Origin: a virus
Taxonomy: Duplodnaviria > Heunggongvirae > Uroviricota > Caudoviricetes
IMG/VR virus record: IMGVR_UViG_2802429220_000015
Reading direction: 5' to 3' (one strand)
Length of the DNA: 32,883 bases
The notes below the pieces were generated by a model that searched no databases, was not told the origin of the DNA, and saw only the letters and a list, made by a program, of their open reading frames with translations. The translations under genes and the position numbers were made by a program. Positions 1-32,883 of this stretch are shown piece after piece. How positions within the stretch are numbered: the first letter of the stretch is position 1; the number at the start of each line of letters is the position of its first letter.

Positions 1-648
1 TTATGCTGATTTCTTGTTTACAGGCTTAGTTTCTTGCTCCGGTGTGACGGGAACGCGATCACCTGGTGTTCCAGCACAGAAAATAGCTTTGGCGCGGCGC
101 AAAATCTCTTTGTCATTTTCCTCATCGCCAGCTAATGCCATGCAAACAGCGTCTTTAAGCGATTGCCTGATGTTCAGGCTTTGAATGGCCTTCCTTTGTT
201 CCTCAAGTTCGCTATCGGCTTGCTTGGTTTGCCTGGTGGGTTGCTGTAGGCGTTCAAGGACTCCTTTGATGCCAATACAACACAGCATATCAATAAGACG
301 CTCTCTATCTTCTGGAGTAGCTCGCCTTAGTATTTCATCGACAATACTTGTGTTTGGGCGGTTAACGTCTTCTGTAGGCACCTTTTTTTCTATTATTGGA
401 TCACGATCGCCCTCACCGTAGACCAGCCATTCCAGTGATACATTCTCTAATTTTGCTATCGTAGCGACCACATTTAGGCCGGGAGTGGTGCCTTTCTCAA
501 AGTAGTTATTTATGGTCGAGTACGGCAACCCCCAGTCTGAGGTGGCTTTACGCAGACTCCTAGTGCCAACCAGTTGCTTGATTCTGTCCTGAATGCTTTC
601 TTTTCTATTCTGAGAAAAGGAAAAATCATCGGCGGTTTGTTTACTCAC
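1..648 (-). CDS. Prophage repressor with XRE-type helix-turn-helix, in the position of the Mu c repressor
   Basis: Only leftward gene, divergent from ner-A-B. Translation has an HTH-like segment (TRSLRKATSDWGLPYSTINNYFEKG...LNVVATIAKLENVSLEWL). Track ORF runs to a TTG at 663; I place the start at the GTG at 648 because GAGGAAAG sits just upstream on the coding strand. No S24 peptidase motif seen in the C-terminal part. Confidence 0.72.
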   Translation of the reverse strand: MSKQTADDFSFSQNRKESIQDRIKQLVGTRSLRKATSDWGLPYSTINNYFEKGTTPGLNVVATIAKLENVSLEWLVYGEGDRDPIIEKKVPTEDVNRPNTSIVDEILRRATPEDRERLIDMLCCIGIKGVLERLQQPTRQTKQADSELEEQRKAIQSLNIRQSLKDAVCMALAGDEENDKEILRRAKAIFCAGTPGDRVPVTPEQETKPVNKKSA

Positions 649-663
649 TTTCTTTCCTCTCAA

Positions 664-816
664 TCTATTGATTTACAACACATTTCTACAAAAAGACTTT
701 CTTTTCACCAAAGCAAGAAAAGAAAGCTTGTAATTTTCTATTTATGGATCAATACTTATATCCGAAGGGATAACACGGCGGTGTTATCCGCACGGATAAC
801 TTTTAAGGGTAACCTA
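664..816. promoter_or_regulatory. Divergent early promoter/operator region between repressor and ner, expected site of the Mu-type transposition enhancer
   Basis: AT-rich 153-bp intergenic stretch. Inverted repeat GGATAACAC-GGCG-GTGTTATCC at about 768..789 and a third GGATAAC half-site at about 794..800. In Mu the operators in this position double as the enhancer (established knowledge, not verified for this sequence). Confidence 0.55.
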
Positions 817-1053
817 ATGATGGTTAGAAATGAAGTAATGAACAAAGACTGGCACCGCGAGTACATCGTTGCCGCTGTGCACACCAAAGGTTTTACATTG
901 CGTGAACTTTCTGAACGCGCTGGTCTAAAAAAAGACTCTTTAAAAAATGCACTGTATCGCTCATGCCCTAAATATGAACGCATCATAGCCGATGCTATTG
1001 GTGTGGAACCTGCGGAGATCTGGCCAAGCCGGTATGCCAGTAAGGCGGCGTAA
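817..1053 (+). CDS. ner: Ner-like DNA-binding early regulator
   Basis: 78-aa product starting at the internal ATG of track ORF 574..1053 (MMVRNEVMNKDWHREYIVAAVHTKGFTLRELSERAGL...), resembling the Ner/Nlp family; lies directly upstream of the transposase and its stop overlaps the MuA start. Confidence 0.85.
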   Translation: MMVRNEVMNKDWHREYIVAAVHTKGFTLRELSERAGLKKDSLKNALYRSCPKYERIIADAIGVEPAEIWPSRYASKAA

Positions 1054-3095
1054 TGTTTTATTCAGCCAATGAGCTGGCCGGTCTTCCTGGTTTGCCCGGT
1101 ACAGTTCAGGGGGTGCGCTGGACGCTCAATCGGATCACAGATACGCACCCGGAATGGAAGCGCAAGCGCGAAGGCACCAAAGCATTCGAGTATCACATCG
1201 ACTGCCTGCCCGCTGAAGCGCAGAAAGTTTTACGTAAGCGCCTGACCCATCAGGTTCTGGAAGATGCACAACTGCCCGCCGTGGTTGAGCAGAAGGCAGT
1301 TAAAAACGTCGCCGTTCGCGATGAACTGGAAGTGATGGTCAAATGCCCGGAACTGGCATTACGCGAAGTCCAGGCACTGACCGACAAGCAAAAGGCCATT
1401 GCTGATGCGCGGATATTGCTGGCTACTGAAGTGCATAAACTGCGTGAATACGCCGGAATGACCAGGAAGGCCGCGTTAAAGCACATCGTTGATGGTGTGC
1501 GCATGGGGGCGTTGCCTGACCGCATTATCGAAGCAGCGAATACTGCAAATGCACGTCAGGGAAAGCGAACCGGTGTCAGCACCGGCAGCCTGGATAGCTG
1601 GTACTCCAGCTGGGTGATGGCGCGCGGTGATGCCAATCAGTTACTGGCGTTACTGGCTCCCGGTCATCATAAGGGAACACCGTGGGAGCAGGTCTGGTGG
1701 TTGAGCGATTTCTTTATGTTCTATCGCTCATGGAAGCGCCCGACCGTTGAATATGCGTATCGCGAGTTTTCAGCCTGGTGGCATGAGAAGCACGCGAACG
1801 ATGCGGGAATGCTGGCGGCACTGCCTTCCGTTCACGCAGTAAGACGGGTATTAAGCAGTGTCCCGGTGATTGTTAAGGAGCGTTTCCGCTCCACCGGTTC
1901 AGCCTGGCGTTCGCTCAATCCCTTTGTGCGACGCGACTGGAGCACATTACCGGTTAATGCGGTATGGGTCGGGGATGGTCACTGTATGAAACTGATGGCA
2001 TTCAGCCCTGCCACCGGGAATACATTCCGGCCAGAAGTGACGCTGGTTATGGATGCAGGACAACGCTTTATTGTGGGCTGGTCGCTGTCCCTGTCGGAGA
2101 ACGTGGTGGCCGTTGCTGATGCATTGCGTCATGGCATGTCACAACACGGAATACCGCTGATTTATTACTCCGATAACGGGGGCGGTGAAAAAAACCGGGT
2201 GCTTGATGCCGATATTACCGGGATTTTGCCCCGGCTGGGTGTGGAACATCACACGGGGATACCAGGTAACCCGCAGGGGCGCGGGGTAATAGAACGGGCA
2301 AACAAAGGAATACCCAAAGATGTGGCTCTGAGTTTCCAGACGTACTGCTCAAAAAATGCAGACAAGGAAACGGTGATGATGCAGCAACGCATCACACAGT
2401 CAGCCATTAAGGCCACCCACAAAGGGAAGGAGCTGACAAAGCGGCAGGTTAAAGCAATGGGAGAAGTCCCCACCTTTGAGCAATTGATGGCCGCAATAGA
2501 GCTGGAGGTAAAACGGTATAACAACCGCCCACACAGCAGCCTTCCCCGCAAAGAGGATGGCGAACATTACAGCCCGGCAGCGTATCGCCGGAAACTGATA
2601 AAAGAGCAGAAAGCTGAAATCGACATGCTGTCGCCGGAAGAACTTCACGAAATGTTCCGACCGGAAAGCATCTGCACAGTGCGACGCGGTGAAGTGGTGT
2701 TATTCAGAAACATCTATTTCTCCACAGAACTGGCAGCAGAGCACGGAAATGAAGTCAGGGTTTGTTACGACATTCACGACGCAAACAGCGTGATTGTCAG
2801 GCGGATGGACGGTTCTTATATCTGCGATGCCATCTGGAACGGTAACAAGGTTGATGCGTTCCCTAAAGCTGTTATCGAACAACAGCAGGAGAAACGCACC
2901 AGAGGCCGCATTGCACGGGCCGCGCAGAAAATCGAAGAGGCTAAACGCGAGCTTACTCCGGCTATTACGCAGAAACCTGACTTTAATTTTGGATTTGGTC
3001 TGGAGCGCCCGGAGAAAAAGGAAAAAGAAGAACTTTATTTATTCGCATCTGAACGCGAACGCAATTTAAAGAAAAACGGCACAAACAACCGTTAA
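1053..3095 (+). CDS. MuA-like DDE transposase
   Basis: 680-aa product; N-terminus MFYSANELAGLPGLPGTVQGVRWTLNR... is typical of Mu transposase A; size and position (after ner, before the B ATPase) match Mu. Confidence 0.93.
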   Translation: MFYSANELAGLPGLPGTVQGVRWTLNRITDTHPEWKRKREGTKAFEYHIDCLPAEAQKVLRKRLTHQVLEDAQLPAVVEQKAVKNVAVRDELEVMVKCPELALREVQALTDKQKAIADARILLATEVHKLREYAGMTRKAALKHIVDGVRMGALPDRIIEAANTANARQGKRTGVSTGSLDSWYSSWVMARGDANQLLALLAPGHHKGTPWEQVWWLSDFFMFYRSWKRPTVEYAYREFSAWWHEKHANDAGMLAALPSVHAVRRVLSSVPVIVKERFRSTGSAWRSLNPFVRRDWSTLPVNAVWVGDGHCMKLMAFSPATGNTFRPEVTLVMDAGQRFIVGWSLSLSENVVAVADALRHGMSQHGIPLIYYSDNGGGEKNRVLDADITGILPRLGVEHHTGIPGNPQGRGVIERANKGIPKDVALSFQTYCSKNADKETVMMQQRITQSAIKATHKGKELTKRQVKAMGEVPTFEQLMAAIELEVKRYNNRPHSSLPRKEDGEHYSPAAYRRKLIKEQKAEIDMLSPEELHEMFRPESICTVRRGEVVLFRNIYFSTELAAEHGNEVRVCYDIHDANSVIVRRMDGSYICDAIWNGNKVDAFPKAVIEQQQEKRTRGRIARAAQKIEEAKRELTPAITQKPDFNFGFGLERPEKKEKEELYLFASERERNLKKNGTNNR

Positions 3096-3113
3096 TTTAA
3101 AAGGTATTTAATT

Positions 3114-4007
3114 ATGAGTTTAATTACGCAATTAAATGACGTAATGGCCCGTCGCGGCTATACGCAGACCCACGTCGCCCGTGCTATTGGTCGTAGCAGC
3201 GCCGTTATCAGCCAGTATTTGCAGGGTAAATATCAGGGCGATATGTCTGATATTGAAGAACGCATTTCTGCCTTTGTGACCCGTGAGCGGGAAAAAGAAA
3301 ACAGCCGCCGTATTAAAGCAAAGTTTGTGACCACCGGTATGGCTGCCAAAGGACTGGAGGTGCTGGCCTACGCTCACCTGGAATGTGAAATCTGTGTGCT
3401 GTATGGCGCAGCAGGTCTTGGCAAAACAATGATTCTGCGTGAATACGCCGCCAGAAACCGGGATGCGGTCCTGATTGAAGCCGACCCGGGCTATACAGCC
3501 AGAACACTGCTTGAGGAGCTGTGCCGCCAGCTGGGGGTAAAAGTTCGCGGCAATATCCACGAACTGATTGATGCATGTGTGCGAGAACTGCGTGATTCCG
3601 GTCGTCTGCTGATGGTGGACGAGGCTGAACTGCTCCCCTATCGCGCACTGGAGGTTCTGCGCCGTCTGCATGACAAAGCGGGTATCGGGGTTGTTCTGGC
3701 GGGTATGCCTCGCCTTCTGATTAACCTCAAGGGGCGTCGTGGTGAGTTCGCCCAGTTATACAGCCGCGTGGCGCTGGCGCTTAACCTGGGCGATACGTTG
3801 TCGCAGGAAGATTTTAACCAGATAGCTACCGGGTTGATGCCGGAAGCAGCAGAGCCGGAAATCAGCGAGGCGCTTTATACACGTTCGCTGGGTAATGCCC
3901 GCCGTCTGTTCAAGCTGGCGCGTGGTGTGTACCGGATTTGTGATATCAGCGATGCGCCGGTCAGTGTGCAGGCCATTGATAAATTCGCAGAAATGTTAAT
4001 TCACTGA
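3114..4007 (+). CDS. MuB-like ATP-dependent target DNA activator (AAA+ ATPase)
   Basis: 297-aa product with N-terminal HTH-like segment and Walker A motif GAAGLGKT; immediately downstream of the transposase. Confidence 0.9.
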   Translation: MSLITQLNDVMARRGYTQTHVARAIGRSSAVISQYLQGKYQGDMSDIEERISAFVTREREKENSRRIKAKFVTTGMAAKGLEVLAYAHLECEICVLYGAAGLGKTMILREYAARNRDAVLIEADPGYTARTLLEELCRQLGVKVRGNIHELIDACVRELRDSGRLLMVDEAELLPYRALEVLRRLHDKAGIGVVLAGMPRLLINLKGRRGEFAQLYSRVALALNLGDTLSQEDFNQIATGLMPEAAEPEISEALYTRSLGNARRLFKLARGVYRICDISDAPVSVQAIDKFAEMLIH

Positions 4008-4246
4008 TGGAGAACAAGACGATGGACAAGCAGACCATTAACGCCGTCCGTTCCCGTGCCCGTGTGGCCATCCACACCACTGGTGGTCGTGTAACGGGAC
4101 AACATCACCGTTTACCTGTGGTTTATGCCTGCCCGCCCGTGGGTGGTCCTGTATGGCCGGTAACGGAAATCATCCAGACATTCAGCGGCCTGCGCCGCGT
4201 GGTTAAAACGTCCTGTATCGACGGCTGCACCGTCGTATGGCAATGA
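4007..4246 (+). CDS. Hypothetical early protein
   Basis: 79-aa ORF; start overlaps the MuB stop (TGATGG); no recognisable motif. Confidence 0.4.
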   Translation: MENKTMDKQTINAVRSRARVAIHTTGGRVTGQHHRLPVVYACPPVGGPVWPVTEIIQTFSGLRRVVKTSCIDGCTVVWQ

Positions 4247-4258
4247 GAGGAAATCAGA

Positions 4259-4474
4259 ATGGCGGTCAAGTTAGAAGTAATTATCTATACCGATGAAAAC
4301 GGTACGCTTCGTGTCAGGAGCATGGGGGCTGTTGATAAAAAAGGATTTACGGATGAAGAGGTCGGAGTAAGACAACGGTTATGGGAGGTAATGAATCAAA
4401 CTCTTAATAAAGAATTTAACGGCGTTGATTTATTTTCTGTTGGCGTGGAACCCTGCGCGCAAAACACACATTAA
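4259..4474 (+). CDS. Hypothetical early protein
   Basis: 71-aa ORF preceded by GAGAGGAAA Shine-Dalgarno-like sequence. Confidence 0.5.
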   Translation: MAVKLEVIIYTDENGTLRVRSMGAVDKKGFTDEEVGVRQRLWEVMNQTLNKEFNGVDLFSVGVEPCAQNTH

Positions 4475-4503
4475 TTTGTAAATATCACTGAGGTAATTTA
4501 ATT

Positions 4504-5148
4504 ATGACGACTGAAAATAAAGTTAAGCAATACACGAAAACTGAAGCGCCTGAAGGTTACTGGGTGGATGCCCGTGGCGTAATGACACCTGAAAGTCTTA
4601 TCAAAGATATTGACCGCGACCGTGAGCAGCTGGTCGGTGAGCTTGTGGAGATGGTGATTGCTGCCTCCGCCTCACTGCGTGAACTGAAACTGCGTGCGTT
4701 TGGTGATATTCAGGCGTTTATTGACCTGTCGGCGGAGAAATACGGCGCTGTGAAAGGCGGTAAAAAAGGGAATATCACGCTTTACAGCTTTGACGGGCGT
4801 TACAAGATTCAGCGCGCCATGCAGGACCGTATCGCGTTTGATGAACGCATTCAGACCGCGAAGTCGCTGATTGATGATTGCCTGGCTGACTGGACGGAAG
4901 GTGCACGTCCTGAAATAAAAGCCATCATCAGCGAAGCATTCAGCACGGACAAGGAAGGCAACATCAACACCGGGCGCGTTCTGGCTCTGCGTCGTCTCGA
5001 TATTACGGAGGAGCGCTGGGATAACGCCATGAAACTGATTGGTGAAGCCGTCCAGGTGGTTGGCAGCAAAAGCTATATCCGCGTGTATGAGCGCGTCGGT
5101 GATTCCGACGAATACCGCGCAATCCCGCTTGATATTGCAGGGGTTTAA
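4504..5148 (+). CDS. Conserved Mu-like early protein, possibly DUF3164 family
   Basis: 214-aa ORF with clean start; family assignment is from memory of Mu-like prophage early proteins, not from a search. Confidence 0.55.
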   Translation: MTTENKVKQYTKTEAPEGYWVDARGVMTPESLIKDIDRDREQLVGELVEMVIAASASLRELKLRAFGDIQAFIDLSAEKYGAVKGGKKGNITLYSFDGRYKIQRAMQDRIAFDERIQTAKSLIDDCLADWTEGARPEIKAIISEAFSTDKEGNINTGRVLALRRLDITEERWDNAMKLIGEAVQVVGSKSYIRVYERVGDSDEYRAIPLDIAGV

Positions 5149-5149
5149 C

Positions 5150-5383
5150 ATGCATCAGGATATCAAAGAGTACAGAGCCGGAAATAGTTGCGCGGCGTAT
5201 TCGCTGGGCGCGTCCAGAGCAGAACAACGCGGCGATTATGCCGAGGCTGAAAAGTTGTGGCGTAAGGCAGCGCAAAGCCCGTGTAGCACCCTGCGCCGCA
5301 TCTGGGCTGAACATCGTGCGGAGTTCTGCGCTAACGCTCACCTGAAGGGATGGAGGCCACGCCATGAATGCGAAGAACTTTAA
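5150..5383 (+). CDS. Hypothetical small protein (weak resemblance to PerC-like regulators)
   Basis: 77-aa product from the internal ATG of track ORF 5039..5383 (MHQDIKEYRAGNS...); segment GDYAEAEKLWRKAA loosely recalls PerC-family proteins. Confidence 0.4.
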   Translation: MHQDIKEYRAGNSCAAYSLGASRAEQRGDYAEAEKLWRKAAQSPCSTLRRIWAEHRAEFCANAHLKGWRPRHECEEL

Positions 5384-5555
5384 TAAGCAGTATCCGCCAG
5401 GGACTCGCTTCATGCACACGGCACATCCGGCGTTGCGCGGTGGCCGGGTGGTGAAAACCGTTGCACCGGCCAGAGATTTTAAATGTGGTTGTGTGGTTGA
5501 AATTAATGTCGAGCCTTATTTCGTAAAAGTCGAAACACTGAAAGCAGCGCATTAA
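5364..5555 (+). CDS. Hypothetical small protein
   Basis: 63-aa ORF overlapping the end of the previous gene. Confidence 0.4.
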   Translation: MNAKNFNKQYPPGTRFMHTAHPALRGGRVVKTVAPARDFKCGCVVEINVEPYFVKVETLKAAH

Positions 5556-5585
5556 TTTAATTCGTTTTTAATTGTTATTTAAAAC

Positions 5586-5623
5586 AGGCGTAAACCCGCC
5601 GGGGCTGGCTTACGCCTGAATCT
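5586..5623 (+). repeat. Intercistronic stem-loop element, copy 1 (GGCGTAAACCCGCCGGGGCTGGCTTACGCCTGAATCTG)
   Basis: 38-nt sequence identical to 6663..6700; stem GGCGTAA/TTACGCC, then CTGAATCTG, then RBS and the start of the 5630 gene. Confidence 0.8.
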
Positions 5624-5629
5624 GGAGAA

Positions 5630-6022
5630 ATGAAAATGAGCGTTACCGTTATCAATGAAATGCTTGGGTGTAAATTCGATAAGGTGTTTACGAATCAAAG
5701 CGCCGAACTTGTTTTTTGTGGTGAACGCCATGGGGATGGCTGGGGTGTTGTATTTACGTTTTTCCACTTTCAGGAATGTTGTGAAAACGTCTGGATTGAA
5801 GACATTGTTGGCGACCTGACAGACCTGGAAGGAGCTGTTCTCACCGAAGCGGAAGTTGTAACTGAATCCAGTGATACAGAAAACGGTAGCCAGACGTGGT
5901 CATTCTTTAAGTTCGGGACATCAAAAGGTTGTGTCGTTGTCAGATGGTGCGGTGAAAGTAATGGTTTTTATTCCGAGCGAGTTTCGCTGAAGCAGCAATT
6001 AACTGACGTTCTGGATTTTTAA
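5630..6022 (+). CDS. Hypothetical acidic, Cys/His-containing protein (accessory)
   Basis: 130-aa ORF; visibly more AT-rich than flanking genes; acidic stretch EDIVGDLTDLEGAVLTEAEVVTESSDTENG. By my base counting the ATG is at 5629 and there is a 1-nt mismatch with the track frame; track coordinates used. Confidence 0.55.
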   Translation: MKMSVTVINEMLGCKFDKVFTNQSAELVFCGERHGDGWGVVFTFFHFQECCENVWIEDIVGDLTDLEGAVLTEAEVVTESSDTENGSQTWSFFKFGTSKGCVVVRWCGESNGFYSERVSLKQQLTDVLDF

Positions 6023-6043
6023 TTCTTATTCATGACTTTTTAT

Positions 6044-6073
6044 GCCGCAGGTAAACAGGTCTGCGCCTGAATC
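6044..6073 (+). repeat. Intercistronic stem-loop element, degenerate copy (CGCAG-GTAAACAGGT-CTGCG + CCTGAATC)
   Basis: Shares GTAAAC in the loop region and CGCCTGAATC with the two 38-nt copies; followed by AAGAGGA and the ATG at 6088. Confidence 0.6.
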
Positions 6074-6087
6074 AAGAGGATTTGTAT

Positions 6088-6633
6088 ATGAAAGATAAAG
6101 TCTGGGATTTTATTGTTACTCCTGAAGGTTTTGCTACCCGTTCATCTGAGAAATTAACCAATGTAACGTTATGGGCGTCATCATTGCTGGGCCATCTGGG
6201 AGCACCTGCCGATTTTATGCATGTGGTACTTGATGCGCAGATTGCCGGAAATGCTGTGGCCAGTAAGGGGGCTTATATTCAGGGGGATTTGTTCGCCATG
6301 ATGGCGAATGACACAGCAGCGCTGTATATCGCCACACGGAACATGCTGACAAGAATATCCATGCTGTCTGACTGTAAGGATATGGAAGACCTCGCATACA
6401 TCCTTGAAGATGATTTGCTCACTATTTCAGGTGTGCAGGAATCCCTCCCGCGTCAGTTGCGGTTTATTGACCTGATGGAGTCATATAAAGATAAGCCTGA
6501 TTTTTTTCAGATTCGATTCAGTGGAATGGAACTGCTGGATGAATATTATCCGCTGGATTCGATTTCCCGTGATGTGAAGGCGTTCGTAAAGTCTGTTGAC
6601 CGCCATTACCGGAAAGCTGAACGTCGTAGTTAA
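6088..6633 (+). CDS. Hypothetical protein (accessory)
   Basis: Track ORF starts at a TTG at 6082; the ATG at 6088 has AAGAGGA 7 nt upstream. AT-rich relative to neighbours. Confidence 0.55.
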   Translation: MKDKVWDFIVTPEGFATRSSEKLTNVTLWASSLLGHLGAPADFMHVVLDAQIAGNAVASKGAYIQGDLFAMMANDTAALYIATRNMLTRISMLSDCKDMEDLAYILEDDLLTISGVQESLPRQLRFIDLMESYKDKPDFFQIRFSGMELLDEYYPLDSISRDVKAFVKSVDRHYRKAERRS

Positions 6634-6662
6634 TAAGTCTGTTTTTAATTTTGTTTGTATAT

Positions 6663-6700
6663 GGCGTAAACCCGCCGGGGCTGGCTTACGCCTGAATCTG
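6663..6700 (+). repeat. Intercistronic stem-loop element, copy 2
   Basis: Exact 38-nt repeat of 5586..5623; followed by GAGGGA and the ATG at 6712. Confidence 0.8.
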
Positions 6701-6711
6701 AGGGATTCATT

Positions 6712-7440
6712 ATGGAAAATAAAAGCAAATATATCGCCAGAATTAAAAAACTGTTACGCCTTGCCAGAGGAACATCAAGCCCGGAAGAAGCCGCTAACGC
6801 TATTGCAAAAGCCCAGGCTTATATGCGCCAGCATGGTATCAGCGAAAACGACGCGGAATTGTTCGACATTCAGGAAGCTGCCAGCGCGGGTGCGCCGAGT
6901 GATGCCAGTACACCGCCGCGTTATATGCACATCCTGTGTGACCTGGTATGTAAAGCCTTCGGTGTCGAGTGTTACATCTCCGGTGAATACCGGGCTTCTG
7001 GTTCACTCAAACGTTACGTTCGTTTTTATGGTCCTGACAGCCGCCCGGAAATTGCGGCCTACGCGTTTGATGTGCTTTCCCGTCAGATGATGGCAGAGCG
7101 TAATCAATATCAGGATAAACACTGTAAGCGTTGCAAACCATCCACGCGGGTGGCCCGTGGCGACCAGTTCTGCGAAGGCTGGGTCTTTGGTGCCCGTGAT
7201 GTCATTGCGGTGTATGACGTCTCCCCGGAAGAAAAAAGCCGCCTTGAGCTTTACAGAGAAAACCTGCACAGGACTAAAGTGCGGCGCGACGGGGATATGC
7301 GCACAGCTAAAGCGTGTCGGGGTGCAGAGTTTGCCGCTACTGCTGGTTTTATCGCCGGGAAAAATGCCAGGTTGCATCAGGGGGTTAATGGTCAGAGCAA
7401 CAGGCCGCTGGCGCTGGGAGGGGATAACGATGGCTTTTAA
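6712..7440 (+). CDS. Conserved early protein, possibly DUF2786-like
   Basis: 242-aa ORF; N-terminal segment KYIARIKKLLRLARGTSSPEEAANA recalls the DUF2786 N-terminal motif (from memory). Confidence 0.55.
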   Translation: MENKSKYIARIKKLLRLARGTSSPEEAANAIAKAQAYMRQHGISENDAELFDIQEAASAGAPSDASTPPRYMHILCDLVCKAFGVECYISGEYRASGSLKRYVRFYGPDSRPEIAAYAFDVLSRQMMAERNQYQDKHCKRCKPSTRVARGDQFCEGWVFGARDVIAVYDVSPEEKSRLELYRENLHRTKVRRDGDMRTAKACRGAEFAATAGFIAGKNARLHQGVNGQSNRPLALGGDNDGF

Positions 7441-7657
7441 ACTTCTCAGTGTCACCGAAGCAATATACCAGCCGCCCGGAGAACGCCACGAATACAGGAT
7501 GAATGACGGTAGCGCGGCGGTTGAGTTTCCCAAATATCCGGGGGCTTCCCGGTGGCGGTTCTATGACAGTGCGGGACGCCGGATTATTAAAAGAACCGTG
7601 CACAACGCCATGAAAGCCGCTGTAGAACGTCACAAAAGAAGGTTTAACTGCAAATGA
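7430..7657 (+). CDS. Hypothetical small protein
   Basis: 75-aa product from the internal ATG of track ORF 7157..7657; start overlaps the end of the previous gene. Confidence 0.45.
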   Translation: MAFKLLSVTEAIYQPPGERHEYRMNDGSAAVEFPKYPGASRWRFYDSAGRRIIKRTVHNAMKAAVERHKRRFNCK

Positions 7658-7884
7658 ATATTGAATTTTATGACTACGGAGTCACCTCAAAAATCATTGT
7701 TACCTGCTGGTTCTGGGAGTTCCGTCGCTATTGCCGGGTTGTGGATGCGGCGTTGTTTGTGGCTCCTGAAGTGCGCCACCAGAGTGGCGGTGGCCTTTTA
7801 ATGAAAACCGTCATCACCGGTAAAACGGTCCCGATGTTACGGGCGTTTAAAGTGGCAAAACAGGAGGCTTGCAATGGTCATTGA
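7654..7884 (+). CDS. Hypothetical small protein
   Basis: 76-aa ORF; ATGA start/stop overlap with the upstream gene. Confidence 0.45.
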   Translation: MNIEFYDYGVTSKIIVTCWFWEFRRYCRVVDAALFVAPEVRHQSGGGLLMKTVITGKTVPMLRAFKVAKQEACNGH

Positions 7885-8164
7885 TAAAACGATAACGATC
7901 GATGTAGCCATGAATACAGGTCTGGCGCTTATCGGTTATGGCTATATCACTTTTATGTCATTCAGGTGGTTGATTTCTTCGTTCTTTAAGCAATGTGAAA
8001 AACGTTGCCGCAAAGACAAGCGCGTGAAGGCACTAAATGCGTTTAATGACGCTTTTGATATTGACCGTATGCAACAGGGAGACCCGGCACGCGTAATTAC
8101 CCAGGGAGATGTCGTGATTTTGGTATACCGGAGTGAAAAAAATGAACAGGAGGCGGCGCAGTGA
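7874..8164 (+). CDS. Hypothetical small membrane protein
   Basis: 96-aa ORF with one hydrophobic segment (GLALIGYGYITFMSFRWLISSFF). Confidence 0.45.
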   Translation: MVIDKTITIDVAMNTGLALIGYGYITFMSFRWLISSFFKQCEKRCRKDKRVKALNAFNDAFDIDRMQQGDPARVITQGDVVILVYRSEKNEQEAAQ

Positions 8165-8469
8165 ACCAGCAAACCAGAATAAGCGATAAGAGCCTGACCA
8201 GACTGATTGCCGATGCTGACAAAATGCTTGATATGCGCGGACCGATTGTAGACAGAGAGTGGTGGATGCTTTTACGGCAGTCCCTGGTTGAACTTCAGGA
8301 ACGCCGGAGTGCTGGAATCATTCCAGTGACGCTGAGAGTAAAGGAGCATCAGGTCAGAGAGCTGGTTAATCAGTTACGAGATGTGGCAATCAAATACCAC
8401 GGAACGCAGCAATTACGGGAGCGTATTGCAACAACAGTCATTTATTCAGAACTGGTTTCAGGGGAATAA
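8161..8469 (+). CDS. Hypothetical protein
   Basis: 102-aa ORF with GTG start overlapping the upstream stop. Confidence 0.45.
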   Translation: MNQQTRISDKSLTRLIADADKMLDMRGPIVDREWWMLLRQSLVELQERRSAGIIPVTLRVKEHQVRELVNQLRDVAIKYHGTQQLRERIATTVIYSELVSGE

Positions 8470-8473
8470 TCAG

Positions 8474-8656
8474 ATGAAAAACCGTAAGGCAAAAATTCTG
8501 TTAGCTCGCAGAAACGGTGTTGGGGTCTGGCGATGGTTGAGGATTAGTAACAGACGAGTGAGGTTGACGGGGTGTCGTGGTGTGATGGGGCACAGTTGTT
8601 GCAAAAAGCCCAGCGCGGCGCAAAACCGCTGGAAGAATCACACTAACGCAAAGTAA
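8474..8656 (+). CDS. Possible small basic protein
   Basis: 60-aa ORF from the internal ATG of track ORF 8381..8656, with AGGGGA upstream; composition rich in R/W/C, so it may not be real. Confidence 0.25.
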   Translation: MKNRKAKILLARRNGVGVWRWLRISNRRVRLTGCRGVMGHSCCKKPSAAQNRWKNHTNAK

Positions 8657-8723
8657 TTAAATAATAACCAATAGCAGACCAAAATATATGTTTTGGTCTG
8701 CCAAAAGCGATGTTTTGGTCATT

Positions 8724-9002
8724 ATGAAGATTGAACAAATCGGAATGGCAGCCTTCCGGCAGCAGGCTGAAAGCGGTGGCGTGGATGAGTTCGTCGTGCA
8801 GAGGTTCGGTGGTGTGTATCACCTCTTCGCTGTGAATCGCCGCGCTGGTGTGTCTTATTTTCTACAGGAACGCCGTGGCGATTACAAGACGTGGCTGTCT
8901 CTTGACCGTGCCGCCGCGTTCCTGTCAGGGATTGGCGTTTCACGTTTTACCGTGCGTTTTGAGGATAACAAACATGCTGAAAAAGATGATCGGAGCCATT
9001 AA
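8724..9002 (+). CDS. Hypothetical protein
   Basis: Track ORF begins at 8688, but that ATG lies in the loop of a strong hairpin (8674..8701); the next in-frame ATG (MKIEQIG...) is used. Start is uncertain. Confidence 0.4.
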   Translation: MKIEQIGMAAFRQQAESGGVDEFVVQRFGGVYHLFAVNRRAGVSYFLQERRGDYKTWLSLDRAAAFLSGIGVSRFTVRFEDNKHAEKDDRSH

Positions 9003-9372
9003 AGCCGGTCAGGCGTATCTGGGGTGGGATGATGTCCTTTATCGCCAGACGCTGGCCCGCCTGACCGGTAAAACCAGCACCACACGCTGCAACCTCGATG
9101 AACTGCGCATCATCCGGGAATACATGCACGAACAGGGATTTCCGCGCAAAGCACCCGCCGGTAAAGGTCGCCGCCCCCGTGTTGCAATGAGCAGAAAATC
9201 AGTATTATCCAAAATTGAAGCGTTGCTGGCTGATGCCGGTCGTTCCTGGGCATATGCAGAAGGGCTGGCATCTCACATGTATAAGCAACATGTGATCGAA
9301 TGGCTGACGGATGAACAGCTTTTTGGGGTAATGGTGGCGCTGGTTAAAGATTCAAGAAGGAGAAATCAATGA
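8974..9372 (+). CDS. gemA: GemA-like (Mu gp16-like) regulatory protein
   Basis: 132-aa product from the internal ATG of track ORF 8848..9372, with GAGGA upstream; segment YLGWDDVLYRQTLARLTGKTS matches my recollection of the GemA/gp16 family; position just before mor as in Mu. Confidence 0.65.
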   Translation: MLKKMIGAIKAGQAYLGWDDVLYRQTLARLTGKTSTTRCNLDELRIIREYMHEQGFPRKAPAGKGRRPRVAMSRKSVLSKIEALLADAGRSWAYAEGLASHMYKQHVIEWLTDEQLFGVMVALVKDSRRRNQ

Positions 9373-9848
9373 TGAAAAAATGGTTGTTTTGTTTAGTAGG
9401 GGTTATTTTCTCTTGTTCTGCGTTGGCTCAGACAGAGGAACAGGCGCAAAAGGAACTGAAACGTTATCAGGATATGAAACCACAGGTTGAGCAACTTCTG
9501 AGGGAAAGCCTGAAACTCTATTATGACATGCCAGACGCTGCATCAGAATATAATAACGGTAACCCTGAAAAATGGCGTAAGGTCATAACAGGCCTGAAGG
9601 AATTCGATAAACAAATAGAGAAAATTGGCGGTAATGGCTTCGATCCTGTTTATAGTTCCTGTGTAAATATGGGGATTCAACTACAGGATTACTGGTCTAA
9701 CGTCCTCGGCAACAACAAACAGTTTCTCGAGCGTTCCAGAAGTTTGTTTATACAGGATCGCATGGATTGCTTTGATCAATTCGTCTTTGGTAAAGAACGT
9801 ATAGAGGCCAGAAAAGACCTTGCCATTGTTAATGTCTGGGATGAATAA
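9369..9848 (+). CDS. Secreted or periplasmic protein of unknown function (moron)
   Basis: 159-aa ORF with N-terminal signal peptide (MMKKWLFCLVGVIFSCSALA-QTEE); strong AGGAG RBS; markedly AT-rich compared with the rest of the window; followed by an intrinsic terminator. Confidence 0.7.
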   Translation: MMKKWLFCLVGVIFSCSALAQTEEQAQKELKRYQDMKPQVEQLLRESLKLYYDMPDAASEYNNGNPEKWRKVITGLKEFDKQIEKIGGNGFDPVYSSCVNMGIQLQDYWSNVLGNNKQFLERSRSLFIQDRMDCFDQFVFGKERIEARKDLAIVNVWDE

Positions 9849-9853
9849 ACAGG

Positions 9854-9880
9854 AACCTCCGCAAACGCGGAGGTTTTTTA
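9854..9880 (+). terminator. Rho-independent terminator
   Basis: Stem AACCTCCGC / GCGGAGGTT with AAAC loop, followed by TTTTTTA. Confidence 0.8.
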
Positions 9881-9884
9881 TGAA

Positions 9885-9915
9885 CTGTACAGGCGATCAT
9901 GTATGGCTATAATAA
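9885..9915 (+). promoter_or_regulatory. Candidate promoter for the mor-like gene
   Basis: TATAAT hexamer at about 9908..9913 with no good -35; palindrome CTGTACAG at about 9885..9892. Confidence 0.4.
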
Positions 9916-9942
9916 CAGTAAGTTACTACCGGAGACGCCATC

Positions 9943-10410
9943 ATGCAGACCTTCAGTGAAACAGATCTTCGCGATGCGCAGGTACTGCTGCCCGATTCCG
10001 TACAGCAACTGATTAGCGTGATTGGCTTCCCCGCCCTGACCCGGTTAATCCGTTCTTTTGGTGGCGTGACGTTAAGCGGTAAAACCGGCGCACACGCCGG
10101 ACGCACCGGCGGTGTCCATGCCCTGTTACATGACGTGCTGACCGAAGACGAAATCAACAAATTGATCCGCTTTCTTGGCGGTGCACCGTTTTACATTCCT
10201 CGTTGCGATCATGCGTTACGTGCCCTGCGTAACACCCGTTTTATGGCTGATTTACAGCAGCATGTAAAAGACGGATGCTCACACCGGCAGGCGCTGGCAC
10301 TACTCTGTCCCCGTTACGGGATTTCAGACCGGTACGCATGGCAACTGATACACCGACGACAAAAACAGACTTCGCTGAAAAGCCCCACCCAGGTGGGGCT
10401 TTTTGATTAA
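9943..10410 (+). CDS. mor: Mor/C-family transcription activator
   Basis: 155-aa product; segment RFLGGAPFYIPRCDHALRALRNTRFMADL aligns by eye with Mu Mor (KHLGGGQVYIPRGQALDSLIRDLRIWNDF, from memory); C-terminal HTH-like region. Confidence 0.8.
   Translation: MQTFSETDLRDAQVLLPDSVQQLISVIGFPALTRLIRSFGGVTLSGKTGAHAGRTGGVHALLHDVLTEDEINKLIRFLGGAPFYIPRCDHALRALRNTRFMADLQQHVKDGCSHRQALALLCPRYGISDRYAWQLIHRRQKQTSLKSPTQVGLFD
10379..10405 (+). terminator. Rho-independent terminator overlapping the 3' end of the mor-like gene
   Basis: Stem AGCCCCAC / GTGGGGCT with 4-nt loop, followed by TTTT. Confidence 0.7.
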
Positions 10411-10435
10411 CAGGCCTCAGAAAAAGGAGACACTT

Positions 10436-10714
10436 ATGACCAACTATACGGCACCAGGCGAGTATACGGCCTACTCAGAGCAGGCCCGGGATGCTGCCGG
10501 ACGCCGCTTCGCTCATATGAAAAATCTGGCCAGCCAGCTAAACCGAATGGCCGAACAACCGGATATGGTTGTTCAGGAAGAAGCGTTGCAGTGTGCCATT
10601 GCTGACATCATCGCCAGCGAAAACGAGATGCGCGCAGCGATGGAAAAGGCGAACGCCTCTGCTCCGCTTTGTAATAAACCTCTTATTACGCCGGATTCTC
10701 TTTCCCGCTTCTGA
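10436..10714 (+). CDS. Hypothetical protein
   Basis: 92-aa product from the internal ATG of track ORF 10403..10714, with AAGGAGA 6 nt upstream. Confidence 0.5.
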   Translation: MTNYTAPGEYTAYSEQARDAAGRRFAHMKNLASQLNRMAEQPDMVVQEEALQCAIADIIASENEMRAAMEKANASAPLCNKPLITPDSLSRF

Positions 10715-10897
10715 TTTAGCACCCCGCCGCGGCGGGGTGCTGAACTCCCCCAGCAGTACCCACCACACCAGACCGTTTACCCTCTCCACTCAGACCACAA
10801 GGCACCTTAAGGGATAGCGCCCGGCAAAAGTCATTCTGTGCCTTTGACCGGGTGTTATTTACGGGCCGTCAGTGGCTCAGATTTACAGGAGAAACTC

Positions 10898-11290
10898 ATG
10901 TCTGAACCCTTATCAGGCGGCGGAGCTGTGGCAGTCACCATCGGTGGTGCCAGTGTGTTTGGTCTTCTCACCAATACCGATTTTGGCGTCGTGGTGGGCG
11001 CGTTTGCCGGGGCGCTTTTTGTTGTCACGCAACAGAAAGAAATCCCGGTGTGGCGAATGGCCATCCACCTGCTCGTCGCGTTTGTGGTTGGCGTTCTGGG
11101 GGCTGGCGTGGCTGCGTCACTGATGCAGTGGCTGACCCACTACAACGACAAGCCGCTCGATGCATTGTGTGCGGTCGGTGTCTCGGCGTTATCCATCAAG
11201 ATACTGACCTTTCTTTATCAACAGGAAATTTCATCGCTGTTCGGCCTGTTTTCCAGACTGCGCGGCGGAGGGGGTGGAAATGGAAAGTAG
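10898..11290 (+). CDS. Multi-pass membrane protein, holin candidate
   Basis: 130-aa product from the internal ATG (MSEPLSGGG...) with AGGAG RBS; three or four hydrophobic helices; first gene of the lysis cluster. Confidence 0.5.
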   Translation: MSEPLSGGGAVAVTIGGASVFGLLTNTDFGVVVGAFAGALFVVTQQKEIPVWRMAIHLLVAFVVGVLGAGVAASLMQWLTHYNDKPLDALCAVGVSALSIKILTFLYQQEISSLFGLFSRLRGGGGGNGK

Positions 11291-11558
11291 CCTTGCCGGT
11301 ATCGTGAATGTCTGGCTGTGTCTCGCCATTGTGCTGGGGTTGTTTGTGTATCGCCGTCACGGTGCGGCGCATAAACCGATGATTACCTGGCTGGCGTACT
11401 GGCTGATGCTCGGCTACATCATCATCCCGTTCCGCTGGCTGTCAGGTACATACACACACTCCAGCTGGCTGGTTGTGGCGCTGAATCTGGTGTTCTGTGC
11501 GCTTATCGTGTGGGCGCACGGGAATTTGTCAAAAATCCTTTCGTTACTGCGGAGGTGA
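11280..11558 (+). CDS. Multi-pass membrane protein, holin or antiholin candidate
   Basis: About 92-aa product with three hydrophobic segments; track ORF starts at a GTG at 11274, but the ATG at 11280 has GGAGGGGG upstream. Confidence 0.5.
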   Translation: MESSLAGIVNVWLCLAIVLGLFVYRRHGAAHKPMITWLAYWLMLGYIIIPFRWLSGTYTHSSWLVVALNLVFCALIVWAHGNLSKILSLLRR

Positions 11559-11560
11559 AT

Positions 11561-11938
11561 ATGTCGGAAAAATTCCGTTTCAGTCAACGTAGCGAGAAAA
11601 ATCTGGCTGGCGTAAAACCACAACTGGTGGCGGTTGTACGCCGTGCGCTGGCGTTGTCGGACGTCGATTTTGGTATTACCGAAGGTTTACGCACGAAAGA
11701 ACGTCAGAAACAACTTGTCGCTGAAGGCAAGAGCCAGACCATGAACAGCCGTCACCTTACTGGCGATGCTGTTGATGTCGTGGCTTACGTTGGTGGCACC
11801 ATTTCATGGGACTGGCCGTTATACGAAAAAATCGCCCGAGCCTTTAAACAGGCTGCCGCAGAGCTGGGTGTCGCCATCGAATGGGGCGGAGACTGGAAAA
11901 CGCTGAAAGACGGGCCTCATTTCCAGTTAAAACGCTGA
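11561..11938 (+). CDS. Endolysin, M15-family zinc peptidase type
   Basis: 125-aa product from the internal ATG (MSEKFRF...) with GGAGGTG RBS; motifs SRHLTGDAVDV and DGPHFQ fit the His/Asp/His zinc site of M15 peptidases. Confidence 0.8.
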   Translation: MSEKFRFSQRSEKNLAGVKPQLVAVVRRALALSDVDFGITEGLRTKERQKQLVAEGKSQTMNSRHLTGDAVDVVAYVGGTISWDWPLYEKIARAFKQAAAELGVAIEWGGDWKTLKDGPHFQLKR

Positions 11939-11951
11939 TGCGGGAGGGATT

Positions 11952-12134
11952 ATGAACAGAAGTCACTGGCCCCACAGAACGCCACGTAAAGCCGTGCGCT
12001 GTGTTCTGGCCCTGTTTCTGGTGATGTTGCTTCCGGTGGGATGCACTGACATTAACAGAGCGGGCCAGCTGTTTGACGCGGCGGCACAGGTCTGCCGGAT
12101 TATCGACGGTATCCGGCAGTGTTCGCAGAACTGA
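11952..12134 (+). CDS. Small lipoprotein, o-spanin-like
   Basis: 60-aa ORF with signal peptide and a Cys at the end of the hydrophobic segment (LLPVGC); immediately after the endolysin; GGGAGGG RBS. Confidence 0.5.
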   Translation: MNRSHWPHRTPRKAVRCVLALFLVMLLPVGCTDINRAGQLFDAAAQVCRIIDGIRQCSQN

Positions 12135-12154
12135 TTTTTTGAAGGTCTGGCACA

Positions 12155-12361
12155 GTGAGCGTTATCAGATTTACAGAATACACAGGTTCAGGAGGTGCAG
12201 GCGCTGTCATGGTGCTCGCTGAACGCATCACCCATTTTTACCGTCAGCACGGTACACATGATGGCACTGTCATTGAACTGGATACCGGGAAAAACGTGTT
12301 CGTTCTTGAAAATCCCGACGAAGTTCAGCGCAGGATTGAACAGGCTCAGAAGGACACTTAA
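12155..12361 (+). CDS. Hypothetical small protein
   Basis: 68-aa ORF with GTG start; stop overlaps the start of the small terminase gene. Confidence 0.4.
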   Translation: MSVIRFTEYTGSGGAGAVMVLAERITHFYRQHGTHDGTVIELDTGKNVFVLENPDEVQRRIEQAQKDT

Positions 12362-12861
12362 TGGCGTGGTCACAGGATATCAGGGACAAAGTCCGTAACG
12401 GGTACATCTTTGACCAGCTTCCGCTGGATATCGTCGCCATGAAGTACGCCGTGCCGCACGATACCGCGCGGCGCTGGAAAACGCAGGCGATGAAGAACGG
12501 TGACGACTGGGACAAGCTGCGGGCCGCTCACGCGCTCGCCGGTGACGGGCTGGAAAGTGTCGCCCGCACCGTGCTTATCAGTCTGGTGGTGAAGTGTCAG
12601 ACGACGCTTGAACGGCTGAACCAGAACCCGGACATCCCGCCGCAGGAGTCCGTCGAACTGCTGGCGAGTCTGTCTGACAGTCTCAGTAAGGCGGTGGCCA
12701 GCAGTAAAAAAATCCTGCCGGAAACCGACCGGCTCGCCACGGCACTGGAAGTGGTGCAGCGGCTCGGCGCGTTCATCAAGGAGCGTCATCCGGCACAGTA
12801 TGCCCCGTTTCTTGAGGTGCTCGAAGGCTTCGCTAAAGAGCTTGAGGATAATTTCAGTTAA
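12361..12861 (+). CDS. Terminase small subunit candidate (Mu gp27-like)
   Basis: 166-aa product; N-terminal region VRNGYIFDQLPLDIVAMKYAVPHDTARRWKTQAMKNGDDWDK fits my recollection of the gp27 family; directly upstream of the large terminase. Confidence 0.7.
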   Translation: MAWSQDIRDKVRNGYIFDQLPLDIVAMKYAVPHDTARRWKTQAMKNGDDWDKLRAAHALAGDGLESVARTVLISLVVKCQTTLERLNQNPDIPPQESVELLASLSDSLSKAVASSKKILPETDRLATALEVVQRLGAFIKERHPAQYAPFLEVLEGFAKELEDNFS

Positions 12862-12895
12862 CCACAGCGGCCCGGTTTTCCGGGCCGTCTGATAT

Positions 12896-14554
12896 TTGTA
12901 TACCAGGTGTGACGTGGCAAAACGTAAACTTTCCATTAAAGAGTTTCAGAGAAGCTTACAGGAGTACATCGCCAACCTCCGCCAGACCATTGAGGCTGAA
13001 TGTCTGGGGTTCGATGTTAACCCGCAGGCCACACAGGCCCGCCGGGCGGCAGTCTGTGACCCGGTGACGGGCTACGATTATTTTGTCGAAAACTATTTCC
13101 CGCACTACGTCCGCAACCCGGCAAAAAGCGAGCTGCATAAATACCTGTTCAGCCGTCTGCCACAGGTTGTGGCAAGCCCGGACCCGGAGAACGACGCCAT
13201 CGCCGCGCCCCGTGGTGAAGCAAAATCCACGCTGGTGACGCAGCTGTTTACCCTGTGGACCATTATCCGGGCCATTAAACATTACCCGGTCATCATTATG
13301 GACAGTATCGACCAGGCTTATCCGATGCTGGAAGCCATCAAGGCTGAACTGGAATTTAACCCCCGTTTAAAAAACGATTTCCCGGAGGTGTGCGGACAGG
13401 GGCGCGTCTGGCGTATGGGGACCATCGTCACGGCCAACAATATCAAGGTGACCGTTGCCGGTAGTGGTAAAAAACTGCGTGGTCTGCGCCACGGTCCGTA
13501 CCGTCCTGACCTGGTTATCCTCGACGACATCGAGAACGACGAGATGGTGCGTAACCCGGAGCAGCGCGACAAGCTGCATGACTGGCTCACCAAAACCGTG
13601 ATGCCGCTGGGTGAGGCTGGCGGTAAAACCGATATTATTTATATCGGGACCATCCTGCATTACGACTCCGTACTGTCGCGCACACTCAATAACCCGATGT
13701 GGAAAACAGCCCGCTTTAAGGCCGTTATTCAGTGGCCTGCCAATATGAAGCTGTGGGACGAGTGGGAAGAACTCATCCGCAACAAACAGCCGGAAGCAGC
13801 GGAGGCACTTTACCGGCAGAACGAAGCCGACATGCTCGCCGGGTCGGTGGTGTCATGGGCGGCGCGTCCCCTGCTGGCGCTGATGAAAATTCGTGTCCGT
13901 GACGGCCATGACACCTTTGATTCTGAATACCAGAACGACCCGGTCAGCGGTGAAGATGCGCTGTTTGCGGGCTGCATTCACTTCTGGGTTAACCGTCTTG
14001 ATGAATGGGTGTTCTACGGTGCGGTTGACCCCAGCCTCGGGAAGAAGAATAAAAACCGCGACCCGTCGGCCATTCTCGTGGGGGGCTTTAACCGTTTTAC
14101 CGGCATTCTGGATGTGGTTGAAGCCGATATCCGCCGACGTCTGCCGAATAAACTTATCGAAGACGTGATTAAGTATCAGCGGGAATATCACTGCCTGTGC
14201 TGGTCGTTTGAGTCCGTCCAGTTTCAGGAGTTTCTGCGTACCGTGCTGGTTGAGCGTTCGGCGGCGCTGGGGGTGCAGGTTCCGGCGCTGCCGGTCATCC
14301 CGCTGGAGGATAAGGCGCTGCGTATTGAATCCCTTCAGCCGCATATGGCCAACGGTCTGATTCGTATCAGTCACACACATCAGACACTGATTGACCAGCT
14401 GCGCCACTACCCCAAAGCCGACCACGATGATGGCCCGGACTGTCTGCACATGCTGTGGACGCTGGCGGTATCGCGCAGCGCAAAATTTCAGATACACACC
14501 CCACGCAGCAGCGGGCGTGACCGTGGCGGGCGTTTTGGTTCAGGAGGATGGTAA
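12896..14554 (+). CDS. Terminase large subunit (Mu gp28-like)
   Basis: 552-aa product with Walker A-like RGEAKST; TTG start as given by the track. Confidence 0.88.
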   Translation: MYTRCDVAKRKLSIKEFQRSLQEYIANLRQTIEAECLGFDVNPQATQARRAAVCDPVTGYDYFVENYFPHYVRNPAKSELHKYLFSRLPQVVASPDPENDAIAAPRGEAKSTLVTQLFTLWTIIRAIKHYPVIIMDSIDQAYPMLEAIKAELEFNPRLKNDFPEVCGQGRVWRMGTIVTANNIKVTVAGSGKKLRGLRHGPYRPDLVILDDIENDEMVRNPEQRDKLHDWLTKTVMPLGEAGGKTDIIYIGTILHYDSVLSRTLNNPMWKTARFKAVIQWPANMKLWDEWEELIRNKQPEAAEALYRQNEADMLAGSVVSWAARPLLALMKIRVRDGHDTFDSEYQNDPVSGEDALFAGCIHFWVNRLDEWVFYGAVDPSLGKKNKNRDPSAILVGGFNRFTGILDVVEADIRRRLPNKLIEDVIKYQREYHCLCWSFESVQFQEFLRTVLVERSAALGVQVPALPVIPLEDKALRIESLQPHMANGLIRISHTHQTLIDQLRHYPKADHDDGPDCLHMLWTLAVSRSAKFQIHTPRSSGRDRGGRFGSGGW

Positions 14555-14557
14555 TTA

Positions 14558-16153
14558 ATGGCACAGCTTGTTGATATTTATGGACGCCCACTGAAACGTG
14601 AGGCACTCAAAACCACGCAGTCGGTCAGAGTGGCGGAACGGCTGCGCATTTATCCCGACCACCCGTCCCGTGGTCTGAACATCAGAAAACTGCCGCGCAT
14701 TCTGGAAGCTGCCGAACGCGGTTATCTTCCGGCGCAGGCGATGCTGTTTGCGGATATGGAAGAACGTGATGGCCATTTGTTCGCCGAGATGGAAAAGCGC
14801 AAAAAAGCGTTGCTGACGCTGGACTGGTCGGTGGAGCCGCCCCGCAATGCCTCGAAGGCAGAAAAGGCGCTGGCCGCCGCCGTGGATGAGTGGCTGCACG
14901 GTATCCCGGATATGGAGGACATCATCCTCAACGGGATGAGCAGTGTCGGTTACGGTTTCAGTTGTCAGGAAATCAGCTGGGCGTTCGTGGATAAAACGTG
15001 GTTACCGGATGCGGTGACGCTGCGACCGCATAACTGGTTTATTACCCTGCCGGAACACAATGACGAACTCCGGCTGGATGACGGCAATCGTGGGGAAGAT
15101 GGTAAAGACGGTTCCGCGCTGTGGCCGTTCGGCTGGCTGGTTCACCGTTACAACGCCCGGTCGGGGTTCCTGGGTTCATCCGGCCTGTTCCGCGTACTGG
15201 TCTGGCCGTATCTGTTCAAAAACTTCGCGCTGCGTGATATGGCGGAATTTCTGGAGATTTACGGCCTTCCGGCGCGCATTGCGTACTATGCACAGGGCAC
15301 CAGTGACGAAGACCGGGACAACATTCTCGAAGCCCTGGTTAATCTGGGCCATGAAGCGGTGGCAGCCCTGCCGCAGGGTAACGAAATCGAGTTCAAGGAA
15401 GCCGCGTCCGGTGGGCCGGAGGCGTTCATGTCGATGGTGGAATGGGCGGAGCGTACCACCTCAAAAGTGATTCTGGGCAGTACGCTGACCAGCCAGGCTG
15501 ACGGTAAAACCTCCACCAACGCGCTGGGTAATGTGCATAACGAGGTCCGGCACGACATTCTGGCCGCCGATGCGCGCCAGCTGTCCGGCATGTTCAGCAG
15601 CCTGATACAGATGATGGCCAGCCTCAACGGCTGGCAGGATATCCCGCCACGCCGTCTGCCGCGTCTGGTGTTTGATGTGCAGCAGGAAGCCGACATTAAG
15701 GGGGTGGCGGAAGCCGTCAGTGTGCTGGTCAACAATGTGGGAATGAAGGATATCCCGGTGTCGTGGGTGCGCAAAAAAACCGGTATCCCCACCCCGAAAG
15801 ACGGCGAAGAGGTACTGGTTCCGGTGGCACAGCGTCTCCCTGTGCAGGCCGGTCTCAGCCAGCTGCGTGAGCGGATGAATGTTGCCGCACTCAGTCAGCA
15901 GGACAACGGGGAGGACGACCCGGCACAGCGCGCCATCGACCGGGCAGCACTTCCGGCAGAGGCCATCGCGCAGGGAATGAACGAACTGGTGGCCCCGCTG
16001 GTGCAGGCCATACAGGAAGGCCGGAATGCAGACGAGGTCATGAACGTACTGGCGGATGCATGGACGGAGCTGCCGGATGACACACTGCGGCAGTTGCTGG
16101 CGCAGGCATTCTTTGTGGCGGATATCTGGGGGCGACTGAATGCCGACAGCTGA
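14558..16153 (+). CDS. Portal protein (Mu gp29-like)
   Basis: 531-aa product; size and position after the terminase. Confidence 0.88.
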   Translation: MAQLVDIYGRPLKREALKTTQSVRVAERLRIYPDHPSRGLNIRKLPRILEAAERGYLPAQAMLFADMEERDGHLFAEMEKRKKALLTLDWSVEPPRNASKAEKALAAAVDEWLHGIPDMEDIILNGMSSVGYGFSCQEISWAFVDKTWLPDAVTLRPHNWFITLPEHNDELRLDDGNRGEDGKDGSALWPFGWLVHRYNARSGFLGSSGLFRVLVWPYLFKNFALRDMAEFLEIYGLPARIAYYAQGTSDEDRDNILEALVNLGHEAVAALPQGNEIEFKEAASGGPEAFMSMVEWAERTTSKVILGSTLTSQADGKTSTNALGNVHNEVRHDILAADARQLSGMFSSLIQMMASLNGWQDIPPRRLPRLVFDVQQEADIKGVAEAVSVLVNNVGMKDIPVSWVRKKTGIPTPKDGEEVLVPVAQRLPVQAGLSQLRERMNVAALSQQDNGEDDPAQRAIDRAALPAEAIAQGMNELVAPLVQAIQEGRNADEVMNVLADAWTELPDDTLRQLLAQAFFVADIWGRLNADS

Positions 16154-17306
16154 CGATGTTGACCTGGGGTATGCGTACACACTGAAACCGGAAGAAGCGA
16201 TTAAGTATTTCGAAAGTAAGGGATACGTTATCGGCTTCCGCTGGCACGATGTGAAGGATATCGCCAACGCCCGGGCGTTCACGGTGGCTGGCGTGCTGAA
16301 ACTGGATGTGCTGAAGGATATCCGTGATGGCCTGACGGCCGCACTGGCTGACGGCGGGACGTTCCGGGAGTTTGCTGCACAACTGGAGCCACTGCTGGAG
16401 AAAAAAGGCTGGCTGGGTAAAAAACTGATTGTGGACGAGGACACCGGCGAACTGCACGGCAGACAGCTGACGCCGCGCCGGTTGCGCACGATATTTGATA
16501 CCAACATTCAGTCGTCCTACAACGCCGGACGTTATCAGCAACAGATGGCGAACGTGGCCGACCGGCCTTATTTTGAGCGCGTGGCGGTGATGGACCTTCA
16601 CACACGCCCGAAACACGCCGCCCTGAACGGCTTTACCGCCCGGGCGGATGACCCGGTCTGGGAGTATTTCTACGCCCCTGACGGGTACGGATGCCGCTGC
16701 CGTATCCGGGCGCGTTCGGCGTCTGATGTGGAGAAATATGGCCTGACGGTGCAGAGCAGCGAGGGGCGACTGGTTGAGGTTGAGCAGGAATATGGCCAGC
16801 CGGGCCTGACCATCAGAACAATGGGACTGAAGATGCCGGACGGCTCCGTGTATACCGCCGACCCGGGCTTCGGATTTAATCCCGGTCGGGTGGCATGGCA
16901 GCCGGAACTGGAGAAATATGATTACCGCAGTGCCCGCCAGTATGTCACCGGCACTCTGACCGGGCCGGATTTTGCCCGGGGACTGGCGAACGTCAGCGAA
17001 CTGGATGCGCGCCAGCGATATCCGCTGGCCATCCGTTCACCGGAACAGGTCGCCGCCACGGGCGCTGCACGGCAGACGGTAAACCTTACGGCTGACGTTA
17101 TGAAGCGCCTCAGTGCAACAGACACGCCCCCGGCCGCCGCCGACTATGTGCTGATGCAGCAGACCATCGAACGGGCGGAGCATGTCACGCAGGACGGCAA
17201 CGCGTGGCGGTATGCGTTACAGTCGGGCGACCGCTGGTCAGTGGCGACGGTTGAGGATGACGTGCTGACAGACTGGGTTATGCAGGATACCCCGGAGGCA
17301 TCATGA
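16140..17306 (+). CDS. Mu F-like head morphogenesis protein (gp30-like)
   Basis: 388-aa product; overlaps the portal stop; position and size as in Mu. Confidence 0.82.
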   Translation: MPTADDVDLGYAYTLKPEEAIKYFESKGYVIGFRWHDVKDIANARAFTVAGVLKLDVLKDIRDGLTAALADGGTFREFAAQLEPLLEKKGWLGKKLIVDEDTGELHGRQLTPRRLRTIFDTNIQSSYNAGRYQQQMANVADRPYFERVAVMDLHTRPKHAALNGFTARADDPVWEYFYAPDGYGCRCRIRARSASDVEKYGLTVQSSEGRLVEVEQEYGQPGLTIRTMGLKMPDGSVYTADPGFGFNPGRVAWQPELEKYDYRSARQYVTGTLTGPDFARGLANVSELDARQRYPLAIRSPEQVAATGAARQTVNLTADVMKRLSATDTPPAAADYVLMQQTIERAEHVTQDGNAWRYALQSGDRWSVATVEDDVLTDWVMQDTPEAS

Positions 17307-17854
17307 GCAACGGTAAACTGGATATTAAGATTGATTTAAGCGCGTATAACACCACGCTGGGGAAACTGATTCGTTCCGTGAAGGACCGGCGCGATCTGAT
17401 GACGGCACTTGCGGGTTCCATGCTGGATGCGGTTGAGACTAACTTTGAACAACAGGGGCGCCCGAAATGGATGGGCTGGAGTCCGGCTTATGCGAAACGG
17501 CGCGGCCCCGGGCAAATCCTTCAGAAATCCGGGCGACTGGCTGCCAGTATCCGCTCTGCGGTTAACAATAACGAGGCCACGGTCGGGACAAACGTCCGTT
17601 ATGCCCGTATCCACAACGAAGGCGGCGAAATCCGCCATCAGGCACGGACGCAGAACCTGTATTTTAAACAGTACAAAAACGGCAGCGTCAGCACCCGCTT
17701 TGTGAAAAAGCGCAACAGTAATTTTGTGCAGAGCGCAACGGTCGGAGCGTATACGGTCAACATGCCCGCGCGCCCCTTCCTTCAGCTTGTACAGGACGAC
17801 ATCGACGAGCTGGAGAACACCGCAAACCGCTATTTTGCGCGTGTGATTGACTGA
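17303..17854 (+). CDS. Mu G-like virion morphogenesis protein (gp31-like)
   Basis: 183-aa product; ATGA overlap with the F gene. Confidence 0.78.
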   Translation: MSNGKLDIKIDLSAYNTTLGKLIRSVKDRRDLMTALAGSMLDAVETNFEQQGRPKWMGWSPAYAKRRGPGQILQKSGRLAASIRSAVNNNEATVGTNVRYARIHNEGGEIRHQARTQNLYFKQYKNGSVSTRFVKKRNSNFVQSATVGAYTVNMPARPFLQLVQDDIDELENTANRYFARVID

Positions 17855-18054
17855 ATGACCACAAACGCGCTGTAATCGTCTGTGGCAACATAAACGCCTC
17901 ACGGATGAGGCATTACAGCACCGCACCCCGTAAATGCTGTCAGAATCGTTTTTAAAAGGGTTTTAAAAACGGTTTTATTTCCCCTTTTATCCTTTCGCGT
18001 TATGGCTGGGTGCTGAACACCCTCCACAGTACCCCGTGTTCCCCTTCCGTCATC
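17855..18054. promoter_or_regulatory. G-I intergenic control region: phased A/T tracts plus candidate late promoter; possible strong gyrase site
   Basis: 200-bp noncoding gap. T/A tracts with about 12-bp period at 17949..17990; small hairpin GCCTCA-CGGA-TGAGGC at 17896..17911; motif GTGCTGAACACCCTC at 18010..18024. In Mu the strong gyrase site and the I-gene late promoter map to the G-I interval (established knowledge; inference for this sequence). Confidence 0.5.
18010..18024 (+). promoter_or_regulatory. Repeated 15-bp motif GTGCTGAACACCCTC, copy upstream of the protease/scaffold gene
   Basis: Exact 15-mer also present at 29930..29944; ends about 30 bp before the candidate start of gene I. 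Confidence 0.5.
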
Positions 18055-19179
18055 ATGCCGCGTATGAAACTGAACATTGCGGCGTTAAGCCTCGAAATTA
18101 CTAAAGCAACCCACAGCGAAATCCAGCTGTTTCCGGCGGGCGAGTTCAGCGCGGTGGATGGTCGCCCACATACCGATGAAGTCGAAAGCGGTAAATGGGT
18201 GCTGACCGCTGAACTGGCCGCGCAGCTTGTCGCGCAGGTGGCCGCCCGTACCACGCCTTTTGTCATTGATTACGAACATCAGACGCTGCGCGCCGTAAAC
18301 AACGGCAAGCCCGCCCCGGCGGCGGGCTGGTTCAGCCAGGTGGAATGGCGAGAAGGCGCGGGCCTGTATGCCACCGGTGTGGAGTGGACGGATAACGCGG
18401 TGGCCATGATTGCCGCCGGTGAGTACAAATTTATTTCCCCTGTTTTTGCCTACAACAAGCGCGGCGAAGTGCTGGAGCTGTTACATGCTGCGCTGACCAA
18501 TACCCCGGCGCTCGACGGTATGGACGCGGTCATGCTGGCTGCGGCCAGCCGTCTGGCGAGTCTGTCAACTGAAACGGAGAACACAACGGTGGATGAAGAA
18601 CTGTTAAACGACTTGCTGTCCAGTCTGCGCTGGATGCTTAACCTCCCGGTTACCTCAACGGCGGAAGATATCAAAAACGAGCTGCAAAAGGTCGTTGACA
18701 TGATTTCGAACGGTCAGGGAACGGCGGCGGCATCCGTCAGCCTGCTGGCCCTGCTGAATCAGAAAGACGAGCAAATCGCCAGCCTGTCAGCCAGTGCCTA
18801 TGACCCGTCAAAACACATTTCCCTTGCGGCCTTTGAAGAACTTCAGGGGCGTTATGCCGCACTGGCGCAACAGTCCGGTGAGGCCGAAGCCGGGGCACTG
18901 ATTCAGGCGGCGCTGTCTGACGGGCGACTGCTTCCGGCGCAGGAAGACTGGGCGAAAGATTACGCCAGCCGCGATATCAACGGCTTTAAGTCCTGGCTGG
19001 ATAACGCACCAAAACTTGTTGCACTCAGTCAGACCCAGACCGGCGGTAAACCACCCCAAACGCCGTCGCCTGCCCCGGCGCAGATTAAAACCGGTGATGA
19101 CATCGATGTCGATATCGCCATTTGTTCAATGATGGGCGTTGATCCAGAGGATGTCGCCCGTTACGCAGGAGACAAGTAA
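18055..19179 (+). CDS. Head protease/scaffold protein (Mu I-like)
   Basis: Large ORF after G, as in Mu; start taken at the internal ATG (MPRMKLNIAAL...) because the track start lies inside the regulatory motif; 18064 is an alternative. Confidence 0.78.
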   Translation: MPRMKLNIAALSLEITKATHSEIQLFPAGEFSAVDGRPHTDEVESGKWVLTAELAAQLVAQVAARTTPFVIDYEHQTLRAVNNGKPAPAAGWFSQVEWREGAGLYATGVEWTDNAVAMIAAGEYKFISPVFAYNKRGEVLELLHAALTNTPALDGMDAVMLAAASRLASLSTETENTTVDEELLNDLLSSLRWMLNLPVTSTAEDIKNELQKVVDMISNGQGTAAASVSLLALLNQKDEQIASLSASAYDPSKHISLAAFEELQGRYAALAQQSGEAEAGALIQAALSDGRLLPAQEDWAKDYASRDINGFKSWLDNAPKLVALSQTQTGGKPPQTPSPAPAQIKTGDDIDVDIAICSMMGVDPEDVARYAGDK

Positions 19180-19575
19180 ATGGATCGCAATACCCCCTAT
19201 CGTGACGGCGAGCTGAACCCGGTGCCGGTTGCCGCTGCGACCGAAATTTTTGGCGGCCATATGGTGGCCGTTAACGCATCCGGTTATGCCGTTCCGGCCA
19301 GTGCCACGGCCTCACAGATTACGCTGGGCGTGTCTGATGGCTGGGTGGATAACAGCACCGGCAGCGATGGCGACGCCACCGTTCTGGTGCGTTGCGGCAA
19401 AGCCTTTCTGATGGCGAACAGCACCTCAGACCCGGTCACGCAATCGCAGGTCGGCAAGGTGTGCTACGTGGAAGACAGCGTGACCGTGGCAAAAACCGAC
19501 AACAGCAGCGCCCGCCCTGTCGCCGGGAAAATAATCGGCATCGGTGACGATGGCGTCTGGGTTCATTTCAGTTAA
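19180..19575 (+). CDS. Hypothetical head-associated protein
   Basis: 131-aa Gly/Ser/Asp-rich product between protease/scaffold and major head genes; function unknown. Confidence 0.5.
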   Translation: MDRNTPYRDGELNPVPVAAATEIFGGHMVAVNASGYAVPASATASQITLGVSDGWVDNSTGSDGDATVLVRCGKAFLMANSTSDPVTQSQVGKVCYVEDSVTVAKTDNSSARPVAGKIIGIGDDGVWVHFS

Positions 19576-19585
19576 GGAGCAAAAC

Positions 19586-20494
19586 GTGATAGTCAACGTT
19601 AAAAACGTCAAACAGATTTTTATCAATCTGAAGGCCACCTTCCAGAAAGCCTTCGACCAGTCACCAACTGACTGGCAGAAGGTGGCAATGGAAGTGCCAT
19701 CAAACGGCAAGGAGAACGACTACAGCTGGTTAAGTCGTTTCCCGAAAATGCGCGAGTGGATTGGTGACAAGGTCGTTAAATCACTGGCGGCATTTAACTA
19801 CACCATCCGTAACAAGGACTGGGAAGCCACGGTTGAAGTCGATCGTAACGACATCGAGGACGACCAGATTATGGGCTATGCCCTTCAGGCGAAAGGGGCC
19901 GGACAGTCGGCGGCAGAGCTACCAGCAGATATTGTGGCGTCCCTTATCAGTAACGGTTTTACCAATCCCTGTTACGACGGCCAGCCGTTCTTTGATACCG
20001 ACCACCTGGTCGCCGGTAAATCGGTGTCCAACAAAGGCACCAAAAAACTCAAAGTTGGCTCGCTTGCCGAGGCGAAAGCCTCCTACGGTGCCGCCCGTAC
20101 ATCCATGCGCAGCCTGAAAGATGACGAAGGCGCATCCCTTAAAATTCGCCCGAATCTGCTGGTTGTGCCACCGGCGCTGGAAGATGACGCGAACTACCTG
20201 ATGACCGCCGAGAAGTTCCCGGACGGTACGCCGAACCCGTACCGCAACACCGCCGACGTGCTGGTGATGCCGGAGCTGGCGTCGGATTCTGCATGGTTCC
20301 TGTTTGACACCACCAAACCGGTGAAACCGCTGATTTATCAGCTGCGTAAAAAGCCTGTTTTTGTGGAGCAGACGGACTACAGCAGCGACAACGTGTTCGC
20401 GCGTAAGAAGTTCCTGTTTGGTGCCGAAGCGCGCTGTAACGGCGGTTACGGCTTCTGGCAGATGGCATTTGGTTCTGATGGTACGACGGAGTAA
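19586..20494 (+). CDS. Major head subunit (Mu T / gp34-like)
   Basis: Motif DWQKVAMEVPSNGKENDYSWLSRFPKMREWIGDK is typical of Mu-like major head proteins; start placed at the GTG at 19586 with AAGGAG 6 nt upstream (track ATG at 19544 is the alternative). Confidence 0.88.
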   Translation: MIVNVKNVKQIFINLKATFQKAFDQSPTDWQKVAMEVPSNGKENDYSWLSRFPKMREWIGDKVVKSLAAFNYTIRNKDWEATVEVDRNDIEDDQIMGYALQAKGAGQSAAELPADIVASLISNGFTNPCYDGQPFFDTDHLVAGKSVSNKGTKKLKVGSLAEAKASYGAARTSMRSLKDDEGASLKIRPNLLVVPPALEDDANYLMTAEKFPDGTPNPYRNTADVLVMPELASDSAWFLFDTTKPVKPLIYQLRKKPVFVEQTDYSSDNVFARKKFLFGAEARCNGGYGFWQMAFGSDGTTE

Positions 20495-20497
20495 TGC

Positions 20498-20839
20498 ATG
20501 GAAAAGGTGATTGAAATTACCGCCCGCCGTGAAGGTTTTCGCCGCTGCGGTGTGGCGCACAGTGCAACCACGAAGGCATGGCCTGCGGATGCGTTCACCC
20601 CGGAACAGCTGGCGGTGCTGAAGGCTGACCCCATGCTGATTGTGGTGGAGCGCGATAAAGCGTCCGGCCAGAACGACGCGCTCCGGGGTGATGAACTGGC
20701 CGCACAGCTTGATGCCGAGCGTCAGAAAGTCAGCGAACTGACGGCGCAACTGGAAGAAGAGCGCCAGAAAGTCAGTGAACTGACCGCACGGCTGAACGCC
20801 GCACAGAAAACACAAAAAGCGGACAAAAAGGAGAAGTAA
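20498..20839 (+). CDS. Hypothetical protein with C-terminal coiled-coil tandem repeat
   Basis: 113-aa product; two 14-aa repeats ERQKVSELTAQLEE / ERQKVSELTARLNA encoded by an imperfect 42-nt tandem DNA repeat. Confidence 0.55.
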   Translation: MEKVIEITARREGFRRCGVAHSATTKAWPADAFTPEQLAVLKADPMLIVVERDKASGQNDALRGDELAAQLDAERQKVSELTAQLEEERQKVSELTARLNAAQKTQKADKKEK

Positions 20840-20842
20840 CCC

Positions 20843-21274
20843 ATGTCTTACGCCACACCGGAACAGTTCATCAGGGCGTTCAGTGAACGCGAGGCACGCA
20901 CACTGACGGATGAAGACATGACGGGATTCATCGACGAAGAAAAGCTGGCCTCCGCGCTTGCGCGTGCCAGTGCCCAGATTGATGGCTATCTGGTGGGGCG
21001 TTACCGGACCCCGTGGCCTGACAGCCCGGGGATTCTGGTGGGTTACTGCTGCGATATCGCCCGTTATCACCTGGCGACCGATTACCGTATCTGCTCAGAA
21101 GAAATTCAGATGCGCTACCGGGACGCCATCCGCTTTCTGGAGAAAGTCGCGGCAGGACAAATCAACCTCGGACGGGATACGTCCGGCAGCGTGATCCAGT
21201 CATCGTCACAGGTGCGTATCCGCTCCGGCTCCCGTCAGTTCGGGCGTGAGTCCACGCGGGGAGGTGCATTCTGA
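20843..21274 (+). CDS. Mu gp36-like protein (DUF1320-like)
   Basis: 143-aa product; features such as AQIDGYLVGRY and CCDIARYHLA fit my recollection of the gp36 family. Confidence 0.72.
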   Translation: MSYATPEQFIRAFSEREARTLTDEDMTGFIDEEKLASALARASAQIDGYLVGRYRTPWPDSPGILVGYCCDIARYHLATDYRICSEEIQMRYRDAIRFLEKVAAGQINLGRDTSGSVIQSSSQVRIRSGSRQFGRESTRGGAF

Positions 21275-21327
21275 TTACTGAAATTGAACGGGCGCTGGTT
21301 GAGCGTCTGCGCTGTGGTCTGGGGCAT

Positions 21328-21924
21328 ATGGTGCAGGATGTCCGCACCTATGCCGGTGAACTGGATGAAGACCCGGGCCGGATTGTTCGCAGCCTTCCGG
21401 CAGCCTGGGTGACGTTCGGCGGCATCGTGAAAACCGAACGCTATTCCACGTCACGCCGGAAATACATTGCCACCGGACGCTTTGTGGTTGTGGTGGGTGA
21501 TTACAACACCCGCAGCGAACAGAGCGCCAGACAGGGAGGCACCGTCCGGGATGAAGTCGGGACAAACCTGCTGGTTGAATCCGTCCGCCGTCTGCTGACC
21601 GGTCAGGATTTGGGGCTGGAGATTGATTATTTCGAACCCGGGCGGGTCAGGACGCTGTTTAACACCGGCGTGGCAGAGCGGGCAATGTCCGTATTTGCCT
21701 GTGAGTTCGATACCCGCTGGGTGGAGCACGCGCTGGAGAACGGCAAATGGCCGGAGCGCGGCGCAGAAGCGGACCGCCTCTTCAACCGCTACCACGGCAG
21801 GCTGTCAGACCCTGACCCGGAACTGCTGAACCTTGGCATCCTGTACCAGATGCAGGACAGCGACGCTGAAATATCAGGGCTGACTGAATTAAGAGAGCAA
21901 CAGCATGAACAAAATGAAGGTTAA
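21328..21924 (+). CDS. Mu gp37-like protein (DUF1834-like)
   Basis: Track ORF from the first in-frame ATG; the in-frame upstream sequence (ITEIERALVERLRCGLGH) looks like the conserved N-terminus of this family, so the true start may be at about 21274 (see findings). Confidence 0.7.
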   Translation: MVQDVRTYAGELDEDPGRIVRSLPAAWVTFGGIVKTERYSTSRRKYIATGRFVVVVGDYNTRSEQSARQGGTVRDEVGTNLLVESVRRLLTGQDLGLEIDYFEPGRVRTLFNTGVAERAMSVFACEFDTRWVEHALENGKWPERGAEADRLFNRYHGRLSDPDPELLNLGILYQMQDSDAEISGLTELREQQHEQNEG

Positions 21925-22147
21925 GGCGGCTCCCGGGATGAAGTTCCCGATGGAGGATAACGCCCGGAAATACATCACCACGGAAGCAGTGACCGTTGAG
22001 AACACCGCTTATTACCGGCGCGCCGTTCAGGACGGTGACCTGATTCTGGTGAAGGATGAGCCTGAAACCACCGTGACGGCTGAACAGGACGCCGTGCAGG
22101 TAAAAGCGAAGGCGAAGAGAGAGAAACAGGTGGATTCCGATGAGTGA
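21905..22147 (+). CDS. Mu gp38-like protein (DUF2635-like)
   Basis: 80-aa product MNKMKVKAAPGMKFPMEDNARKYITTEAVTVENTAYYRRAVQDGDLILV; small gene immediately before the sheath gene. Confidence 0.6.
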   Translation: MNKMKVKAAPGMKFPMEDNARKYITTEAVTVENTAYYRRAVQDGDLILVKDEPETTVTAEQDAVQVKAKAKREKQVDSDE

Positions 22148-23561
22148 AATTCAGTTTGACACCATTTCGGGCGGCATCCGTAAGCCCGGTGTGCATTTTG
22201 AGTTCAATACCCGGCTGGCCGTTAACACGCTGCCGGGTAACGAACAGCGTGTTCTGGTGATTGGCCCGATGCTGTCAGGCGGCACCGCCACGCCCCTGAA
22301 TGCGGTTTCCGTGTATTCCGAAGACGAAGCGGATTTGTATTTCGGGGCCGGTTCGCTGGCCGCTGCAATGGCGCGCGCGGCTATTAATGCCAACAGCTAT
22401 CTGCAACTGGATGTTATCGGTATTGCAGACAGTGGCGCAGGAAAGGCAGCAACCGGCGCGGTTACCGTCAGCGGTACGGCAATCAGCAGCGGCACACTGT
22501 CGGTATGGGTTGCTGGTGAGCAGGTCACGGTGGATGTGGAAACCGGCGATGAACCGTCGAAAATCATTCCTGCACTGGTGGAGGCAATGACGCAGACGCC
22601 ATCGCTTCTGGTCACGGGGGAATACAAATCAGAAGCCTCTCAGCTGACGGTGACCACCCGGACCAAAGGAGCCTGGGGGAATGACATTACCCTGTCAGCA
22701 TCCACCACGGCAGGTGGTCTGACCGTGAGCGCCACGCCGATGGCGAACGGTGAAATGGACCCGGATATTCAGCCCGCACTGGATGCGGTCTTTGCCGCCG
22801 GTCACAACATTCTGATTTGTCCGTTCAGTACCACGCCAGCCCTTGCCGCCCTGAAGCAGCATCTGGAGAAAACCGGGAACGCGATGGAACAGCGCGGCGC
22901 GATTGGCTGTGCGGGCTGGACGGGCAGTCTCGGAAACGGGATCACCCTGGCAGCCGGTGTGAACAGCGGGCGCGTGTCCGTCCCCTGGTATCGCGGCTCC
23001 GTGAAGCTGCCAGCGGTACTGGCTGCCATCTACGGCGCTGTGATGGCGGGCGAGGAAGACCCGGCGCGTCCGCTGAACTCGCTGGCGCTGTCCGGGCTGG
23101 ATGTGGTCGCCATGTCACAGCGTGAAAGCCGTAACGAGCAGGAAAACGCCCTGCATAACGGCCTGACGCCGGTTGAGGTTGGCCCGGGTAACACGGTGCA
23201 GATTGTGCGTGCGGTCAGTACGTACACGGTTAACGCACAGGGCGTGACTGACGTCTCGTTACTGGATATCACGTCCATCAGAACGCTGGACTACACCCGC
23301 AAGGCGTGCCGCGAACGCATCAGCCTTCGCTTCCCGCGCGAAAAACTCAGCACCCGCACTATCGCAAAAGTGGAAAGCGAACTGTATGACGTGCTGATTA
23401 AGCTGGAGGAAGCGGAAATTCTGGAGAACGTGGAAGCGAACAAGGCAAAGCTGCGCGTTCAGCGAAACGGGAAAGATGCAAACCGTCTCGACTGCGTGGT
23501 TCCGGCGGATGTGGTTAACGGCCTGCATGTGTTTGCCGGTCGCATCGACATGATTTTGTAA
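22140..23561 (+). CDS. Tail sheath protein (Mu L-like)
   Basis: 473-aa product in the conserved position before the tube gene. Confidence 0.88.
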   Translation: MSEIQFDTISGGIRKPGVHFEFNTRLAVNTLPGNEQRVLVIGPMLSGGTATPLNAVSVYSEDEADLYFGAGSLAAAMARAAINANSYLQLDVIGIADSGAGKAATGAVTVSGTAISSGTLSVWVAGEQVTVDVETGDEPSKIIPALVEAMTQTPSLLVTGEYKSEASQLTVTTRTKGAWGNDITLSASTTAGGLTVSATPMANGEMDPDIQPALDAVFAAGHNILICPFSTTPALAALKQHLEKTGNAMEQRGAIGCAGWTGSLGNGITLAAGVNSGRVSVPWYRGSVKLPAVLAAIYGAVMAGEEDPARPLNSLALSGLDVVAMSQRESRNEQENALHNGLTPVEVGPGNTVQIVRAVSTYTVNAQGVTDVSLLDITSIRTLDYTRKACRERISLRFPREKLSTRTIAKVESELYDVLIKLEEAEILENVEANKAKLRVQRNGKDANRLDCVVPADVVNGLHVFAGRIDMIL

Positions 23562-23573
23562 GGAGCGCGGTAA

Positions 23574-23948
23574 ATGTCCATTAAAGAATATGTCGGCTCG
23601 ATTGTGCTGGAGGTGGACAGCCAGGAAATCGAGATCACCGACTTCGATGTTCAGATCAACACCGGGCGAAAGCTGGTCAAGACCATGAACAAAACTGGCA
23701 GGGCAAAAGGCTTTGCCCGTGGCATTGCCACTTACGATATTTCAGTTTCGGCGGTTATCCCTGATACCAACGAGCCGGACTGGGAAAATCTGGAAGGTGT
23801 GAAAATTTCAATTTATCCGCTCAGCAACAGCGGCAAGCGCACCTCCTATCTGGACTGCTTCACTGTTGAAGTGGGTGAGAAATACACCGTCGACAGTGAA
23901 GCGAAAATTGATATCAAAATGGCTGCACTCAGGAAGGTGACAGGATGA
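23574..23948 (+). CDS. Tail tube protein (Mu M-like)
   Basis: 124-aa product between sheath and chaperone genes. Confidence 0.82.
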   Translation: MSIKEYVGSIVLEVDSQEIEITDFDVQINTGRKLVKTMNKTGRAKGFARGIATYDISVSAVIPDTNEPDWENLEGVKISIYPLSNSGKRTSYLDCFTVEVGEKYTVDSEAKIDIKMAALRKVTG

Positions 23949-24328
23949 CTTTGATTAATACACAGACCGGCGAACTGTCTGATGGCGTGGTATTTAACGG
24001 CACCGTTCATAAAAACTTTGAGCTGCGTCTGCCGGTCATGCGTGATAACGGGCAGGCACTGGAAGAAACCGAAGAACGCTTTCAGACGGTGGACGGCTTC
24101 GCGGCAGATTATTACTACCGTTGCGCAGTGATGGCGGCAACGCTGGTCCGTCTTGGGGATATCCCGCAGGAAGAACTGACGGCGGATCTGTTGCACGACA
24201 ACATGACGCCGGACGATTTTAATATTCTGCTGGCATCACGCAACGTCCTGAAGGTAAAGCGGAACGGCGGGAATCCCGGCTCGCCGGACTCCGGCTCGCA
24301 GTCCTTATCCTCGGGCGCTACGGAATAA
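23945..24328 (+). CDS. Tail assembly chaperone candidate
   Basis: 127-aa acidic product between tube and tape measure genes, the conserved position for tail assembly chaperones. Confidence 0.6.
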   Translation: MTLINTQTGELSDGVVFNGTVHKNFELRLPVMRDNGQALEETEERFQTVDGFAADYYYRCAVMAATLVRLGDIPQEELTADLLHDNMTPDDFNILLASRNVLKVKRNGGNPGSPDSGSQSLSSGATE

Positions 24329-24342
24329 CCGAAGAGCAAATC

Positions 24343-24501
24343 ATGACCATGAGCCGTCCCGAGCTGGACGGCTGGCTTGCCGCCGTTGACAGGCTGAACG
24401 GCGGCGGTTCAGGAAGAAAGGACACCTCACAGACCACCCGCCAGTCATTTAAATCCCTCAGAAAGAAACGCAGAAAAGGTAAGCAGAAAAATGGCCGGTA
24501 A
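24343..24501 (+). CDS. Small basic ORF in the -1 frame; possible frameshift extension of the chaperone
   Basis: 52-codon ORF not in the track (under 60 aa); the same reading frame is open from about 24223, overlapping the chaperone 3' end; ends inside the tape measure gene start. Confidence 0.3.
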   Translation: MTMSRPELDGWLAAVDRLNGGGSGRKDTSQTTRQSFKSLRKKRRKGKQKNGR

Positions 24502-26731
24502 TTTCAAAGTTGGCATGACCCTGACTGCGAAGGACGAAGCCTCGCAGGTTCTGGAAAAGGGACAAAAACAGGTTATCAAAGCCACCGAAGGTGTAACAAA
24601 GGCAACACGGAAGGCAGGCGCAGAGCAGAAGCGTACCGAGCAGGAAAGCATTAACAGCACGAAAAAGGCCGCAAAAGAGATACAGCGTGCCGCCCGTGCC
24701 CGGGAAACGCTCGGTATTCGTGCAGAACGTGAAATCCGGCGTGAAATTTATCAGACAGTTGCCAGCTATAACCGTCTGGCCCGCGCCGGTTTTGAATCTG
24801 CGCAGGAGCAGGAGCGCGCCATGCAGGCCGCCCGGGAAAAAGCCCGGGCACTCAAGCGTGAACTGGATGGCGTCACTCAGGCTCAGATGAAGATGGCGAA
24901 AACACCTGTTATCCCGGAGCCGGGGCGTTTTGCACGTGCGGCAGCATTTGGCGGGAATGCCGTGACAATAGGTGGTGGTATCGCGGCAGGTGCTGCCATT
25001 ATGGCGCAGCCGGTCAAAAAGCAGATGAGCTACGAACGCCAGCTGGCAATGATGGCCAATACCGCCTTCAGTGATGGCGGACTGGAGGGGCGCAAAGCCG
25101 GTCTTGAGCAGATGAAAAGCAGCATCCGTAACGCGGTGACCTATGGTGGCGGCACAAAAGAGGATGCAGCCGAAACACTGGATGCCCTGCTGAAAGATGG
25201 CGGTATTTCATTTGACACAGCCAGCAAGTGGCTGCCTGAACTGATGAAATACGCCACGGCTTCCGGTGCATCAGCGACAGACCTGGCTAATGTGATGCTT
25301 AAGGGCAAAAAGACTTTTGGATTCAGGGATGAAGATATTTCCACCGTTCTGAATATGGCAATTGCAGCGGGCAAAGAAGGCAGCTTTGAACTGAGCGACA
25401 TGGCCCGATGGTTATCTTCGCAACTGGGGTCAGCGTCAGCTGCGGGGATGAAAGGCAAAGATGATTTCGTCAAGATTCTGGCACTGAATGAAGCTGCTGC
25501 CATCACGGCGGGAAGCAGTGATGAGGCCGGAAATAACGTGTTTAACCTGCTGGCTAAACTGACCAGCCACGATATTGAAACAGCGGCAAAGAGCATTGAT
25601 TACAACGGTAAAGGAATTGATTTTTCCGGTACGCTGGTTCAGGCGCGCGAGCATGGGCTTGATCCGATAGATGCGCTGTCCAGCCTGATAGACAAAATCG
25701 TTGCCAGCGATAAACGCTTTCAGGAGTTGCAAAAGAAACTGGCCTCCGCCCGGGATAAAGGTGAGCAGACGGCTGTTTACGATTCGATGGCAAAACTCCT
25801 TGAAGGCTTTGGTGTCGGGAAACTGGTTGCAGACCAACAGGCGTTAAAAGCGTTGCTGGCTTACCGTAACAACCCTGAATACCGCAAGAAGGTTGAAGAT
25901 GCGGTTAATCAGCAGCGCACCCTGCCGGAAGGTCAGCGCGCGGGTGATGTGGATTTTAACTTCATATCCGGCCTCAATGACTTTAAAACCGAACAGGCTA
26001 AAAACACGCTTGAATTTTCACAAATGGATGGTGTGAAAAAACTGGCTGATGCATCCGGGACTGTGGCCGATGCCATAAGCTGGGCGGGTGAAAAATTTCC
26101 GGGGCTGACCACAGCAGTGGTGACAGCTACCACAGCCATTAAAGCGATGACAGCAGCGGCCGTCACGTTTGCGGGGCTGAAACTTATTACCGGTAATCCA
26201 GTGTCCGGAGGAGCAGATAAGCCCGATGATACTGGGGATACTGCATCCAAAGTTAAAGATATCAGTGAAGTCGCTTCCGGCAATCAGGGACGTCTGGGAA
26301 AAATAATGGGCGCTGCCGGAAAAATTGCAACCATTTACGCAGGCTATGAGGCCGCAGAAGAACTTTATGGGGCTGTTGTTGGCGATACCATCAAGAACTT
26401 TACAGATAATCATGGTTTGTTTTTTGCAGACGATGGCTCCTTGTTCTTTACCCGTGAAGGAATGCTTAAACGGGATAATGAGCTGAAAGCCGCAGCTGAT
26501 GCTCTGCCATCACCGGAGCAGGTGAACACAGCCGCCGGAAACACAACGCCTGAATCAGCATCAAAGCAACCCGGACGCATCACCCAGCCGGAATACCTCA
26601 CGCACTGGGGACCACCTGCCAGCCCCATTAATTTCACCACACAACTGGTGCTCGATGGTCAGGTCGTGGCGGAGGCAGTGAACAAATACAACCTTCAGGA
26701 CGGCAACAGAGGCACGGGAGGAACTTACTGA
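24491..26731 (+). CDS. Tail tape measure protein
   Basis: 746-aa Ala/Gly-rich product with long helical regions; position after the chaperone. Confidence 0.9.
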   Translation: MAGNFKVGMTLTAKDEASQVLEKGQKQVIKATEGVTKATRKAGAEQKRTEQESINSTKKAAKEIQRAARARETLGIRAEREIRREIYQTVASYNRLARAGFESAQEQERAMQAAREKARALKRELDGVTQAQMKMAKTPVIPEPGRFARAAAFGGNAVTIGGGIAAGAAIMAQPVKKQMSYERQLAMMANTAFSDGGLEGRKAGLEQMKSSIRNAVTYGGGTKEDAAETLDALLKDGGISFDTASKWLPELMKYATASGASATDLANVMLKGKKTFGFRDEDISTVLNMAIAAGKEGSFELSDMARWLSSQLGSASAAGMKGKDDFVKILALNEAAAITAGSSDEAGNNVFNLLAKLTSHDIETAAKSIDYNGKGIDFSGTLVQAREHGLDPIDALSSLIDKIVASDKRFQELQKKLASARDKGEQTAVYDSMAKLLEGFGVGKLVADQQALKALLAYRNNPEYRKKVEDAVNQQRTLPEGQRAGDVDFNFISGLNDFKTEQAKNTLEFSQMDGVKKLADASGTVADAISWAGEKFPGLTTAVVTATTAIKAMTAAAVTFAGLKLITGNPVSGGADKPDDTGDTASKVKDISEVASGNQGRLGKIMGAAGKIATIYAGYEAAEELYGAVVGDTIKNFTDNHGLFFADDGSLFFTREGMLKRDNELKAAADALPSPEQVNTAAGNTTPESASKQPGRITQPEYLTHWGPPASPINFTTQLVLDGQVVAEAVNKYNLQDGNRGTGGTY

Positions 26732-28080
26732 TGGGCTGGGCTGAAAACCTGCAAAACGCCTCCTTTCGTGGCGTGCAGTTTGATGTACTGAACACGGATG
26801 AACAAATCAGCCGCGACCATGCGGTCTATGAATACCCGTTTGTTGACGGGGCGGATTTGCACGACCTCGGACGCAAGGCGCGACCGTTCCGCATGACGGC
26901 GTTCCTGTGGGGGGAGTATTACGAATATAAACTTGAAAAGCTGATCGCCGCCCTGGATAAAGGCGGTGATGGTGAGCTGATTCACCCGGTTTACGGCTCC
27001 GTACCGTCGGTGATTGTGACCGGCTACAGCATCCGCCATGACGCAGAAAGCCCGGACAGCTGCACCATCGACATGAGTTTTCTGGAGAACCGCACCGGCA
27101 GCGCGTTGTTCAGCACCCCGTTACCGGAGCTGTTTGCACAGAAGTTATTTGAAGAACTGGATAAGTTACTGGCACAGTTAAGCGAATTATTTGACGCTGT
27201 TACGGCCCCTTTAAAGACCATTAACAGCGTGATTAAAAAAATCCAGACGGTGCGTGCCACGCTGGTGAATACCCTGCTGACATTCAAAAGCGATTTTCTC
27301 TCATCCATCGACAATATGATGTCACTGGCCAGCGAACCCGGAAAGTTCATCGGCGGGCTGGCAGAGGTGCTGGAAATCCACACGTCAGATGTCGGGCACG
27401 CGGTGCCGGTGCTGGAGCGTACTGATTCCGCCACCACGACCGGACTGACCGGGGAAGACAGCGTCGCCAGTTCTGCGACAGTGATGACCTGCTGGAATGA
27501 GGTGATGGCAGATATGGATGAGCTGGTCGCACTGCCGGTCGCACTGGTCAGCGGTGATAAAACGCCGTCTGTGGCACTTCCGCCGGATGCGTCCGTGGAA
27601 GACGTGCAGGACGTGAAAGCGGCATATGCGGTTCTGGCAGCCTCAGAGCTGGCCAGCGTGGCGACGGCGATACTGTCAGATGAGGCCCAGTCAGAGCAGC
27701 TTATACCGGCGGATATCGGGCGACTGGTCGGGGATGTGCGCACCCGCTTACAGGCAGCCATCACGCTGTTCCGTGAACGCTATGAAGGCGAACGCGAACG
27801 GATAACCGAAACCGCATCACCGCTGGGGCTGATGTACCCGGAAATCATTCAGAGCATGAAGAACGTGGCGGCATCCGTGCAGGATGTCGGCCTGCTGGTT
27901 CTGTCTCGCCGCCCACCGCTGACGCAGAAACAGGTGCAGGCGGACAGCTGTCTGCTGTTGCTGGCGTGGCAGTGGTACGGCGATTACAGCCGTGCGGCAG
28001 AGCTGCAACGTCTGAACCCGCAGCTGCGTGACCCGAACAACATAACCGCCGGGATGGTGATTAATGCCTATGCAAAATAA
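26731..28080 (+). CDS. DNA circularisation protein (Mu N-like)
   Basis: 449-aa product following the tape measure gene; N-terminal region matches my recollection of Mu N. Confidence 0.82.
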   Translation: MGWAENLQNASFRGVQFDVLNTDEQISRDHAVYEYPFVDGADLHDLGRKARPFRMTAFLWGEYYEYKLEKLIAALDKGGDGELIHPVYGSVPSVIVTGYSIRHDAESPDSCTIDMSFLENRTGSALFSTPLPELFAQKLFEELDKLLAQLSELFDAVTAPLKTINSVIKKIQTVRATLVNTLLTFKSDFLSSIDNMMSLASEPGKFIGGLAEVLEIHTSDVGHAVPVLERTDSATTTGLTGEDSVASSATVMTCWNEVMADMDELVALPVALVSGDKTPSVALPPDASVEDVQDVKAAYAVLAASELASVATAILSDEAQSEQLIPADIGRLVGDVRTRLQAAITLFRERYEGERERITETASPLGLMYPEIIQSMKNVAASVQDVGLLVLSRRPPLTQKQVQADSCLLLLAWQWYGDYSRAAELQRLNPQLRDPNNITAGMVINAYAK

Positions 28081-29275
28081 CGACGACAAAATCAGCCTGG
28101 TCATTGCCGGAAGGTCGCATTCTGACTGGAGCAGTTATCGTATTGACAGCGATTTCCTGAAAGCCGCCGACGGCTGGCAGCTTCAGCTGGGACTGCCTGA
28201 AAAGGTGTTCCCGGCGGATATCGTCCGGGGTGCGCCGGTCCGTTTGCAGGTGGGAGACGAGACGGTCCTCAGTGGTCGCGTGGACAGCGTGCGCCGCAGT
28301 GTATCCCGTCAGAGCTGCACGCTGACCCTGTCCGGGCGTGATGATGCCGCCATCCTGGTGGACTGTGCCGCACCGGTGTTCAGCGCCAACCAGCTGACAC
28401 TGGACGAGGTCATCGACAGGATAGTCAGACCGCTGGGGATACAGCGCATCCGTATTCAGGCGTCCGGTGTGTCACGTAATGACAAGGTCGTTATAGAGCC
28501 GGGGATGCGTGCGTGGGATGCACTGGCTAAAGCTGCCGCCGGTCGCGGCTTATGGCCGTGGTTTGAGCCTGACGGGACGCTGGTTGTGGGTGGCCCTGAC
28601 TACACCACCACGCCGGTGGACACGCTGATTATGAAGCTGGACGGCACCGGGAACAACGTGATGGAGCTGGACGATACCCGGTCCATTAACGGCTGTTTCT
28701 CCGAGCTGACGGTGCTGGCCCAGAGCCACGCCCGCCGCGCAGACAGCAAGAAACAACTGGCCGTGGTGCCGCTGGATATCTGGAACAAGGACGGCAGCGT
28801 GCGCACATTATCCGGGCAGGACAGCGGTAATACGGACAATGGTCAGACAGGCATTCATAACATGAAAGCCGTGGCCACCGACCCCACCGTGGATTATTAC
28901 CGCCCGCAGATAATCACCCAGGGCGACACCAGTAACATGGAGCAGGTGAACTGGCGCGCCAAAAAAATGATGAGTGATGCCCGCCTGTCGGGGCTGAATA
29001 TCGTCGCACTGGTTGCAGGTTATCGCACGACGGACGGTGTCCTGTGGCAGCCCGGCCAGCGTGTGCGAATTGTCAGCGAACCCCACGGCATTGATTCCAT
29101 CTTTTTCCTGATGGGGCGTGAGTTCAGCGGAGGCCGGAGCGGGCAGACAACCCGGCTCCGCTTTAAGGAGGATGGCGTGTGGATACCAGATGCCTTCCCG
29201 CGCGAGAAGAAACGCCATCACCGCAGGGGCAAAAAGAAAAAAGAGGTCGCCATTGTTAAGGTCTGGGAGAAATGA
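28064..29275 (+). CDS. Tail/baseplate hub protein (Mu P-like, P2 gpD-like)
   Basis: 403-aa product; position and size. Confidence 0.82.
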   Translation: MPMQNNDDKISLVIAGRSHSDWSSYRIDSDFLKAADGWQLQLGLPEKVFPADIVRGAPVRLQVGDETVLSGRVDSVRRSVSRQSCTLTLSGRDDAAILVDCAAPVFSANQLTLDEVIDRIVRPLGIQRIRIQASGVSRNDKVVIEPGMRAWDALAKAAAGRGLWPWFEPDGTLVVGGPDYTTTPVDTLIMKLDGTGNNVMELDDTRSINGCFSELTVLAQSHARRADSKKQLAVVPLDIWNKDGSVRTLSGQDSGNTDNGQTGIHNMKAVATDPTVDYYRPQIITQGDTSNMEQVNWRAKKMMSDARLSGLNIVALVAGYRTTDGVLWQPGQRVRIVSEPHGIDSIFFLMGREFSGGRSGQTTRLRFKEDGVWIPDAFPREKKRHHRRGKKKKEVAIVKVWEK

Positions 29276-29928
29276 TGTGGGACAAGGTTAATCAGCGCAT
29301 ACAGCAGGCACTGGCCGCCGTTCGCCAGGCATTCAGGGTGGTGACCGGTACGGTGGACAGTTCGACCAAAGTACAGTTGCTTCAGCTGAACGGGCTGGCA
29401 GGCGAACAGCTGGACGGTGCGGAGTATTTTCAACATTACGGCCTCACCACATCCCCGCCGCCCGGCTCGATGGGTATTGCCGTTCCGCTGAATGGTAATA
29501 CCTCCCATACCGTCGTCGTGGCCACAGAGCACGGCGCATATCGCCTGACGGAACTGAAACCCGGGGAAGTGGCCCTGTATACCGACGAAGGCGCGAAAAT
29601 TGTGCTGAAGCGCGGACGTGTGATTGAAACGGAGTGTGATATTTACCGGGTGAAATGTAATTCGTTTGAAGTTGAAGCAAAGGACAGCGCTGGTTTTATT
29701 ACTCCCCAACTTACCGCAAGTGAGCAATTAATTGCTGAAGGGAAAATATCCGGTAATGGGGGTATGGCCATTAAAGGCGGCAAAGGAAAATATACTGCCA
29801 CCTTTGAAGGCAATATCAACCACACAAGCGGTGTGATTACCTCCGTTGACGTCACCATTAATGGCGTTAAAATCGGAACGCACAAACACCCGACCCCACA
29901 CGGCATGTCTGACACGCCGGTTAATTAA
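29272..29928 (+). CDS. Baseplate central spike/assembly protein (Mu gp45-like, P2 gpV-like)
   Basis: 218-aa product; ATGA overlap with the P gene. Confidence 0.78.
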   Translation: MMWDKVNQRIQQALAAVRQAFRVVTGTVDSSTKVQLLQLNGLAGEQLDGAEYFQHYGLTTSPPPGSMGIAVPLNGNTSHTVVVATEHGAYRLTELKPGEVALYTDEGAKIVLKRGRVIETECDIYRVKCNSFEVEAKDSAGFITPQLTASEQLIAEGKISGNGGMAIKGGKGKYTATFEGNINHTSGVITSVDVTINGVKIGTHKHPTPHGMSDTPVN

Positions 29929-29929
29929 G

Positions 29930-29944
29930 TGCTGAACACCCTCA
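29930..29944 (+). promoter_or_regulatory. Repeated 15-bp motif GTGCTGAACACCCTC, copy upstream of the gp46-like gene
   Basis: Exact copy of 18010..18024, in the 53-bp gap between the gp45-like and gp46-like genes, 37 bp before the ATG. Confidence 0.5.
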
Positions 29945-29981
29945 CCTGATTCTGACCTGTCCATGCTGCCAGACTGGCGGC

Positions 29982-30332
29982 ATGGACCAGACGATTTCAC
30001 CTGCAACCGGCGACTACGAACGCCGCCGGATTTATACACTCCATAACGCGGTTTATCTGCGACTGGCGACACCGCTTGGCAGTTACTGGGCGGATGCGTC
30101 GCTGGGGTCACGCCTGCACGAACTGAAGCGGGAAAAAGACGTTTCCCGTGTTCACAGGCTGGCGGCGCAGTATGCCAGCCAGGCACTTCAGCCCCTGCTT
30201 GATGACGGGCGGGCAAAATCCATTACCGTTGACACGAAAGCGGGCCAGCGAGGCTGGCTGTTGCTGTTAATCACCGTCACGGATAACGCGGGCACACCGC
30301 AGACGTTTGAACACCCTGTGAGGATTATGTAA
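29982..30332 (+). CDS. Baseplate protein (Mu gp46-like)
   Basis: 116-aa product; position in the baseplate gene block. Confidence 0.7.
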   Translation: MDQTISPATGDYERRRIYTLHNAVYLRLATPLGSYWADASLGSRLHELKREKDVSRVHRLAAQYASQALQPLLDDGRAKSITVDTKAGQRGWLLLLITVTDNAGTPQTFEHPVRIM

Positions 30333-31411
30333 TGCCGTTTCCTGTTCCGGGCGTTGCTGAAAACACAGAACGCCAGCTACGTGATATCGCTAACGCCCTG
30401 CCGGGAGAAACCATCGACACCGGCGCTGACAGCGATTACCGCATTCGAGCAAATGCCGTATCCGGCGTGGCGGACGGACTTTATATGCATCAGGGATGGA
30501 TCCTCCGTCAGGTGTTTCCTGACACGGCAGACCCTGAATATCTGGAGCTGCACTGCCGTACGCGCAATGTTTTTCGTAAAAAAGCAACGGCCTCATCCGG
30601 TCCGGTAGTGATTACCGGCACACCCGGTAAGACGCTGCCAGCCGGTGCGGAAATTCGTGGTGAAGGTGTCAGCGTGGCCACCACAGCAGACTGCACCATC
30701 GGTGATGAAGGCAGCGCAGAGGTGACGGTAAAAAGCACCGCCACGGGTGTACAGACGAACGCATCCGCAACGCAGACGGCAACGCTGGTCAGCCCGCCGG
30801 AAGGCATCAACAGCACGGTGACGATTAAATCCCTGACCGGTGGAACGGACAGGGAAAGTGACACCGACCTGCTGGCGCGTTATCTGGATATCCTGCGCAG
30901 GCCGCCCGCTGGCGGTAACAAATATGATTACAAACGCTGGGCGCTGGAAGTGGATGGCGTTACCTCAGCATATGTGGAGCCGTTACGTCGTGGGTTGGGG
31001 ACGGTTGATGTGGCCATTACGTCAGCCAATGACCTCCCTTCGCAGGAACTGATTAATGCCGTGCTGGCACATATTGAGGAAGTCCGCCCGGTCACAGCGA
31101 AGGACACAATGGTACTGGCCCCGACGAAAAAAGCCGTTGATTTCGTTGTTCGGGTAAAAACCAGCGGCCTGACCGTTGAGCAGATAAAACCGCAGATAAC
31201 TGACGTTATCACGGATTTTATGAACCGGCTGGAGCCGGGGCAGGAATTAATAATTTCACAACTGGAAACCCAGATTTCATTAATTTCCGGTGTCAGTGAC
31301 CGGCGAATCATTACGCCAGCAGACAACGTAAAAGCCATTATTAACGCGTCAACGTGGGAATGGCTGCGCCCGGGAAATATTGATATTCAGTATTTTCCAC
31401 GTGAGGGGTGA
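30332..31411 (+). CDS. Baseplate J-like protein (Mu gp47-like)
   Basis: 359-aa product; size and order. Confidence 0.82.
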   Translation: MPFPVPGVAENTERQLRDIANALPGETIDTGADSDYRIRANAVSGVADGLYMHQGWILRQVFPDTADPEYLELHCRTRNVFRKKATASSGPVVITGTPGKTLPAGAEIRGEGVSVATTADCTIGDEGSAEVTVKSTATGVQTNASATQTATLVSPPEGINSTVTIKSLTGGTDRESDTDLLARYLDILRRPPAGGNKYDYKRWALEVDGVTSAYVEPLRRGLGTVDVAITSANDLPSQELINAVLAHIEEVRPVTAKDTMVLAPTKKAVDFVVRVKTSGLTVEQIKPQITDVITDFMNRLEPGQELIISQLETQISLISGVSDRRIITPADNVKAIINASTWEWLRPGNIDIQYFPREG

Positions 31412-31415
31412 TTTT

Positions 31416-31988
31416 ATGAATATGGTCGATTTATTTCGCGCCATGCTGCCACCTGTCAGTTATGACCTGAACGGGAAATATATTTCCGCAGAACTGACAG
31501 CCGAGGCTGACGTCATGGAGGCCGTGAAGGCCTCAGCGGCGCGCGTTCTGGCACAAATCACCCCGTTGCAGGCATCGATGACGCTGTCCGACTGGGAGCG
31601 CGTGTACAGTGTTGTCCCCCGTGAAGAGGCAACACAACAGGAGCGGCGGCAGAACATTCTGGTAAAAATGGCAGCCACTGGCGGACTGTCAATCCCTTAC
31701 TTTAAGAGCCTTGCCGCCAGTCTGGGCTATACCATCACCATTACGGAGCCGCGACCGTTCCGGGTGGGGATAAACCGCTGCGGCGACCGTCTGCTGATAC
31801 CGGAAATCCGCTGGGCGTGGCAGGTCAACGTTATCGGGACAAAAACACCGGTCTACCGGTTCAGAACGGGCGCATCGGCAACCGGCGAACCTCTGACGGC
31901 CTTTGGTGAATCCATTTTAGAAAACACGTTTAAAGACCTTAAACCGGCTTTTACAGACTGTTATTTTACGTATGAGGTGGAGGAATAA
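31416..31988 (+). CDS. Tail protein (Mu gp48-like, P2 gpI-like)
   Basis: Start at the internal ATG (MNMVDLF...) with GAGGGGTG upstream; track ORF begins at 31380. Confidence 0.7.
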   Translation: MNMVDLFRAMLPPVSYDLNGKYISAELTAEADVMEAVKASAARVLAQITPLQASMTLSDWERVYSVVPREEATQQERRQNILVKMAATGGLSIPYFKSLAASLGYTITITEPRPFRVGINRCGDRLLIPEIRWAWQVNVIGTKTPVYRFRTGASATGEPLTAFGESILENTFKDLKPAFTDCYFTYEVEE

Positions 31989-32791
31989 TGCAGAATTTAA
32001 TGCCCCCGGTGAATACGCCGGATAAGTTATTTCATGATGGTGACCCGACTCAGGGAATTGAGGGAACCATCGTTACTGCTGAATTTATGAATAATCATCA
32101 GGCAGCAACGCGTGATTTGCAGCAGGAGGTGATTAACGTCCTTAAAGAGGCTGGCGTCACCCCTGACCCGGAAAAACAAAACCAGCTGGTTGAGGCGCTG
32201 ACCTCGTTTATTGGTCAGAAAGTCCCGGATGCATCACTGACGCAAAAAGGCGTGGTGCAGCTTAACAGTGCTGTTAACAGTGAATCAGAAACAGAAGCTG
32301 CCACACCAAAAGCGGTCAAAATTGCGATAGATAACGCAAACGCCAGACTGGCAAAAGACCGTAACGGCGCAGACATCCCGAATAAACAGTTGTTTCTGGA
32401 TAACATCAGCGGTGTGCCAAAAGCACGCAAGGTCAACGGTATGGCCCTGACTTCGGATATCACCATCAGCAGCATCAGCGGCAACGCCGGAACAGCAACC
32501 CGCCTTCAGAACGCCCGCAGAATCAACAATGTGCTGTTTGATGGCTCCAGCGATATCACAATCACCAGTACCGATTCTGGTGCTGTGCGTAATTTCCAGT
32601 ATACCAACGAGGTGTTTCATAATCCCGGCGGTACTGAAATTACATGGACATTCCGGGCACCTTCCGGCTGTCAGTTGTCAGGCATTTATGTCCAGGAAAC
32701 GGGAGATAATACAGCAGACAATATCGGTGGTGTGTATTACAAATCCGCGCAGATTTATATCAATGGCTCATGGCGCACCGTATCCGGTTAA
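31988..32791 (+). CDS. Tail fibre protein (short)
   Basis: 267-aa product; N-terminal region with KGVVQLNSAVNSESETEAATPKAVKIAIDNAN, a motif I recognise from phage tail fibre N-terminal domains. Confidence 0.75.
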   Translation: MQNLMPPVNTPDKLFHDGDPTQGIEGTIVTAEFMNNHQAATRDLQQEVINVLKEAGVTPDPEKQNQLVEALTSFIGQKVPDASLTQKGVVQLNSAVNSESETEAATPKAVKIAIDNANARLAKDRNGADIPNKQLFLDNISGVPKARKVNGMALTSDITISSISGNAGTATRLQNARRINNVLFDGSSDITITSTDSGAVRNFQYTNEVFHNPGGTEITWTFRAPSGCQLSGIYVQETGDNTADNIGGVYYKSAQIYINGSWRTVSG

Positions 32792-32805
32792 TTAAGGAGA
32801 AAATA

Positions 32806-32883
32806 ATGGAACTCAGAAACGTCAGTAAGCGACTCGTCAGAACCGTATTGATATTTACTGAGAGCTCAGATCAACTTTCCAGG
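32806..32883 (+). CDS. Start of next tail gene, truncated by the window edge
   Basis: ATG preceded by TAAGGAGA; 26 codons (MELRNVSKRLVRTVLIFTESSDQLS...) run to the window end. Confidence 0.4.
   Translation, partial: MELRNVSKRLVRTVLIFTESSDQLSR

What the first reader, a model, noticed from the sequence alone, without database searches (positions are those of the whole stretch)
24223..24501. Possible programmed frameshift extension of the tail assembly chaperone
Seen in sequence: a reading frame offset by -1 from the chaperone gene is open from about 24223 through 24501, overlapping the last 100 nt of the chaperone and ending inside the start of the tape measure gene; it encodes a basic tail (…RKKRRKGKQKNGR). 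Established knowledge: tail assembly chaperones between tube and tape measure genes are commonly made in two forms by frameshifting. I could not find a canonical X-XXY-YYZ slippery heptamer by eye, so this is weakly supported.
Basis: partly seen in the sequence, partly recalled or inferred. Interest (0 to 1): 0.45.

Follow-up and report, generated by a model that had tools for sequence, protein, structure and literature searches.

The report
Unannotated tail chaperone -1 frameshift
A Mu-like E. coli prophage almost certainly makes a second, longer form of its tail assembly chaperone by a -1 ribosomal frameshift at a weak, non-canonical slippery site (G_GUA_AAG), which is an ordinary phage strategy that genome annotation has missed here.

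Summary
The -1 frame is stop-free from 24223 to 24501, overlaps the last 106 nt of the chaperone gene (23945-24328), and ends 11 nt inside the tape measure gene.

The frameshift reading is supported by comparison with relatives.
- The -1-frame codons upstream of the small ORF's ATG contain no start codon, yet they are conserved: 50% identity between clades, against 41% for the chaperone body.
- The distance from the slip-site Lys to a conserved Met is exactly 31 codons in all 19 sequences compared.
- Third-position variability switches from the 0 frame to the -1 frame at the site.

The site is G_GTA_AAG (24253-24259). Its A_AAG is the only Z_ZZN motif in the open overlap. Of 58 distinct relatives, 43 carry the canonical A_AAA_AAG at the homologous position, one carries lambda's G_GGA_AAG, and 14 carry G_GTA/GCA_AAG.

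Five nt downstream lies a predicted 7-bp GC hairpin (24265-24286). It sits in the least variable stretch of a 1.4-kb alignment and is a plausible stimulator, but there is no covariation to prove it.

The predicted products are a 127-aa chaperone and a 185-aa fusion. Mu itself uses a -2 shift at a different motif.

Verdict: a new, unannotated member of the known G/GT-type frameshift class. Interest is modest.

The parts
23574..23948 (+). Tail tube gene (124 aa), immediately upstream of the chaperone
   Evidence: phrog_185 tail tube protein, E 3.3e-35. It follows the sheath gene 22140-23561 (Pfam sheath domains).
23945..24328 (+). Tail assembly chaperone, 0-frame product (127 aa, 13.9 kDa, pI 4.5). 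Residues 1-106 are the folded domain. The tail from about residue 107 to 127 is low-complexity, with pLDDT below 50 for 113-127
   Evidence: phrog_508 tail assembly chaperone, E 8e-40. AlphaFold2 model: pLDDT 78, last helix 89-106, residues 113-127 below 50. Foldseek match to Mu FS-gp41 P0DJY4: probability 0.99, TM 0.52, E 0.038.
24220..24222 (+). TAA that closes the -1 frame upstream, the 5' limit of the frameshift window in this sequence
   Evidence: In relatives the -1 frame opens only 12-15 nt (L070, L074, L063) or 6 nt (most of the A_AAA_AAG clade) before the junction.
24253..24259 (+). Proposed slip site G_GTA_AAG. The functional core is A_AAG (24256-24259), with Lys105 decoded as AAG and re-paired on AAA
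   Evidence: It is the only Z_ZZN motif in the open overlap. It aligns with A_AAA_AAG in 43 of 58 distinct relatives, G_GGA_AAG in 1, G_GCA_AAG in 5 and G_GTA_AAG in 9. K105-R106 are invariant in the chaperone alignments.
24265..24286 (+). Candidate stimulatory hairpin: stem CGGCGGG (24265-24271) pairs with CTCGCCG (24280-24286), loop AATCCCGG (24272-24279), 5 nt after the slip site
   Evidence: It is the local minimum-free-energy structure, -12.5 kcal/mol, in the top 1.1% of all 28-nt windows of the window. It lies in the diversity minimum (0.042 against a mean of 0.28) and contains the only invariant run of 12 nt or more (24266-24287) in a 1.4-kb alignment of 11 relatives. RNAalifold recovers it, but no pair covaries.
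24259..24501 (+). -1-frame extension ('T' segment): 80 codons plus stop. Fused to chaperone residues 1-105 it gives a 185-aa, 20.9-kDa, pI 9.3 product with a basic C-terminal tail
   Evidence: Translation. Alignment A4 has invariant G10, L16, L18, G19 and G22, all upstream of the ATG.
24343..24501 (+). Small ORF as called by annotation pipelines (52 aa, hypothetical protein WP_000178828.1). It is the C-terminal two-thirds of the extension
   Evidence: PGAP annotation. phrog_3114, E 8.9e-19. Database homologues are all 50-64-aa 'hypothetical' ORFs.
24349..24351 (+). Conserved Met of the extension, exactly 31 codons after the slip-site Lys in all 19 sequences compared. It is Leu in relatives L095-L100
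24491..26731 (+). Tape measure protein gene (746 aa). Its ATG overlaps the end of the extension (ATGGCCGGTAA)
   Evidence: PF10145, E 7e-20. phrog_794, E 4e-225.

Best explanation
The window is the tail module of a Mu-like transposable prophage of E. coli.

Most ribosomes translating the chaperone gene stop at 24326-24328 and release a 127-aa acidic chaperone. A minority slip back one nucleotide at G_GUA_AAG (24253-24259). The single E. coli tRNA-Lys (anticodon mnm5s2UUU) leaves AAG (24257-24259) and re-pairs on AAA (24256-24258). Translation then continues with GCG (24259) in the -1 frame to the stop at 24499-24501. The result is a 185-aa fusion: the folded chaperone domain (residues 1-105) joined to an 80-aa, basic 'T'-like segment.

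Only the A_AAG half of a heptamer is intact, so the P-site codon GUA cannot re-pair well on GGU. The shift is therefore probably helped by the invariant GC-rich hairpin that begins 5 nt downstream (24265-24286), and possibly by slow decoding of the rare 0-frame CGG codon that follows.

By analogy with lambda gpG/gpGT, the common N-terminal domain would coat the tape measure protein and the extension would recruit the tube protein, with the frameshift rate fixing the ratio of the two forms.

What is shown by sequence comparison: the frame layout, selection on the -1 frame upstream of any start codon, and the position of the junction. What is inferred: the slip mechanism, the role of the hairpin, the efficiency, and the division of labour between the two domains.
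For: (a) Gene context. Sheath, tube, chaperone, small ORF and tape measure lie in that order. The element is Mu-like.

(b) Protein conservation upstream of the ATG.
- The -1-frame peptide upstream of the ATG (...LAGLRLAVLILGRYGITEEQI) is conserved in relatives whose chaperone is only 37-65% identical.
- Between-clade identity is 50% for this segment, against 41% for the chaperone body and 38% for the 0-frame tail.
- It is exactly 31 codons long, with no indels, in all 19 sequences. The 0-frame tail varies between 23 and 31 residues.

(c) Codon-position variability.
- Upstream of the site, variability peaks at 0-frame position 3 (0.53, against 0.28 and 0.22 at positions 1 and 2).
- Downstream, it peaks at -1-frame position 3 (0.39, against 0.18 and 0.16 at positions 1 and 2).
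- That downstream pattern matches the undisputed coding part after the Met.

(d) Start codons. No ATG/GTG/TTG exists in the -1 frame between the junction and codon 28-31 in any relative. L095-L100 have none before codon 63.

(e) The junction.
- It aligns with the canonical in-frame A_AAA_AAG in 43 of 58 distinct junctions, and in most of these a -1-frame stop sits immediately 5' of the A-run.
- One relative has G_GGA_AAG, the lambda G/GT heptamer (PMC3296357, Table 1).

(f) A natural fusion. L039/L113 has 9 instead of 8 A's, which creates an in-frame ORF identical to the predicted frameshift product.

(g) Uniqueness. A_AAG is the only Z_ZZN motif in the open overlap.

(h) Published support for the motif.
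- A_AAG is the most shift-prone tetramer in E. coli, reaching 5.6% with a downstream pseudoknot but about background without one (PMC4066793).
- IS1222 productively uses G_CGA_AAG (PMC5009743).

(i) The hairpin region is the diversity minimum of the locus and lies 5 nt downstream of the site. Downstream 40-nt folding energy is about -16 kcal/mol in the degenerate-heptamer clade, against a mean of -9.2 in the A_AAA_AAG group.

(j) The AlphaFold2 model places the slip site at the end of the last helix of the folded domain. The 0-frame tail is largely low-confidence, with pLDDT below 50 for 113-127.
Against: - There is no experimental evidence for either product.
- The heptamer is non-canonical. 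After a -1 shift the P-site GUA (GCA in relatives) has a middle-position mismatch, so efficiency could be very low.
- The hairpin is invariant, so there is no covariation. A 106-nt fold of the region is no more stable than shuffles (z = 0.19). The invariance could come from dual coding alone.
- The contrast in downstream stability between the clades rests on a single lineage, which is effectively one evolutionary event.
- The extension shows no detectable similarity to Mu's extension or to any Pfam or PDB entry.
- The chaperone's similarity to Mu gp41 is weak.
- In many relatives the 0-frame stop overlaps or abuts the Met codon (ATGA or TAATG). That arrangement is also the signature of termination-reinitiation coupling, so a separate short product may be made as well.
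Confidence: 0.8

Rival explanations
1. The small ORF (24343 or 24349 to 24501) is an ordinary separate gene, as annotated. It is translated from its own ATG, either by de novo initiation or by termination-reinitiation after the chaperone stop. No frameshift product is made.
For: - PGAP and other pipelines call it this way.
- The phrog_3114 profile starts at the Met.
- The Met at 24349 is conserved in most relatives.
- In relatives the 0-frame stop often overlaps that ATG (ATGA in L032, L041 and L049; TAATG in L022 and L025). In the window the stop lies 14 nt upstream of ATG 24343.
Against: - The 28-31 codons upstream of the ATG have no start codon, yet they are the most conserved part, and their third-position variability is in the -1 frame.
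- Shine-Dalgarno pairing is weak: -2.1 kcal/mol here and mostly 0 to -2.6 in relatives.
- L095-L100 have Leu at that position and no start before codon 63.
- The canonical A_AAA_AAG sits exactly at the start of the conserved peptide in 43 of 58 relatives.
- A single-sequence AlphaFold2 model places helix 1 (residues 3-21 of the extension) entirely upstream of the ATG. This model is of low confidence.
Confidence: 0.08
2. A fusion is made, but by a different route or at a different place: transcriptional slippage by RNA polymerase, or a ribosomal shift elsewhere in 24223-24328.
For: - Relatives carry an A8 run, where polymerase slippage is conceivable, and one assembly (L039/L113) has A9.
- In the window the -1 frame is open from 24223, so sites upstream of 24253 are formally possible.
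Against: - The window has only an A3 run, too short for appreciable transcriptional slippage (established knowledge).
- In relatives L070, L074 and L063 the -1 frame opens only 12-15 nt before the junction. The conserved -1 peptide starts right after the Lys codon. Together these pin the shift to about 24247-24262.
- No other Z_ZZN motif lies in the open overlap.
Confidence: 0.07
3. The open -1 frame across the chaperone's 3' end is a chance or by-product feature with no expressed extension. The conservation reflects only nucleotide-level constraints, such as an RNA or DNA element.
For: - A 35-codon off-frame open stretch occurs in about 10% of runs in this window.
- The 24266-24287 block is invariant at the nucleotide level.
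Against: - Amino-acid-level conservation with synonymous-type variation in the -1 frame extends well beyond the invariant block and across clades whose DNA differs.
- Spacing is constant at 31 codons.
- The arrangement recurs in all 58 distinct junctions examined.
Confidence: 0.03

Closest known systems
Phage lambda gpG / gpGT tail assembly chaperone, -1 programmed frameshift at G_GGA_AAG (Levin, Hendrix & Casjens 1993; Xu, Hendrix & Duda 2004, 2013, 2014)
   Same: - The position is the same: between the tail tube (major tail) gene and the tape measure gene.
[quoted passage not shown]
- The extension has no start codon for its conserved N-terminal part.
- One relative (L029/L072) has exactly lambda's heptamer (PMC3296357; PMC5009743).
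   Different: - The window's heptamer is degenerate (G_GUA_AAG).
- This is a contractile-tail, Mu-like phage.
- No sequence similarity to lambda G or T was found.
- A conserved downstream hairpin is predicted here. To my recollection no comparable stimulator is described for lambda; this was not checked.
Phage Mu gp41 / FS-gp41 (Mup41; UniProt P0DJY4), verified -2 frameshift
   Same: - The virus type is the same (transposable myovirus) and so is the gene order: sheath, tube, chaperone, tape measure.
- The fusion is of similar size: 188 aa in Mu, 185 aa here.
- There is weak profile and fold similarity of the chaperone domain: hhalign E 5e-4 with probability 32%, and Foldseek TM 0.52 with probability 0.99.
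   Different: - Mu shifts -2 at CGG_GGG_CGA into the +1 frame. Here the extension is in the -1 frame at A_AAG.
- The extensions show no detectable similarity.
Tetramer-type -1 frameshifting at A_AAG in bacterial insertion sequences (IS3; IS1222 at G_CGA_AAG)
   Same: - The slip depends on tRNA-Lys moving from AAG to AAA, with a P-site codon that cannot re-pair well.
- Such sites need a downstream structure to reach percent-level efficiency (PMC4066793; PMC5009743). A GC-rich hairpin 5 nt downstream is predicted here.
   Different: - The gene system is different (transposase rather than tail chaperone).
- The IS3 stimulator is a pseudoknot. Only a simple 7-bp hairpin is predicted here, and it is unproven.
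E. coli dnaX and IS911/IS150 A_AAA_AAG -1 frameshift sites
   Same: Most relatives of this locus (43 of 58 distinct junctions) use exactly this heptamer at the homologous position.
   Different: The window itself has lost the first half of the heptamer. No upstream Shine-Dalgarno-like stimulator lies at the dnaX-type spacing; the AAGG at 24251-24254 is only 2 nt from the A_AAG.

Membership tests
G/GT-type tail assembly chaperone with programmed frameshift (Xu, Hendrix & Duda 2004) | The gene pair lies between the tail tube/major tail gene and the tape measure gene | tested here: met
   Tube 23574-23948, chaperone 23945-24328, extension to 24501, tape measure 24491-26731.
G/GT-type tail assembly chaperone with programmed frameshift (Xu, Hendrix & Duda 2004) | A second ORF overlaps the 3' end of the first in another frame, and its conserved N-terminal part lacks an initiation codon | tested here: met
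   The -1 frame is open from 24223 and its first start codon is at 24343. The 28 codons between the slip site and that ATG are conserved and show -1-frame codon periodicity.
G/GT-type tail assembly chaperone with programmed frameshift (Xu, Hendrix & Duda 2004) | Canonical X_XXY_YYZ slippery heptamer in the overlap | tested here: not met
   The window has G_GTA_AAG, so only the A_AAG tetramer is intact. The feature is met in relatives: A_AAA_AAG in 43 of 58 and G_GGA_AAG in 1 of 58. Non-canonical sites are accepted within this class (PMC10274946; Mu's -2 site).
G/GT-type tail assembly chaperone with programmed frameshift (Xu, Hendrix & Duda 2004) | The two-frame arrangement is conserved in related phages | tested here: met
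   All 58 distinct junctions from viral and genome contigs keep the extension joined at the same A_AAG. Two loci (L076, L116) were flagged as a different frame relation by a crude heuristic and were not resolved.
G/GT-type tail assembly chaperone with programmed frameshift (Xu, Hendrix & Duda 2004) | Both products are made in a fixed ratio, are required for tail assembly, and are absent from virions | not testable with these tools
   This needs expression, genetics and proteomics.
G/GT-type tail assembly chaperone with programmed frameshift (Xu, Hendrix & Duda 2004) | Sequence or fold relationship to recognised tail assembly chaperones | tested here: met
   phrog_508 'tail assembly chaperone', E 8e-40. 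Weaker support comes from Pfam Gp41_Mu (best E 0.03 in 6 of 13 homologues) and Foldseek hits to Mu FS-gp41 and other named chaperones at E 0.04-0.3. There was no PDB hit.
Mu gp41 / FS-gp41 frameshift | -2 shift at CGG_GGG_CGA into the +1 frame | tested here: not met
   The extension is in the -1 frame and no G-run motif is present.
Mu gp41 / FS-gp41 frameshift | Homology of both the chaperone and the extension to the Mu proteins | tested here: inconclusive
   Chaperone: hhalign probability 32%, E 5e-4, and fold TM 0.52. Extension: no similarity.
A_AAG tetramer-type -1 frameshift site with downstream stimulator (IS3/IS1222-like) | In-frame A_AAG with a -1 ORF open across it | tested here: met
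   A_AAG at 24256-24259, with AAG as a 0-frame codon.
A_AAG tetramer-type -1 frameshift site with downstream stimulator (IS3/IS1222-like) | Stable RNA structure starting about 5-9 nt downstream that stimulates the shift | tested here: inconclusive
   A 7-bp hairpin at 24265-24286: -12.5 kcal/mol, top 1.1% of windows, invariant in 11 relatives. There is no covariation, and the 106-nt fold is not better than shuffles.
A_AAG tetramer-type -1 frameshift site with downstream stimulator (IS3/IS1222-like) | The host decodes AAA and AAG with a single tRNA-Lys (UUU) | not tested
   This is established for E. coli (PMC4066793; PMC5009743). The host is taken to be E. coli from 100%-identical chromosomal matches.

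The most novel reading that the evidence does not exclude
In this lineage the ancestral strong heptamer (A_AAA_AAG, kept by about three quarters of relatives) was replaced by a bare A_AAG tetramer together with a newly fixed, invariant GC hairpin 5 nt downstream. This would be a natural example of a frameshift signal being rebuilt, with a weak slip site plus an RNA stimulator replacing a strong slip site without one, while the chaperone-to-fusion ratio is held constant. In addition, a free 5.9-kDa basic peptide might be made from the ATG by termination-reinitiation, which would give three products from one locus.
Probability: 0.3. Interest if true: 0.4.

Novelty: new member of a known kind. 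Interest (0 to 1): 0.3.

Why it matters
Practical value. These prophages are present in 56 of 5,426 complete E. coli genomes. They are annotated with three 'hypothetical proteins' where there is in fact a tube protein, a tail assembly chaperone and its frameshift extension. The 52-aa ORF call is most likely a truncated piece of a 185-aa protein. Correcting this would improve phage and prophage annotation and add training cases for frameshift predictors that rely on canonical heptamers.

Biological value. The family offers a tidy natural series (A_AAA_AAG, G_GGA_AAG, G_GCA_AAG, G_GUA_AAG at one homologous position, with or without a conserved hairpin). It could be used to ask how frameshift efficiency is kept constant while the signal changes. 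It also shows that Mu-like phages do not all share Mu's unusual -2 mechanism. None of this challenges current understanding.

Tried and rejected
- **Pfam scans** of the chaperone and of the -1 stretch gave no hits at E <= 0.01. At E <= 10 there were only weak Gp41_Mu hits for the chaperone and one Phage_P2_GpE hit at E 0.11 for the extension.
- **DNA and protein searches** of the GenBank phage collection found only three distant records. Mu was not found by similarity.
- **Folding of 24240-24345** was no more stable than shuffles, z = 0.19. Only the short local hairpin stands out.
- **Rfam** had no frameshift-element family match.
- **RNAalifold** found no covariation, because the stem is invariant.
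- **A pseudoknot** between the hairpin loop and downstream CCUCGGG was considered by eye. I rejected it because the partner varies (CGGG or CGGA) without compensation.
- **An upstream Shine-Dalgarno-like stimulator** (AAGG at 24251-24254) was considered. I rejected it because it lies 2 nt from the site rather than about 10, and it is absent in L026.
- **PDB searches** by sequence and by fold gave nothing significant.
- **The extension model** (single sequence, pLDDT 68) gave no meaningful fold matches.
- **An apparent similarity** between the extension and Mu's extension (LILGRYG against VILKSG, MSR against LSR) was not supported by hhalign.
- **The genome-contig scan** returned only three loci.
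- **A protein search with the extension** returned only 10 short 'hypothetical' ORFs and no annotated fusion.
- **The promoter/terminator scan** gave counts no higher than shuffles, and nothing relevant at the site.
Full report
**1. What is in the sequence**

The window is a Mu-like transposable prophage of E. coli.
- It encodes a MuA-like transposase, a MuB-like ATPase, a Mu portal, Mu F, protease I, the gpT capsid protein, gp37, and gpP and J baseplate proteins.
- The 1.1 kb around the finding is 100% identical to a chromosomal region of E. coli 08-00022, and 56 of 5,426 complete E. coli genomes hold a match at 90% identity or more.

The tail module is laid out as follows.

| Feature | Coordinates | Evidence |
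|---|---|---|
| Sheath | 22140-23561 | |
| Tube | 23574-23948 | phrog_185, E 3e-35 |
| Tail assembly chaperone, 127 aa | 23945-24328 | phrog_508, E 8e-40 |
| 52-aa ORF | 24343-24501 | phrog_3114, function unknown |
| Tape measure gene | 24491-26731 | |

PGAP annotates the tube, the chaperone and the small ORF as three 'hypothetical proteins'.

**2. Check of the observation**

The chaperone is in codon phase 2 (mod 3) and the small ORF in phase 1, which is -1 relative to the chaperone. That frame has a TAA at 24220-24222 and is then open to the TAA at 24499-24501. It overlaps the chaperone's last 106 nt and the first 11 nt of the tape measure gene. Its first possible start codon is ATG 24343.

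In the -1 frame of 16 large genes of this window, 40 of 414 stop-free runs reach 35 codons and only 1 reaches 93. The overlap alone is therefore not unusual. The evidence has to come from conservation.

**3. The -1 frame upstream of the ATG is protein-coding**

I collected relatives from IMG/VR, GTDB genomes and GenBank phages.

The peptide encoded in the -1 frame between the chaperone's Lys105 codon and the ATG is AERRESRLAGLRLAVLILGRYGITEEQI. It is recognisably conserved in phages whose chaperone is only 37-47% identical. One example is ADARTAGLSGLRRATLILGRFGISGDRI in Klebsiella phage ST405-OXA48phi1.1.

Between the two clades:

| Segment | Mean identity | Length |
|---|---|---|
| -1 frame, slip site to conserved Met | 50% | exactly 31 codons in all 19 sequences |
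| Chaperone body | 41% | |
| Extension after the Met | 39% | |
| 0-frame tail | 38% | 23-31 residues |

The alignment of the extension has invariant G10, L16, L18, G19 and G22, all upstream of the ATG.

Nucleotide variability by codon position switches at the site. In the window's clade the values, given in the order -1-frame positions 1/2/3 (which are 0-frame positions 3/1/2), are:

| Region | Position 1 | Position 2 | Position 3 |
|---|---|---|---|
| 150 nt upstream of the site | 0.53 | 0.28 | 0.22 |
| End of the invariant block to the Met | 0.18 | 0.16 | 0.39 |
| After the Met (undisputed coding) | 0.16 | 0.16 | 0.36 |

Upstream of the site the wobble position of the 0 frame varies most. 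Downstream the wobble position of the -1 frame varies most.

One substitution illustrates this. In L017, TAA becomes TCA. This removes the chaperone's stop and lengthens the 0-frame product by six residues, yet it is synonymous (ATA to ATC, Ile) in the -1 frame.

No ATG, GTG or TTG occurs in the -1 frame between the junction and codon 28-31 in any relative. This conserved segment can therefore only be translated by ribosomes that arrive from the chaperone frame.

**4. Where the shift happens**

In relatives L070, L074 and L063 the -1 frame opens only 12-15 nt before the junction. In most of the distant clade a stop sits 6 nt before it (CTT AAA AAA AAG, which reads xCT TAA AAA AAA G in the -1 frame). 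The conserved -1 peptide starts directly after the Lys codon. That confines the shift to about 24247-24262.

Heptamers at the homologous position in 58 distinct junction sequences:

| Heptamer | Count | Note |
|---|---|---|
| A_AAA_AAG | 43 | the dnaX/IS911 heptamer |
| G_GTA_AAG | 9 | includes the window |
| G_GCA_AAG | 5 | |
| G_GGA_AAG | 1 | the lambda G/GT heptamer (PMC3296357, Table 1) |

The shared element is A_AAG followed by CG. In the window it is the only Z_ZZN motif of any kind in the open overlap. K105 and R106 are invariant in the chaperone alignments.

One assembly (L039/L113) has nine A's instead of eight. The resulting in-frame ORF (...IEAIKKKADGFEQKLTGYR...) is exactly the predicted frameshift product.

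The AlphaFold2 model of the chaperone (pLDDT 78) ends its last helix at residue 106, and residues 113-127 have pLDDT below 50. The shift therefore occurs at the boundary of the folded domain, as expected for a domain-fusion frameshift.

**5. Mechanism**

The following is inferred from established knowledge.
- E. coli has a single tRNA-Lys (anticodon UUU) that pairs less well with AAG than with AAA. This makes A_AAG the most shift-prone tetramer in E. coli.
- In reporter assays the tetramers on their own were barely above background (0.147% on average, against 0.112% without a motif). With the IS3 pseudoknot A_AAG was the most efficient of them, at the top of a 0.26-5.6% range (PMC4066793).
- IS1222 productively uses G_CGA_AAG (PMC5009743).
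- In the window the P-site codon GUA (GCA in relatives) would face GGU (GGC) after the shift, a middle-position mismatch. The site should therefore behave as a tetramer site and need a stimulator.

Evidence for a stimulator.
- Five nt downstream the local minimum-free-energy structure is a 7-bp hairpin: stem 24265-24271 with 24280-24286, an 8-nt loop, -12.5 kcal/mol. That puts it in the top 1.1% of all 28-nt windows of the window.
- In a 1.4-kb alignment of 11 clade members, mean pairwise difference is 0.28 overall and 0.30-0.40 over most of the chaperone gene.
- The minimum is 0.042 at 24261-24290.
- The only invariant run of 12 nt or more is 24266-24287.
- Downstream 40-nt folding energy is about -16 kcal/mol in all 15 degenerate-heptamer junctions, against a mean of -9.2 (range -1.8 to -17.1) in the 43 A_AAA_AAG junctions.

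Caveats.
- The stem is invariant, so nothing covaries.
- A 106-nt fold is not better than shuffles.
- Dual coding alone could hold the sequence fixed.
- The clade contrast is phylogenetically a single event.

I therefore rate the hairpin's role as plausible (about 0.45) rather than shown. The rare CGG codon after AAG could also slow 0-frame decoding, but it is CGC in L029 and this was not tested.

**6. Products and function**

| Product | Length | Mass | pI |
|---|---|---|---|
| 0-frame chaperone | 127 aa | 13.9 kDa | 4.5 |
| Frameshift fusion | 185 aa | 20.9 kDa | 9.3 |

The fusion consists of residues 1-105 plus 80 residues, ending in the basic tail RKKRRKGKQKNGR.

The proposed function is an analogy only. 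In lambda, the G domain of gpG and gpGT binds the tape measure protein, and the T domain binds the tube protein and recruits it, at a ratio of about 30:1 (PMC5009743). I assume the same division of labour here.

**7. Rival readings**

- **Independent translation of the short ORF.** Annotation favours it, and so does the frequent overlap of the 0-frame stop with the conserved ATG in relatives (ATGA or TAATG). The points in section 3 argue against it as the only route. So do the weak Shine-Dalgarno pairing (-2.1 kcal/mol, against -6 to -10 for most neighbours) and relatives L095-L100, which have Leu at that position and no start before codon 63. A short product made in addition remains possible.
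- **Transcriptional slippage.** This is conceivable at the A8 run of relatives but not at the window's A3.
- **Chance.** This is excluded by the amino-acid-level conservation.

**8. Comparison with Mu and others**

The GenBank record of Mu annotates a verified -2 shift (PMID 15469818) at CGG_GGG_CGA, which joins gp41 to a +1-frame extension. The review PMC5009743 confirms that Mu uses -2.

- The window's extension is in the other frame and at a different motif.
- The chaperone domains are only weakly similar: hhalign probability 32% and E 5e-4, and Foldseek TM 0.52 with probability 0.99 to Mu FS-gp41.
- The extensions show no detectable similarity.
- One distant relative (L050) carries a T-like peptide in the +1 frame, as Mu does. 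The direction of the shift has therefore changed within the wider group.

The closest mechanistic analogue is lambda G/GT. The closest analogues for the slip site are the A_AAG sites of IS3 and IS1222.

**9. Verdict**

This is an unannotated -1 programmed frameshift of the well-known tail-assembly-chaperone type. It is notable only for a degenerate heptamer and a possibly compensating hairpin. It is a new member of a known kind. Interest is 0.3.

Noticed in passing
window 24489-24533 (tape measure start) and 24491-24501: The tape measure ATG overlaps the end of the frameshift extension (ATGGCCGGTAA). Its Shine-Dalgarno pairing is weak (-3.9 kcal/mol). Its first 45 nt or so are the second most conserved stretch of the 1.4-kb alignment (diversity 0.07-0.09). 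This may point to translational coupling or a conserved initiation region.
   Followed up: partly
L039 1768-1790 (same contig as L113): This relative has a run of 9 A's where its close relatives have 8. The chaperone and the extension are therefore fused into one in-frame ORF. It could be a sequencing or assembly error at a homopolymer, or a real variant.
   Followed up: partly
L050 1781-1951: A distant relative (chaperone about 30% identical to the Klebsiella phage protein) carries a T-like peptide (LLALLKLGFSYTEALAMPWSEAFAYLDA) in the +1/-2 frame rather than the -1 frame, as in phage Mu. The direction of the frameshift appears to differ within the wider family.
   Followed up: no
L095, L096, L099, L100 (junction at about 1201): In these relatives the otherwise conserved Met of the extension is Leu (IRQLNQAQLDGY). 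No in-frame start codon occurs before codon 63, or none at all, so the extension there can only be reached by frameshifting.
   Followed up: partly
L001 5928-7127 (E. coli 08-00022, NZ_CP013662.1): In the strain whose sequence matches the finding region at 100%, the tape measure gene is interrupted by an IS66-family element (ISCro1 transposase). The window's tape measure gene is intact (746 aa).
   Followed up: no
window about 10713-10745, 12862-12893, 29959-29990: These are the most stable 28-nt hairpins of the window (-20 to -24 kcal/mol). The one at 12867-12888 (GCGGCCCGG TTTT CCGGGCCGT) lies just upstream of the 552-aa ORF at 12896, which may be the large terminase. They may be terminators or regulatory structures of the late operon.
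   Followed up: no
window 24326-24351 and the homologous sites in L022, L025, L032, L041, L049: The chaperone's 0-frame stop abuts or overlaps the ATG codons of the extension (TAATG or ATGA in relatives; in the window a second 0-frame TGA lies within ATGACC at 24344-24346). This is partly forced by Met-Thr/Ser in the -1 frame. It would also allow termination-reinitiation to yield a free short peptide.
   Followed up: partly
L076 and L116 (junction regions): My automatic frame assignment flagged these two loci as having the extension in the +1/-2 frame of the longest upstream ORF, although their junction sequence is the same A_AAA_AAG as in their near-identical neighbours (L075, L117). The likely cause is an indel or a contig-end effect upstream. 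This was not resolved.
   Followed up: no
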